A DNA stretch of 64,000 nucleotides from Octopus vulgaris (lineage: Eukaryota), in contig OX597814.1 of NCBI GenBank assembly GCA_951406725.2, forward strand, positions 79,422,001 to 79,486,000. Reading direction: 5' to 3'. Shown one piece after another: positions 1-64,000 of this stretch. Both the position numbers and the translations under genes were made by a program. Each line of letters starts with the position of its first letter. Position 1 is the stretch's first letter. The notes beneath the pieces were generated by a model that saw only the letters and a program-made list of their open reading frames with translations, made no database searches and was not told where the DNA came from.

Positions 1-1112
1 ATACTGCCTTCATCTTTGTTATCCTCATATGTATGATCCCTGAAGAATTCTAAACCATAAAATTAACTGGAACATCATTTCATACATTCAAGCAAAAGTG
101 TATAATAAAATAACCCTTACCAACTATCTTAGGGCCTTTCGAAATCTTTTCCTCCAACTTCTAAATGTTCAATAGATATTCTGCTCTAATTTCGTCCAAC
201 AAGCAGAGAATTTTCCCACCCATTATCTTTACAAACAGTTAAACTACACAATTCCAAGCTTCCTTAGGCCTCAGCCTTTGTGTATTTCCTTTTTTAAACA
301 TATGAACTCTAAATATGTAATCCAATAAATATCGTTATGTCTTTGTATATTCTTACGTCTCTATATATCTTATTACTCCTCTTTGCTCGTGGGATTACAT
401 GCATTTTCAATATTTAATATATTGATATGAGCGATTATGAACATTCCAGTAAAATGTCCGTAGTTGTTGATGTGCTGCCCGCCTGATTGAAGTATTACGT
501 AGTTGTAACGTATTTGTGGAGCACTTACCGTTATGTATATTTATATGTGTGCATATCCGTATGTTAGTATATGCAGACCTTCCTAGCTCGATGTAATTTA
601 AATTAAAAGTTTATGCTAAAGCTACTATCTTTCCTTAATATAACTCAATTCCATTCAGAATAGGACATTACGAATGAGAACCAAGCAGTAGTAACCAACA
701 TGTCTACTCATATAACTACTAATATAGCCGGCTGAAAACAGGATCAAATACAATAACGTTTAAATGTAGCTCCTATAATAATTATTTAGCCGTACCACCA
801 TCACATTTTTAATCGCACTGCACGAATCATTCAACTATAATGGCTATAGAATAAACCTTACCCATTTAAAAGCTGGGAAAATAAGTTAACTGCATTAATC
901 TTAACAGCTAAATCGATACAATATATTTTAGACATAAATTGTTAACATATTACACCCAACTATTCATAAACTTCCTACATTCAACACTATGTAGATTTTG
1001 GTGACATTCCATTTACTAGATTATTATGGTTCGATCAACTTTATATATTCTATTTCCCACCTCCCAAATAAACGATGTGATCATTAAAGGAAATGGAAGT
1101 TAGATTATATAT

Positions 1113-1362
1113 CACGTGATCACCGAACAGACTATCAGATGTTGTTACACATCGCTGGAGACAATGCGCTTTACATCGTTTTAGCCTTCGACGATGCTAC
1201 TCCGCTGACTAGGCAGACTAACATTCCACCTCATCCTCCAATCGAAAGTGGGACTGGAGCAACACCCAAGAACACTGATCTCGGAATAGAAGTCCGAGAA
1301 TCGAATTCTCGATCTAGCAATCGTGAGTGCAACAGCTCAACCACTAGGCCACGCACCTTCAC
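1113..1362 (-). mobile_element. tRNA-derived SINE, diverged copy
   Basis: Minus strand begins GTGCGTGGCCTAGTGGTTGAGCTGTTGCACTCACGATTG...GAATTCGATTCTCGG, a tRNA-like head with A/B boxes. The tail CACGTGA..CCGA.CAG.CTATC.GATGTTG.TACACATCGCTGG recurs at ~12572-12665. Confidence 0.65.
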
Positions 1363-1385
1363 AGATTATATATATCTATGTATGC

Positions 1386-1570
1386 GTGACAGAAGTAAAT
1401 AGACAATTCATAAAACATTGGTTTATGTTTATTTAACTTAAAAAGGTATATATTTTTTTACTAATGGACATTTTTATGTTTCAGGTTCTATATGTGACTG
1501 TTAAATCATGCCGCGTACAAAAGAAGCCCTGGAACTGTCCAAATTTCAAAGAGGCCTTATTGTGAGGCAA
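1386..1570 (+). mobile_element. Tc1-like transposon 5' relic
   Basis: ATG at 1508 reads MPRTKEALELSKFQRGLIV, resembling the Tc1 transposase N-terminus (LSxFQRGxIV). No further transposase is visible. Confidence 0.45.
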
Positions 1571-1773
1571 AAATGTTTTAAAAGGTCCTTCTAACAACCT
1601 TTTATCAACTGATTAAAAAAAATCCCCATACGTTTTGTAAACGTCTGACGATGTTTTAATTAAAAGTCTGTCCTTGGGGGTTTTGAGGATGAAATCCTCA
1701 AATTCCTTTCCATCTGTCTCTTTTTTGCTTTTGCTTTGACTTACAAAATCCATAAATTCACTGTTGCACTTGT

Positions 1774-2569
1774 TTACAACTGTAAAATTGATGGATACAT
1801 TTCGTCTACAGTCTGATGACTATTGTTGTTTTTGAAGTTCTGTAATTGGTTGTTTTTGTGTTTCTGTGATTTCATGTTATTGATGCTGTTGCTGTTTTTG
1901 AAGTTTTGCAGTTGTGGTTTCAGAATATGTTTTTGCTGATTCCTCGGAGTAGATCTATGTACTCTCCTTCTGTTTCGCCTCCCCACTTCGGTCAGTGTGA
2001 TCCATTGATTGTTCAGCTCTTCTTTCTTCATGTCATTGCAGCTGATGTTGGTTTGGGAGGTCGAGCATTTAGAAGCTTGCTTTTCCGTGGCAACTGGACG
2101 TAGACTCCTTCTTTGTCTTGGTTTGGAGTGGGTGTGTGCGTAAGTGTGGGTGTAGGTGTAGGAGTCTTGAGCACTTGTTCATGATTTTGCAATTGTGATG
2201 CTTGTAGTGTTGGCAGCAATGGGAGTTTATCTTTTCTTGTTTCAGGGCTGAAAGCCTTTAAATGAGTTACAGATCCACATATGTGACATCTTGGCTTTCT
2301 CCCCTCCACTAACATCGACAGTTGAGTACCATCCGGGAGGTCGATTAGATCAGGCAGTTGATCGATATTGTCTTACTTAGATTGTAAATTCAGTTCCGTA
2401 CCTATACCAGACCATTATTTACATTATTCATATTATTTACATTCGACAGATATTTGTTCTCATCTTGTTTGTTGTTAGCACAACGTTTCGGCTGATATAC
2501 CTTCCAGGCTTCTTCAGGTGTCTTGGGGAAATTTCGAACCTGGGTTCTCATTCCTAAGGTATTCTTCGA

Positions 2570-2639
<70 letters not shown>

Positions 2640-2900
2640 GTTATTATTATTCAGGTCACTCTATAGCAGACCAGTTTTGCTTAGGTATTTTTGACCTCTA
2701 ATATTGTCATTTCGTCTTCTTCTAAACCTGCTAGGACGGCCGCCACTTACCAGGTGATGGATATTTCTGGTGGCACATTCAATACCCTAATCTTGGCAAA
2801 ACGTTGACCGCGGTAGCTGGGGATTAAGAAGTTATCATTCTTTAAAGTGATCGCGGAATGACACCTGGCTTCTTCCGTACCAAATCTCAACTCAGTAGTT
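1774..2900 (-). pseudogene. Non-LTR retrotransposon ORF1 relic (L1/Tx1-like, zinc knuckle)
   Basis: Minus-strand pieces read PSYRGQRFAKIRVLNVPPEISITW (RRM-like) and LPDLIDLPDGTQLSMLVEGRKPRCHICGSVTHLK (CCHC-knuckle-like). Stops are present, and an insertion interrupts it at ~2412-2660. Confidence 0.6.
2412..2660 (-). mobile_element. Short PLE-derived repeat with minimal hammerhead motif
   Basis: Minus strand reads gaCAC-CUGAAGA-agccuggaagguauaucagcc-GAAA-C-GUU-GUG (plus ~2478-2522), next to an (ATT)n tract. It interrupts the ORF1 relic. Confidence 0.55.
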
Positions 2901-3180
2901 CCAGATTTCTTTCCTCAGGTGATATGGGTCTTTTGTTTCCACTCGCTCCCGAGGCATTTTTGTATTTCGCTCTCTGGAGCATTTCCCACCCGCCGAGACT
3001 TAACTCGGATGCAACGGTATGCCACCGTGCATCTCAAAATGTTCACTATCACGTGGGATGGAGGGTTTAGAATCACTCATCTCTCATTCGTTTTCACAAT
3101 TTTCCATGCCATTTAAAAAATATTCTTCATCTATGCGGAAACACAAATGAAGCGGAATCAATGTTCGCGTTTTTATAATT

Positions 3181-3560
3181 TACTAGCAGTATAACCAGGC
3201 GTTGCCCGGGATTAAGTTACGATTACTAAACTAATCAAGTTCTTTATTTCAAACCAAACTAAGTAATATCGACTCTCAACAAAATACTTTTTTACTCGGT
3301 GTAAAATAAAAACAAAACTCTTTCGCACCCAAAGTAATGTGTGTGAGAGAGAGAGAGAGAGAGAGGGGAGAAAGATGAACGATTTAAAATAAATAAATGA
3401 TTTAAAATAAATATATTGCAATTCAAAATCAAAAATCATACTATGACTATAAAATATAGTGTCTTTCAAAAACATCCTGAATTTGAACACTATATCTCGT
3501 GTTTAAGAAAAAAAAGCATCTTACATTTTATTTTTATGAACGTCGTCACTTACTCTCTCC
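3181..3560 (+). mobile_element. Possible non-autonomous Helitron/Helentron-like element end
   Basis: Starts TACTAGCAGTATAACCAGGCGTTGCCCGGG. A similar ACTAGCAGAAAGACCGCGTTCCGG occurs at ~33704. The far boundary is not determined. Confidence 0.3.
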
Positions 3561-4374
3561 CTCTCTCACTTTGTCTTTCCCGTGAAACTCTCTGCCTCCT
3601 TCTTCCGCTTTTCTTTATCTTATTTTTTTTTGTTAGACGCCGTCAAAAAGTTATGGCTGATATTTTTCATGGCTAAAAGCTATGGCTGAAAATAGAATTT
3701 TACCGCTATTCGCGGATGCCTCGGGAAAAAATAAGTTGACAAAACCCAGATAGGATGTTGACGAATGTCCTCCTAAAATTTGAGCGACATGCGTGCTAAT
3801 TTGTGGATGTGCATACATTACAATCACGTACACACACACACACACACAAACACACACACGCACACACATCATGCCTTTTATAGATATGATTTCTTCCATA
3901 TTGTTGTTGTTATTGTTGCTGTTGTTGCTGTCACTGCTGCTGCGGTTGCTGTTGTTATTGTCAATACCAATACTTTTGACGTTGCGTTGAGACAAGACAG
4001 TATTCGCCTCGGTGACGTCATTCAGTTTAGGCCATTCGATATTCTTGTTCTCACTTTTTTCCCGACGAGGAGCGCGTTCCTTTTCCGAACATTATGATGA
4101 CTACTTTATCGGCCATCTTCAAATATTTAAAGAAAATTGCAAAATATTTGCTTTTGCCGAAAGTATTTAAAATTAAAAGTCACTGATGTGCACCCCTTGC
4201 AAAGCAGGTGTGTTTCTACATAGAAATACTATCCGCGCAGTCCAGACAATCTCAGAATTGCAATGGTAACAATAAAAAGGAAGACACGGAGTCTTAGAAG
4301 GCCGAAAAGATTACGAACACTTTTATCAAATTACGGAGCTCCAAATTTCCGTGACTTTACAGTATGGCGGCCAA

Positions 4375-4430
<56 letters not shown>

Positions 4431-4536
4431 TGATGATGATGATGATGAGGAGGAGGATGATGATGATGATGATGGTGATGATGAAGATGATAATGATAAT
4501 AATAACAACAACAACAACAAAAATAATAATAATTAT

Positions 4537-4910
4537 AGCCAAGGTAAAAATAAGCTACTTACTAATTAATCCATCAAGCCCATTTGATTCCAAGATTGTA
4601 AAGATGACGAAAAGCAAAAAGATATAATCCCTTAAAATTTGAAATTGCAAGAATTTGGCGTATGAAAACCGTAAGAGTTGTGCCTGTAATAATTGGTGCA
4701 TTGGGTACCGTAAGTAAAGATATAGACAAATAGTTGAAGGAAATTGGAATAAAATGTCCTGTAGAGTTCTTAGAGACAGGAAAGATTATCAGGAAGGTCT
4801 TAAGTACTAGAAGTCTATTGAAAGCTTCTGGATACCTAAGGTTACGGGTACTAACCGCTACCCATATAAATTCTACCAGGTATAAGAATGTATCTGAGTC
4901 AAATCAAAAC
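4537..4910 (+). mobile_element. R4/Dong-like retrotransposon 3' fragment in (AAT)n
   Basis: Degenerate RLE C-terminus (KFEIARIWRMKTVRVVPVIIGALG) homologous to the end of the 58853-60826 frame. (AAT)n lies on both sides. Confidence 0.7.
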
Positions 4911-4966
<56 letters not shown>

Positions 4967-5283
4967 GGTAAGTTGCATGGCTTAGTAGTTAGAGTATTCG
5001 GCTCGCGATCTTGAGGTCATGAGTTCGATTCCCGACGATGCGTTGTATCCTGAGCAAGAAACTTTATTTCACGTTGCCACTCAGTTGGCAAAACGAGTAG
5101 TATTTGTATTTCAAGGGCCAGCCTTGTCACATTCTGTCTCACGCTGACTCACCCTGAGAACTACACTAAGGGTATACGTGTCTGTGGAGTGCTCAGCCAC
5201 ATGCACGTTAATCTCACGAGCAGGATATTCCGTTGACCGAATCAACAGGAACCTCGTCGTCGTAACCGACGGAGTATCAGTTA
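4967..5283 (+). mobile_element. tRNA-derived SINE (TGAGCAAG..ACTTTATTTCACGTTGC body)
   Basis: Head TGGCTTAGTAGTTAGAGTATTCGG...GAGTTCGATTCCC. Related bodies occur on the minus strand at ~45700-46072 and ~54340-54605. Confidence 0.7.
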
Positions 5284-5285
5284 AA

Positions 5286-5359
<74 letters not shown>

Positions 5360-5572
5360 TAATAATTAACACTTCTCTATGATATCTGCTAGCAATTTTG
5401 TTTAAAAGTAGTATCCCTAGTTAGTTATTTAACTAAGATTCTATAGTGACTATAGAAAATAGTATGTGTTTAAATAGAAGTCTAAATGTTTATTTTGAAT
5501 TCCCCCTTTTCAAAACATTTATTTACAAAAGAATAAAACTTATTACAAACAGAAATCAGTCGAATGCTTTCG

Positions 5573-5614
<42 letters not shown>

Positions 5615-6059
5615 ATGTATTTATATTTATATATAAATGTTCAACCATATACAATTTCTATAGGAAATAACCAGTTAGTTTTATTTACTTATAGATTTAA
5701 ATAGTTATTTCCTACACAATTTGTATATGGTTGAATATTTATTACGATTAAGATGAACTGACATATTTTGTAATAACTTTTTTTTCTTTCATAAATATTT
5801 TGTAATGGGGGAATTCACGATGTACACACTTGGTTTCATTCACTGAAGCAGGTATTATGTTCTATAGAATACAGGCAATATATTAACATATACTGAATCA
5901 GTAAAGTTTGATATTTTTTTCTCTGCTGGAGACTTTTTGTTGATGTAGAAGATTAGATATAGACACCGTTTACGAGAATAGGCCACTCGGTATGTTATCT
6001 TAAGATATATTTATACACGTTTTCTTTTTAATAGCATTGACTAACTATTAGCAATACAA

Positions 6060-6114
6060 GCATACATACATACATACATATATACATACATACATACATA
6101 CATACATACATACA

Positions 6115-6150
<36 letters not shown>

Positions 6151-6259
6151 TATTTGAATGTATGTCTGTGTTTTTGTACAACATACATTCATAGAGATAA
6201 TAATAAAAATAAACACGATTAAGTTTAATATACAAATACACACACACACATACACAGAC

Positions 6260-6353
<94 letters not shown>

Positions 6354-6393
6354 AGAAAGAGAGAGAGAGAGATAGATAGATAGATAGATAGAT

Positions 6394-6482
<89 letters not shown>
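6060..6482. repeat. Compound microsatellite (CATA)n/(TA)n/(GA)n/(GATA)n
   Basis: Directly visible. Representative of dozens of such tracts across the window. Confidence 0.95.
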
Positions 6483-6490
<8 letters not shown>

Positions 6491-6801
6491 CTGAAAATTT
6501 TCAGAAGATGAAAACTCATCTATAAGCATATAGAGATTCTGATATTTACAGAAGAAATTTACATTGAGTACAAGAAATACAGAAAACTAAGGAGAGAGGG
6601 CATTCTGTTTCAGGTCCGCCAGCTGTTTGTGGCGGTTCGGAGTTACGTAATAGTTGTAATGTTGGCAGATGGAATGTGCAGAAAATTAAAGGTATGCGGC
6701 CAGTAGTGGATGCATATAAACATTACCGTAAAGCCGACTACCGTCTTCAGGGTGGTGGCATTGGCAACAAGCCTGTTGACTCTACTTCGAATATGCATAT
6801 A

Positions 6802-6847
<46 letters not shown>

Positions 6848-6855
<8 letters not shown>

Positions 6856-7012
6856 CACGTGTGGCTCTGTATTAAGAGGCTTGCTTACCAACCACATAGT
6901 TCTGGGTTCAGTCGTACAACCTGACACCTTGGAGCAATTGTCTTCTGCTATGGCCTCGGGCTGACCAAAGTTTTTGGAGTGGATTTGATAGACGGAAATT
7001 GAAAGAAGCTCG

Positions 7013-7054
<42 letters not shown>

Positions 7055-8109
7055 TACTCAAAGAATTTGTAACTTTAACTGATTTTCACGTTTTATTTAC
7101 AATCATAATATAATATAATATAATATAATATAATATAATGAAATGATAGAATATCAAATATCCATTCGGATTGAACTAGTACTTTCATGCATTAACCTAC
7201 TATATTTGAAGATAGATATATGTCCAGTCATAGAATGACCAATTGTCCCGCATCCATAAAACTTTCAAGAAGTTTATGAAAAGAATGCCGCACAGGAGCA
7301 GTGCACCTTCGTTGTCTAATAATGAACACGCTTATAAACCTGCTGACATTAGTGGCTAAACTAGAATGGATAGAGCAATTTGCATATTTAACACTTTTTT
7401 GGTAGCTGGTTTGAATATTAAATTGCTAACGTGTTAACTGTATTTCGCCACATTGCTACGATTTACTATAAAAGGTAAACGTACATTTTTTAACCAACAC
7501 TGTCTTACAGCAGATAAAACATTATGTGTGTATATATATATATATACATATATATATACAATATGATTTCACACTGAAAATAAATAGCAGCTATATGAGC
7601 ACGCACATTTCAACTCTGCTTGGAGTCTCGTCAGCAGCTGCCAAGAAAGTGATAAATATGCAAATTATTCTATCCAGTATTTCTTTTGCCAGCTCACCTC
7701 GCCCTTGGACCCGACGAGACCTCCCGCCCGTTCCTGGGATGTCGCTTGTCGTTGGGTTTTCCCCGCCCGTCTCCGCGGGACCACTCTTCCATCTTCCCCT
7801 CCGCTGGAGTCCTTTTCCTACCCCCCCTTTTTTTCGTTACACACACGCGCACACATATACACACATTGCTTAAACATATACATCACTCTTACACACATTC
7901 AATCTACTCGCCACTAATACTACCACGACACTGGACACACACACAATATCAGCGTGTTTACAAGCACACACTCACACATACACACACATCTGTTGCGTTA
8001 CCAACCTTGTCTATATATATGTATATATATATATCTCCGTTGCCCGCTATCTTTCTTTCCTCTCTCTTCCTTCTTTATATATATATATATATGTTTCCCG
8101 TTTGGATTA

Positions 8110-8174
<65 letters not shown>

Positions 8175-8270
8175 CACGTGTGGCTCTGTATTAAGAGGCT
8201 TGCTTACCAACCACATAGTTCTGGGTTCAGTCGTACAACCTGACACCTTGGAGCAATTGAAAGAAGCTCG

Positions 8271-8340
<70 letters not shown>

Positions 8341-9015
8341 TACTCAAAGAATTTGTAACTTTAACTGATTTTCACGTTTTATTTACAATCATAATATAAT
8401 ATAATATAATATAATATAATGAAATGATAGAATATCAAATATCCATTCGGATTGAACTAGTACTTTCATGCATTAACCTACTATATTTGAAGATAGATAT
8501 ATGTCCAGTCATAGAATGACCAATTGTCCCGCATCCATAAAACTTTCAAGAAGTTTATGAAAAGAATGCCGCACAGGAGCAGTGCACCTTCGTTGTCTAA
8601 TAATGAACACGCTTATAAACCTGCTGACATTAGTGGCTAAACTAGAATGGATAGAGCAATTTGCATATTTAACACTTTTTTGGTAGCTGGTTTGAATATT
8701 AAATTGCTAACGTGTTAACTGTATTTCGCCACATTGCTACGATTTACTATAAAAGGTAAACGTACATTTTTTAACCAACACTGTCTTACAGCAGATAAAA
8801 CATTATGTATATATATATATATATATATGTTTATATATATATATATACATATATATATACAATATGATTTCACACTGAAAATAAATAGCAGCTATATGAG
8901 CCGTACATTTCAACTCTGCTTGGAGTCTCGTCAGCAGCTGCCAAGAAAGTGATAAATATGCAAATTATTCTATCCAGTATTTCTTTTGCCACTAATATCA
9001 GCGTGTTTACAAGCT
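6848..9015 (+). repeat. Local tandem duplication of ~0.85 kb (6848-7690 vs 8167-8991)
   Basis: The two copies are near-identical and each starts with a SINE head. Copy 2 lacks a ~61-nt segment bounded by AATTG. Confidence 0.9.
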
Positions 9016-9247
9016 GTCTGTTCGTGGATAGTTAAGAACAGTACACAACCGATGACGAGACGTCAGAGTTGTAATATGCAGCATAAATAGCCGTTCTTTC
9101 TTTTCCTTTCCTATGCGTACTTTGTGTACAGACTGTGTATACATACCGCGTGTACATATATGTGTATACATATTATGTATACAAGCGTAATGTTTGTATT
9201 CGTTGTAACATACAGTGTTGACTAAAAATCAATAGACTTGTTTCAAG

Positions 9248-10041
9248 CAGCGATCCCAAACTGTTTTTTCAACAGACCGGTTTCACACAAGACAGTTTTT
9301 TTACGAACCGTAGGATCACGCATGTTAAAAAGCCCAATAAATGACATATGGAATTTAATTATTAGATCTTTACATAGGTACGTAGACACACACACACACA
9401 TACACACACATACACACACACACACAAACTCACACACACAGACAGAACAAAAATTAGTTGAAGTTCACTACAGCTGTTTCAGACGTGCTTTTGTTGATGA
9501 ATGCACCGATTACATCATGAAAAGAACCGTCTTCAGGTGTATGAAAAATTTAAAACCTAAAAGTTTGGTTCAGAGAAAATATCAATATATGGGATCTGTG
9601 ATGACCCTCTCATTTTGGCAACAAGTGAGAGAATGAGTCTTAAGTTTTAAACATTAATTCACCCGAAGAAGAAGTTTATTCTTCAGGTTGTAATCAGTGT
9701 ATTCATCCACAAGAAAACACGTCTGTAACAGGTGTAGTAAACTTAACGCATTTGTGTTCTTTATTTATGTAAACACTACACCTGGAACTTTCCTTACGTT
9801 GGATCTGGAATTCACAGTTGATCGTGAAACTACATGCCGGCATGCATATGTATAATATTATATACATGTATATTTATATGAATGTGTATATTAATTTCGT
9901 CATGTGTATCTATATGTTAGTATTAGGAGATGTATATACAATGATATATGCGTGAATGTCTATATACGCTATTTGCACGGAAATGTTAAACATCTGTGAC
10001 TTAGTATCATTAAAATACCTTGATTCAAATGAATCCTACAA

Positions 10042-10128
<87 letters not shown>

Positions 10129-10286
10129 CGTGCGTATATATATATATATATATATATAGATACACATACATTATATAAAAACACCTTGAAGATTGCAAAA
10201 GTTAATAAAATAGAAGTGAAATATAATTATTCTTTCTCTGCAACCCGGTAACAAATGATCCACGATTCGGTAGTTGGGGACCCCTG
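9248..10286. mobile_element. hAT (Charlie-like) non-autonomous element
   Basis: Imperfect TIRs: CAGCGATCCCAAAC on the left and GTTGGGGACCCCTG on the right. No transposase. Confidence 0.55.
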
Positions 10287-10939
10287 TTCTATAGCAATAA
10301 ATAGAAAAGCTGTTAATACACCAATAACTTAATATTCTCACATTTAGGTACTAAAATAAACCTTTCGGCTATTTGACATGCCGTGATTTAAGTATACATC
10401 ACATGTACACACACACATACTCGTTTAATGCTTGCGTATCCATTTGTGTGAGTCTAATTTTCCTCTAAGCAGTTATAATAAAACATGGTGGTTTGTATGT
10501 GTTTGTGTGTGTACGTGTGTGTGTCAGTGTGTGTGTTAGAGACAGAGAGGTAGTATGAGTTAAAAGACTTAGATTATGAGGGGAACTACAAACATTGTGA
10601 TGCGGTATCTTATGAGTCAAATATGCGTAGCTAACGGATTAATAAGACTATTGTTAGCTGATTAACAGAGATAATCTATTCTATAGTGGGAAAAGAAAAG
10701 AAGGAATATATAAACAAAGTTGAATGATACTAGCCCTAAATCTCTCGCTTAAATTCCCTGCAGCCTATTTCTTCTCATTGGAATAATTCACTGTGTTATT
10801 GCGGTTCATTACTTTACACTATTCAGTGTAAATATCTACTTAAACAACATCGCCTGCGCGCGCACACACACACACACAAATACACACATGATCCTCGGCT
10901 GGAAGGAAACTATTAGCCATTGGGAGGCAATGATTTAGT

Positions 10940-11140
10940 TAGTTAGTTAATTTTTGGCTCAAAAAGCAAAACGCAAGGCCATGTAGGGGGACATGGAGTT
11001 ATGTAGAGGGTGGCGTTCATGTAAAGAGTTCAAGCCACTTGTGGTCAAGAGAGACTTTGAACCGAGCGGTCGTCGGCATCTTCACCATCTCGTCCGGCAG
11101 CTTATTCCACGGATCAGGAGTTGCTACTCTACAATGTATC
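10940..11140 (-). mobile_element. CR1/L2-like LINE 3' end
   Basis: Minus-strand RVATPDPWNKLPDEMVKMPTTARFKVSLDHKW matches the conserved WNxLP C-terminus of CR1/L2 ORF2. A short (AACT)n-like tail follows. Confidence 0.65.
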
Positions 11141-11181
11141 GTATTCTTTCTCTTTTTAATGTAACCATACAACATATACTG

Positions 11182-11213
<32 letters not shown>

Positions 11214-11214
11214 A

Positions 11215-11450
11215 ACTGAGAATGTGTATCTGTCTGTATGTATGTATGTCTGCATCACTAAAACTCGAAAAGTACTCAACCGATTTCATTAAACTTTTAT
11301 ACATGCCTTACTTAGAGTCCATGCAGTATCATGGGTCTAAAATTTTCAACTTCTTGCCTACTGCGAGTCCGAACCAATCTCTTATCTCTCACACTATTTC
11401 AGTATTACGCGTCAATTGTGAACCATAATAGTTCATACGTTAAATTTAAT
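11215..11450 (+). mobile_element. DINE-1/Helentron-associated-like repeat fragment
   Basis: (TGTC/TGTA)n followed by CTCGAAAAGTACTCAACCGATTTCATTAAACTTT, a motif typical of such elements. Confidence 0.35.
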
Positions 11451-12680
11451 GTATGAACTACCATGGTAGATAATTGCTAGTGCTCCCCCATTTGGAAATG
11501 GATCGGACAGACGTAAATTGTGTATTAGGGAATCGTATCTAATTCTGAAATTATTTAATGCTAATATGCTGAACAAATTTTCAGACGCGATTCCTTCGTG
11601 TTCTATTCTACATAAGTTCTATTCGACATTTTAAAGGACACATAGACTTAGACCTGTATTTGCCGTGAATCTTAGATCATTCTATTCAAGCCGGTATATT
11701 ATCACTTACATATGAACTCTGTAATCTTACTAATAATAAAAAATATACCTATAAGTTCTACTCAACATTTCTAAGGACATATATAATTAGATCCGTTAAC
11801 TAAATCAATGAAAACTTATCTCATCAATATTTGAATTTTGACTATGAACTTTAGATCCTCCCATTCTTGCCAGTATGCTATCATTTGCATATAAGCTTTG
11901 AAAATTGATTAAGAAATATAAAAAAAGTTCTCCTCCTTCTTTAATCTATCAAGTTATTACCATGTAGGATTTCATCACGAAGGAAACAATCCTGATATGG
12001 GGAGGGGGGCATCATGTTTCTGTATTTGGAATATCTAAAACGCCATTTATAAATTTATTGTACCCCTGAAACGGCCGTAGATGATATCCTTTACCCGAAT
12101 TCACCCGAATCTGTATATATTTATTTTATCTATCTATTTATCTACCTATGAATTTTTAAATTTTGAACTCCCATCCAACATTTCGTATAAAAATCAGATT
12201 CTTCAACGATTCGAACAGTTCCTTTTGGAAGCCTATACCTCGAATTCTTATCTCTTTATTTGTTACTCCTCCATTCGGTACTTGAACTCAACGTACATGA
12301 TGCATAGTTTTCAAATAAAACGTTTACATGTAATTTTATTTCTCTGATTTATAAATTTATATGTATATTTATTTCGTTGTGTGTTTTAAATTATGCTTTG
12401 GAATTTGTATTGATTGCCGAGATTTAGCTCGCAATGAGCACTTCTTAGTACAGTTCATATATTGTGAAGTATACTTAAAGAAATACTTTATGAGAAAATT
12501 TAACTTTATGCATATATATGTACACATACACACATACACACACACACATATATTTACGTATATATATATGACCACGTGACCGACCAGGCTATCTGATGTT
12601 GCTACACATCGCTGGTCACAATACGCTTCGTATTGTTTTAGCCTTCAAATAAGCGAGCAGGCCAATATATATATATTTAC

Positions 12681-12749
<69 letters not shown>

Positions 12750-12766
12750 TTTATTTTATAGAAGGA

Positions 12767-12815
12767 GCTTCTACAGGACTAGAACTGTTTCATTCAAAAG
12801 AAATCATCAGGAAGC
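12767..12815 (-). ncRNA. Type I hammerhead ribozyme (PLE-associated)
   Basis: GCUUC-CUGAUGA-UUUC uuuu GAAU-GAAA-CAG uucuaguc CUG-UA-GAAGC. Canonical core, 5-bp stem I, closed stem III and a GUA cleavage triplet. Confidence 0.75.
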
Positions 12816-13040
12816 AATTAGACAAGAGTTGTTTTGGTATTTATACATTTAGGCAGGTTAAAATGGGTGGTGGTGGGGGACTTTTTGGGGGTAGGCATGG
12901 CGCAAAACTGTCATTATTAGGGGAGTTTTCAAAGGAATCGGTGGTAAAGTAGATAAAAGAATAAAAAATAAAAATAAAAATAAAAAAATAAAAAAATATA
13001 AATAGAAAAGTTTTAGTGGGGAGACTCTCACTTGTACATC

Positions 13041-13092
<52 letters not shown>

Positions 13093-13179
13093 CACATATA
13101 CACACCCGCCTATTCACATATATCTATACATATACATACATATATATATACATATATATGTATATATACATATATATGC

Positions 13180-13885
13180 AAGTGTCGAGGTTACAAGGAA
13201 AATGGAGAAAACTGAGTATCGTGCTGTCATGAAGTACCTTTATTTGAAAGACATGAAGATATGGTGAGAACCTTAACAGACAATGCTCCTTCATATTCAA
13301 CAGTCAAACGCTTGGTTAATGAATTCAAGCGTGACAGAGAGAGTGTGGAAGATGATCCTAGACCAGGGAGACCTCCAACTGCAAACACCAAGGACAACCT
13401 TGACTTTGCCGACTGGGGATTTCAATTGAAAGAGCAGACAACATTATGACAAAAGAACTTGCGTTCTCAAAGGGTTCGACAAGCGGGACCCTTGCCTTTT
13501 GACTCCTGAACAGAAACGCACCAGGTGCACTTTGTCCACGAGCAATCTGTAACTGTTTGAAGTCGATGAAGAGAATTTTCTTGCTCGTTTCATTACTATG
13601 GTCGAAAGTTGGGTTCATCACTACCAGCCTAAAACCAAAGAACAATCAAAGCAGTGGAAGCATACATCTTCTCCTACCCTAAAGAAGGCCAGGGTCATTC
13701 CTTCAGCTGGCATGGTTATGGCGTCCGTTTTGAGGGATTCTCAAGGTTTCTTACTGATCGATTACCTTGAAAAGGGTCGCACCGTGACTGGGGTGTATTA
13801 TTCTCAGCTACTGAAACGCCTCCGAAAAGCAATCGAAGAAAAAAGGCCGGGAATGCTCACCAGAGGAGTCCTTTTTCAATACAAC
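13180..13885 (+). pseudogene. Mariner transposase relic
   Basis: Reads [16 protein letters not shown] / APSYSTVKRLVNEFKRDRESVEDDPRPGRP / ESWVHHYQPKTKEQSKQWKH / SAGMVMASV..DSQG.LLIDYLEKGRTVTGVYY. Frameshifted and truncated. Confidence 0.9.
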
Positions 13886-16339
13886 AGTCCATCTCTGGAA
13901 CTGTAAAAATGTAGTCCATCTCTGGAACTGTAAAAATCTGTAAAACTTTCCAGAAGTTTATCATTAAATATATACGAGCATGTCTAGATATGCAACTCTA
14001 TGTATGAGAATACATACATACAACATACATACATACATACATACATACATACATACATACATACATACATACATACATACAAAAATGCCCTGTTGTTGAT
14101 GTTGACATTCTGATGAAGAAACCTTGGATCTAGGTTAGAAATCGGTTCTTTCTCTATTGGCAAGAAATCTTGAAATAAACTGAATAATGACATACATACT
14201 CACATACATACATGTGTATGTGTGTGTGCGCGCGCGCTCTGTTTACCTTTTCATGAAAAGGAGATGAATGTATTGAATAAATCCTGTTTTGGTAGTCTTA
14301 GGTCTGGACCCATATTTGTTTATGTATGTGTGTGAAATAAACAGGTACTATCTTGGACCACGGTTTCGTTAACTTTGACCTGCTGTCGACGATAAATGAT
14401 AGATAAGAATAGGTTCCACTGTTGAAACGTCTTAGGTTCTAGGTTTTCTAAATCAAAGCCGACCAAGGCACAAGCAACAACAACAGTAACAACTACTACA
14501 GCTCGAATAATATAATAAACACGACATCTAGTACGTTAATGAGAAGACTATGATAAAAAAGGAAAGAACAATCTCATACTGCAAATTTTGTTTCTCGGGT
14601 ATCACATCTAGCAGGGGTTTTTTTATACCAAAATAGTCCCACGAAAATTGTCAAGCGGGTATCCTTAGCTTCGATGTAAAATTGTCGACTTCTGTTTGTA
14701 AACAAGATTTAGGGTATTTTTAGTTTACAGATTATTACAGCAATCACTTCAGTAGAACGTTGTATAATATCCTAGTAAACTGGGAGCCGAAACATTAGAT
14801 ATTTCATTTCCACACGTCAAATAAACATATCTCACGTCTTGCTCTATCCAGTAAGAGAGCCGCTATGTGGTCATCTGATCTGTTAGAAATAACATCCAAA
14901 TCTTCAAATGGCATCTCATTGTCTTAAAAACGGAAGGAAGAAAACATTAGATGACACCGTCCTAGATACAATATTTGTGATAAAAAGACGTGACAGTCAT
15001 CACTAGAAGAGTAGTGAAATAACTTAAATTGCGCAGCTTTGCTTTTGACAGCTCGTCAATAATTGATCAATATATATTTTATGCACAACATAATAGCTTA
15101 ATTTGTGACTGCTTTATATGTCAAGTAAATATTCTATGGTAACATCTGGGGAACAAAAACTGAGTGTGTCTCTTTTAAGGCTTTCAAATACTTAAATTAT
15201 TACATTTCTTCTGATTTATGCTGTGTTGATTACAAGTCATCAAACGCATGGTAATAGTAGTTGGTGATTGCTTTTTATAGCAGCTGAATATTGTATGCTA
15301 CCAATGTAAAGGAAACTCGGTATCTCTTATTTGAAGGGCGGTCAACTAACTGAAAAAAGGTCCATCAAGTATCTCTCAATCTCCTTTTTCTATACATCGA
15401 AATCTCAGAAGAAATATCTTTGCATTCCTATAATTTCTTCTCAAATCTAAAGCTTTGTAACACACACACGGTGTATTACAACGCTTTACGTATTGTCTAG
15501 TGACAATTCATAAATTCCAGTGACACATTGATGTGTTTCGCTAATTTTGCACATTTTGAAATTGATTAAATACTACAGTGAAATGACGTTGCTGAAGCTG
15601 AATATTTTGATAATTTTATTTTGATAAGATAATTTCATTGCTATCAATATTATGATGGCGACGACGGCAACAACGACGATGTTGATGATGATGATGGAAA
15701 TCATCGTTGACGCCACCATCATCATTATCGTCATTGTTATCTTCACCCTCATCGACAGTAGTTCTAACATCGCAGTTGCTGTTAAGATTAAATTCAACTG
15801 CAGCATTAGATAAACAAACGTTGTTGTCTTTAGCTTCTTTCTTAGTTACATAATAATAAGTTGATCCAAATTGTATCAGAATAATATTCTTACGTATTTC
15901 CGCTACTCATTCTTGAGAAATCTTTAGACAAAGCCACTAAAAAATATCAAGAAAGACGTTATTAAATCAATTAGATACAGCACAAAATAATGAACGCAAC
16001 TAAAAATTCCTAAAGCCAAACAAATTTTGATCCAACAGTATTGTCGTACAACTTGCTGGAAATTATATCTAAATCTTTCTTAAATTGCCCTCTGCCGTCT
16101 CAGGAAAGGACGTATTGGATAACGTGTGCATGGGTGCACTATATCTTAAAGCAGAAGTATGCTTTTCATCGTGTTAATCGTTTCGTCCGTATGTTTACGT
16201 CCGTACAATTTCACTGTACATTTTGTTGCATGCGAGAAAAGAAGATGCTGCAAGGCTCTAACTCAATTCTTTTCCATTTCGGAGGGAAAGTATGTTTGAC
16301 TGGGCCTCTCACGACCCTGTAACCACACGCAGCGTAGCG

Positions 16340-16393
<54 letters not shown>

Positions 16394-16825
16394 TTAATCC
16401 CTGTATTTGGCTGATATTTTATATTTGTCGACTCCTAGAAGAATAAAAGAAAAAAGTTGTCGTTGTTTGAACTCAAATGGCATAGAAACTAAACCATTTT
16501 TGCAAAGTATTTGTGCTACGCTCTGTTGATTCTGCTAATCTACTGCTCTATCAAACGTTATACATTAAATTACCCAGTTTGGTTTTCTATATAATGGTTT
16601 AGTCAAGAAGGGCTGACATTTCAGGAAAGAAAGCTTGTAGTTAGTGTTGTATTGGGTGGAAGGGCTGACGTGAGAAGTAGAGGCGAGTGTGGTGGTAAGC
16701 GGGCAAGGGTGGAGACAATAAGCAATCGCTATAATAAACAGAGAAAAGAGACAAAGCATCAGTGGGTCAGACGTTGTAATGTTATGATGAATGAGTCGCA
16801 CAAAACTGTATCTATTATCTTTTAT

Positions 16826-17180
16826 TAGACTTTGGCCAAGCTGGGGTACCATCTTGAAGAACTTTTAGTTGCATGAATCGACCACAGGGCTTGCTATTTT
16901 TTAAAAATCCGGTACTTATTCTATCGTTCACTTTTTGCCGAACTGCTAATTTACGGGGAATTAATGAAAACAATACCGATTGTCAAACAGTGTTGGGGGA
17001 CAAATACACACACACATGTACGACGGGCGTCTTTCAGTTTCCGTCTATGAAATCCACTCAAAAAGCTTTGGTCGTCCAGAGGCTATATTAGAAGACACTT
17101 GCCCAAGGTCTCACGCAGTGGGTGAACCTGAACCAAGGGGTTGGGAAGCAAGCTTTTTACCACACAGCTACGCCTGCGCT
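16826..17180 (-). mobile_element. Abundant tRNA-derived SINE family A
   Basis: Reverse complement of the GTGGTAAGAAGCTTGCTTCCCAACC...GTGGATTTGGTAGACGGAAACTGAAAGAAGCCCGTCG repeat, seen at least 8 times in the window. Confidence 0.8.
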
Positions 17181-17769
17181 TTTGTTTATAAAAGTGTGTG
17201 TAGTGTTGACTAAATCGACTCCATCTTAAGTATCAGAATTTATTTTGTCATTTCTATGCAGTTCAAAGACAAAGCTAAATTTATCGGAATTGGATTTTGC
17301 CATTCACCCCTCTGGATTCAGGATATAAACAGTCGTAAGTGATTGCTACTGCAATTCTGTAAGTTGATTGTTTCTGACAGTCATAAATTCCAACCATCAC
17401 TAATGTTATTAAAAAAATAAAAATATTATTAACAGCATCATAATATCAGCGGAATCAGCACTCTGGGAATGTTCTAAAGTCAAACTACTGCCAAACAGAA
17501 CATCGAAGTTCCAGCGAAAACATTAAACAGTTAATACAGAACAAAAAAATATTTTAGTCTTTAACTGGTTCCAACCATTCTACTGTTGCTGGAATATTTG
17601 ATATACTTGCATTCTTCCATTGCTAAACTTGTATCAATGTGGAAGTAGAAAAATTATTGATTACTTACACGGGGACAGTGCTAGAAATTTGTAAGACAGG
17701 ACTATATGAAATATAGTTTATTCTATGAAGTACCTAAAAGCGAATGGACAGTCGATAATATACACCGTC

Positions 17770-17828
<59 letters not shown>

Positions 17829-18374
17829 CATTTTTCTATTGACATATACATATATTAATGTTTCAGCAGACAAACGTGTGTTTCTTATTACAATTTAGCA
17901 GGAAGATGACTGGTACTGATCCTGTTATGGCTACTAAATGCTTTCTTATGAATGCAACTGCTTATACGCAACTTACCGAATTATCATTAAGGAATTACAG
18001 AAGAATCAGAAAATGCAAACATTTTCTTAGTCTCTTCAGCATATTAAAAAATTTACTGAGTGGTCGAAAAACTAAATTCCGCTGAAGAATTTTTTTAATC
18101 AAAAATCAACTTGCAGAAATGAAAATGTTAGTAGTGGTCTTAGGAACAATAATTCGGAAATGCAAGGGAAATATTTTTTCTCTAAAGTCTTTTAGCAGAG
18201 AAGGCAACGAATATAACAGATAATTCAATATTCAATGTTTACTTACATTTTATTTTTCGTTTTTTTCAGTACTCTGTAAAGTTATTTAGCTGCCAACGAG
18301 ACCGCAACAAACTAAGAAGAAAGGGGATATTACATTTACCTCTATCGAGCATCCGTGAGATAAGTAAACGTCGG

Positions 18375-18562
18375 TTTCAAATTGCAATGCCAGCAATTCA
18401 GTTACATCGACTCCGATATTCAACTGGTTCTTATTTTATCGACCCCGAAATGATGAAAGGCAAGTCGTTCTTGACGGCATTTGAACTCAGAAGATGAAGA
18501 CGGACGAAATGCCACTAAATATTTCGCCCGCTAGGCTAACAATTCCGCAAGCTCACTGCCTT
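18375..18562 (-). mobile_element. tRNA-derived SINE family B
   Basis: TTATTTTATCGACCCCGAAA.GATGAAAGGCAA...GGCATTTGAACTCAGAA...ACGAAATGC, shared with 55335-55550 and 61960-62157. Confidence 0.75.
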
Positions 18563-18734
18563 AGAGATAGTTAAAAGCTTCGAAAGTGTATTCAACTCGG
18601 TTTCGTTTCGTTATCAATAACATTTCGTTTACATCTCTGTGTTGACAAAAATACTGTGCACATAACTTTCACTTTTGTTATTTTCAGTCAGAGGCTTGGT
18701 CAATCTGGAGCACCGCCTTTAAAAGCTAAAACAT

Positions 18735-18806
18735 AGAGGACACTCGCAATTGAACCAAGAACTTCTCGATATGCAGTCGAACGCTCTATCACTGGGCTTG
18801 ATTTTT
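18735..18806 (-). pseudogene. tRNA-Cys(GCA) pseudogene
   Basis: Minus strand GCCCAGTGATAGAGCGTTCGACT-GCA-TATCGAGAAGTTCTTGGTTCAATTGCGAGTGTCCTCT aligns to eukaryotic tRNA-Cys. The 5' acceptor strand and T stem are degraded. Confidence 0.7.
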
Positions 18807-19248
18807 CAAAATTAAAAAGCGAACAAAAAAAACAAACAAAAATAAAAACAAAAACAGCACTGTTTCTGTGCTTGTAATCAATAATATACTAATATTTCAC
18901 TAATCACCATTCCAGAAAACCATCGACAATACCATCATCGACAACAATACGAACAATATCAACAAACGTCGTAGTAACAATATCTAATACACAACAGCAA
19001 AATGTCAAGAAACAAACAAAACGTTGATCACCCACATCAGTAGCAGTTAGTTCTTCATTAATATCGAATTAATAAAAGTACATTACACTTGTGTTTCAAC
19101 TTTAATATTTAACATGTTGGCCGAACTAAGCAGCTTATCTTTCGTTTCATCACCAGCAACCATTTTTATTCATAGCTTCTATGAACGCGTCATTTGGCGT
19201 CATTATCAGCTATCTCTACATACATACATACATACATACATACATACA

Positions 19249-19280
<32 letters not shown>

Positions 19281-19439
19281 AAGTTATATATATAATATAT
19301 ATTATCTCTCTCTCTCTCTCTCTGTATACACACACAGACACAGACACACATACATAAGTTGCATATGAATACATATATGTATAGAAATAATTTTAAATGC
19401 GTCTATGTTTTTGTGAGTCTATATACATATATGTACGTA

Positions 19440-19655
19440 TATTCTTTTACTCTTTTACTTGTTTCAGTCATTTGACTGTGGCGATGCTTGAGGATCGCCT
19501 TTAGTCGAGCAAATCGACCCCAGGACTTATTCTTTGTAAGCCTAGTACTTATTCTATCGGGCTCCTTTGTTGAACCGCTAAGTTACGGGGACGTAAAAAC
19601 ACCAGCATCAGTTGTCAAGCGATGTTGGGGGACAAACACAGACGCAGAAACACAT

Positions 19656-19707
<52 letters not shown>

Positions 19708-19875
19708 GCATATGCATATACATATATACGACGGGCTTCTTTCAGTTTCTGTCTAACAAATCCACTCACAGGACTTTGGTCGGCTGAGGCTATTGTAGAA
19801 GACACTTGCCTAAGGTACCACGCAACCATGTGGTTGGTAAGCAAGCTACTTACCACACAGGCACTCCTACGCCTA
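19440..19875 (-). mobile_element. SINE family A, near full length
   Basis: Complete head, internal (TA)/(CA) tract and AGTAAAAGAGTAAAAGAA tail on the minus strand. Confidence 0.85.
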
Positions 19876-20049
19876 CAAATACGTATGTATATATATATAC
19901 ACACACACATGCATATATGTATGTATATATAGGAAGTGTTGTATGTCTCTGTGTGTTTGTAAATTTCTTTATATAACACCACCACCAGGAATAACAGTAA
20001 CAACAACAACAATAAGAATAATGTTTATGATGATGATGAACAACATACG

Positions 20050-20480
20050 TACATTCGGTGAAGCTATGAGAACCGTATTCGGCGTTATTGAGTGTTGTAC
20101 CCTTTTCATGAAGAGAAGCAAATTTTGTGAGATGAGAAACTGAGCTCCCGGCAGGTGAAGATATAAAGTAAATTGACAAGGAAACCGAGTATAAGTATTT
20201 ACAAATTGTGGAAAACTGATAATGTAGAAAAAGAAAACCAAACAAGTTGAGGACATTGTAAAAGGAATGCTTAAGAAAGCCCAAGAAGATATATAACTCC
20301 CAGCTGAACACTAAAACTGTTATCACGACTATCTACTCACGTACTATCTCAATCATCGGATACAGTGCAAGCATCAGTGGCTGGAACACCCAAAAACTAC
20401 AGGATATTGATAGAAAAATTGAAAAGCTGTTGACGATATCTAATATGTTCCATAAGAAAAAAGGTGGTATTGATAGATTG
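20050..20480 (+). pseudogene. R4/Dong-like RT relic
   Basis: FGEAMRTVFGVIECCTL / ETEYKYLQIVE / LNTKTVITTIYSRTISIIGYSASISGWNTQKLQDIDRKIEKLLT aligns with [14 protein letters not shown] / YKYLGIIE / [19 protein letters not shown] in the 58853-60826 frame. Confidence 0.7.
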
Positions 20481-20632
20481 TATAGAACACACGCAATGGT
20501 TGTGGTAGAGGTTTGATAAGCTTAGAGGATTGTTTTGTAATGGAAGAAGGAACGCTGTGTGTACAAACACGTACGTGTCAGAGAGTAAAGAAAAAATGTT
20601 GAGGGTACTGACATGAGAAGTAACATTAAATC

Positions 20633-20691
<59 letters not shown>

Positions 20692-20694
20692 GTA

Positions 20695-20913
20695 CAGGGT
20701 GATTGAAAATTAATTCCCTATATTTAAAATACTTATAATTTATTGACTATAGGCGCAGGCATGGCAGTGTGGTAAGAAGCTTTGTACTCAACCACACGGT
20801 TCCGGGTTCTGACCCACTGTGTGGCACCTTGGGCAGGTGTCTTGTACTATAGCCTCGGGCCGGCCAAAACATTGTGAGTGGATTTGGTAGACGGAAACTG
20901 AAAGAAACCTGTA

Positions 20914-20948
<35 letters not shown>

Positions 20949-21893
20949 TGTGTGTTTGTGTTTGTACCCCCACTTGACAACCGGTGTTGGTGTGTTTACG
21001 TTCCCGTAAGTTAGTGGTTCGGCAAAAGAGAATGATAGTATAAGTACTAGGCTTACAAAGAATAAGTTCTGTGATAGATTCGTTCGACTAAAAGTGGTGC
21101 TCTAGCATGGCTGCAGTCAAATGACTGAAACCAGTAAAATCTTAAAAGAATAAAAGAATATGATTTTTTCCTCAAATTTGTTGTGTATGTTCTTTAATGT
21201 ATGGGAATGGATTCTATGTTATTTTTCAGATCGATTATTTTGTTTGATATTCAGAAACCCTACAAACATGGTCTGATCTCTTAAAAAATATCTTCTAGAG
21301 TGATGAAGTGGTATTCCACATCGGTGGATTTGTGAACTGTCACAACTACCACTACTAGGCAGATGATCCTCGTATTACCTCTGAAAATACCATGAATGCT
21401 GAAAAGTAGCTCACCATGCTGCATGATGGAATCTGGCCAGTTACTTGGAAGAATATTGAAGATTTGATTTTTATGCAAGATGCCGCTCCTCGACATTTTG
21501 CCAATGTTGTTCGTAAATGGCTGAATGCCTACTTACTTGGGAAATGGATGGATCGTCGAGGTCCGCATGATTGGCCGACCAGAAGCCCTGATTTAACACC
21601 TTTCGGGTTGGTTAAAGGAGCAAGTCTACTTTACCAAGCCAACGATTTTGGAAGAACTTGAAAGGCGAATACGAGAAGTTATATCTTCCATCCTACAAGA
21701 GTTTCTGATGAAATCAGTTCATGCGGTTCCCGACCGGCTTGAGAAGCTGGTGGCAAATGCTGGTGCTTATATCGAATTTTGAATAAAATTTCATGTTATA
21801 CGCTTTCTTTCCATATTAATTTTTTCTAAAAGTTATTGTTAATAAATAAATTATAAGTACTTTAAAATAGGAAGTTACTTTTCAATCACACTG
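20695..21893 (+). mobile_element. Internally deleted Tc1/mariner element with ~50-bp TIRs
   Basis: Left TA|CAGGGTGATTGAAAATTAATTCCCTATATTTAAAATACTTATAATTTATT matches the reverse complement of the right end. Contains a transposase piece QDAAPRHFANVVRKWLNAYLLGKWMDRRGPHDWPTRSPDLTPF. Confidence 0.85.
20749..21160 (+). mobile_element. SINE family A nested in the Tc1-like element
   Basis: Full head-to-tail family A copy located just inside the left TIR. Confidence 0.85.
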
Positions 21894-21894
21894 T

Positions 21895-21971
<77 letters not shown>

Positions 21972-22004
21972 CATATATATATATACATATATGCGTGTGC
22001 TACT

Positions 22005-22355
<351 letters not shown>

Positions 22356-22446
22356 AATATATATAAATAAATATACATATATATATATACACATGCATAT
22401 GCATATACATATACATACACACACACACACACATACACACACACAT

Positions 22447-22500
<54 letters not shown>

Positions 22501-22544
22501 TTAAAGCGCAAAACAAAACTGACGAAAAATGCACCTAAAACAAC

Positions 22545-22722
22545 TTTCGTGGTTGTATGGTAAGAAGCTTGCTTCGCAACAACATGTTTCAAGGTTCAGT
22601 CCCACAGCGTGGCACCTTGGACAAGTGTCTTCCACTATAGCCTTGGGCAAACCACAGCCTTGTGAGTGGATTTGGTAGACGGAAAATGAAAGAAGCCCGT
22701 CGTGTGTATATATATATATATA
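22545..22722 (+). mobile_element. SINE family A, 5' half (split by the Naiad insertion)
   Basis: Head through GAAAGAAGCCCGTCG, then (TA)n. The 3' half resumes after 32165. Confidence 0.85.
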
Positions 22723-22918
22723 TACAAAATTAGAGAATGGAAGAGAAACATATTTAAATCAATAAAACATCAACTATCCGATGATACTCAATCCATACTT
22801 TAATACACCATTACATAGGAGTAAAGGCAATATATAAAATGAAATGAGATATACAGTAATAGTAAAAGTAAAAAGATAAAGAGATATAAGTAAAAAATTA
22901 CAAATACAATATGCAAAT

Positions 22919-23044
22919 AAATCAAAACTGACAGCTGTTTCGGCAGTGAGGACAGTCATACCTCATTTAACCTATAAGCCATAAAGGCAGGTATAAATGA
23001 GGCATTAACAAAGATGCCCCACGGCCTCTTCAGAGAATTAAATT
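22919..23044 (-). ncRNA. Type I hammerhead ribozyme, downstream repeat
   Basis: CUGAAGA (23033-23027), long stem II (23026-22942), GAAA (22941-22938), then CAGCUGUC giving a palindromic stem III and a GUC triplet (22932-22930). Confidence 0.8.
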
Positions 23045-23376
23045 AAATTTGTTATAATAGTGAAAAATATTATATAATCATATACATATAAATATAAAAA
23101 TATAAAAAAGTAAAATATAAAAACTTATACATCATAATGCTACACTTGTATAATATAATACATATTTGTACAAAAAGGAAGGTAACCAGAACAAAATAAA
23201 ACAAAATATATAACAGTGTATATATAATATTAATAAGTACCGATATCATACATATTTAGCTAATAGTTTTTTTTATAAAAAAAGGGCTAACACATATGGA
23301 GATGAAAAATAATAATAATTAAATCCGTGGTACAGTTCATAAAATTCTAAAGCTATAAAAGTTAATAAAAATTACT

Positions 23377-23410
<34 letters not shown>

Positions 23411-23534
23411 GTAATAATAATAAAAATAATAAAAATAATAGATACAGTTAAGTTATCACCAAGTCCATCCTTCCAAGATCGAAATAACTATGAGTTAAGA
23501 AATGCTGACCACTAGGTAAAGAAAATTTAGATTA

Positions 23535-23615
23535 ATTCGATTGGCTATTGGTTTGAAATTTAAATCACAAAAGAAAATTATACGGTTGGTTAGTCAGGGA
23601 ACGCCAATATTCACA
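23535..23615 (-). promoter_or_regulatory. Candidate pLTR promoter (CCAAT cluster)
   Basis: Minus strand CCAATAGCCAATCG (plus 23538-23551) with a nearby plus-strand GCCAAT, ~500 nt upstream of the hammerhead. The same motifs are present in the other repeat at ~29110. Function is inferred. Confidence 0.25.
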
Positions 23616-25141
23616 CACGCATCTACAGATCAATCGCACATACACACATAGTTATATGTATATACATACACTTGTACATATACATAATCATAAGCAACAA
23701 CTAACACTTAGATAAACAAATAGGGAAGCAACCATGCTAACACTAAGTCCTTCAAAATTATAACTGAGCCTCAATAACAAAAAAAGAACCATCCATGCAT
23801 TCTATAAAATATTTAATTAAGATATAAATGTATTTTTAAATATCAGTATGTTACTAATTCAGATAATTATTTCATGGGTAACTTAAAATTTATAACACCG
23901 GTTTGTTGCAGAGTAAACATACGGTTGTTAGGTTTATCGTAAGTTTGTTATGATTTAAAGTACGCTAAATTATAAAATATAAAATATAAAATATATTAAT
24001 TTAGATATTATAAATAAGTCACTTATTAACTTAATAAATATAGTGCCAAAATATACCAGTTTAGGCAATAAAAAATAGAGGGGGAAGTATTAATGTAAAC
24101 GCTTATGAGAACATCACAGAAATTTTAAATAAATTTTATATTATAAAGACTTAATATGAAAAGAGATAAAATAAATAAAAAGGAATAAATACGAAGGAAT
24201 AAATACGGTTATACACATAATTATAAGTACAAACTAGTATATATGTATTCATATATTATTAAAATAAATAAAAATAAATGATAGATATGTATGTATAAAA
24301 CTACACCAGTATAAGTAAATAAGTAAAGAATAAATAGGTAACAAATTAAATGACTAGATATGTATGTAAACATCTACACTTAAATAGGCAAATAAATAAA
24401 TAAATAGAAGACTAGATGCAAATATTGATAATATTACAATAAAATGGGAAATAAATAAAAATAAATAAAGTGAATATATATATTTTATATTGTTGAAAGT
24501 AAATATGTATGGAAGGATAGTTTAAAGTACAGATCCAGAGGACTATAGATATAAACTAAATATATGAGGCTGGTAACAATTATAAAGCAAAATGTATGTA
24601 AATGAGAAAATGAAAAAAATGAAAAAGGTTTATCAGTGAATAAGCATAAGATACAAATTAAGGTGAGTACAAAAGACCAAATATATAATAAAAACCTTCC
24701 AAATCAGCACATACAAAAAAGCCCATAATCTCAACCTAAACCCACCAAACTCACAAAAGGCTCTCATATATTACATATTATACAATATCATTACATTATC
24801 CAGAGCTAGGTATCTAACCAAGATATACATATATACTTTGCAATATACTATGCAATATTGGAAAACTTCAAAAATCACACATTACAAGGCAAATACCAAA
24901 ATGAATATGTTATTTTATGTCATATTGCATTTCTCTTAAAAAAAACAAACAAAAACCCACATACAAAAACCAAGAAACCAATAATACTAGACACATCCAA
25001 TTAGTTATTATACAAATGTAGCTATAAAAATTATAAAATTATGAAATTTATAAATTGTATACTTTAGAATTATAGAAGACCACAGGTATATTTAGTTAAA
25101 GAAGGGAATTAAAAAATTGATAATAGTGGAAGTGCTAAGTT

Positions 25142-27983
25142 CTATTTGAATCTAGAAAAGGTGAACGGTAGCCTATGAATACAAAAGAAGCTTTTCTCAT
25201 TAATGTTGTTAATAATTTGCCGACCCGCTTTAATAATGAAGAAAATTTCATTAATACATAGAGAGCATTTTTTATTTTTTCCATTATACACAGGTGCTGA
25301 AGTTAGTATTTTCCAGTTTAATCTAAAATCTAAGTTCTTACTTTTAAGTTCCCAAATATATGCACTTAGCCCTGTAGAGTACATTCTATTTTTATTCCTA
25401 AAAGTATATCTATGATAATTCCATCTTTGTTTTATGCTATTCATAGTTGCCCCGATATACACTCTACTACTCAATTGTGTATCTACAGTGCATTGGTAAA
25501 CTACCTCCTTCCTGAGGCATTGATTACCAAATACACATTTATTTTTATTTCTGCAATTACAAAGATTAACAGAATGAGGAAATCTAAGATTGGACACCAC
25601 CCCTATACTACTATTCACATTATAAGTGTTACAATTGTTATCATCATCCAAACCCAAAATCAACGAATGAGTTAATTCCACATTATCGGCTATATTCCTA
25701 TCACTAGTACTAGTATTGGTAGTAGTGGTATGATCTATTACATTTATATTATCTCTGACAGGTATGGTGCACTCATTATTAGTAAGGAGGTTGCTCCCAT
25801 TTGTTCCAAGAAAATTTCTATTCCTATTATTAATGAAGAGGGGCAAGTTTTCCTGGTCTAAATTCAATTTTCTATCCTTATAGAAGTGATCCAGTTTCTT
25901 GTTATTAAAAGAGGAGATGATGGTGGCTAGATTATGAGTAATGCTATATCCCACTCTAACAGTACCGTTGTTAATTAAAGGACTAAATTTATTCCTATCC
26001 TTACCAAAATGCCTAAAAATAATATTATGCAAAGCTCTCACTATGTTTGTTTTAATCTGCATTGCATACGGGATAATCAACCAAAGAGTATCCTTATCAG
26101 AATTAGGATTGCCTATAGAATTAATGTTATTTGTAAAAATCCTATTCGTAGACCAACTCATAGGATTACTATTCTTACCACTGTCATTGTTATGTCTATC
26201 TATATCAATATTACCATGGTTATTGCGCAAGTAAACTTTACCATTATCATGTCTACCATAAGTTTTAATTCGTATATTATTATTAATATTACTACTACTA
26301 CTCGTATGTTTAGATCTATTTGAGCTACCGTTCACCTTTCCAAGGTTAACGTCACTTCTACATTTATTATAGGTGTTATCATATATTCTGTTTTTACTAT
26401 TCTTATGTATATTGTTGATTATCCTAAATCTATTTGTGTTGTTCTTGATAGTTCTACCTCCATTAGGGGGTTCCCCTTAGGTATAAACCAAATCTTACTT
26501 TTATATCCTGCCTTAAGTAATGCTGCATTGTATCTATCACAGTGTTTGTTAAAAATTTCCTCGTTTGAGGATAAACTAGAAATTCTTTGACTAATGCTAC
26601 GCACTAGTGCATTTTTAATTTGAGGGGGTGATTACTAGAACGGTTAATGTATATTAGGTTAGAATTAGGTTTAATATAGGGTTCATGTAAACCATTAGTA
26701 ATGTTACAATTAACATCTAAATAATTAGCAGAATAATTTTCACTTTCAATGATAATGGATAGGCCGAAGCTTTTAAAAAATTTGTTTATTCTTTTTTTCA
26801 GAAGATCTAATCTCCTATTTGATGTATTCCTAACACAAAATAAGGCGTCATCCCTGTATAATCCGCCTTTTAATTCAGGGAATTCCCTACTAAAGTTATC
26901 TAATAGATACATCCCAACTAGATCAGTCACCTCCGCTGAGTCCGGCGATCCCATTGTGATATCGAACAAGTTGGGTGTGTCCTTTCTAGCCCAAAGTTTA
27001 TTATCAAACTCTATTAAAGTTTTCCTGGCTGTTAGTATAACCTTAATCTCCCCCATACTTAATTTAGTGTGTTTTCTAGCAAAAATTAAGGACTTATTTA
27101 ATATAATAGGGTTAATTGAAGTGTAATAATTCTGTATATCGAATTGTATAAATTTATTTCTATTATAGCTAAAGTTGTTACTGTCACAGACCTTAATGGC
27201 AGAAAACCAATCCAAAGCACCCTGAGTATTCTTCCAAAGGTTTAGTTTGATTTTATTGCGGATGGTGGGTAGATATTTATCTAGAATGAGTTTACTTAGT
27301 CTGCCTAAGTCAGATTTAGTGGGGCAAATTAATCTGACCTGTGTGTTTCCAAGAAAATTCTCTTTATGATCCTTTAGTGTAATTCTCGGTCTGGATGGGG
27401 TGTAGGGTTCCGTTTTTTCTTCTAGGTAGTAGTCAAATATGATTTCTCTGATCTCCAGGTTCAGCTTTCTAAGTGTACTAGAAGGTACTACTTTGTATTT
27501 CTTGGTTATTTCCTTGTGTAGAAGATCATGATATGCAGTAATGTCAATGTTGTAGATGTTGTTAGTTTTGTCAGAATGTGTTAGAATGCCGCTCTTACCT
27601 TTGAGAGTTCTAATTAAGTCTTTCAATTCTCTTTGGTGCGGGTTATATCTTAAAGGATGATTTCTAAATTTTATGTTTTTTACAGTCTCCCATAGTTCTT
27701 GTTCAAAATTGTCTAGATGTATATTTGGTGGAGGAGACTTTCTAGATTTAAATGTAGTGCTTGTTAGTTTTAATATTTCTTCATAGGTGCTTCCAATTCC
27801 ATTACGGATCGTTTCTCCAGTGTGTTGTTGGTTTATTTTATTATTATAGTTCTCATGGTGGAAAATCCTCCATCTGATCCTATGGATGAATTCATTCATT
27901 CTATAAATTAGTTCTTTAGTGTAATGGTCTTTGGTAGGGATAGGTACATCCTTCATTGATGAATTGATCAGTATTTTCTCCAT
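25142..27983 (-). CDS. Naiad-type PLE polyprotein (RT + thumb + GIY-YIG endonuclease), ~947 aa if two 1-nt frameshifts are corrected
   Basis: ATG at 27983 reads MEKILINSSMKDVPIP. RT motifs: FDIQNYYTSI, TMGSPDSAEVTDLVG, LYRDD. Thumb: SNHP(P)[26 protein letters not shown]: [31 protein letters not shown]. The frame changes at G5 runs 26624-26628 and 26466-26470. Confidence 0.9.
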
Positions 27984-28491
27984 TCTTCTAGCAGTAATGA
28001 TCAAAGGAACAAATATACTACACTAGGGTGTATTCACATGCACTATTAATATTTAAATCAATAAATGGATGCTTATATTACACCAGTATGAGCAATTCAG
28101 GTTCCTCAAAAGATAAATTTAGGTTATAAAATGAGATAGGGGTTGAAAATTCAACCCACCATGGGATAATATATATCCAATATACTGCTAGATAGGTACC
28201 CAACAAAAATTAATACATAGATGTTAGAAATTGTCAAGCAATCAGTTCATCTATTGTATTAAATGGGTAAGGGTAATAATATTACCGTAAATTAATACTA
28301 CAAAATTAGAGAATGGAGAAACATATTTAAATCAATAAAACATCAACTATCCGATGATACTCAATCCATACTTTAATACACCATTACATAGGAGTAAAGG
28401 CAATATATAAAATGAAATGAGATATACAGTAATAGTAAAAGTAAAAAGATAAAGAGATATAAGTAAAAAATTACAAATACAATATGCAAAT

Positions 28492-28617
28492 AAATCAAAA
28501 CTGACAGCTGTTTCGGCAGTGAGGACAGTCATACCTCATTTAACCTATAAGCCATAAAGGCAGGTATAAATGAGGCATTAACAAAGATGCCCCACGGCCT
28601 CTTCAGAGAATTAAATT
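28492..28617 (-). ncRNA. Type I hammerhead ribozyme, upstream repeat
   Basis: Identical to the 22919-23044 motif. CUGAAGA at 28606-28600 and GUC at 28505-28503, an offset of 5573 nt. Confidence 0.8.
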
Positions 28618-28950
28618 AAATTTGTTATAATAGTGAAAAATATTATATAATCATATACATATAAATATAAAAATATAAAAAAGTAAAATATAAAAACTTA
28701 TACATCATAATGCTACACTTGTATAATATAATACATATTTGTACAAAAAGGAAGGTAACCAGAACAAAATAAAACAAAATATATAACAGTGTATATATAA
28801 TATTAATAAGTACCGATATCATACATATTTAGCTAATAGTTTTTTTTATAAAAAAAAGGGCTAACACATATGGAGATGAAAAATAATAATAATTAAATCC
28901 GTGGTACAGTTCATAAAATTCTAAAGCTATAAAAGTTAATAAAAATTACT

Positions 28951-28984
<34 letters not shown>

Positions 28985-30712
28985 GTAATAATAATAAAAA
29001 ATAATAAAAATAGATACAGTTAAGTTATCACCAAGTCCATCCTTCCAAGATCGAAATAACTATGAGTTAAGAAATGCTGACCACTAGGTAAAGAAAATTT
29101 AGATTAATTCGATTGGCTATTGGTTTGAAATTTAAATCACAAAAGAAAATTATACGGTTGGTTAGTCAGGGAACGCCAATATTCACACACGCATCTACAG
29201 ATCAATCGCACATACACACATAGTTATATGTATATACATACACTTGTACATATACATAATCATAAGCAACAACTAACACTTAGATAAACAAATAGGGAAG
29301 CAACCATGCTAACACTAAGTCCTTCAAAATTATAACTGAGCCTCAATAACAAAAAAAGAACCATCCATGCATTCTATAAAATATTTAATTAAGATATAAA
29401 TGTATTTTTAAATATCAGTATGTTACTAATTCAGATAATTATTTCATGGGTAACTTAAAATTTATAACACCGGTTTGTTGCAGAGTAAACATACGGTTGT
29501 TAGGTTTATCGTAAGTTTGTTATGATTTAAAGTACGCTAAATTATAAAATATAAAATATAAAATATATTAATTTAGATATTATAAATAAGTCACTTATTA
29601 ACTTAATAAATATAGTGCCAAAATATACCAGTTTAGGCAATAAAAAATAGAGGGGGAAGTATTAATGTAAACGCTTATGAGAACATCACAGAAATTTTAA
29701 ATAAATTTTATATTATAAAGACTTAATATGAAAAGAGATAAAATAAATAAAAAGGAATAAATACGAAGGAATAAATACGGTTATACACATAATTATAAGT
29801 ACAAACTAGTATATATGTATTCATATATTATTAAAATAAATAAAAATAAATGATAGATATGTATGTATAAAACTACACCAGTATAAGTAAATAAGTAAAG
29901 AATAAATAGGTAACAAATTAAATGACTAGATATGTATGTAAACATCCACACTTAAATAGGCAAATAAATAAATAAATAGAAGACTAGATGCAAATATTGA
30001 TAATATTACAATAAAATGGGAAATAAATAAAAATAAATAAAGTGAATATATATATTTTATATTGTTGAAAGTAAATATGTATGGAAGGATAGTTTAAAGT
30101 ACAGATCCAGAGGACTATAGATATAAACTAAATATATGAGGCTGGTAACAATTATAAAGCAAAATGTATGTAAATGAGAAAATGAAAAAAATGAAAAAGG
30201 TTTATCAGTGAATAACATAAGATACAAATTAAGGTGAGTACATAAAGACCAAATATATAATAAAAACCTTCCAAATCAGCACATACAAAAAGCCCATAAT
30301 CTCAACCTAAACCCACCAAACTCACAAAAGGCTCTCATATATTACATATTATACAATATCATTACATTATCCAGAGCTAGGTATCTAACCAAGATATACA
30401 TATATACTTTGCAATATACTATGCAATATTGGAAAACTTCAAAAATCACACATTACAAGGCAAATACCAAAATGAATATGTTATTTTATGTCATATTGCA
30501 TTTCTCTTAAAAAAAACAAACAAAAACCCACATACAAAAACCAAGAAACCAATAATACTAGACACATCCAATTAGTTATTATACAAATGTAGCTATAAAA
30601 ATTATAAAATTATGAAATTTATAAATTGTATACTTTAGAATTATAGAAGACCACAGGTATATTTAGTTAAAGAAGGGAATTAAAAAATTGATAATAGTGG
30701 AAGTGCTAAGTT

Positions 30713-32161
30713 CTATTTGAATCTAGAAAAGGTGAACGGTAGCCTATGAATACAAAAGAAGCTTTTCTCATTAATGTTATTAATAATTTGCCGACCCGCT
30801 TTAATAATGAAGAAAATTTCATTAATACATAGAGAGCATTTTTTATTTTTTCCATTATACACAGGTGCTGAAGTTAGTATTTTCCAGTTTAATCTAAAAT
30901 CTAAGTTCTTACTTTTAAGTTCCCAAATATATGCACTTAGCCCTGTAGAGTACATTCTATTTTTATTCCTAAAAGTATATCTATGATAATTCCATCTTTG
31001 TTTTATGCTATTCATAGTTGCCCCGATATACACTCTACTACTCAATTGTGTATCTACAGTGCATTGGTAAACTACCTCCTTCCTGAGGCATTGATTACCA
31101 AATACACATTTATTTTTATTTCTGCAATTACAAAGATTAACAGAATGAGGAAATCTAAGATTGGACACCACCCCTATACTACTATTCACATTATAAGTGT
31201 TACAATTGTTATCATCATCCAAACCCAAAATCAACGAATGAGTTAATTCCACATTATCGGCTATATTCCTATCACTAGTACTAGTATTGGTAGTAGTGGT
31301 ATGATCTATTACATTTATATTATCTCTGACAGGTATGGTGCACTCATTATTAGTAAGGAGGTTGCTCCCATTTGTTCCAAGAAAATTTCTATTCCTATTA
31401 TTAATGAAGAGGGGCAAGTTTTCCTGGTCTAAATTCAATTTTCTATCCTTATAGAAGTGATCCAGTTTCTTGTTATTAAAAGAGGAGATGATGGTGGCTA
31501 GATTATGAGTAATGCTATATCCCACTCTAACAGTACCGTTGTTAATTAAAGGACTAAATTTATTCCTATCCTTACCAAAATGCCTAAAAATAATATTATG
31601 CAAAGCTCTCACTATGTTTGTTTTAATCTGCATTGCATACGGGATAATCAACCAAAGAGTATCCTTATCAGAATTAGGATTGCCTATAGAATTAATGTTA
31701 TTTGTAAAAATCCTATTCGTAGACCAACTCATAGGATTACTATTCTTACCACTGTCATTGTTATGTCTATCTATATCAATATTACCATGGTTATTGCGCA
31801 AGTAAACTTTACCATTATCATGTCTACCATAAGTTTTAATTCGTATATTATTATTAATATTACTACTACTACTCGTATGTTTAGATCTATTTGAGCTACC
31901 GTTCACCTTTCCAAGGTTAACGTCACTTCTACATTTATTATAGGTGTTATCATATATTCTGTTTTTACTATTCTTATGTATATTGTTGATTATCCTAAAT
32001 CTATTTGTGTTGTTCTTGATAGTTCTACCTCCATTAGGGGGTTCCCCTTAGGTATAAACCAAATCTTACTTTTATATCCTGCCTTAAGTAATGCTGCATT
32101 GTATCTATCACAGTGTTTGTTAAAAATTTCCTCGTTTGAGGATAAACTAGAAATTCTCTGA

Positions 32162-32165
<4 letters not shown>
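30713..32165 (-). CDS. 5'-truncated second copy of the Naiad ORF (thumb + GIY-YIG)
   Basis: 397-aa ORF identical in translation to 25142-26335. Truncated at [10 protein letters not shown] against (TA)n. Confidence 0.85.
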
Positions 32166-32239
<74 letters not shown>

Positions 32240-32485
32240 CATATATATGTATGTATGTATGTATGTGTGTGTGTGCGTGCGCACGTGTAAGTTTTTTAGT
32301 GTCTGTGTTCGTTTCCTACCACCGTTTGACAACCAGTGTTGGCGTGTGTACGTCCCCGTAATCGAGCGGGTCGACAAAATATACTGATAGAATTAATAAT
32401 AGGCTTAAAAAATAAATCCTTCAAAGTGGTACTTCAGCATGGCCTCAGTCAAATGGTTGAAAGAAGTAAAAGAATAAAAGAAAAG
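32166..32485 (+). mobile_element. SINE family A, 3' half
   Basis: (TA)n then TTGACAACCAGTGTTGGCGTGTGTACGTCCCCGTAA...CAGCATGGCC.CAGTCAAATG...AGTAAAAGAATAAAAG, continuing 22545-22722. Confidence 0.85.
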
Positions 32486-32559
32486 ATTGTATAGCGCATA
32501 AAAAATGCATTTGAATTTGAGATTTATTTTAAGCAAAGCGAAGGAAGTCAATCAGAAAA

Positions 32560-33040
32560 CACATAGTTAAAGAGGATACACATTACCACTACATCGGTTA
32601 CGTGGTGAGAGAGAAGACTGTGACCTACTGGTATCAGAGTGTAAGAACCTGGTGCGGATACAATACAGGGACTCGAAAAATATGGCAAAATAATAAGCAT
32701 TGATGCATTGATGACTTTGTAAAACGTACAATTACAACAGTAAGAAACGTAGTATAAACGTTGACCAATGAAAGTTGTTTTCGATAAAGCAAACTATTTT
32801 CTTGCATGTCTGGACATAAAAATCAAGACAAACAAAGAACTGGAAGTAGATATGCTACAGAGAGGTAATAGAACTTATATGGGATTAGATGTAACCAGCC
32901 CTCTTGACATCAATGTGAGGGAAAAAGAAAGATATAGACACCAATAGATAAAGAAGGAGTTAAAAAGGCTTTGGAACTGTAAGGAAGTAAGGTTAATTGA
33001 ATCTCAAGGTACAGTGTTTGAAAATATCACCAAATGTTCT
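32560..33040 (+). pseudogene. Old R4-like RLE-domain relic
   Basis: Fragments such as GLDVTSPLDINVREKE and KRLWNCKEV resemble [13 protein letters not shown] / SKMWKLK. Many stops. Confidence 0.5.
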
Positions 33041-33049
33041 TCTATAATC

Positions 33050-33320
33050 ATAAGTGACACGGAGTTAGTGAGCCCACCGGTTTCGTCTACTGAACATGAA
33101 GCCGCTAACCGTCTTCACGTATTCAACACATGCCCTAGGATTCTAGCTGTGTCAAGAAGACACACTTTCTATTGTAGTGCATCATTCAGGTGACAACTCT
33201 CCAGCCCATGAAACTGTTTGGGCTGTTGATACTGTTAAGGGTTTTATAAGGTCGGAGTGCAAACGTATCTGTTTTAGTTGCCATTTACGACACGCAGAGA
33301 AGACGTTGGGACTATTCTTT
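33050..33320 (-). mobile_element. RTE-like 5' end relic
   Basis: Minus strand AGAATAGTCCCAACGTCTTCTCTGCGTGTCGTAAATGGCAACTAAAA resembles a recurrent invertebrate retroelement 5' motif (recalled, not searched). Confidence 0.35.
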
Positions 33321-34607
33321 GACATACCGATTCCCACCTAGCCTGTGATGCTGAAGTCAAATGGTTTGTTCTTCAAAGCAGATTGTACGAAGTCTATATT
33401 CATCTTCATATTCTCCGAGATCGAGATAATCATATGCTTATGTGATGTTGATGACTGATTGCTGGAGTTCCTGATGTGTGTGATACAGAGCAGCACTGCC
33501 ACCTGCGTTTTGTAGCTCTGAAATGCGTTGCATTTGGATAAACTGATGTGATTGAAATCTGGCTATGTTAAATAGTTCACCAACAAAACCGCATCTGATA
33601 TCAGTATCAATATATTTATATATATACATATATACTGTACGCATAATACATATAAAATATGATGCACACATTCACACACAGATATTCTACAATATAAAGA
33701 AGACTAGCAGAAAGACCGCGTTCCGGAGGTCTTTTCACATTTGATTCCCAATTCTAATAACTTTTATGATATTTTACGTCTAATTACTTGCTTAGTAAAT
33801 ATTGCTTTCATTATTTTATCAGAGTCATAATCTCTCTTTTTTTAAACAAACATCAAGGTAGTCTAGCTACAGCGGGGAAGCAGTTTGTCAAGTTTTACTT
33901 TCTCCTCAAAGCAACATGGATATTTCAATTCAGCAACCCATCTGTAAGCTTTGCAGTATGTGCATGAGAGCGAGAGAGAGATATATATATAGAGAGAGGG
34001 GGAGAATTTCGCTGAGGGTGGAGAGAGGAGTTTCGGAAAATTCACACGATCCGACATTTTTCCCTTCATAACTTTCAGGAAAAGGGGTATCTTTTAATGG
34101 AAGTTTATACAAACACCTTTCAAACGGAATAGGTTATGGTTATAAAGAAATGTGTGAGGAAAATTTTTCCGAAAGTGATGGGGAGAGGAGTTTTGGTAAA
34201 ACGGAGTTTCGGATCAGGAAGACCAAATAAGAACTACTCTGCTTTGACGGGGATATTCCCCATTTTTTTTAAACCAAAATCTTCGAAATGATGGGGTGGG
34301 AGCGAGGCATCTTTAAAAAATTTTTTTTACTACCTCACCTCCCTCTTCGTCTAACTCCGGACAATTCAAGTGAGGTTTGGCTGTTGTTTCTAGCACAACC
34401 CAAACAACCCTCCGTTTTCATTGTCACATGTATGATGTTTTTTCAATAATTTTCTCTCATTAAACACATTTTATGGAATAATGATGCCGAAGTAACACAC
34501 GCGTGGTCCATTGGTGGAATATAAACAACAAAGAAAAAATTGTAATCTAAATTTTTACTCCGACCTCAATCAAGCGAATCTCTGTGTGTGTGTATGTGTT
34601 TGTGTGT

Positions 34608-34638
<31 letters not shown>

Positions 34639-35842
34639 ACTGTAAGAAAAAAATTTTCTAACACAAAAGTATGTTATTAAAATGAATCATAATTTACGTA
34701 ACTCTTTTAAAAAATCACTGTGGATAAATGCCAGCAATGACTTGCTAAGGCTCTCCGATATTTTAAATTATAAACAGAAGCAATCGGGGGTAGGGAGTAC
34801 GGTTGCAAAAAAATTATAATTTTTCAAATTTAATTTTTTATAGCATATAAATGCATTTATGAGGAGAAAATATTGAAAAACGTCAATACATGCGAGAGTG
34901 ATAAAGAAACGAGGAGGGTTGTCTTGAGATGCTAGAAACAACACCCAAATATCCCTTAAATCTCTCACTTTTCCCTGTGAAAATATTTACTTTTTTCCCG
35001 AAAAGGCCTCTCCCATGGTTTTTAAGTAAAAATGTGGCCAAAATCGGTTCGGATAGTTATAATTGTAAGGCCATAACAAAGAGCCATAACAACAAAATCG
35101 CTTCTTAATTTTTTTACAAAAATTATATCGGTATATAAAAAATGTTCATTCAATAAATTATGTTTTACATTACGTCTATTGAATAAACTGTGGGTTTTTC
35201 AAATAGCGAATTAAAACTTGCAATGCAAACATTGAAATAAAGAATGAGAGGTTTTGCAAATTAAAACGGAATACTCCGCAGTGAATGCAACCAATATTTA
35301 AATTTGTGAAAAATTGGAGTTAAAAAATTCAATAAAATTCAGAAATTGAAATTATAAGAAATTTCTTGGAACATGAATTTAGAAAAAAATTTCCAGACGA
35401 ACAAGCCTTTAATAATAGCTTTCTTTTAGTAACTATTATTAATTACATACCTAATTAATAAGCAGCTTTCTCCATTATAATATAGATTAACTGTGTAAAT
35501 GAACCGAGAAATTAATGAAGAAGTTATAAGTATTTAAAGGGCATTCCGGGTACTAACTAATTTGAGTCTTAATAATTGCAACACACTGCAAGTTTAATTT
35601 CTCTCGTTAGGTTAACAATATTTTCAATTATAAAAATTGTATAGATAGTTTTGTAATTTTCTGAAATCCACTTCTGTTCAACAATTGTGAACGAACGACA
35701 ATTACGTGGATTTCATTTCTATATGGTATATAATACGTAATATGGTAAATAATACGTAATATAATATAATGTAATATAATACAATATATTTGCATGATTA
35801 TTTATGTATATGTATATATATATTTTATTTTATACTGTTTCA

Positions 35843-36089
35843 TTCTCTCTCTCTCTCACACACATACACATATACAAATACGCGTTCTGCTACACTCGTT
35901 TTGGTCTACACTTTTGAATCACCCATTTCTCTCGTCCTTTTCCATCTGTTACTTCCTGAAGATTTCATCTGAATGAAACAGTTCTAGTCCTGTAGAAGCT
36001 CCTTCTATAAAATAAATTACTTTACTCTGCTATGTATTGAGTACCTTATTTACTGTGGTTAACCCCGACTCAACCCGGGACCTACATAT

Positions 36090-36143
<54 letters not shown>

Positions 36144-37697
36144 CATATATATATGCAGAATATATATATATATATATGTGTATATATATACATATATGTA
36201 TACAAATATGTGTGTGTATACATGTATGTTTATACAATGTCTATATATGTATATGTGTATATGGGTGTATCTGTATGTGCGTACGTTTATATTCACAAAT
36301 GAATGGGATTCATGCGAAAGAAAATGTATAATGTGAACAGTTATTGTAGATTTGTGACTAATAAGTGAGTGTTCTGAGTTTCACATTTAGCCATTTTACT
36401 TAACTAATTTTTAATTGATATATTCGTTACATTTATACATGAAATATAAATGGCCGGCTGGTTATTTGATGAGAATATACAACAATTTACAGATTTTTGA
36501 ACGCACTTTCTGTTACTTTCAGTTTATCCGTTTTAGCAGATTCTGTCGTAACCATGACCTGAGACACTTTATCAAATCCCGCTCCATCTACTTATTCGAT
36601 ACCACCCATTCCCCTCCCTCTGCTACTCATTCTCTCCTTTAAGCGTGCTCGCATTGCTCCTTCTTCCATGCAACTGGCTCCAACCAGGTCATTTTTTTGC
36701 TCCCGGCCCCACTTCCATAACCGCCTTTTATTTTCAACACCACCATCCTCATTATACCCAGCCACCCCAACTTCCTCGTTAGGGATTCTTACCGATGCAC
36801 TAATACCAACCTCATATATGCACTACAATTCACTCCACAGCGAGTAAACTGGCTGCCGTCTGTCTGACAAGTTCTTAGAACACCTCAAGATCACACTTGT
36901 CTCTCGATATTACCGATCCTCTGACCCCTCCACTCAATAACTCTGGGTTTTCACTTTGGTCTTCACCACCAGATCTCCCATTACTCGCTTCCAGAGGGAA
37001 CAGACGTTCGTCATTTTTTCAAAGCTTACACGCCTTATAACATGAATTCACCCACTTATTTTCTAATCTGCGCTGACCCCTCAGCATCTGTTCCAGAATT
37101 ACGCACCTCATCCTTCTGCTCTCTTTTCATCTCTTTTCTCCAAACTCCTCTTGGATCTACACTTCACCTGCCCCGCCTATATTTACACCATATCCCTCCC
37201 CATCCCACATATACGCTCTGCCTCCACATACACTAAAACAGCTTTCACATACACTTGCATTTACATCCTTTACGTAGACACGCATACACACACAAAAAAA
37301 ACACATACACATACATACTTTTCTATTCACCTATCATCTTGCTTTTTGACTCACACAAGCGTGAAAATGCATAGGCACGTTGATATACAGACACAGATTT
37401 CCATACACACTTCCTCTTCACATAAGCCGGCAAACATACACTTCCATTCCCTAAACATCATCTCTTTAACACCTAGTCTTACCACTGTGTGGACACATAT
37501 GCTTACACCCACCTACCTTTTTCATATGGTCGTGCACATACACACACGCACACATGCACACATTCACTGGAATTCTCACGTATATTTCCTTCTGCTCTTT
37601 GGCCATTTAATTAATTTATGTACGCATATGCACACAAAAGCATGCACATCGATACATTGATACACTCATAACACCCTACACCTACTCTTCACATATG

Positions 37698-37729
<32 letters not shown>

Positions 37730-37823
37730 TACACATATACAAATACGCGTTCTGCTACACTCGTTTTGGTCTATACTTTTGAATCACCCATTTCTATCGT
37801 CCTTTTCCATCTGTTACTTCTGA
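35843..37823 (+). mobile_element. Degenerate PLE (non-Naiad) with direct repeats and GIY-YIG relic
   Basis: ~115-nt direct repeat (35843-35958 vs ~37697-37823). Between the copies: YRCTNTNLIYAL and TGCRLSDKFLEHL at ~36781-36890. Confidence 0.65.
35952..35998 (+). ncRNA. Type I hammerhead ribozyme (same family as 12767-12815)
   Basis: CUUC-CUGAAGA-UUUC aucu GAAU-GAAA-CAG uucuaguc CUG-UA-GAAG. Confidence 0.75.
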
Positions 37824-38369
37824 TTGGCCGCTACTCAGTTTGTAGCCTGCTTACATCTATTCACAAACCCATTCACGCAACTATTGTTACTCATTCACGC
37901 TACTTCTTCTGTTGTGTCTTTCCATGCGCTTACTTTTTCTTTCAATTTCAGCAGCCATTTTCTTTCATTGAACCAATGTCTTGCTTTTCCCCTTCTTACT
38001 TCTATGTTATTTCATCTTCTTTTTGGATTGAATACACCATTTTCCTTGGACACTTTTTACCATCTTCTGAACTCTTTACCAATTTCTCGGACTGTCTACC
38101 AATTTCTTGGACATTTTGCTAAGCTTTCAAATTTTCTTCTCATCTTGAAATTCAAAATTCTCCAGCATTTTTTCTCCCATTTTCGAATTTTGGCATAAAA
38201 CTTCCTTCTTTGTTTCACAGATACACGCCTGAAAAAACGTTTAACCACTACTTGTTCTGGTTAATGTACTTGCACACACATGAATAAAATCCTCCACCTT
38301 GTTCTTGCCATTTCATATGCTCCTTCAATACTTCTCATATTCTCACACACACACTTTCACACAACCTAC

Positions 38370-38770
38370 TTAGGCGTAGCTGTATTTTAAGAAGTTTGCT
38401 TATCAACCACATTGTTCTGGGTTCAGTCCCACAGCGTGGCACCTTGGCAAGTGTCTCCTACTATGGCCGACGAAAGCCTTGTGAGTGAATTTGGTAGACT
38501 AAAACTGAAAGAAGCCACTTACGCACACACACATGTATTTATGTATGTATATATGGGCGTGTGCATGTATGTGTCTTTGTGTTTGTACTTGTCCCTCAAC
38601 ACCACTTGACAATTGGTGTTGGTTTGTTTTCGTCCTCGAAAATTAGTGCCTCGGCGAAAAGAGACCGCTGAAATAAATACCAGACTTTAAATTAAAACAA
38701 ATAAGTACGGGGGTCGATTTGTTTGATTAAATCTTAAAGACTGAAACTAGTAAAAAATAAAAGATATAAA
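38370..38770 (+). mobile_element. SINE family A
   Basis: Family A head and tail with internal deletions. Confidence 0.8.
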
Positions 38771-39187
38771 AGCTATCAACAATTAACCCCCACGCCAAGT
38801 AACGTCTCCACATTTCCACGCGCGTACACATCTATGCACGTACACCGCACTAATTACACACGAACAACATTATGCCTCAGACCCATTCCCAGACACTGTC
38901 ACACTCGGATACCTGCACCAACACACCCGTTCTTCGTCCTTCTTTATTCCTTTCCAGAGAGAGAGAGAGAGCGAGAAAGAGAGAGCGAGAAAGAGAGAGA
39001 GAAGAATAGAGAGAAACAGACAGATAGTCAGAGATAGCGCGTGTGTAATGAGTGTGTGAGAGCAAGAGGGAGAAAGCGAGAAAGAGAAAGAGAGAAAATG
39101 ACAGGCAGACAGAGAGAAAACAGACATATAGACAGACAGATAGTGTGTGTATGAGTGAGTGTGTGAGAGCAAGAAGGGCAAGAGAGA

Positions 39188-39229
<42 letters not shown>

Positions 39230-39261
39230 CAGAGAGTGTGTGTATGTGTGAGACAGTGTAT

Positions 39262-39300
<39 letters not shown>

Positions 39301-40018
39301 GACAGAGAGACAGAGAGACGGTCAGAGAGTGTTTATATGCGTGTGAGAGTACGTAAGAGAGAGGGGGTGAAAGAGATAGAGAGAGAGATGGGAAGAGAAA
39401 GAGACAAAAACTGAAATAGACAAACTGAACCCATAATTTTCCGTGCTTGAAATTCAAGCTCAGCAAATTAGCTGGTAATAAATCTCAGAATGAATTTATT
39501 TTTTAATAACTCATTCTTTTCCTTCTGCAAATATGTTTTCCTCTGTCTTTTCTTCGTGAATCGTTGTGTAATATTTAGGTAAGTTACAGTGAAGCTATGC
39601 TACCGCTGATGAAACTCCACGAACAGAAACATATCCAAAGTTATCTCCCCTACCTGCTGGAATATGAATTTAAAAGTATTATTTCCTTCCATCAATCTTA
39701 TCTAAGATTATTAATGCTCTCTTGTATTAAATACATAAATCAGTGTAGGATTTAGTTTGGTCCAGTTTTAATCCTGAGGTCAATACTCACTACAGTTGAT
39801 TTGAACTTTTTTTTCATTCGTATTTGCTCCATAACTATAAGTAGCCGTAATATGTTAATTTAATTCTATAAAACTGCTCCCGTGCTTGGTGAAAAAAGAA
39901 ATCGTTTATTTGTTTTGAGAGGGCAAACTGGTTTCGATCTTATTCATTCATGCCATTACAGAACTAAATAGGTCTAGACTTCACACAAAAGTATGGAGTG
40001 TTGAGGGAGAAGTGAGAA

Positions 40019-40061
<43 letters not shown>

Positions 40062-40229
40062 AGGAGAGAAATTAAAGCGAGAAAACGAGGCGGAGGAAAA
40101 GCTATGAAGAGGTAGGGACGATACTTAATTCATGCATACGAAAAATGTTGTTAAATGCACAAATACCGAACGCGCCAACAAACTTACAGACGTTCATACA
40201 CATATATATACATATATATATATATATAC

Positions 40230-40316
<87 letters not shown>

Positions 40317-40357
40317 TATACATATATATATATACATATATATACATATATATATAC

Positions 40358-40407
<50 letters not shown>

Positions 40408-40694
40408 TATATAAAGTCAAACGTATTCACAATTAAAACACATGCATAGTCACTGTATCTCTCACATTCGCTCACACAAATGCACACACATACGCACACA
40501 CCTACACACACCGGAATCGCATTGTATTTTCCAACATGTGCGTGAAGATGTTTGTGTTGCTGTTGTTCATGCTGTTGTTCATCATGGTCGTCATCGCTGT
40601 CATTGTTGTAATTTTTCATGTCATAATTGAGTGTTGTTGCTCTTGCTATATTGTTGCTGTCAGTGTTGCTTTCGAAAACAAAACAAAAAAAAAC

Positions 40695-40751
<57 letters not shown>

Positions 40752-41099
40752 TGATGGTGGTGGTGGTGATGATGATGATGATGATAAATAACTCAAAACA
40801 AAAATTAAAAGAAACAAACAACATTTTCATCCTTTCTTTTCGCACTTTTTCTTTTGTTTTCTTTTCCCTATCTTTCTTTTTTCCCCTTTTTTCGTTCACA
40901 ATATTCATATTCAGACATAAACCCTACATAAATATATTTTCACGTTTGCTTTTATCTCCACGATTGGTTGCAAATTTTATGAACAATAATGGAGTGAAGT
41001 TTAAAAAAAGGAAGCACGTCACAATGAAATACGAATGACGTATTGGTGGTTTCCATCCTTTATTTGGGTCTTCTCTCCACCGAATAGCAATAAAAATAC

Positions 41100-41650
41100 T
41101 CTGCAATAGGGTGCCTTTACCACATGTTCACGAGTATGGAGTTCTGTGTCAGGCGTTTCTTAAGCCTTCTGTCCCACCATACCACGAAAAGACTGGCCAC
41201 ATCACCGGCGATACTAACGCCGATGGCTGTCCCCTCGTCCTGGACGTATATTTCGTTGTTAAACGTGTGGCCTTTTAGGGTAACTCTTGCACTAGCTCCT
41301 AGTGCGATCATTTTCTTTACCTGATAAACATTTGCGGGGGTCCGTATGGCTCTGGTCCATCAACTCCATCTCTCTATAGGAGTTTTCCTAGCCATATAAG
41401 TAATTATGGGTGGTCTACCTCTTAAACGTCTACTAGGGCAGAAACTACTAAGGTCGTGTTTATCTAAATATTCATTGTCATATGTCAGTCTAAGTTGGAG
41501 GCCCAGTTCCTCTGTGTTGACATTGCGGAACTCCACTTCGCTCTCGTTGATCATCTCCACGCAATTTTCCACCGCAAAATCCACGTCGATAGATGGGTAT
41601 AGGGATACCACATCCATGCTATCCATAGTCGTTTCTCCGAAAATCATTAT
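41100..41650 (-). pseudogene. PLE reverse transcriptase relic (Neptune/Poseidon-like)
   Basis: SMDVVSLYPSIDVD (RT catalytic-Asp motif) and HTFNNEIYVQDEGTAIGVSIAGDVASLFVVWWD. Frameshifted. Confidence 0.8.
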
Positions 41651-41779
41651 AATTAGTCGCTCAACAACAACAACGACGACGACAACAACAAAAATAGTTG
41701 TTTGATAGGCACAAGGCTTGAAATTTTGGGGGAAGGGACTAATAGATCACATCGACCCCACTGCATATATCTTGGAATC

Positions 41780-43450
41780 GAGTAGCATATATCTCTGCCG
41801 ATCGATCAAAGATCGAATTATAGGCTCATTTCTACGTTAGCTTCTGCCATTCGAATGGCTTTCGTTTGATTATGTTTGACAACGCACACCCAAGCTCTGA
41901 CAACGCAAACTTCGTGCTTAGCAATTAAGAAATGACCTTGAGACAATTTCGCTGCCAATGTGGTAGCCGCAATATCTTTCCTCAGTACCTCTCCTATGTT
42001 CCTAACTATGTTCTTCTTCTGTACAAGAATTCTTTGTGGCTACTTGCTTACTATACATTATCAAAACTAACCTAACAACCCTTTTCAAGGCTAAGCGCCA
42101 TCAGTGGTTGATTGCTTCCGTCAACCTAGGCTTAATTAGTTCTCTAGTCTGATCTCTGTAAGCTTGTCGCGCTGGGAAAGACGCGTTCAGTTTCCAGTCT
42201 CTAAGCAGCCTCCCTAAATCAACCGTACAAATCATAAATTTGTGGTCTGAAGAGACGACTAATTTGAACTCTGGACTCTCTATCCTATCTCTTACTGCTG
42301 GACTACAATTACTCTATTTAGATACGATCTGAACAACGGCACCTGTTAGATAGTTAAAAATGTCCGAGCAGATTTGAGAGGCTTTTGTAGCCCCTCATCT
42401 TTCAGCCAGCGCTGCAAATCCTAACATACATCCAAGATGGCATTCCTATCGTCCATTAACACTGAAAAGCGGAAAGTTCCCAAGAAAACCTCCGGATGTC
42501 TGACCTGTTTGTCCTACATTTGTCGGGTCGGAGGTAACTACTAGTCTTAGCTACTTTTCATGTCGAGGATCACCAACTTACTGCCCGGGTCCAGGAAGAT
42601 CGACCATATTTTCAGACCTAAGTCTTTCAGAAGACTGACGCTCTGCATCCCATTTCTGTCGAATTAAAGATGAGTAGATCTCAAATCATAAAAAGTGGAC
42701 AACATAGCACGTGTGACGGAAATCTCGGTCTTGAATGGCTATCACATTCATTGATAGTGGCATCACTACTTCTGATATGACTCCTGGGCTACATGCATTT
42801 ATGCAACCCACTTAAAGTTGACATGGTTGTAGAAAAGAAGACAGGAAAAAAAAATGGTCATCTATCTTAATGGATTTTCTTTAGGCAATCGAGTGTATAA
42901 AAATCCCTTTTCTGGGCGAGGTTCCTTGGGAAACCCTAAAATAGCGTATATGAGGCTACTCAGATTCCTAAAGCCATATAGGAAATCCTTATATCTTTCT
43001 AATGGTAGTTTTACCCATTTTAAGTCCCCTAGGATTTTCATAGTACTTTAATTGAAAGCCTGCCCTCTGTCACTAAGTCGCCACTCTGTGTTATATATGA
43101 AAGTATGATGGTAGCACTTTAGCTTTTCACTTACTAGTACAAAATCGGAAGAGGGTGCAATATGTTGTTGTGCAGAGTTGTGTATTGGGGATGGTATTTG
43201 TTCTGATTGTTGTTGGATAATGTGTTTGCCTGCGGATCTGTCTGCCCTAGATGCTTAATATCTTGGCATACCTCAAGTGGACCGTTTCTACTTGTGCGGT
43301 AGTGATCATCACCTCTCTCGTATCAACAAACTCTACTCTCTTACTCTCGTCTCTCACACCAAATGACTCTAACATAGCTCAATCTCCTCTCCCTGCTCTT
43401 TCTACTGCTACTACAGTGGCCTCAGTTCTTCGAAGATAGGTGGTCCTACG
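41780..43450 (-). pseudogene. L1/Tx1-like LINE relic (APE endonuclease region)
   Basis: Minus-strand pieces PGSKLVILD and VLMDDRNAILD resemble the APE motifs GRLVVLD and GDWNAILD. Heavily degraded. Confidence 0.45.
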
Positions 43451-45317
43451 TCACCTTCAATCTGGAACTCCCAAATCAGTCACCTCTCCTCATATCGCCA
43501 CGTATGTTAAAGGCTTCCCATTCCTCACACTAACCAATATGTCCTGACCTTCCTCTGCAGAACATATATCTGTAAGCACCTCTCTGTACATTCATTTTAC
43601 TCCAGTAGCCGTTCATTTGCAACAGTTAAAGAGAAATATTAACTGCGTTGATCTCATCGTTTTGCAGGCCCGGAGAAGGACATGGGTACAAAATACTTTT
43701 GCAGACCAACCCATTAAAAAGTAAGACACTTTATTCGGATTCCTGTCAACGCTGCTATTGCAATAGCCTCCTTGCCTCTAATATTATCGATTTTCTAACA
43801 TGGAAAAAAATCTGTGATTTCATTTTGTCCCAATACCCCGCTGGTATTTATTGGTCCTAGAAGGACGAAATACAAAATTTACCTCGACTAGATTACAAGA
43901 CATTACATAATGGGCCGTAACTAAACACCACAAGGAATTTCGTCCAACTGCGTATCGATACAGTATTCAGTAACATGGATTTCTTCTACTGACACAAGGC
44001 CACAAATTTGGGATTTGGGGATTTAGGTGGGGAGATATATTCGATTATATGCACACAGTACTTGGTTAGGGATTTATTTTATTGTATTTTATTGTTCTCT
44101 TGAGGAATGAAAGAAAAGTCAATCTCGCTGGCAAAATTTAATTTACCATCTGATTTAACATCAGCACTACTGACCGTTGGACGTGTTAGTGAAATTAACT
44201 CTCTTGCCAGAGTTCGGGTTATGTCCCCGGCTTGAGAATAACTGCCACCCCTTCCTCCTACTTGTGTCGGAGGTCCTCAGGAAACAAAGTGTCTGTCGTT
44301 GCCCACTGCCCTTTCTTCTTTCCACCGATTAAACGATAATAAAAGGAACACTGCTAAATGTCACGAGACATTTTTGCCCGACCCTCTAACAATTCTGCCA
44401 AGCCACTACCCTTGTCTCCACCAATACGAAGAACTAAATATTTTGTTAATTCTTAACAAGTTTATTGATGCTCCATTACTTCAGAATTCGGAAAAGAACA
44501 TAATTATGCTGCGAAGATTACGAGAAAAGAAAGATTTATTGCTTCGTATTAATATTTTTAGGAAGGATTTTCATACAAAATACACAAAAAAAGACATCGG
44601 GCGTTTGTTTGTATTTAATGATGAGTCACTTAAACTATGTAAGAATTCTATGATGGAATTGAATGGTAACTTTACCAGATTCTGTCATACTCTGTGAATA
44701 TGTGACAGTCAGTTTGAATGACACATAATAACACGGATGCCTGCACTTTTATATAAGAATAAGATAATACAGTCGACCAAGGATAATTCGTTTTACAGTT
44801 GGTGTAGTCGTTGCCATTGTTATTTTTGTCGTTATAGTTAGTGTTGTTGTTGTTGTTATTGTTGTTGTTGCATCTGAGTTGCTTAAACAGCAGAGCATTT
44901 TGCTATTTAGTTCATAGCTGAAAAATCCAACCAGATTTTATTTTTTTGCCTTTCATTCTCGATAAAACCTATACTATTCAAGTAGTATTGTCCATTAAAT
45001 CTACTACAATGTAAGATAATCATTATCATCGTAGTCGTCTTCATCCTCCTCCTCCTCCTCCTCCTCCTCATCCTCCTCATCATCATCATTATCATCATCA
45101 TCATCATCATCATCATTATCATCATCATCTGCTGAAGTCGATTTTAATTTCAACCCTTCGGTCTTCGCAAAATGTCATCTGCCAATTCCTGGTAAATATT
45201 TATCCTCTCCAAACAGTCAGACATTCTGAGTTGGATTCAACCGAGTTTGACTTCGTCCTTTCAGAGTTGATGGAATATAGTACAAGTCAAGTACTGTGTT
45301 CGATGGTATCAGCCATC

Positions 45318-45585
45318 CAGTGATTCACAACCATATTTTGCCTATGGAACCCTTTGGTTCTTACTTTACTTTACTGACCCATCCCACCTCCACCACATAG
45401 CCATTTGATACTTCAAAAAATCATATTATATTTTTATAATTAAATATTATTAGGAATTGTATAAAAATAATTATTAAAACATTTTGTGTATAGTAGAATT
45501 ATAACCTGTTTATTAGGCATAAACTTTAACAGCAAAATATTATATGGACCTCAAGGGTCATACAGACCCCGGTTGAAAACCACAG
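45318..45585. mobile_element. hAT-type MITE nested in a family B SINE
   Basis: TIRs CAGTGATTCACAACC ... GGTTGAAAACCACAG. The SINE sequence resumes on either side. Confidence 0.55.
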
Positions 45586-45699
45586 GACTAACCCTTCCAC
45601 AGAATTGTTGGCCTTGTGCCTAAATCAGAAACCATTATTATTGTTGTTAATGATTTTGTTGTTGTTGGTTGTTTAGAAATAATCAGTATGGGATTTATC

Positions 45700-46072
45700 A
45701 AAAGACTCTCTTCAGTCATGAATGATCATGGGATTGCACCTAGAAAGTTTCTCTCTTGAAGAATGAAAGAAACAGTTAATCTCGCTGGCAAAATTTAATT
45801 TACCATCTGATTTAAGCAAGGTTGTCTATGGAAGACTAGCAATGCCCATGCATACCGGCCTCTCCTCTCCACGCCATCGGTGTTATCCAAGGGAAACGCA
45901 AAGGCCGATACAGCTTGGAACTAGTGACATCGCAACTCATTTCTGAAGCTGAGTGAATTGGAGCAATGTGAAATAAAATGTCTTGCTCAAGAACACAACA
46001 CACAGCCCCGTCCAGGAATCGAAGTCATTACCTCATGATTGTGAGTCCGATGCTCTAACCACTGAGCCATGC
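45700..46072 (-). mobile_element. tRNA-derived SINE
   Basis: Reverse complement of GCATGGCTCAGTGGTTAGAGCATCGGACTCACAATCATGAGG...TTCGATTCCTGGAC...TTGAGCAAGACATTTTATTTCACATTGCTCC. Confidence 0.75.
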
Positions 46073-46214
46073 GAAGGTGATGCATATTGAAGTAATTTCT
46101 GGTTTTTATGATTTAACCCTAATCTAGAAAGCTAACGATATATTTATCACTTACATATGTCTCCTACTGCTTCTGTTTTATGACAATGTACTCAACCTCG
46201 TTTCCCTCCCGTTG

Positions 46215-46600
46215 ATATGTATTAAGAAGCTTGCTTCCCAACCACATGTCCAACTGCGTAGTATGTTGGGCTACTGTCTTCTACTAAAGCCTCGGGCCAA
46301 CCAAAGCCTTGTGAGTAGATTTGGTAGACAGAAACTGAAAGGAACCCATCGCATATATGTATATTTATGTGTGTCTCTTCGTGTCTGTGCTTGTCTCCTA
46401 TCACCGCTTCACAACCGGTCTTAGTGTGTTTACGTCTCGTAAATTTGCGGTTCGGCAAATGAGACAGATAGAATAAGTACCAGGCTTTAAAAAATAAGTA
46501 CTGTGCTCGATTCATTCGACAAAAAAAAAAAGGAGATTCTACGAGGAGGTGCCCCAGCATGTTCGCAGTCCAATGACCGAACCAAATAGAAAATAGAACA
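46215..46600 (+). mobile_element. SINE family A
   Basis: Family A head-to-tail match. Confidence 0.8.
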
Positions 46601-46689
46601 TAATACACACACACGCGCATGTGCGCACGCACGCACACATGCACCCACACACACAACGTATTGGAGTTGTTGGTTTTCTTCATTTGATC

Positions 46690-47680
46690 AGCACATACCT
46701 TTGGGTTACGCCGTCGAGCGGTGAGTCAATATTTGGTCTTATGCAGAGGTTCTCTATGGTGTTTTTACAGTATCTTATGGATGTTGCATTTCATACCTGT
46801 TCGATGTTACAATACGTTATAATCTCTCAAAGAAACGAATGTATCGATACCATATAACTCATTCGTTTGTTTTTATTGTTACGTTATGTCACGCTGAAGT
46901 CCCCTTCAGCTTTGGATGTTCTTGGAGTTACGGATTACTAAACATCAAGGAACTTCCCTACATCGATGCCTCCATCATAAATTGGATTGTTTACCTGTAT
47001 TTTACTGTATTAATGTGATGGGCTCCACTTTGATATGCCCCGATTTTAATTGAACCTCTATAATCAATCCCTTGTAATCGATACATATATTTTATAATTT
47101 TCACATTAGCATTTCGCTAAATCAGTCATAATCTGGATGTAGCCGAAACCATGCAGCAACGGTGTAGTTACAACTGACGAGCTTATAATTTTTCAGGTGA
47201 AACTAGTCTAGTCTAGTGATCTGGCTTCGTGTATGAGGCGGTTATCTCCCCTGGCAGTATATAAAAATGTACTTTCTTGCAGTTCTAAGAGATTTTAACC
47301 CATATATCTAGCAATATAGGTGCTACTCAGCATCCTCAGTCACAATTAGAGACAATTAAATTTTTCCATTTTGGTTTTATATTGCGTATAGCTACCTTCA
47401 TTACCTTCATTCTATATATATACTTTGGTTTTAATTCATTGATCATTTCAAAATTGATCAATTTTCTTTAGCGCTCCAGTTAGTTAAGACTTATAAATGT
47501 AGCACCAATCAGCAAAGGCTCTTAAATATCATTATCTAGGTAGGTAATCTACTAGCTAATCTTCTCCTAGCATCGTGCAAAGATATACCCGTAATGTAAT
47601 CTAAAAAAGAGGCTTGACAGAGGTTGAATAATGATCTCCAGTTTGGCGTTAACGTATGAAGATATAATACAGAGAATATA
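46690..47680 (-). pseudogene. CR1/L2-like RT relic
   Basis: Non-repetitive, coding-like minus-strand sequence with degraded IYV...KWSP-type C-terminal motifs. Many stops. Confidence 0.35.
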
Positions 47681-47981
47681 AGAGGAAAAATGTTGGGGCA
47701 CAGCGAATTAAATGAAAGAAGATAGGGAGAGAAAGTGGGAGAAAGAGAACCAGAGAGTATGGGGAAGAGGAGAGTATACTGAGATTGACTCACTTCCGCT
47801 ACGTTTCGTCTTGGGACATAAGAACGAGAAAAATCGACAACAAATTGGATTGAATACACATCGTGTCTCCGGTGGCTTAACACATACAAACTAGTGAATA
47901 ACAATTTCTCAATTCGCTTAGAGCTTTTTATAGAAATTCCTGTTTCCGTTACGTATGCGATTCTGTGTATATACGTACGTG

Positions 47982-48075
<94 letters not shown>

Positions 48076-48422
48076 GATCGATCTATCTGCATATATATAT
48101 TTACGTATGTATGTAACTGTATCATGCCACCTTCATCCGTATGTATGCGTGTATATGTCTGTGTCTATACATATATATATATATATGTATTTATATATTT
48201 ATGTATATACATATATATTAAACAATAAACGTACACACGCAGACTCACACGCACACACGCACACTATGCACACATACACACGCCCACACATATATACATA
48301 CACCATCTGTAAATATACAGTGATAATAATATACAAACTCATAATCAATCAATCAGTCATGCAATCGATCTATGTATTTGTCTGTCGGTATGCATGTACG
48401 TATATACATACACATACATATG

Positions 48423-48454
<32 letters not shown>

Positions 48455-49005
48455 CATACATATGTGTATATATATTTTTTTACACATATATATATGTATA
48501 TATATGCATTTATATGCATTTCTATAGGTATCTGTATATTCATGCATATATAAGTATATGTATGTATACGTGTAAATTCATTAAAATATCTCATGATATA
48601 CAGCCTATACAATACCTGGGAGTAGACGTCGTTATATGTAATAGACAGAGTGCACAACTATATGAATAATGAAAAGAGGGTTATGGCCGTTACTTTAGTA
48701 TCAAAAGTATGTAACTGATTATCCATATGCAAAGACAGAATGAGTAGGATCATATATAAATGCATATATGAGAGCATATACAATATGTTTAATAAACATA
48801 TATACAAACTCGGTACGTTAATATTGTTTAAGATTCAAAACAGCATTCGGTCGGTGTCTATATATACGTACGTACACACACAGACACACACACACAAATG
48901 CATACATGCGTATATACATGCATCTATTTAATTATATACATATATATAAATATATAAAACATACGTATATACATTTATATAGATGTATATACGTATATAT
49001 ATATG

Positions 49006-49057
<52 letters not shown>

Positions 49058-49074
49058 TATACAGATAGAACTAT

Positions 49075-49228
49075 CAAGAGAATCTTCAGGAAGCCCTGAA
49101 GAGCTTCCTGAAATTTCTCTTGAATGAAACAGTTCTGTCTGTAAACTCCTTATATAATAAATTAATTTTACTCTGCTATGTATTGAGTACCTTATTTACT
49201 GTGGTTAACCCCGAATCAAACCGGGACC

Positions 49229-49235
<7 letters not shown>
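49075..49235 (+). mobile_element. PLE end fragment with decayed hammerhead and inverted 5' piece
   Basis: Shares TGAATGAAACAGTTCT...TACTCTGCTATGTATTGAGTACCTTATTTACTGTGGTTAACCCCGA...CCGGGACCTACA with 35970-36085. Flanked by (TA)n. Confidence 0.7.
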
Positions 49236-49270
<35 letters not shown>

Positions 49271-49274
49271 TATA

Positions 49275-49381
<107 letters not shown>

Positions 49382-50744
49382 GTATGTATAACAACTTCAC
49401 TCTTACTGTCACCTTTATTTACTAATTAAATCATGGCTTACTAGTGCAAAAGCCACACTTCTGTTTGTTATTTTTCCTCCATTTTCTTCTCGTCTATATA
49501 AATTAAACTACGGTTACCGCTCAATTACCCGCTTCCGTATACCTTTTATCAAGGAATATACTTACTGAGGTAATTACCAGAAGTGCCTTTGGATATATCT
49601 TTCCCTTAGAGGCTTTAAATACTTCTAACTATATATATATATATATATAAATGCATATATATGTGTGCGTGTGTGTACATATATGTATATGTGTATACAC
49701 ACACACACACACACATCAACATGTGTCAACCTTCACAGAACACGCAAGATGTTGATGCCTTACCGCAGTCACGTACTTTTGCATTGTACAGGTTTCTCTG
49801 CTTGAATTATGCATAAACTTGTGTCAGAAATTCTAGTGTAAAAGATATACACTGGCTCCAGCTCTCATTAACGATTTACATTTTGCATTCAGTTCCTTAC
49901 AAAAATATAATAATGATCAACTAATTGCAAGAACATCTAATAGCATTTTATGTTCAAGACGATTAATGTTTATTAGATGTACTGTAAGAATCATTAACTA
50001 ATCAATCAATTATGTGTCGGTCATTTTGGATCTCTTGGATGAAACTGAAAAAAAATTTCTTTTTAGTCATTTACACGACACCACACCGAATGCTTCCCTA
50101 ATTCCCTCCCCTCAACAAGCACCGAAGATGCAACAATTTAAAACAGAATCGACTTTCTCTGAACTGTCTCAAATCATGTATTTTGCTAATAGAATGAGAA
50201 ATCTTTTGGTGATGCATGTTTTTATTAGTTCATTAGTACGTACGTTGCTGGTTATAATCTGCTTGTACTCCTTTCACTTCAAAACAAGAAAATATAATCA
50301 TTAGCACTTTCTGAAACCACCGTATTAACTGTAGTGAAACAAAAAGCAATAAACAATTATAATTTTTTTTCTTTATTTTCCACTTGCTAATAGAAAATGC
50401 ACCTCTCCCGATCCTACTAGTATAATAATGCAATAGCAGTAAGAATGTGAACAGAATCCTATCATATGATTTAACGAATCTTAATTTAAAGCAACAATCA
50501 AATCCAAATTTATATATATGTGTTATGGAAAATATTCATAAATATGTTCGTGTTTGCCACTTAGATAATATGGACAGTAGAGAAAAGTGTTATGAAAATT
50601 GTACCGGTAGAAAGAGATAAAGTGTAAATGAAACTTGACACATATTAAATTTGGGTGAACGAAAACAGTCAGTGTTGTAGAAAATAACATGAAGTGAATA
50701 TCACCGAGTTAGCCTTTGCTCTAGCAAATCATGGTACAGAAGTA

Positions 50745-51250
50745 CAGGGTGTTCAAAAGGTCTCTCTGCAGTAAGTATTTTATTGCAAAATAAATATTTA
50801 TAAGATGGTATAAGACTACAAAAGAATATATTAGACATTACAAGACTAAAAAACATTATAAGAGGTGTTGAAAGTGTCGTCCTTCATTTTCAATACATTA
50901 AATTTAATTTATTTTTGACTGCCCTGTGAGCACTTCCTAGGCTGAGACTTACTGCGGAGAGACATTTTGAACACCTTGCAGAAGAGAAGTAGTTAACATA
51001 CGTGTTTTCCAACTCGTAGAAATACTCATTGCCAGAAGATTTCGCTCTCAAATTAACGTGACATGAAACAGTTGTGGGAGAATGAGTTCTGTTTTGGGTT
51101 GTGAGACGCACTGAGGAGCAGCTGCTCAGCTTGTCTAGTGTCGAGTGAATGTGAAAAAATACTTTGAAATTTCACCTTCCTTATTCACAAATGACTTCAC
51201 CCGCCATTGAAATGTAGTTGTTATCTACAAGATCTACTTAAATTGTTATA
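50745..51250 (-). mobile_element. Internally deleted Tc1-like element
   Basis: TA|CAGGGTG terminus. The minus strand gives the C-terminus CIENEGRHFQHLL* fused to the HTH-like AVSLSLGSAHRAVKNKLNL. Confidence 0.65.
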
Positions 51251-51510
51251 TGCCTTCCACATTGGGAGAACTAATGACAGAGTCACTATATCTTATAAGG
51301 AAAGAGGACGGGAGGGTAAAACGTGATCATACCTGAAAGCGAGTACACAGCCTTCATGCATGCATGTATGTATGTATGTATGTATGTATGTATGTATGTA
51401 TGTATGTATGTATGTATGTATGTATGAATGTATGTATGTATGAATGTATGTATGTATGTATGTATGTATGTATGTATGTATGTATGTATGTATGTATGTA
51501 TGTATGTATG

Positions 51511-51565
<55 letters not shown>

Positions 51566-52938
51566 ATGTATGTACTCAAGTACTGGAGTAGATTTTAGTA
51601 TTTGTGTCATTAAGCAACCAAGAGTAATTTTTTAATTCTGGATTAAATGGAAATTCTAATGCAAATTTTGTTTCCGTTTTTATTTTATTTTGCTTTTGTT
51701 TCAAACAAAATCATCCATCAATCAAATATCTTTCGTCGCCGGCGTATCCACCATCACCACCATCACGCACTTCCTAGACGTTGTCGTGGTCGTCGTGGTC
51801 GTGGTGGTCGTCTCATTGTTCTTCTCTTCCACCTCATCATCATCACCATACTACACCACTACCACTACTATCAAGATTCCCCACCACCACCAACAACAAC
51901 AACGACAACAACAACATCACTATCCTTATCCTCCTCTCCCACCTCCTCCACATCAACATTAAGATCATGATCATGAGCCTCCTCAAAGTCCTCATCATTA
52001 CTACCAAATCATTATCATCATCAACATCATCATTACGAAGACCACCGCCACCAATACCAGCACAAATTACCATAAATATCACCACCAACACCACCACCAC
52101 CACCATCATCCTCATCTTCGACATGGAAGAGGCAACGTGGAAGTGGTCATTCGACTTGTTATATACAGCAGCTAAATTTCCCTCATCTCTCACCTTACTT
52201 CTTGAGCACCATCCCCACCCTTACCCCTCACATCAGAAAAAAAAGCAAAGCAAAATAAAAGACTAGATACAACTTTAATGCTCTTGATCGTAGACCTGGG
52301 AAAAATCTAATAAGATAATATTCAGCAAAGACCAATAACATAGACTTTGTGCATTCGTTTCAATTTCTAGAAACAACAGTCAAACCTCTCTCAGATCATA
52401 CCATTTTGTCAAACAGCGGATGATATATGTCTGGAAAACAGAGACGTGGTAGTCACAGCCTGGAAGATTTTAAAAAGCAAAAACAAAACATCAACATCGA
52501 AATCAACAACGAAAACAATTTAACAAGCAGCAAGAACTTTGTGCAAGTATAATTAATAAAATCGATCGGCTGGCACTTGTTTTTAACGATACCCACTGAA
52601 TACAAGCTGAAGTCTGCAGAAATACATCATTTGTATATTTAACATTTTGCTTCTCTTCTCTCATCAGCAATTTGCTTTGCAGTTGCAAATGATTACCGCA
52701 TAAATATCTCTCCTAAAATGTCCTGTTTGAAAGGAAAGACTGGAGAAACAGTCGAATCTTGTAATTACAGATCGTATGATGTAATATGATAATACGTGGG
52801 CGCAGGTACGGCACTGCGGTTTAGAAATTCCTTTAGTAGTTACTTGCTTCCGAGTTCGATTTCACTGGGCCGCAGTTTGAGCAAGTGATTTCTATTATAG
52901 ACTCGAGTCGGTTTTAACCAATAATGTTTTAACCAATA

Positions 52939-52983
<45 letters not shown>

Positions 52984-53124
52984 AAGAGAGAGAGATGGGG
53001 GAGAGATGGGGGACAGATAGGCAGACAGACAGAGAGATTTGAATATTAGGTTTGCATTCGGGTCTTTAACAACTTTGTCAATATGCCTTAATAAACATTC
53101 GCACTTACACGCGTGCATACATTG

Positions 53125-53197
<73 letters not shown>

Positions 53198-54339
53198 GAT
53201 ATATATATAGAGAGACGATATATATATATATATCGACTAAGCCTCCCTTTACCGGGTTCCTTAGTTAGAAAGACCACATATAGAAAAAACAAATCAGGAA
53301 TGTTTATTCATAAATTTTTTAGTCGCTTCATCTTATATTATTTCGTTTGTATTCCCATTTCAGGGGCATCTTTCAGAGTATTTTCCCATTATGTGCCAGT
53401 TTGGCTGTATCAAAGTACAGACAAGCACGCACGTTAGCAAGAACGCAAACAAAACTATCCAGGTGTTTACAGTAAAGGGCAATAACTCCAGGTTTCACTG
53501 TTTAAATTTGTGGAAACAAACCTTAAAAAACCGTATATCTCGGGAATCTACGCTCCGATTTACGCGAAATTTGTTTTATTGCTTGTATTCACATTTCAGG
53601 GATACTTTACTTTCAGAGTATTCTCCTATTATGCGCCGGTTTAGACTTTTAGTATTATATATATAACTGATTTAGGATAGTGTTATGGTACCAACTTATA
53701 ACCGTTGATTTCATAACACTCTTAAAACTCTCTTGTTTTATTCTATTATTTTCTGTCTTTCTCTCTCTTTCTCTTTCTTACTCTGTGTGTGTGTGTGTTT
53801 GTGTGTGTATGTCTGTGTAGGGGTGTGTACGAGAGAAAGAGAGAAGGAGGGCATCTATGTGCGTGTATGTGTATCTATGCGTGTTTATACCGGTCTAAAA
53901 GCCGGTTTTATATATATATATATTCTCAGAACGATATAACTAAGTACCTTTGAAGTCTATGCTCCAGGATGGCTACAATTCAAGGATCAAATTACATTAA
54001 AATAAAAATGAATGTCTAAAATCTAAGTTACTGATGGGCAAAACTTCGTCCATTGATGAATCACAGAACCCATCAGTTTGTTGTATATTTTGCCAGTTAT
54101 GGTTCGTGTCCAGTGTCAAATGCCAAACTAGAATGTAGAATAACCCAGCCTGCCTAATTGTTAATATGTTATTGAACGAACAGAACTATAATCAAAGAAT
54201 TTGCAGCTCTGACCTACTCGTGCTTATTTCAGGGAGTTTTCTCTCTTGACACGCTAAGTTGTGACTCAAAGAAAATTTGGATGCTTCTTTTAATTGTTTG
54301 TACGATTGCTCAAGGGACCCTCCTTATAATTAATACAGT

Positions 54340-54950
54340 AATGGGTACTTACGTAAGACCTTCGCTCTCGATGGAGAATAAAGGTTATCTTCTCAAGGCA
54401 TGCCGACTCAAAGGGCCGGTTTACTGATTTCTCTGGCATATAAATTCCCCATTTGGATAGGAAGCCTGTCTGTCGCAGGATTATTCCCTTTTCCAGCTGA
54501 GAGGACTGGAGCAACGTGAAATGAAGTGTTTTGCTCAAGAACACAACGCATCGCCCGGTCCAGGAATCGAAGCCACAATCACACAACCATGGGTCCGGTA
54601 CCCTAAACGTCGCCTTCACTGTCAACGACTTTGCTTCACTGTTCTCTATTCTAAGCTGCCTTTTCTGCTTCTCCCTGATTGGAATATGAGAGAAGCACAA
54701 CTCTTTTACCAGGTCTTGTAGGTTTTGAATTGTAATCGTGGCTTCAGTAACTTCGATTTTTTTCTCTAAGTAAGAATGTTGGTCCAACGCACACCTTATT
54801 TTGATCTCTGGGAAGAAGTGGTCCATTTTAGTCTGCCCGTTATCCTTTGACCTGTCAGGCATGGAAGGCCTTACCACGAGCTCACACTTCACTAACATAA
54901 CTCTCAAGGTTTTTGAGACATACAAGTCACCACCCTGCAACGAAGACTGG
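54340..54950 (-). mobile_element. SINE copy plus RTE-like 5' UTR fragment
   Basis: SINE body at 54340-54605. Minus-strand GGTAAGGCCTTCCATGCCTGACAGGTCAAAGG resembles RTE 5' UTRs. Confidence 0.45.
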
Positions 54951-55334
54951 ATCAATGTGGTGGACAGTTATAATTGGCCATACTGTATTATTGATTGCCA
55001 ATTTTAATTAGCTTGCATGGAAAAGAATAACTCTGTCCATTTCTTCATACGAATATCTGATATTTCCGTGTTTGATGTGGTTGATGATGAACTTCATATC
55101 AAGGTTAAACAGGACCAGTAATTTTATTCTGTGAAGTGTTTAGTTCATGGTTTGAGGCGAGGTACATTAAATGGGATAAATGATAGCGAGGTGTGTGCAT
55201 CAAGCGATGTTGAGCAGGAGTGACACATGGTTTGTAATTCTAGATGAATAGAAGAGAAAAAGCATGTGGAGGTGAAAGTCATTGGTGAGTGGGGGAGGCT
55301 TAGATGAATTTTGTTTTGAATGTTCTCTAGAATA

Positions 55335-55550
55335 TTCGGTTCCAAATTTTGGCACAAGGCCAGCGATTGCAGGGAAGTGGGTAAGTCGATTACATCGACC
55401 CCAATACCGAACTGGTCCTTATTTTATCGATCCTGAAAGAATGAAAGGCAGAGTGGACCTTAGCGGAATTTGAACTCAGAACGTAAAGACGGACGAAATG
55501 CCGTTGAGCATTTCGCCCGGTGCAGTAACGATTCTGTCAGCTCAGGGCCT
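55335..55550 (-). mobile_element. SINE family B
   Basis: Well-conserved copy of the 18375-18562 family. Confidence 0.8.
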
Positions 55551-57143
55551 GATATGGTCTTTAGACTATTAATGTGTTCATGACATCCGTCTTGCCTCAG
55601 CTACAAGTGTTTCAACAATGTTAGGTTCAAATCTTACCATAAGAGATGTTTTCTGTCAGGTTGACTTGACCCGGTTATACTACATTAAATCGAATTCTTT
55701 CAATAGCATTTCCCGATATATCGATACTTCTATTTTAATGATTTATTTCATTACTGCTATAAACCAAGATTAATCTATTTGCATCGTAAACGACATGAAC
55801 ATCTAAAATATTCATACAAAGTATCTTGCAAACATCGTAATAATTTGCCTTTCTCGCTAGTTTCTTTTAAAACAATATTTTAGTATGAAATAAATCTTTT
55901 ATAGAAGACTTTTCTTTCGTGGAAGCAAAGGATTGCATTTTAGAAGCCATTTCTTTAAGACTGATTTTACTGCCTTCACTTTCTATTTTTCCACGTTTGT
56001 TTTAGTTATATTTATTAACGTGCAGCTTGTTAAAAGAGGAAAATATCATCAGCTGCGTGGAAACAGTATAAAGTCAATATATTTCTGTAGATTAGTCAAC
56101 CATCAGGATACCTGTTTGTACACATTTTAGGAGAAACAGTTAGGAAATGCTGAGAATAAAGATAAAAAGAATATAAATAAAAAGAAACGAAAAATTAAAG
56201 ACCAAATGTCTTGAACGGATTTAATGAAAAATATCCTATCGCGTAAAGGGAGAACCTTAGCTTTATTAGGGAAAATAATGCAGTTAATAATATAGATTGT
56301 AACATAAAGAAAATAGAAAGGAGTGTATGGACGAATGGTGAGTGAAAGAATAAATCAAGAAGTGTGAGGCGGGAATGTTGCTGAAGGTAAAGGTAAGCGT
56401 TAACAGCGGAAAAAGAAAATAACATTGTGAAGCAAGAAAGATAAGGAAAATTGTAGAGTTGAAAATTTAACATATGTAGCAGAGGAATACAATGTCAGAA
56501 ACCGGCTGCAGTTTAATGACAAGTGTTGCTTTCGCTGAGAATCGTCTGCATTGTTACAATTCAAGATTGTTTGATTTATGGCTTTCGTCATGCTAAAAGC
56601 TGTATTTATATTGAAAGGCGAACAAGAAGAATCGAGGAAAGCTTTTTGATGGCGGCAAAGAATGAAGAAAATATAATAAAAACCAAATGAGAGATAGAGA
56701 AAAGAAAATGTAAAAGAGGAAAGCAAAAGTATAGGAAGAAAAAAATGTTACAAGATGGCGTTGTAAATTGAAAGATTTCGTGACAAAGAATCTGTAGTGA
56801 CTTGACTGCGATAAATTTCATGTGTTTACAGTTTTTTTTCGCCAACAATTTGATGCTTAGGATTCATACTTAAGGTATTCACATAAAAAAATTATAAATT
56901 GGCATATACAATGTGGTGACTAAGTAATTCGTTGGCCTAATATCACAAATATATAAGCCGCGGCAATAGAGTTGCATCGTAACGTATGACTACAATATTA
57001 GATCGATTTCTATAGTGTGAGGAAACATGAAATATCTCAACTGGACGTTGGTGATTTTCGTCGGAGGAAATTACTATAATCAAATAGGAACTTGTTGCCA
57101 AAAGCATTACATTTCATTGTCTTTAGCTGGATTATTATTGTTA

Positions 57144-57235
<92 letters not shown>

Positions 57236-57236
<1 letters not shown>

Positions 57237-57450
57237 GAAACCTCACAGCTTATTTTGCTGGGTATGATGGTAAGTGTCAGCTGCCCACAGCCAGCAGACT
57301 AAGATGTTCTACCTTCACACTTGCACCATTCCTTTTCAGCCATGTTGAGTGCTGATACTTCCAAGTGCACCAATTACTATTGGTATCACATCTACTCTCC
57401 TCACTGACCACAACCTTCGTATTTCCCACTTCAAATCGTCATGCTTGTTT
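57236..57450 (-). mobile_element. R4/Dong-like 3' fragment, minus strand, beside (ATT)n
   Basis: KHDDLKWEIRRLWSVRRVDVIPIVIGALGSI. Confidence 0.75.
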
Positions 57451-57590
57451 ATATTCTTCTTCTTCTTCTTCTTCTTCTTCTTCTTCTTCTTCTTCTTCTT
57501 CTTCTTCTTCTTCTTCTTCTTCTTCTTCTTCTTCTTCTTCTTCTTCTTCTTCTTCTCATTATTATTATTATCATCATTTTTATGAGAGAA

Positions 57591-57632
<42 letters not shown>

Positions 57633-57751
57633 AGGGAGAGCAGTGCATGCCATCAAAGTGACACTAGGGTAAAATATATGAAGCCCATGACTAGTCCGAT
57701 GTTAGGAATTTTTTTCTAACAGTCTAATCTGTTGTGTGTGTATGAATAATA

Positions 57752-57795
<44 letters not shown>

Positions 57796-57823
57796 AATAA
57801 TAATAATAATAATAATAATATTA

Positions 57824-57884
<61 letters not shown>

Positions 57885-57895
57885 TAATAATAATA

Positions 57896-58640
<745 letters not shown>

Positions 58641-58668
58641 AATGATAATAATAATAATAATAATAATG

Positions 58669-58852
<184 letters not shown>

Positions 58853-58871
<19 letters not shown>

Positions 58872-60826
58872 CCTACGGCTGTAAAGACCAACTACTCATC
58901 AATAAGATGATCTTAGAAGATTGTCACAAACGACACAAAAACTTATCAATAGCCTGGATAGACTATAAAAAGGCTTTTGATAGCCTACCACATAGCTGGA
59001 TTAGGAAATGCCTTGAAATGTATAAGATAGCACCAACTCTGCGAAACTTCTTGACTGTAAGTATGAGATCATGGAGAACCACACTAACTCTGAACAGTGA
59101 CAGTGAATCCCTAAATGCTGGTGATGTAAAAATTTCGTGTGGCATTTTCCAGGGTGACTCACTGTCACCACTCCTCTTTTGTTTATCCTTAATACCTCTC
59201 TCAAAGCTGCTCAATGACGCGCAGTACGGGTATAAAATGTTTGATAAAAATATAAATCATCTCGTTTACATGGATGATTTAAAGCTTTTTGCAAAAAATG
59301 ATCAACAACTCAAGGGCTTACTAGCGATAGTCAAACAATTCAGTGACGACATCAGAATGCAATTCGGCCTCGATAAATGTGCAAAGGCTACCTTTATCAA
59401 AGGAAAAATGACAGAAACATCTAACGTTAACCTTGACCAACAGAATGTCATAAAAGAACTAGACCCAGCGGAGAGCTACAAGTACCTAGGGATAATTGAA
59501 GGGAACGGAATAAGGCATTCAGAGATGAAGGAAAGGATCAGGAGAGAATGCTATCGAAGAGTGAGAGCAATACTCAAGACAGAGCTGAATGCAAGAAACA
59601 GGATCGAAGCAATCAATGCATTAGCTATACCAGTCGTGACTTACAGTTTCAATATTGTTAACTGGTCAATTACTGAAATATGTCAGCTCGACAGAAAAAT
59701 AAGGAAACTGTTGACAATGCATAGAATGCACCACCCTAAGGCAGATACAGAACGACTCTATCTGCCAAGAAAGAGGAGAGGCCGTGGTCTTTTGCAACTG
59801 GCAATAACAATGAAGATTGCTACAATTGGCCTAGACACCTACCTGAAAAACTCTGAGGACTGGATGCTAAAACTTGTCTCAAAACATGAAAACAAGAAAG
59901 CATCATACTCAGTCACAAAACAGGCAAAGGAATATCTAAGTGAATTCCGAATACAACCAATTTCGGAATTAGAGATAGATATACAAGAAACAAGCACAGA
60001 AAAAGCTAGGCGCATGAAAACCCGTGCCAAAACTGCGGCCTTAGATATTCTGAATAATAAATGGCAAGAAAAACCTCTCTATGGCAAATACCCAAAGAGA
60101 GCGAATAATGCAGATATCGACAAAGCCCTGACCCATCAATGGCTAATGGCCTCTGGCTTAAAATCTGAAACAGAGGGGTTTATCATAGCAGCTCAAGATC
60201 AATGCCTACCAACAAGAAACTACCAGGCCAACATATTAAAGATCAGAAGCAGTCCAACGTGTCGTGTATGCAAGCAACAAAATGAAACCATTGACCATGT
60301 GGTCTCCAAGTGCAGTCTTCTAGCGCCTACAGAGTATCTCAACAGGCACGATAGAGCTGCACAATATATTCACTGGGTAATCTGTAAAAACCTGGATTTG
60401 CCCCATGAAAAAAACTGGTGGGAACACAAACCACCCCCAGTGCTTGAAAATGACCACATCTCACTCCTCTGGAACTTCACCATTCAAACTGACAGGAAGA
60501 TAGATGCAAATAGGCCAGACATCATATTGAAAAACTTCAAACAAAGAACATGCCTCCTCATTGATATGACTGTCCCAATCGATATAAACGTATCTGTCAA
60601 GACCTACCAAAAACTGAGCAAATATAAAGATCTTGAAATAGAAATCAGCAAAATGTGGAAGCTGAAGACTAAAACAATACCTGTTGTCATAGGTGCCCTG
60701 GGAATGATAGCAAAAGGGGCTGATAGCTACCTAACTCAGATACCAGGAAACCCAAAAATGGCAGAAGTTCAAAAGATAGTGCTCATGGGAACTGCTCATA
60801 TCCTACGCAAAATACTCTCTATGTAA
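58853..60826 (+). CDS. RT - zinc knuckle - restriction-like endonuclease (5'-truncated, uninterrupted)
   Basis: [15 protein letters not shown]; [10 protein letters not shown]; [13 protein letters not shown]; YMDDLKL; [14 protein letters not shown]; RHD; NRPDII..LIDMTVP..KLSKY. Confidence 0.93.
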
Positions 60827-61076
60827 TCTCAAGGTTTAAAACAAACATAATTTTCGTTTTAAAAAAAAAAAAAAAAAAAAAAAACAAAACAAAAAAAACC
60901 TTTTTTTTTTTTTTTTTTTTTTTTTTTAGACATTCATTAGTACAACATCCCCACCCCCCAAATATATGGCACACTAGGCATAACAACAACATGAACTTCC
61001 AACCCTGTTGTCTCTTGAGGTCTCTGGGTGAGACTTGGAGCCAACTTGTACAAATATAAAGCAAAAGTCAAACATA

Positions 61077-61118
<42 letters not shown>

Positions 61119-61119
<1 letters not shown>

Positions 61120-61778
61120 CACAAGATCAAAGCCTTCCCACCAGAAATCACCAAAAATATATAATGAAATACAAGTAACTGCAGAATACGTGGGGATAAA
61201 GAAGAAACAACAAACCATATTGTCTCTGGCTGTCCACTCCAGGCCAAGAAGGAATATATTCACTGACACGACAGAGTTGGGATCTATACACACTGGAAGC
61301 TATGCCAACACTGTGGAATAACAACAGAAAAAAGATGGTATAGGCACACGCCAGAAATGGTCACAGAAAATGAGGAAGCAAACATACTCTAGGCTATACC
61401 AATACACACAAATAGAGAAATTAAGGCCAATAGACCGGATAAAGTTGTCAGGTAACACAAAAAATGCTTCCTAATCGATGTATCAATACCAACAAATGGT
61501 AATATTTCTCTTTAGAGGTAACTCGAATGTGGAGCCTTAAAACAGAAACAATTCCTGTCATCGTAGGCACATTAGGTATGATAAAAAAAAACACTCAGAC
61601 AAATACATAACAAAAACACCAGGACTTACAAGTATATATAACATACAGAAAATAACACTACTAGGCACCGCACACATCCTGCATAAAACACTTTCAATAC
61701 AGAGAAAATAAGGGCACCACAACAAACCACAGCACATACCCAAGGTATACAGAGCACGTGATAAAAATAAGACTATTG
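61119..61778 (+). pseudogene. Decayed copy of the 57896-58493 R4-like family
   Basis: Colinear with 57896-58493 but with frameshifts and deletions. Flanked by (AAT)n. Confidence 0.85.
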
Positions 61779-61792
61779 AATAATAATAATGA

Positions 61793-61826
<34 letters not shown>

Positions 61827-61830
61827 GCTG

Positions 61831-61896
<66 letters not shown>

Positions 61897-61959
61897 ATAA
61901 TAATAATGATAATAATGATAATAATGATAATAATGATAATAATAATAATAATAAGCATG

Positions 61960-62157
61960 AATTCAAATTTTTGCCACAAGGGCACTCTGCGAGAGGGGAT
62001 TAAGTCGATTACATCAATCCCAGTGTTTAATTGGTACTTAATTTATTGACCCCGAAAGGATGAAACGCAAAGTTAACCACGGCGGAATTTGAACTCAGAA
62101 CGTAAAGACAGACGAAATACTGCTAAGCATTTCGCTTGGCATGCTAACGATTCTGCA
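61960..62157 (-). mobile_element. SINE family B
   Basis: Same family as 55335-55550. Confidence 0.8.
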
Positions 62158-62169
62158 ATAATAATAACA

Positions 62170-62660
62170 TACACATGGTTTGTCTTGGTATAAAAGATGG
62201 GCTATACCAAATATTCTGCTCAATACCACAGATTTGCTTGTCAGTTACTTAACATTAACAAGTTGAGCATGTCCCTTTATTTGCTGACGATATGTGCATC
62301 TCTGATCACGACCAGAAGTAGTGTGGGAGCACCATAGCCACGTATTGAGAGAAATTCTTTGAAGCCTGAATAATTCATACCTGGAAACGTAGGCGTTTCG
62401 TCCATCATCCGAAAACAAACCTTATTCAGGGACCATTTTAGTAGGATGGTCTCTCGACCTGAAGAATATTCTAACTGGGTCCTAGCTACAAGATCATGCG
62501 CTGTTTATCTTAATATGAGATCACCTTATCGCACGCATATAGTTGTGATACATGTGCCTGGCGTATCCTTATCAGACGGGTAGCCATGATGGGTATATTG
62601 AACTTCGTATATTTATACCCCACTGTCACTTTGATGATATGTGACTGCTCTCTCAATAGA
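62170..62660 (-). repeat. Unclassified interspersed repeat associated with (AAT)n
   Basis: Its right end is the reverse complement of GAGAGCAGTGCATGCCATCAAAGTGACACT.GGGTAAAATATA at ~57636-57690. Confidence 0.55.
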
Positions 62661-64000
62661 TATAATTTCAAAAATAAGCAGACACATTTAATTTGCACTT
62701 TAAAAAGACAAAATGATAATAATTTTAAATGATAAGAAAATCATTAACCAGAGCGCCAGTACTACCATCAATCTATAACTACTCTCAACAGCAACAACAA
62801 CAACAAACAAACAAACAAACAAAAGCATCAACAACATCATCATCAACAAAAACAACAATAGTAACAATTTATCTTTAGCTAAAGTTGCGAGACAAGGGAG
62901 GTAACTGTTGTTTAAGACTGAACTTGAAGCAAGAAGGCAGACAAGGCTGGTGCACTACATGCTTACAAACAAGCTGATGCCGGAGTATTTAGATAAGAAG
63001 AATGTAAGTCTCACAGCTATAGATAATAATGACGATGTAAACCCTTCCAACCCTATTACCTTTGCGGCATCTTCTAATGGCAGCAAGGCTATCCCTTTAG
63101 TATACCCCATTGTGAAAGTAGAGACAAGATCAAGCAGACTGGCGGTGGAGGACAGAAAGCGTTATTGTTATATGTGGTGAGAGTTAAAACCATTTGACAG
63201 TCAAATGCTTGGAAGGATGGCAAAGACGATAGTGACAATAGATAGCAGTAACAACAGCAACAATACAGTACAGACGATTGGAAGTACAGACGATTGGAAG
63301 AAGTACTATGAGTGGTATTATAGCACCACCGGCCACTTCTTCGAGGTTAATCAAAGTAGAAACGAAATTAGCTCCTCTTCATCACTATTAATACCAGATG
63401 AAGACGATGTATGTGGGGTACCGTGAAATTGAAAGTGATCCCTTCCTTTACAGTACAAAGGCGGTTAAAAGATAAAGAGCAGCAAATCTGAATTTTGGCG
63501 ATATGGGTATGGAATCTGAAGAAACATAAAGAACTATATAGACTATCATAAAGAACTAACATAAAGAACTAAAGAGAACAGAAATTGAAGGAAGAGGCAA
63601 AAATAAAACAATGAAATTACAATTAAAAAACAACAGGATATGTTGACGAAGCTAAAATGACCCAAGGAATATTGTTCTGATTGGGGGACAAATTATGGAT
63701 TGAACACTTCAAATCCCAAAATGATAGTTGGCTGATGAAAATCACAATAACAACTTAGCAACGATTAATGAAGCAGTCCCCAGATGATATGAGAGACTTC
63801 GAGGTTCAGTGTAAATTCAGAAGACTCTAGTTTGTAGCTGTATGTGGACAAAAACTCGGGGCTGAACGGGATTGGAATTATGGATTCTTCACTGAATCTT
63901 ATACACAGTGTCTCTCACTTCTGCGTAAGTAGGAACTTTTTTTTTTGCTAGCTAAATTCCCTATATTGTATCACACTTTAAATTGTCCACTTATCTATTG

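Follow-up and report, generated by a model that had tools for sequence, protein, structure and literature searches.

The window, a stretch of 64,000 nucleotides from Octopus vulgaris, holds on its minus strand 1.7 near-identical tandem units of a Penelope-like element (PLE), a retrotransposon. A full-length unit of about 5.57 kb (22723–28298) is preceded on the sense strand by a 5'-truncated copy, the pseudo-LTR (pLTR; 28299–32166), which runs from the thumb of the reverse transcriptase (RT) onward through the linker, the endonuclease and the 3' non-coding region with its hammerhead. The near-identical 3.87-kb repeat described beforehand is indeed present, positions 22723–26595 and 28299–32166 being 99.64% identical over 3875 columns. 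Global alignment of the two copies gives 3 substitutions and 7 indel events, at least 4 of which fall within A runs or an AAT repeat. A 5' leader of 315 nt (27984–28298) separates the tandem junction from the ATG at 27983, a start codon that lines up with the first residue of full-length relatives, and the unit closes with a 3' non-coding region of 2419 nt and 76% A+T (22723–25141). No ORF on the sense strand of the latter reaches 80 aa; neither a second strong hairpin nor a sense-strand AATAAA was found in the non-coding parts scanned, and the window holds no tRNA gene.

The preliminary description had called the repeat very long for a pLTR and noted that it includes the whole endonuclease region. 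Partial tandems of ORFs yield pLTRs with such content (Fig. 2 legend, PMC8557442), and much of the length here is owed to the 2.4-kb 3' non-coding region. An identity as high as that between the copies could also be produced by a duplication of the upstream 3.87-kb copy during assembly. We consider this very unlikely, since the repeat comes without flank DNA and begins inside the ORF directly on a (TA)n tract, its 3' end joins the 5' leader without a TA tract, as is usual in PLE partial tandems, and 3 substitutions separate the copies.

On either side, the element is bordered by a (TA)n tract and one half of an interrupted SINE-like repeat, the 5' half at 32167–32375 (minus strand; matching 19522–19728 and 20951–21059) and the 3' half at 22555–22722 (minus strand; matching 19710–19859 and 20767–20934). 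The same SINE copies at other places in the window match one flank with one half and the other flank with the other half; the element splits one SINE-like repeat at the SINE's (TA)n, in agreement with the insertion into a SINE noted earlier. Insertion was likely recent because only 3 substitutions are found in 3.87 kb, which also bears out the youth previously ascribed to the element. That an octopus should carry a young, long PLE is not surprising, as recently active PLEs have already been reported in Octopus vulgaris, with 336 insertions, 31 families and a mean length of about 5.4 kb (PMC13282606).

As assembled, the coding region is spread over three frames of the minus strand. The first ORF piece (26628–27983) encodes the N-terminal region and the RT core with the motifs RWR, DKT, FDI, FDITMGS and GLYRDD, and its predicted fold is nearest to telomerase RT. 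The second (26470–26625) encodes 52 aa of the thumb region and is identical over 54 aligned residues to P0004, a sister copy labelled Octopus sinensis. The third starts with a long linker, in which two Asn-rich expansions flank a conserved W..P.. / N..TV..SYS block (25562–26467), and continues with CxCx5C, the GIY-YIG endonuclease, CxxC, CxH and the stop codon (25142–25561). Counted along the protein, RWR lies at residue 37, DKT at 138, YRDD at 376, CxCx5C at 809, CxxC at 907 and CxH at 935, the endonuclease (809–947) following the RT. All motifs listed before, namely FDI..YYTSI and YRDD of the RT, CxCx5C and the endonuclease residues, were recovered. The RWK motif is changed to RWR, as in the closest relatives, and GxKF, DKA and DKG are all absent from the protein. 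The first cysteine of the RT piece does not occur before residue 219, and the region preceding the RT lacks a CxC motif. The two FD motifs (RT3–RT4) are separated by 59 residues, compared with about 60 by eye in Hydra-1_Obim from Octopus bimaculoides, and because these spacings match we assign no IFD. The linker motif reads CNCRNKNKC and is followed by a valine in place of a proline that is nearly invariant in relatives. The endonuclease core, with one cysteine and no CCHH pair, keeps all invariant endonuclease columns of 57 relatives, and the C-terminal CxxC (CSLCINE) and CxH flank a conserved E and N.

Sequence profiles gave no significant Pfam family for the three ORF pieces, nor for the relatives P0001, P0004 and P0006, and a PDB sequence-profile search returned 0 matches. 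In Foldseek searches with predicted structures, the top 8 matches of the RT model were telomerases, while for the endonuclease model (pLDDT 90) nothing was returned at E≤0.001, the best rows being T4 EndoII and I-TevI. Direct comparison of the endonuclease model gave a Z of 9.9 and an rmsd of 2.3 over 89 aligned residues for I-TevI and a Z of 8.4 for T4 EndoII. A telomerase-related RT, a GIY-YIG endonuclease and the tandem layout support the earlier view of the element as a PLE in partial tandem.

The element had furthermore been called near-intact, which holds true for the RT and endonuclease motifs but not for the ORF. Two single-base frame breaks interrupt it, each in a run of five C (26624–26628 and 26466–26470, minus strand), and the second recurs in the upstream copy at 32037–32041; taken as it stands, this second break alone would end the protein about 20 residues on, without linker or endonuclease. 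P0004 runs in one frame through both sites and at both C5 runs calls for one more codon position. We lean towards consensus errors over real breaks. An excess of indels, mostly in homopolymers or short repeats, is typical of errors that persist in long-read data. If the breaks were real, a defective RNA template would have been copied by the protein of another copy, giving an insertion that was dead on arrival. We rate this as somewhat the less probable explanation, even though the second break, common to both copies, is as compatible with a defective template as with a systematic error: the breaks fall in just those C5 runs where P0004 needs a further codon position, indels outnumber substitutions 7:3 between the copies and lie largely in A runs or the AAT repeat, and all three ORF pieces are free of in-frame stops. 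Counts of C or G runs in the window (28 of five, 3 longer) do not separate error from real break. Real breaks would concern coding capacity only and be compatible with a linear or a circular template. A selenoprotein reading was ruled out, as no ORF piece holds an in-frame stop. The close relatives P0001, P0002, P0005 and P0101 are single ORFs of 759–806 aa; our search for RT-related proteins longer than 804 aa, itself weak evidence, found none, so that no intact 950-aa member is on record here.

Judged by domain order and motifs, the element belongs to the Hydra clade of PLEs. This assignment is based on the RT-then-endonuclease order, RWR, DKT, CxCx5C, the missing CCHH, CxxC together with CxH, and the (TA)n target. 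Hydra elements are described to have a C-terminal GIY-YIG, RWK, DKT, CxCX5C, CxxC/CxH and no CCHH (Craig et al. 2021, PMC8557442), and to insert into (TA)n, with a single ORF and a canonical hammerhead, while being devoid of a conserved GxKF/Y, of an IFD and of a CxC before the RT (PMC8557442). All nine Hydra rows of Fig. S7 carry GLYRDD and FDVxxGx[YF]D, unlike the nine canonical rows, and by eye the element matches Hydra. Our tree of 125 rows comprised only the window's own unlabelled relatives.

In the preliminary description the element had been placed among the Naiads, with CxCx5C given as a Naiad trait, which puts a Hydra motif on the wrong clade (PMC8557442). Naiads are defined by an N-terminal endonuclease, DKA, IFD, CCHH and the lack of canonical hammerheads (Craig et al. 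2021, PMC8557442), some of them also being without IFD (PMC8557442). They resemble the element in their (TA)n target, partial tandems, GIY-YIG family and occurrence in Octopus. However, none of the traits that set Naiads apart (N-terminal endonuclease, DKA, IFD, CCHH, CX2-5CxxC) is found here: the endonuclease is C-terminal, whereas octopus Naiads start with theirs, residue 138 begins DKT and not DKA, the RT3–RT4 spacing leaves no IFD, and the CCHH pair is missing. A Naiad identity is hence scarcely credible, and nesting of the element within Naiads in an RT tree would imply a domain swap.

A Hydra element in an octopus host is already on record with Hydra-1_Obim (PMC8557442). It shares with our element an RT followed by GIY-YIG in one reading, RW[KR], DKT, GLYRDD, CxCX5C, the missing CCHH, C-terminal CxxC and CxH, a hammerhead core near the 3' end and the (TA)n target. 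By eye the two are different families, and Hydra-1_Obim has no pLTR, in contrast to the clear one found here. The unit measures 5.57 kb against 1080–3045 nt in 27 listed Hydra families, shortness being a typical and not a defining trait of this 'generally short' clade (PMC8557442). The protein of about 947 aa compares with 709 aa in Hydra-1_Obim, with about 210 Asn-rich residues more than in published Hydra families, and 2109 nt separate the stop codon from the ribozyme, whereas whole published Hydra elements end shortly after the ORF. The clade is known and the element a young, enlarged variant of it, distinguished mainly by about twice the published Hydra length and a predicted ribozyme with an unusually long hairpin.

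The hammerhead cores (CUGAAGA...GAAA...GUC) lie on the minus strand at 28606 and 23033, confirming the two identical hammerheads 5573 nt apart, and are identical over 176 nt. Each belongs to a type I hammerhead-like motif (22928–23035, and 28501–28608 in the upstream copy). In the motif of the full-length unit, CUGAAGA at 23033 and GAAA at 22941 enclose an 85-nt hairpin as stem II, stem III is the palindrome ACAGCUGU, stem I has 2 bp, and the cut is predicted after 22930. In the 26 listed Hydra rows, stem I has at least 3 bp and stem II does not exceed about 24 nt. Stem III resembles that of Hydra hammerheads, and the full core is present above chance: none of 1000 dinucleotide shuffles of a 2178-nt part of the 3' non-coding region produced the motif. 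Rfam recognised neither hammerhead; nothing in the window reached the gathering score, and the only matches for 22723–24800, to miRNAs and snoRNAs, were driven by microsatellites. Because of the 2-bp stem I and the palindromic stem III, self-cleavage as a monomer appears doubtful from the sequence; the predicted hammerhead is likely either to cut weakly or to require dimerisation or a protein partner for cutting. The hammerhead of Drosophila virilis Penelope likewise has a 2-bp helix I and a palindromic helix III, its helix II being 6 bp long in contrast to the 85-nt hairpin here (Cervera and de la Peña 2014, PMC4209133). That the RNA from ribozyme to ribozyme is exactly one monomer, to which meaning had been attached, is true of any tandem duplication, and we reject it as evidence of cleavage.

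By analogy with other PLEs, a single RT-endonuclease protein would bind its own RNA, the endonuclease would nick the AT-rich target at the TA repeat, and the telomerase-like RT would start cDNA inside the RNA. From the junctions, this start would map 207 nt past the point at which the ribozyme is predicted to cut, with the next ATG following 316 nt further on; synthesis would then cover a whole unit plus 0.7 of a second and stop where 2 nt (AT) match the target. Promoter and leader would be provided by the partial copy upstream, as happens in other PLE tandems. A linear monomer left by cleavage cannot be the template, because the genomic 3' end is found 207 nt past the site of the cut. We favour, as reasonably probable, a likely recent insertion of this Hydra PLE as 1.7 units into the SINE's (TA)n, in which TA was nicked and the RT copied an RNA extending beyond the ribozyme, most probably a transcript of several units that had not been cleaved. 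This mechanism is borrowed from Poseidon_Ac of the green anole (Frangieh et al. 2024, PMC11167929), an element that is alike in its tandem layout, C-terminal GIY-YIG and AT-rich target, and whose genomic end likewise lies past the hammerhead, in keeping with an internal start of the RT (PMC11167929). Poseidon_Ac represents another clade, in which the ribozyme overlaps the start codon and the RT starts 111–118 nt inside the ORF (PMC11167929), whereas here the ribozyme cut and the genomic end lie 520 nt and 316 nt upstream of the ATG.

A circular template accounts for the same DNA equally well. In the model proposed for PLE tandems by Cervera and de la Peña (PMC4209133), the two hammerheads would cut as a dimer, and the 5.57-kb monomer would be ligated to a circle around which the RT runs 1.7 times. 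The perfect palindrome of stem III, computed to pair as an 8-bp dimer at −11.1 kcal/mol, speaks for such a circle, which would also yield sequence past the cut site and near-identical copies. We nevertheless consider it rather unlikely, as stem I offers only 2 adjacent pairs, metazoan PLE hammerheads showed weak cleavage in vitro (PMC4209133), and in the anole no RNA-seq read ended at the cut site while ribozyme mutants still inserted. The 3 substitutions between the copies would moreover be unexpected at insertion from one circle, though later mutation or error could add them. A still bolder combination, which we deem improbable, would be an octopod-rich Hydra sub-lineage that doubled in size and replicates via an RNA circle of 5.57 kb; two hammerheads, pairing across a whole unit through their palindromic stems, would do the cutting, and the 85-nt stem II hairpin would be a new control module (a protein-binding site or cephalopod A-to-I editing target) turning cleavage on or off. 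If this were true, long-armed PLE hammerheads, escaping Rfam and short-spacer searches, would form an uncounted class.

These findings leave the element class unchanged. Of the PLE clades, Hydra diverges most and has been studied least; 27 families are listed, and our literature search turned up no functional work on the clade. The copy described here is very young, bears a pLTR and retains every catalytic residue, and so directs attention to a family that could provide an active Hydra element for biochemistry. Its mapped ends allow a direct test of circle versus read-through RNA origin of PLE tandems, and its long-armed hammerhead is of a form that standard searches miss.

Among the 24 sequencing runs listed as holding the unit's sampled words, 20, from seven studies of one species label, hold 61–85% of them, and one may be the source of the window; the four with shares of 0.02–0.05 were left out. 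None of the listed holders is an RNA run. Scans of contigs for relatives gave none in one case and 2 short loci in another, and none in viral contigs; one bacterial contig locus was doubtful and left unused. In L001, a relative whose locus is cut by the contig end, a CUGAUGA core lies 248 nt after the stop.

Self-BLAST of the window returned a single long repeat, 22723-26595 against 28299-32166, with 99.64% identity over 3875 columns; the coordinates and counts of the preliminary description hold for this repeat, the hammerhead pair and the layout of the units. On the minus strand, a 5'-truncated copy starting inside the RT thumb comes first in sense order and is followed by a full-length unit of about 5.57 kb, which comprises a 315-nt leader, a coding region (27983-25142) and a 3' non-coding region of 2419 nt. 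At the tandem junction the 3' end passes directly into the leader without a TA tract, the same layout as in the PLE partial tandem drawn in Fig. 2 of PMC8557442. A false duplication created during assembly would be expected to include flank DNA, and the junctions in the window are unlike that. The left flank matches 19522-19728 and 20951-21059 within the window, the right flank 19710-19859 and 20767-20934, and these matches represent two halves of the same repeats, which we take to be SINE-like, showing that the element splits one such repeat at an internal (TA)n. Both junctions share a 2-nt TA/AT match with the target, and no target duplication is readable in the TA tract. In a global alignment the tandem copies differ by 3 substitutions and 7 indel events. 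At the substitution rate implied by a distance of 0.09 for 25 My in the part of PMC13282606 used here, 3 substitutions in 3.87 kb give an upper bound of roughly 0.1 My, provided that the copies began identical. At two of the three substitutions (24375/29947 and 26587/32158) the sense strand has A in the downstream copy where the upstream copy has G; this would fit A-to-I editing of a template RNA, although two sites are no proof of it.

Judged from its domain order and motifs, the element is a real, young and enlarged Hydra-clade PLE, and its earlier assignment to Naiad was wrong. According to the sections of Craig et al. 2021 (PMC8557442) considered here, Naiad elements carry the endonuclease before the RT, along with DKA, IFD, CCHH and CX2-5CxxC, without a canonical hammerhead, and the endonuclease comes first in both octopus Naiads of the supplement. 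Hydra elements are described there as carrying hammerheads, inserting into (TA)n and having a C-terminal endonuclease, with RWK, DKT, CxCX5C, a CxxC and CxH close to the terminus and no CCHH. The window protein (947 positions, with X placed at both frame breaks) shows RWR at 37, DKT at 138, YRDD at 376, CxCx5C at 809, YIG at 843, CxxC at 907 and CxH at 935, while GxKF, DKA and DKG are absent from these 947 positions. By eye, its FDITMGSPD and GLYRDDA agree with every one of the nine Hydra rows in Fig. S7 (PMC8557442) but with no canonical row, of which there are likewise nine. Among 79 sequences of at least 650 aa with an RT motif (78 relatives, some of them near-copies, and the window), DKT occurs in 55, CxCx5C after the RT in 53 and a C-terminal CxH in 67. 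An RT tree of 125 rows places the window in a group of 13 rows, two Argonauta proteins among them, that has support 100; the window is at best 48% identical to other members of this group, and two clusters account for 7 of its rows. As this tree has no named clade references, the assignment to Hydra is based on domain order and motifs. The published Hydra-1_Obim, compared by eye, belongs to a different family. Some 110 other RT rows in the tree, unnamed and drawn from public assemblies, are Hydra-like, far exceeding the 27 published families, and the Hydra clade looks much bigger than described.

Pfam holds no model that detected the Hydra RT in the ORF pieces of the window or in the relatives searched. 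Since Pfam and PDB sequence searches of the element protein gave no match, the RT and endonuclease domains were folded. For the RT model (pLDDT 84), the top eight Foldseek matches are telomerases. The endonuclease model (pLDDT 90) found no Foldseek match at E<=0.001; aligned with I-TevI it reached Z 9.9 (rmsd 2.3, 89 aligned) and with T4 EndoII Z 8.4, other GIY-YIG proteins ranking next. It retains each of the Y, Y-x-G, R, H, E and N positions.

The element had been called apparently near-intact, but its coding region is spread over three frames as assembled. Both single-base breaks on the minus strand lie at C5 runs (26624-26628 and 26466-26470), the second recurring in the upstream copy at 32037-32041. 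P0004, a protein relative with the source name Octopus sinensis, matches the window without a difference in the RT part and a 54-residue thumb part, and at 92% identity in the following 145 residues. It runs in a single frame across both break sites, so the element family has open-frame members there. At least four of the seven indels between the tandem copies sit in A runs or an AAT repeat. An excess of indels over substitutions, here 7 against 3, suggests residual long-read error, and sequencing error is a somewhat favoured explanation of the breaks. Real breaks inherited from a defective template also fit, break 2 being common to both copies, and the C/G run-length counts in the window agree with error and real break alike.

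Scanning both strands revealed hammerhead cores at 28606 and 23033, identical over 176 nt; none of 1000 shuffled versions of a 2178-nt part of the 3' region contained such a motif. Each core runs from CUGAAGA through stem II, GAAA and the palindrome ACAGCUGU as stem III to GUC, the cut site of the core at 23033 being predicted after 22930. Stem II is an 85-nt unbranched imperfect hairpin (-38 kcal/mol), stem I has just two adjacent pairs, and the 161-nt region around the hammerhead folds with a z of -3.4. Rfam did not recognise this hammerhead-like motif, even with the threshold relaxed to E<=10. Among the Hydra elements of File S2 (PMC8557442; 26 rows), stem II and its loop never exceed about 24 nt and stem I is never shorter than 3 bp, the longest stem II of that file being about 53 nt in a spike-moss element; the core descriptor of Craig et al. 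for elements without a canonical motif allows a 7-17-nt spacer. The Penelope of D. virilis likewise combines a 2-bp helix I with a palindromic helix III, and metazoan PLE hammerheads are described to cleave weakly and as dimers (PMC4209133), which makes cleavage by the window hammerhead plausible.

RNA from ribozyme to ribozyme had been proposed to be exactly one monomer, which is true, but equally so for any pair of corresponding positions in tandem copies. More informative is the genomic 3' end, which is located 207 nt beyond the predicted cut site, with another 316 nt separating it from the ATG of the following unit. Cleavage at both ribozymes would leave a linear RNA that stops at the cut site and thus cannot template this 3' end, or 1.7 units in one pass; such an RNA was rejected as template. 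The template would be either uncut through the ribozyme or a circle. For anole Poseidon, PMC11167929 reports in the part used here RT start inside the RNA at an AT-rich nick, normal insertion of ribozyme mutants and no RNA ends at the cut site. This behaviour favours an uncleaved multi-unit transcript running through the ribozyme, which we regard as the moderately probable template, over rolling-circle copying of a circular RNA, which appears rather unlikely, even though both are reached by inference and the sequence alone fits both.

The 27 listed Hydra families measure 1080-3045 nt, well below the 5.57 kb of the window unit, and are called 'generally short' (PMC8557442), which we read as a typical rather than defining trait. 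The extra length lies in the stretch from stop codon to ribozyme, 2109 nt compared with 248 nt in the related contig locus L001, and in the Asn-rich linker, which counts 359 residues from SNHP to CxCx5C; the median for 51 relatives is 146 residues, with a single longer case (373). In open-licence papers and bioRxiv, neither a long Hydra element nor a comparable stem II was found described, and the part used of a 2026 retrozyme preprint reports Hydra solely in a coral. A report on Octopus vulgaris lessens the surprise: it counts, without naming clades, 336 recently active PLE insertions that together cover 1.83 Mb, about 5.4 kb per insertion (PMC13282606), so the window family may already be in that library; its supplement makes no mention of Hydra.

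The nearest named relatives come from Octopus sinensis (P0004), O. bimaculoides (P0071, 68%) and Argonauta hians (P0003, P0099, P0117 and P0181), which makes an Octopus the very likely host. P0003, P0004, P0071 and P0233 are retroelement fragments carrying host-gene names at NCBI, such as 'GATA zinc finger domain-containing protein 14-like' and 'uncharacterized protein DDB_G...', which probably stem from Asn-rich stretches. Between 61 and 85% of the unit's sampled words were found in 20 of the 24 sequencing runs listed (seven studies, one species label), one of which may be the window's own source; these matches place the element family in several samples and cover neither this particular insertion nor expression.

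Elsewhere in the window, 6797-7691 and 8116-8991 form a 900-bp duplication of 90% identity, in which no ORF was found. Each copy carries on the minus strand a compact hammerhead-like core (CUGACGA at 7634 and 8934) with a 9-bp stem I, adjoining a TA tract; the duplication is probably the 3' end of another PLE family. A decayed fragment at 11446-11631 (+), near TA-rich DNA, resembles the endonuclease end of the protein relative P0001 (35% over 62 aa, E 2e-5) and by this similarity is a putative older Hydra-like insertion. Behind a long (AAT)n tract, 58853-60826 (+) holds an open frame of 657 aa that matches RVT_1 (E 9e-22) and zf-RVT, presumably an R4/Dong-type non-LTR element, and a related 3' fragment lies just upstream at 57899-58402.
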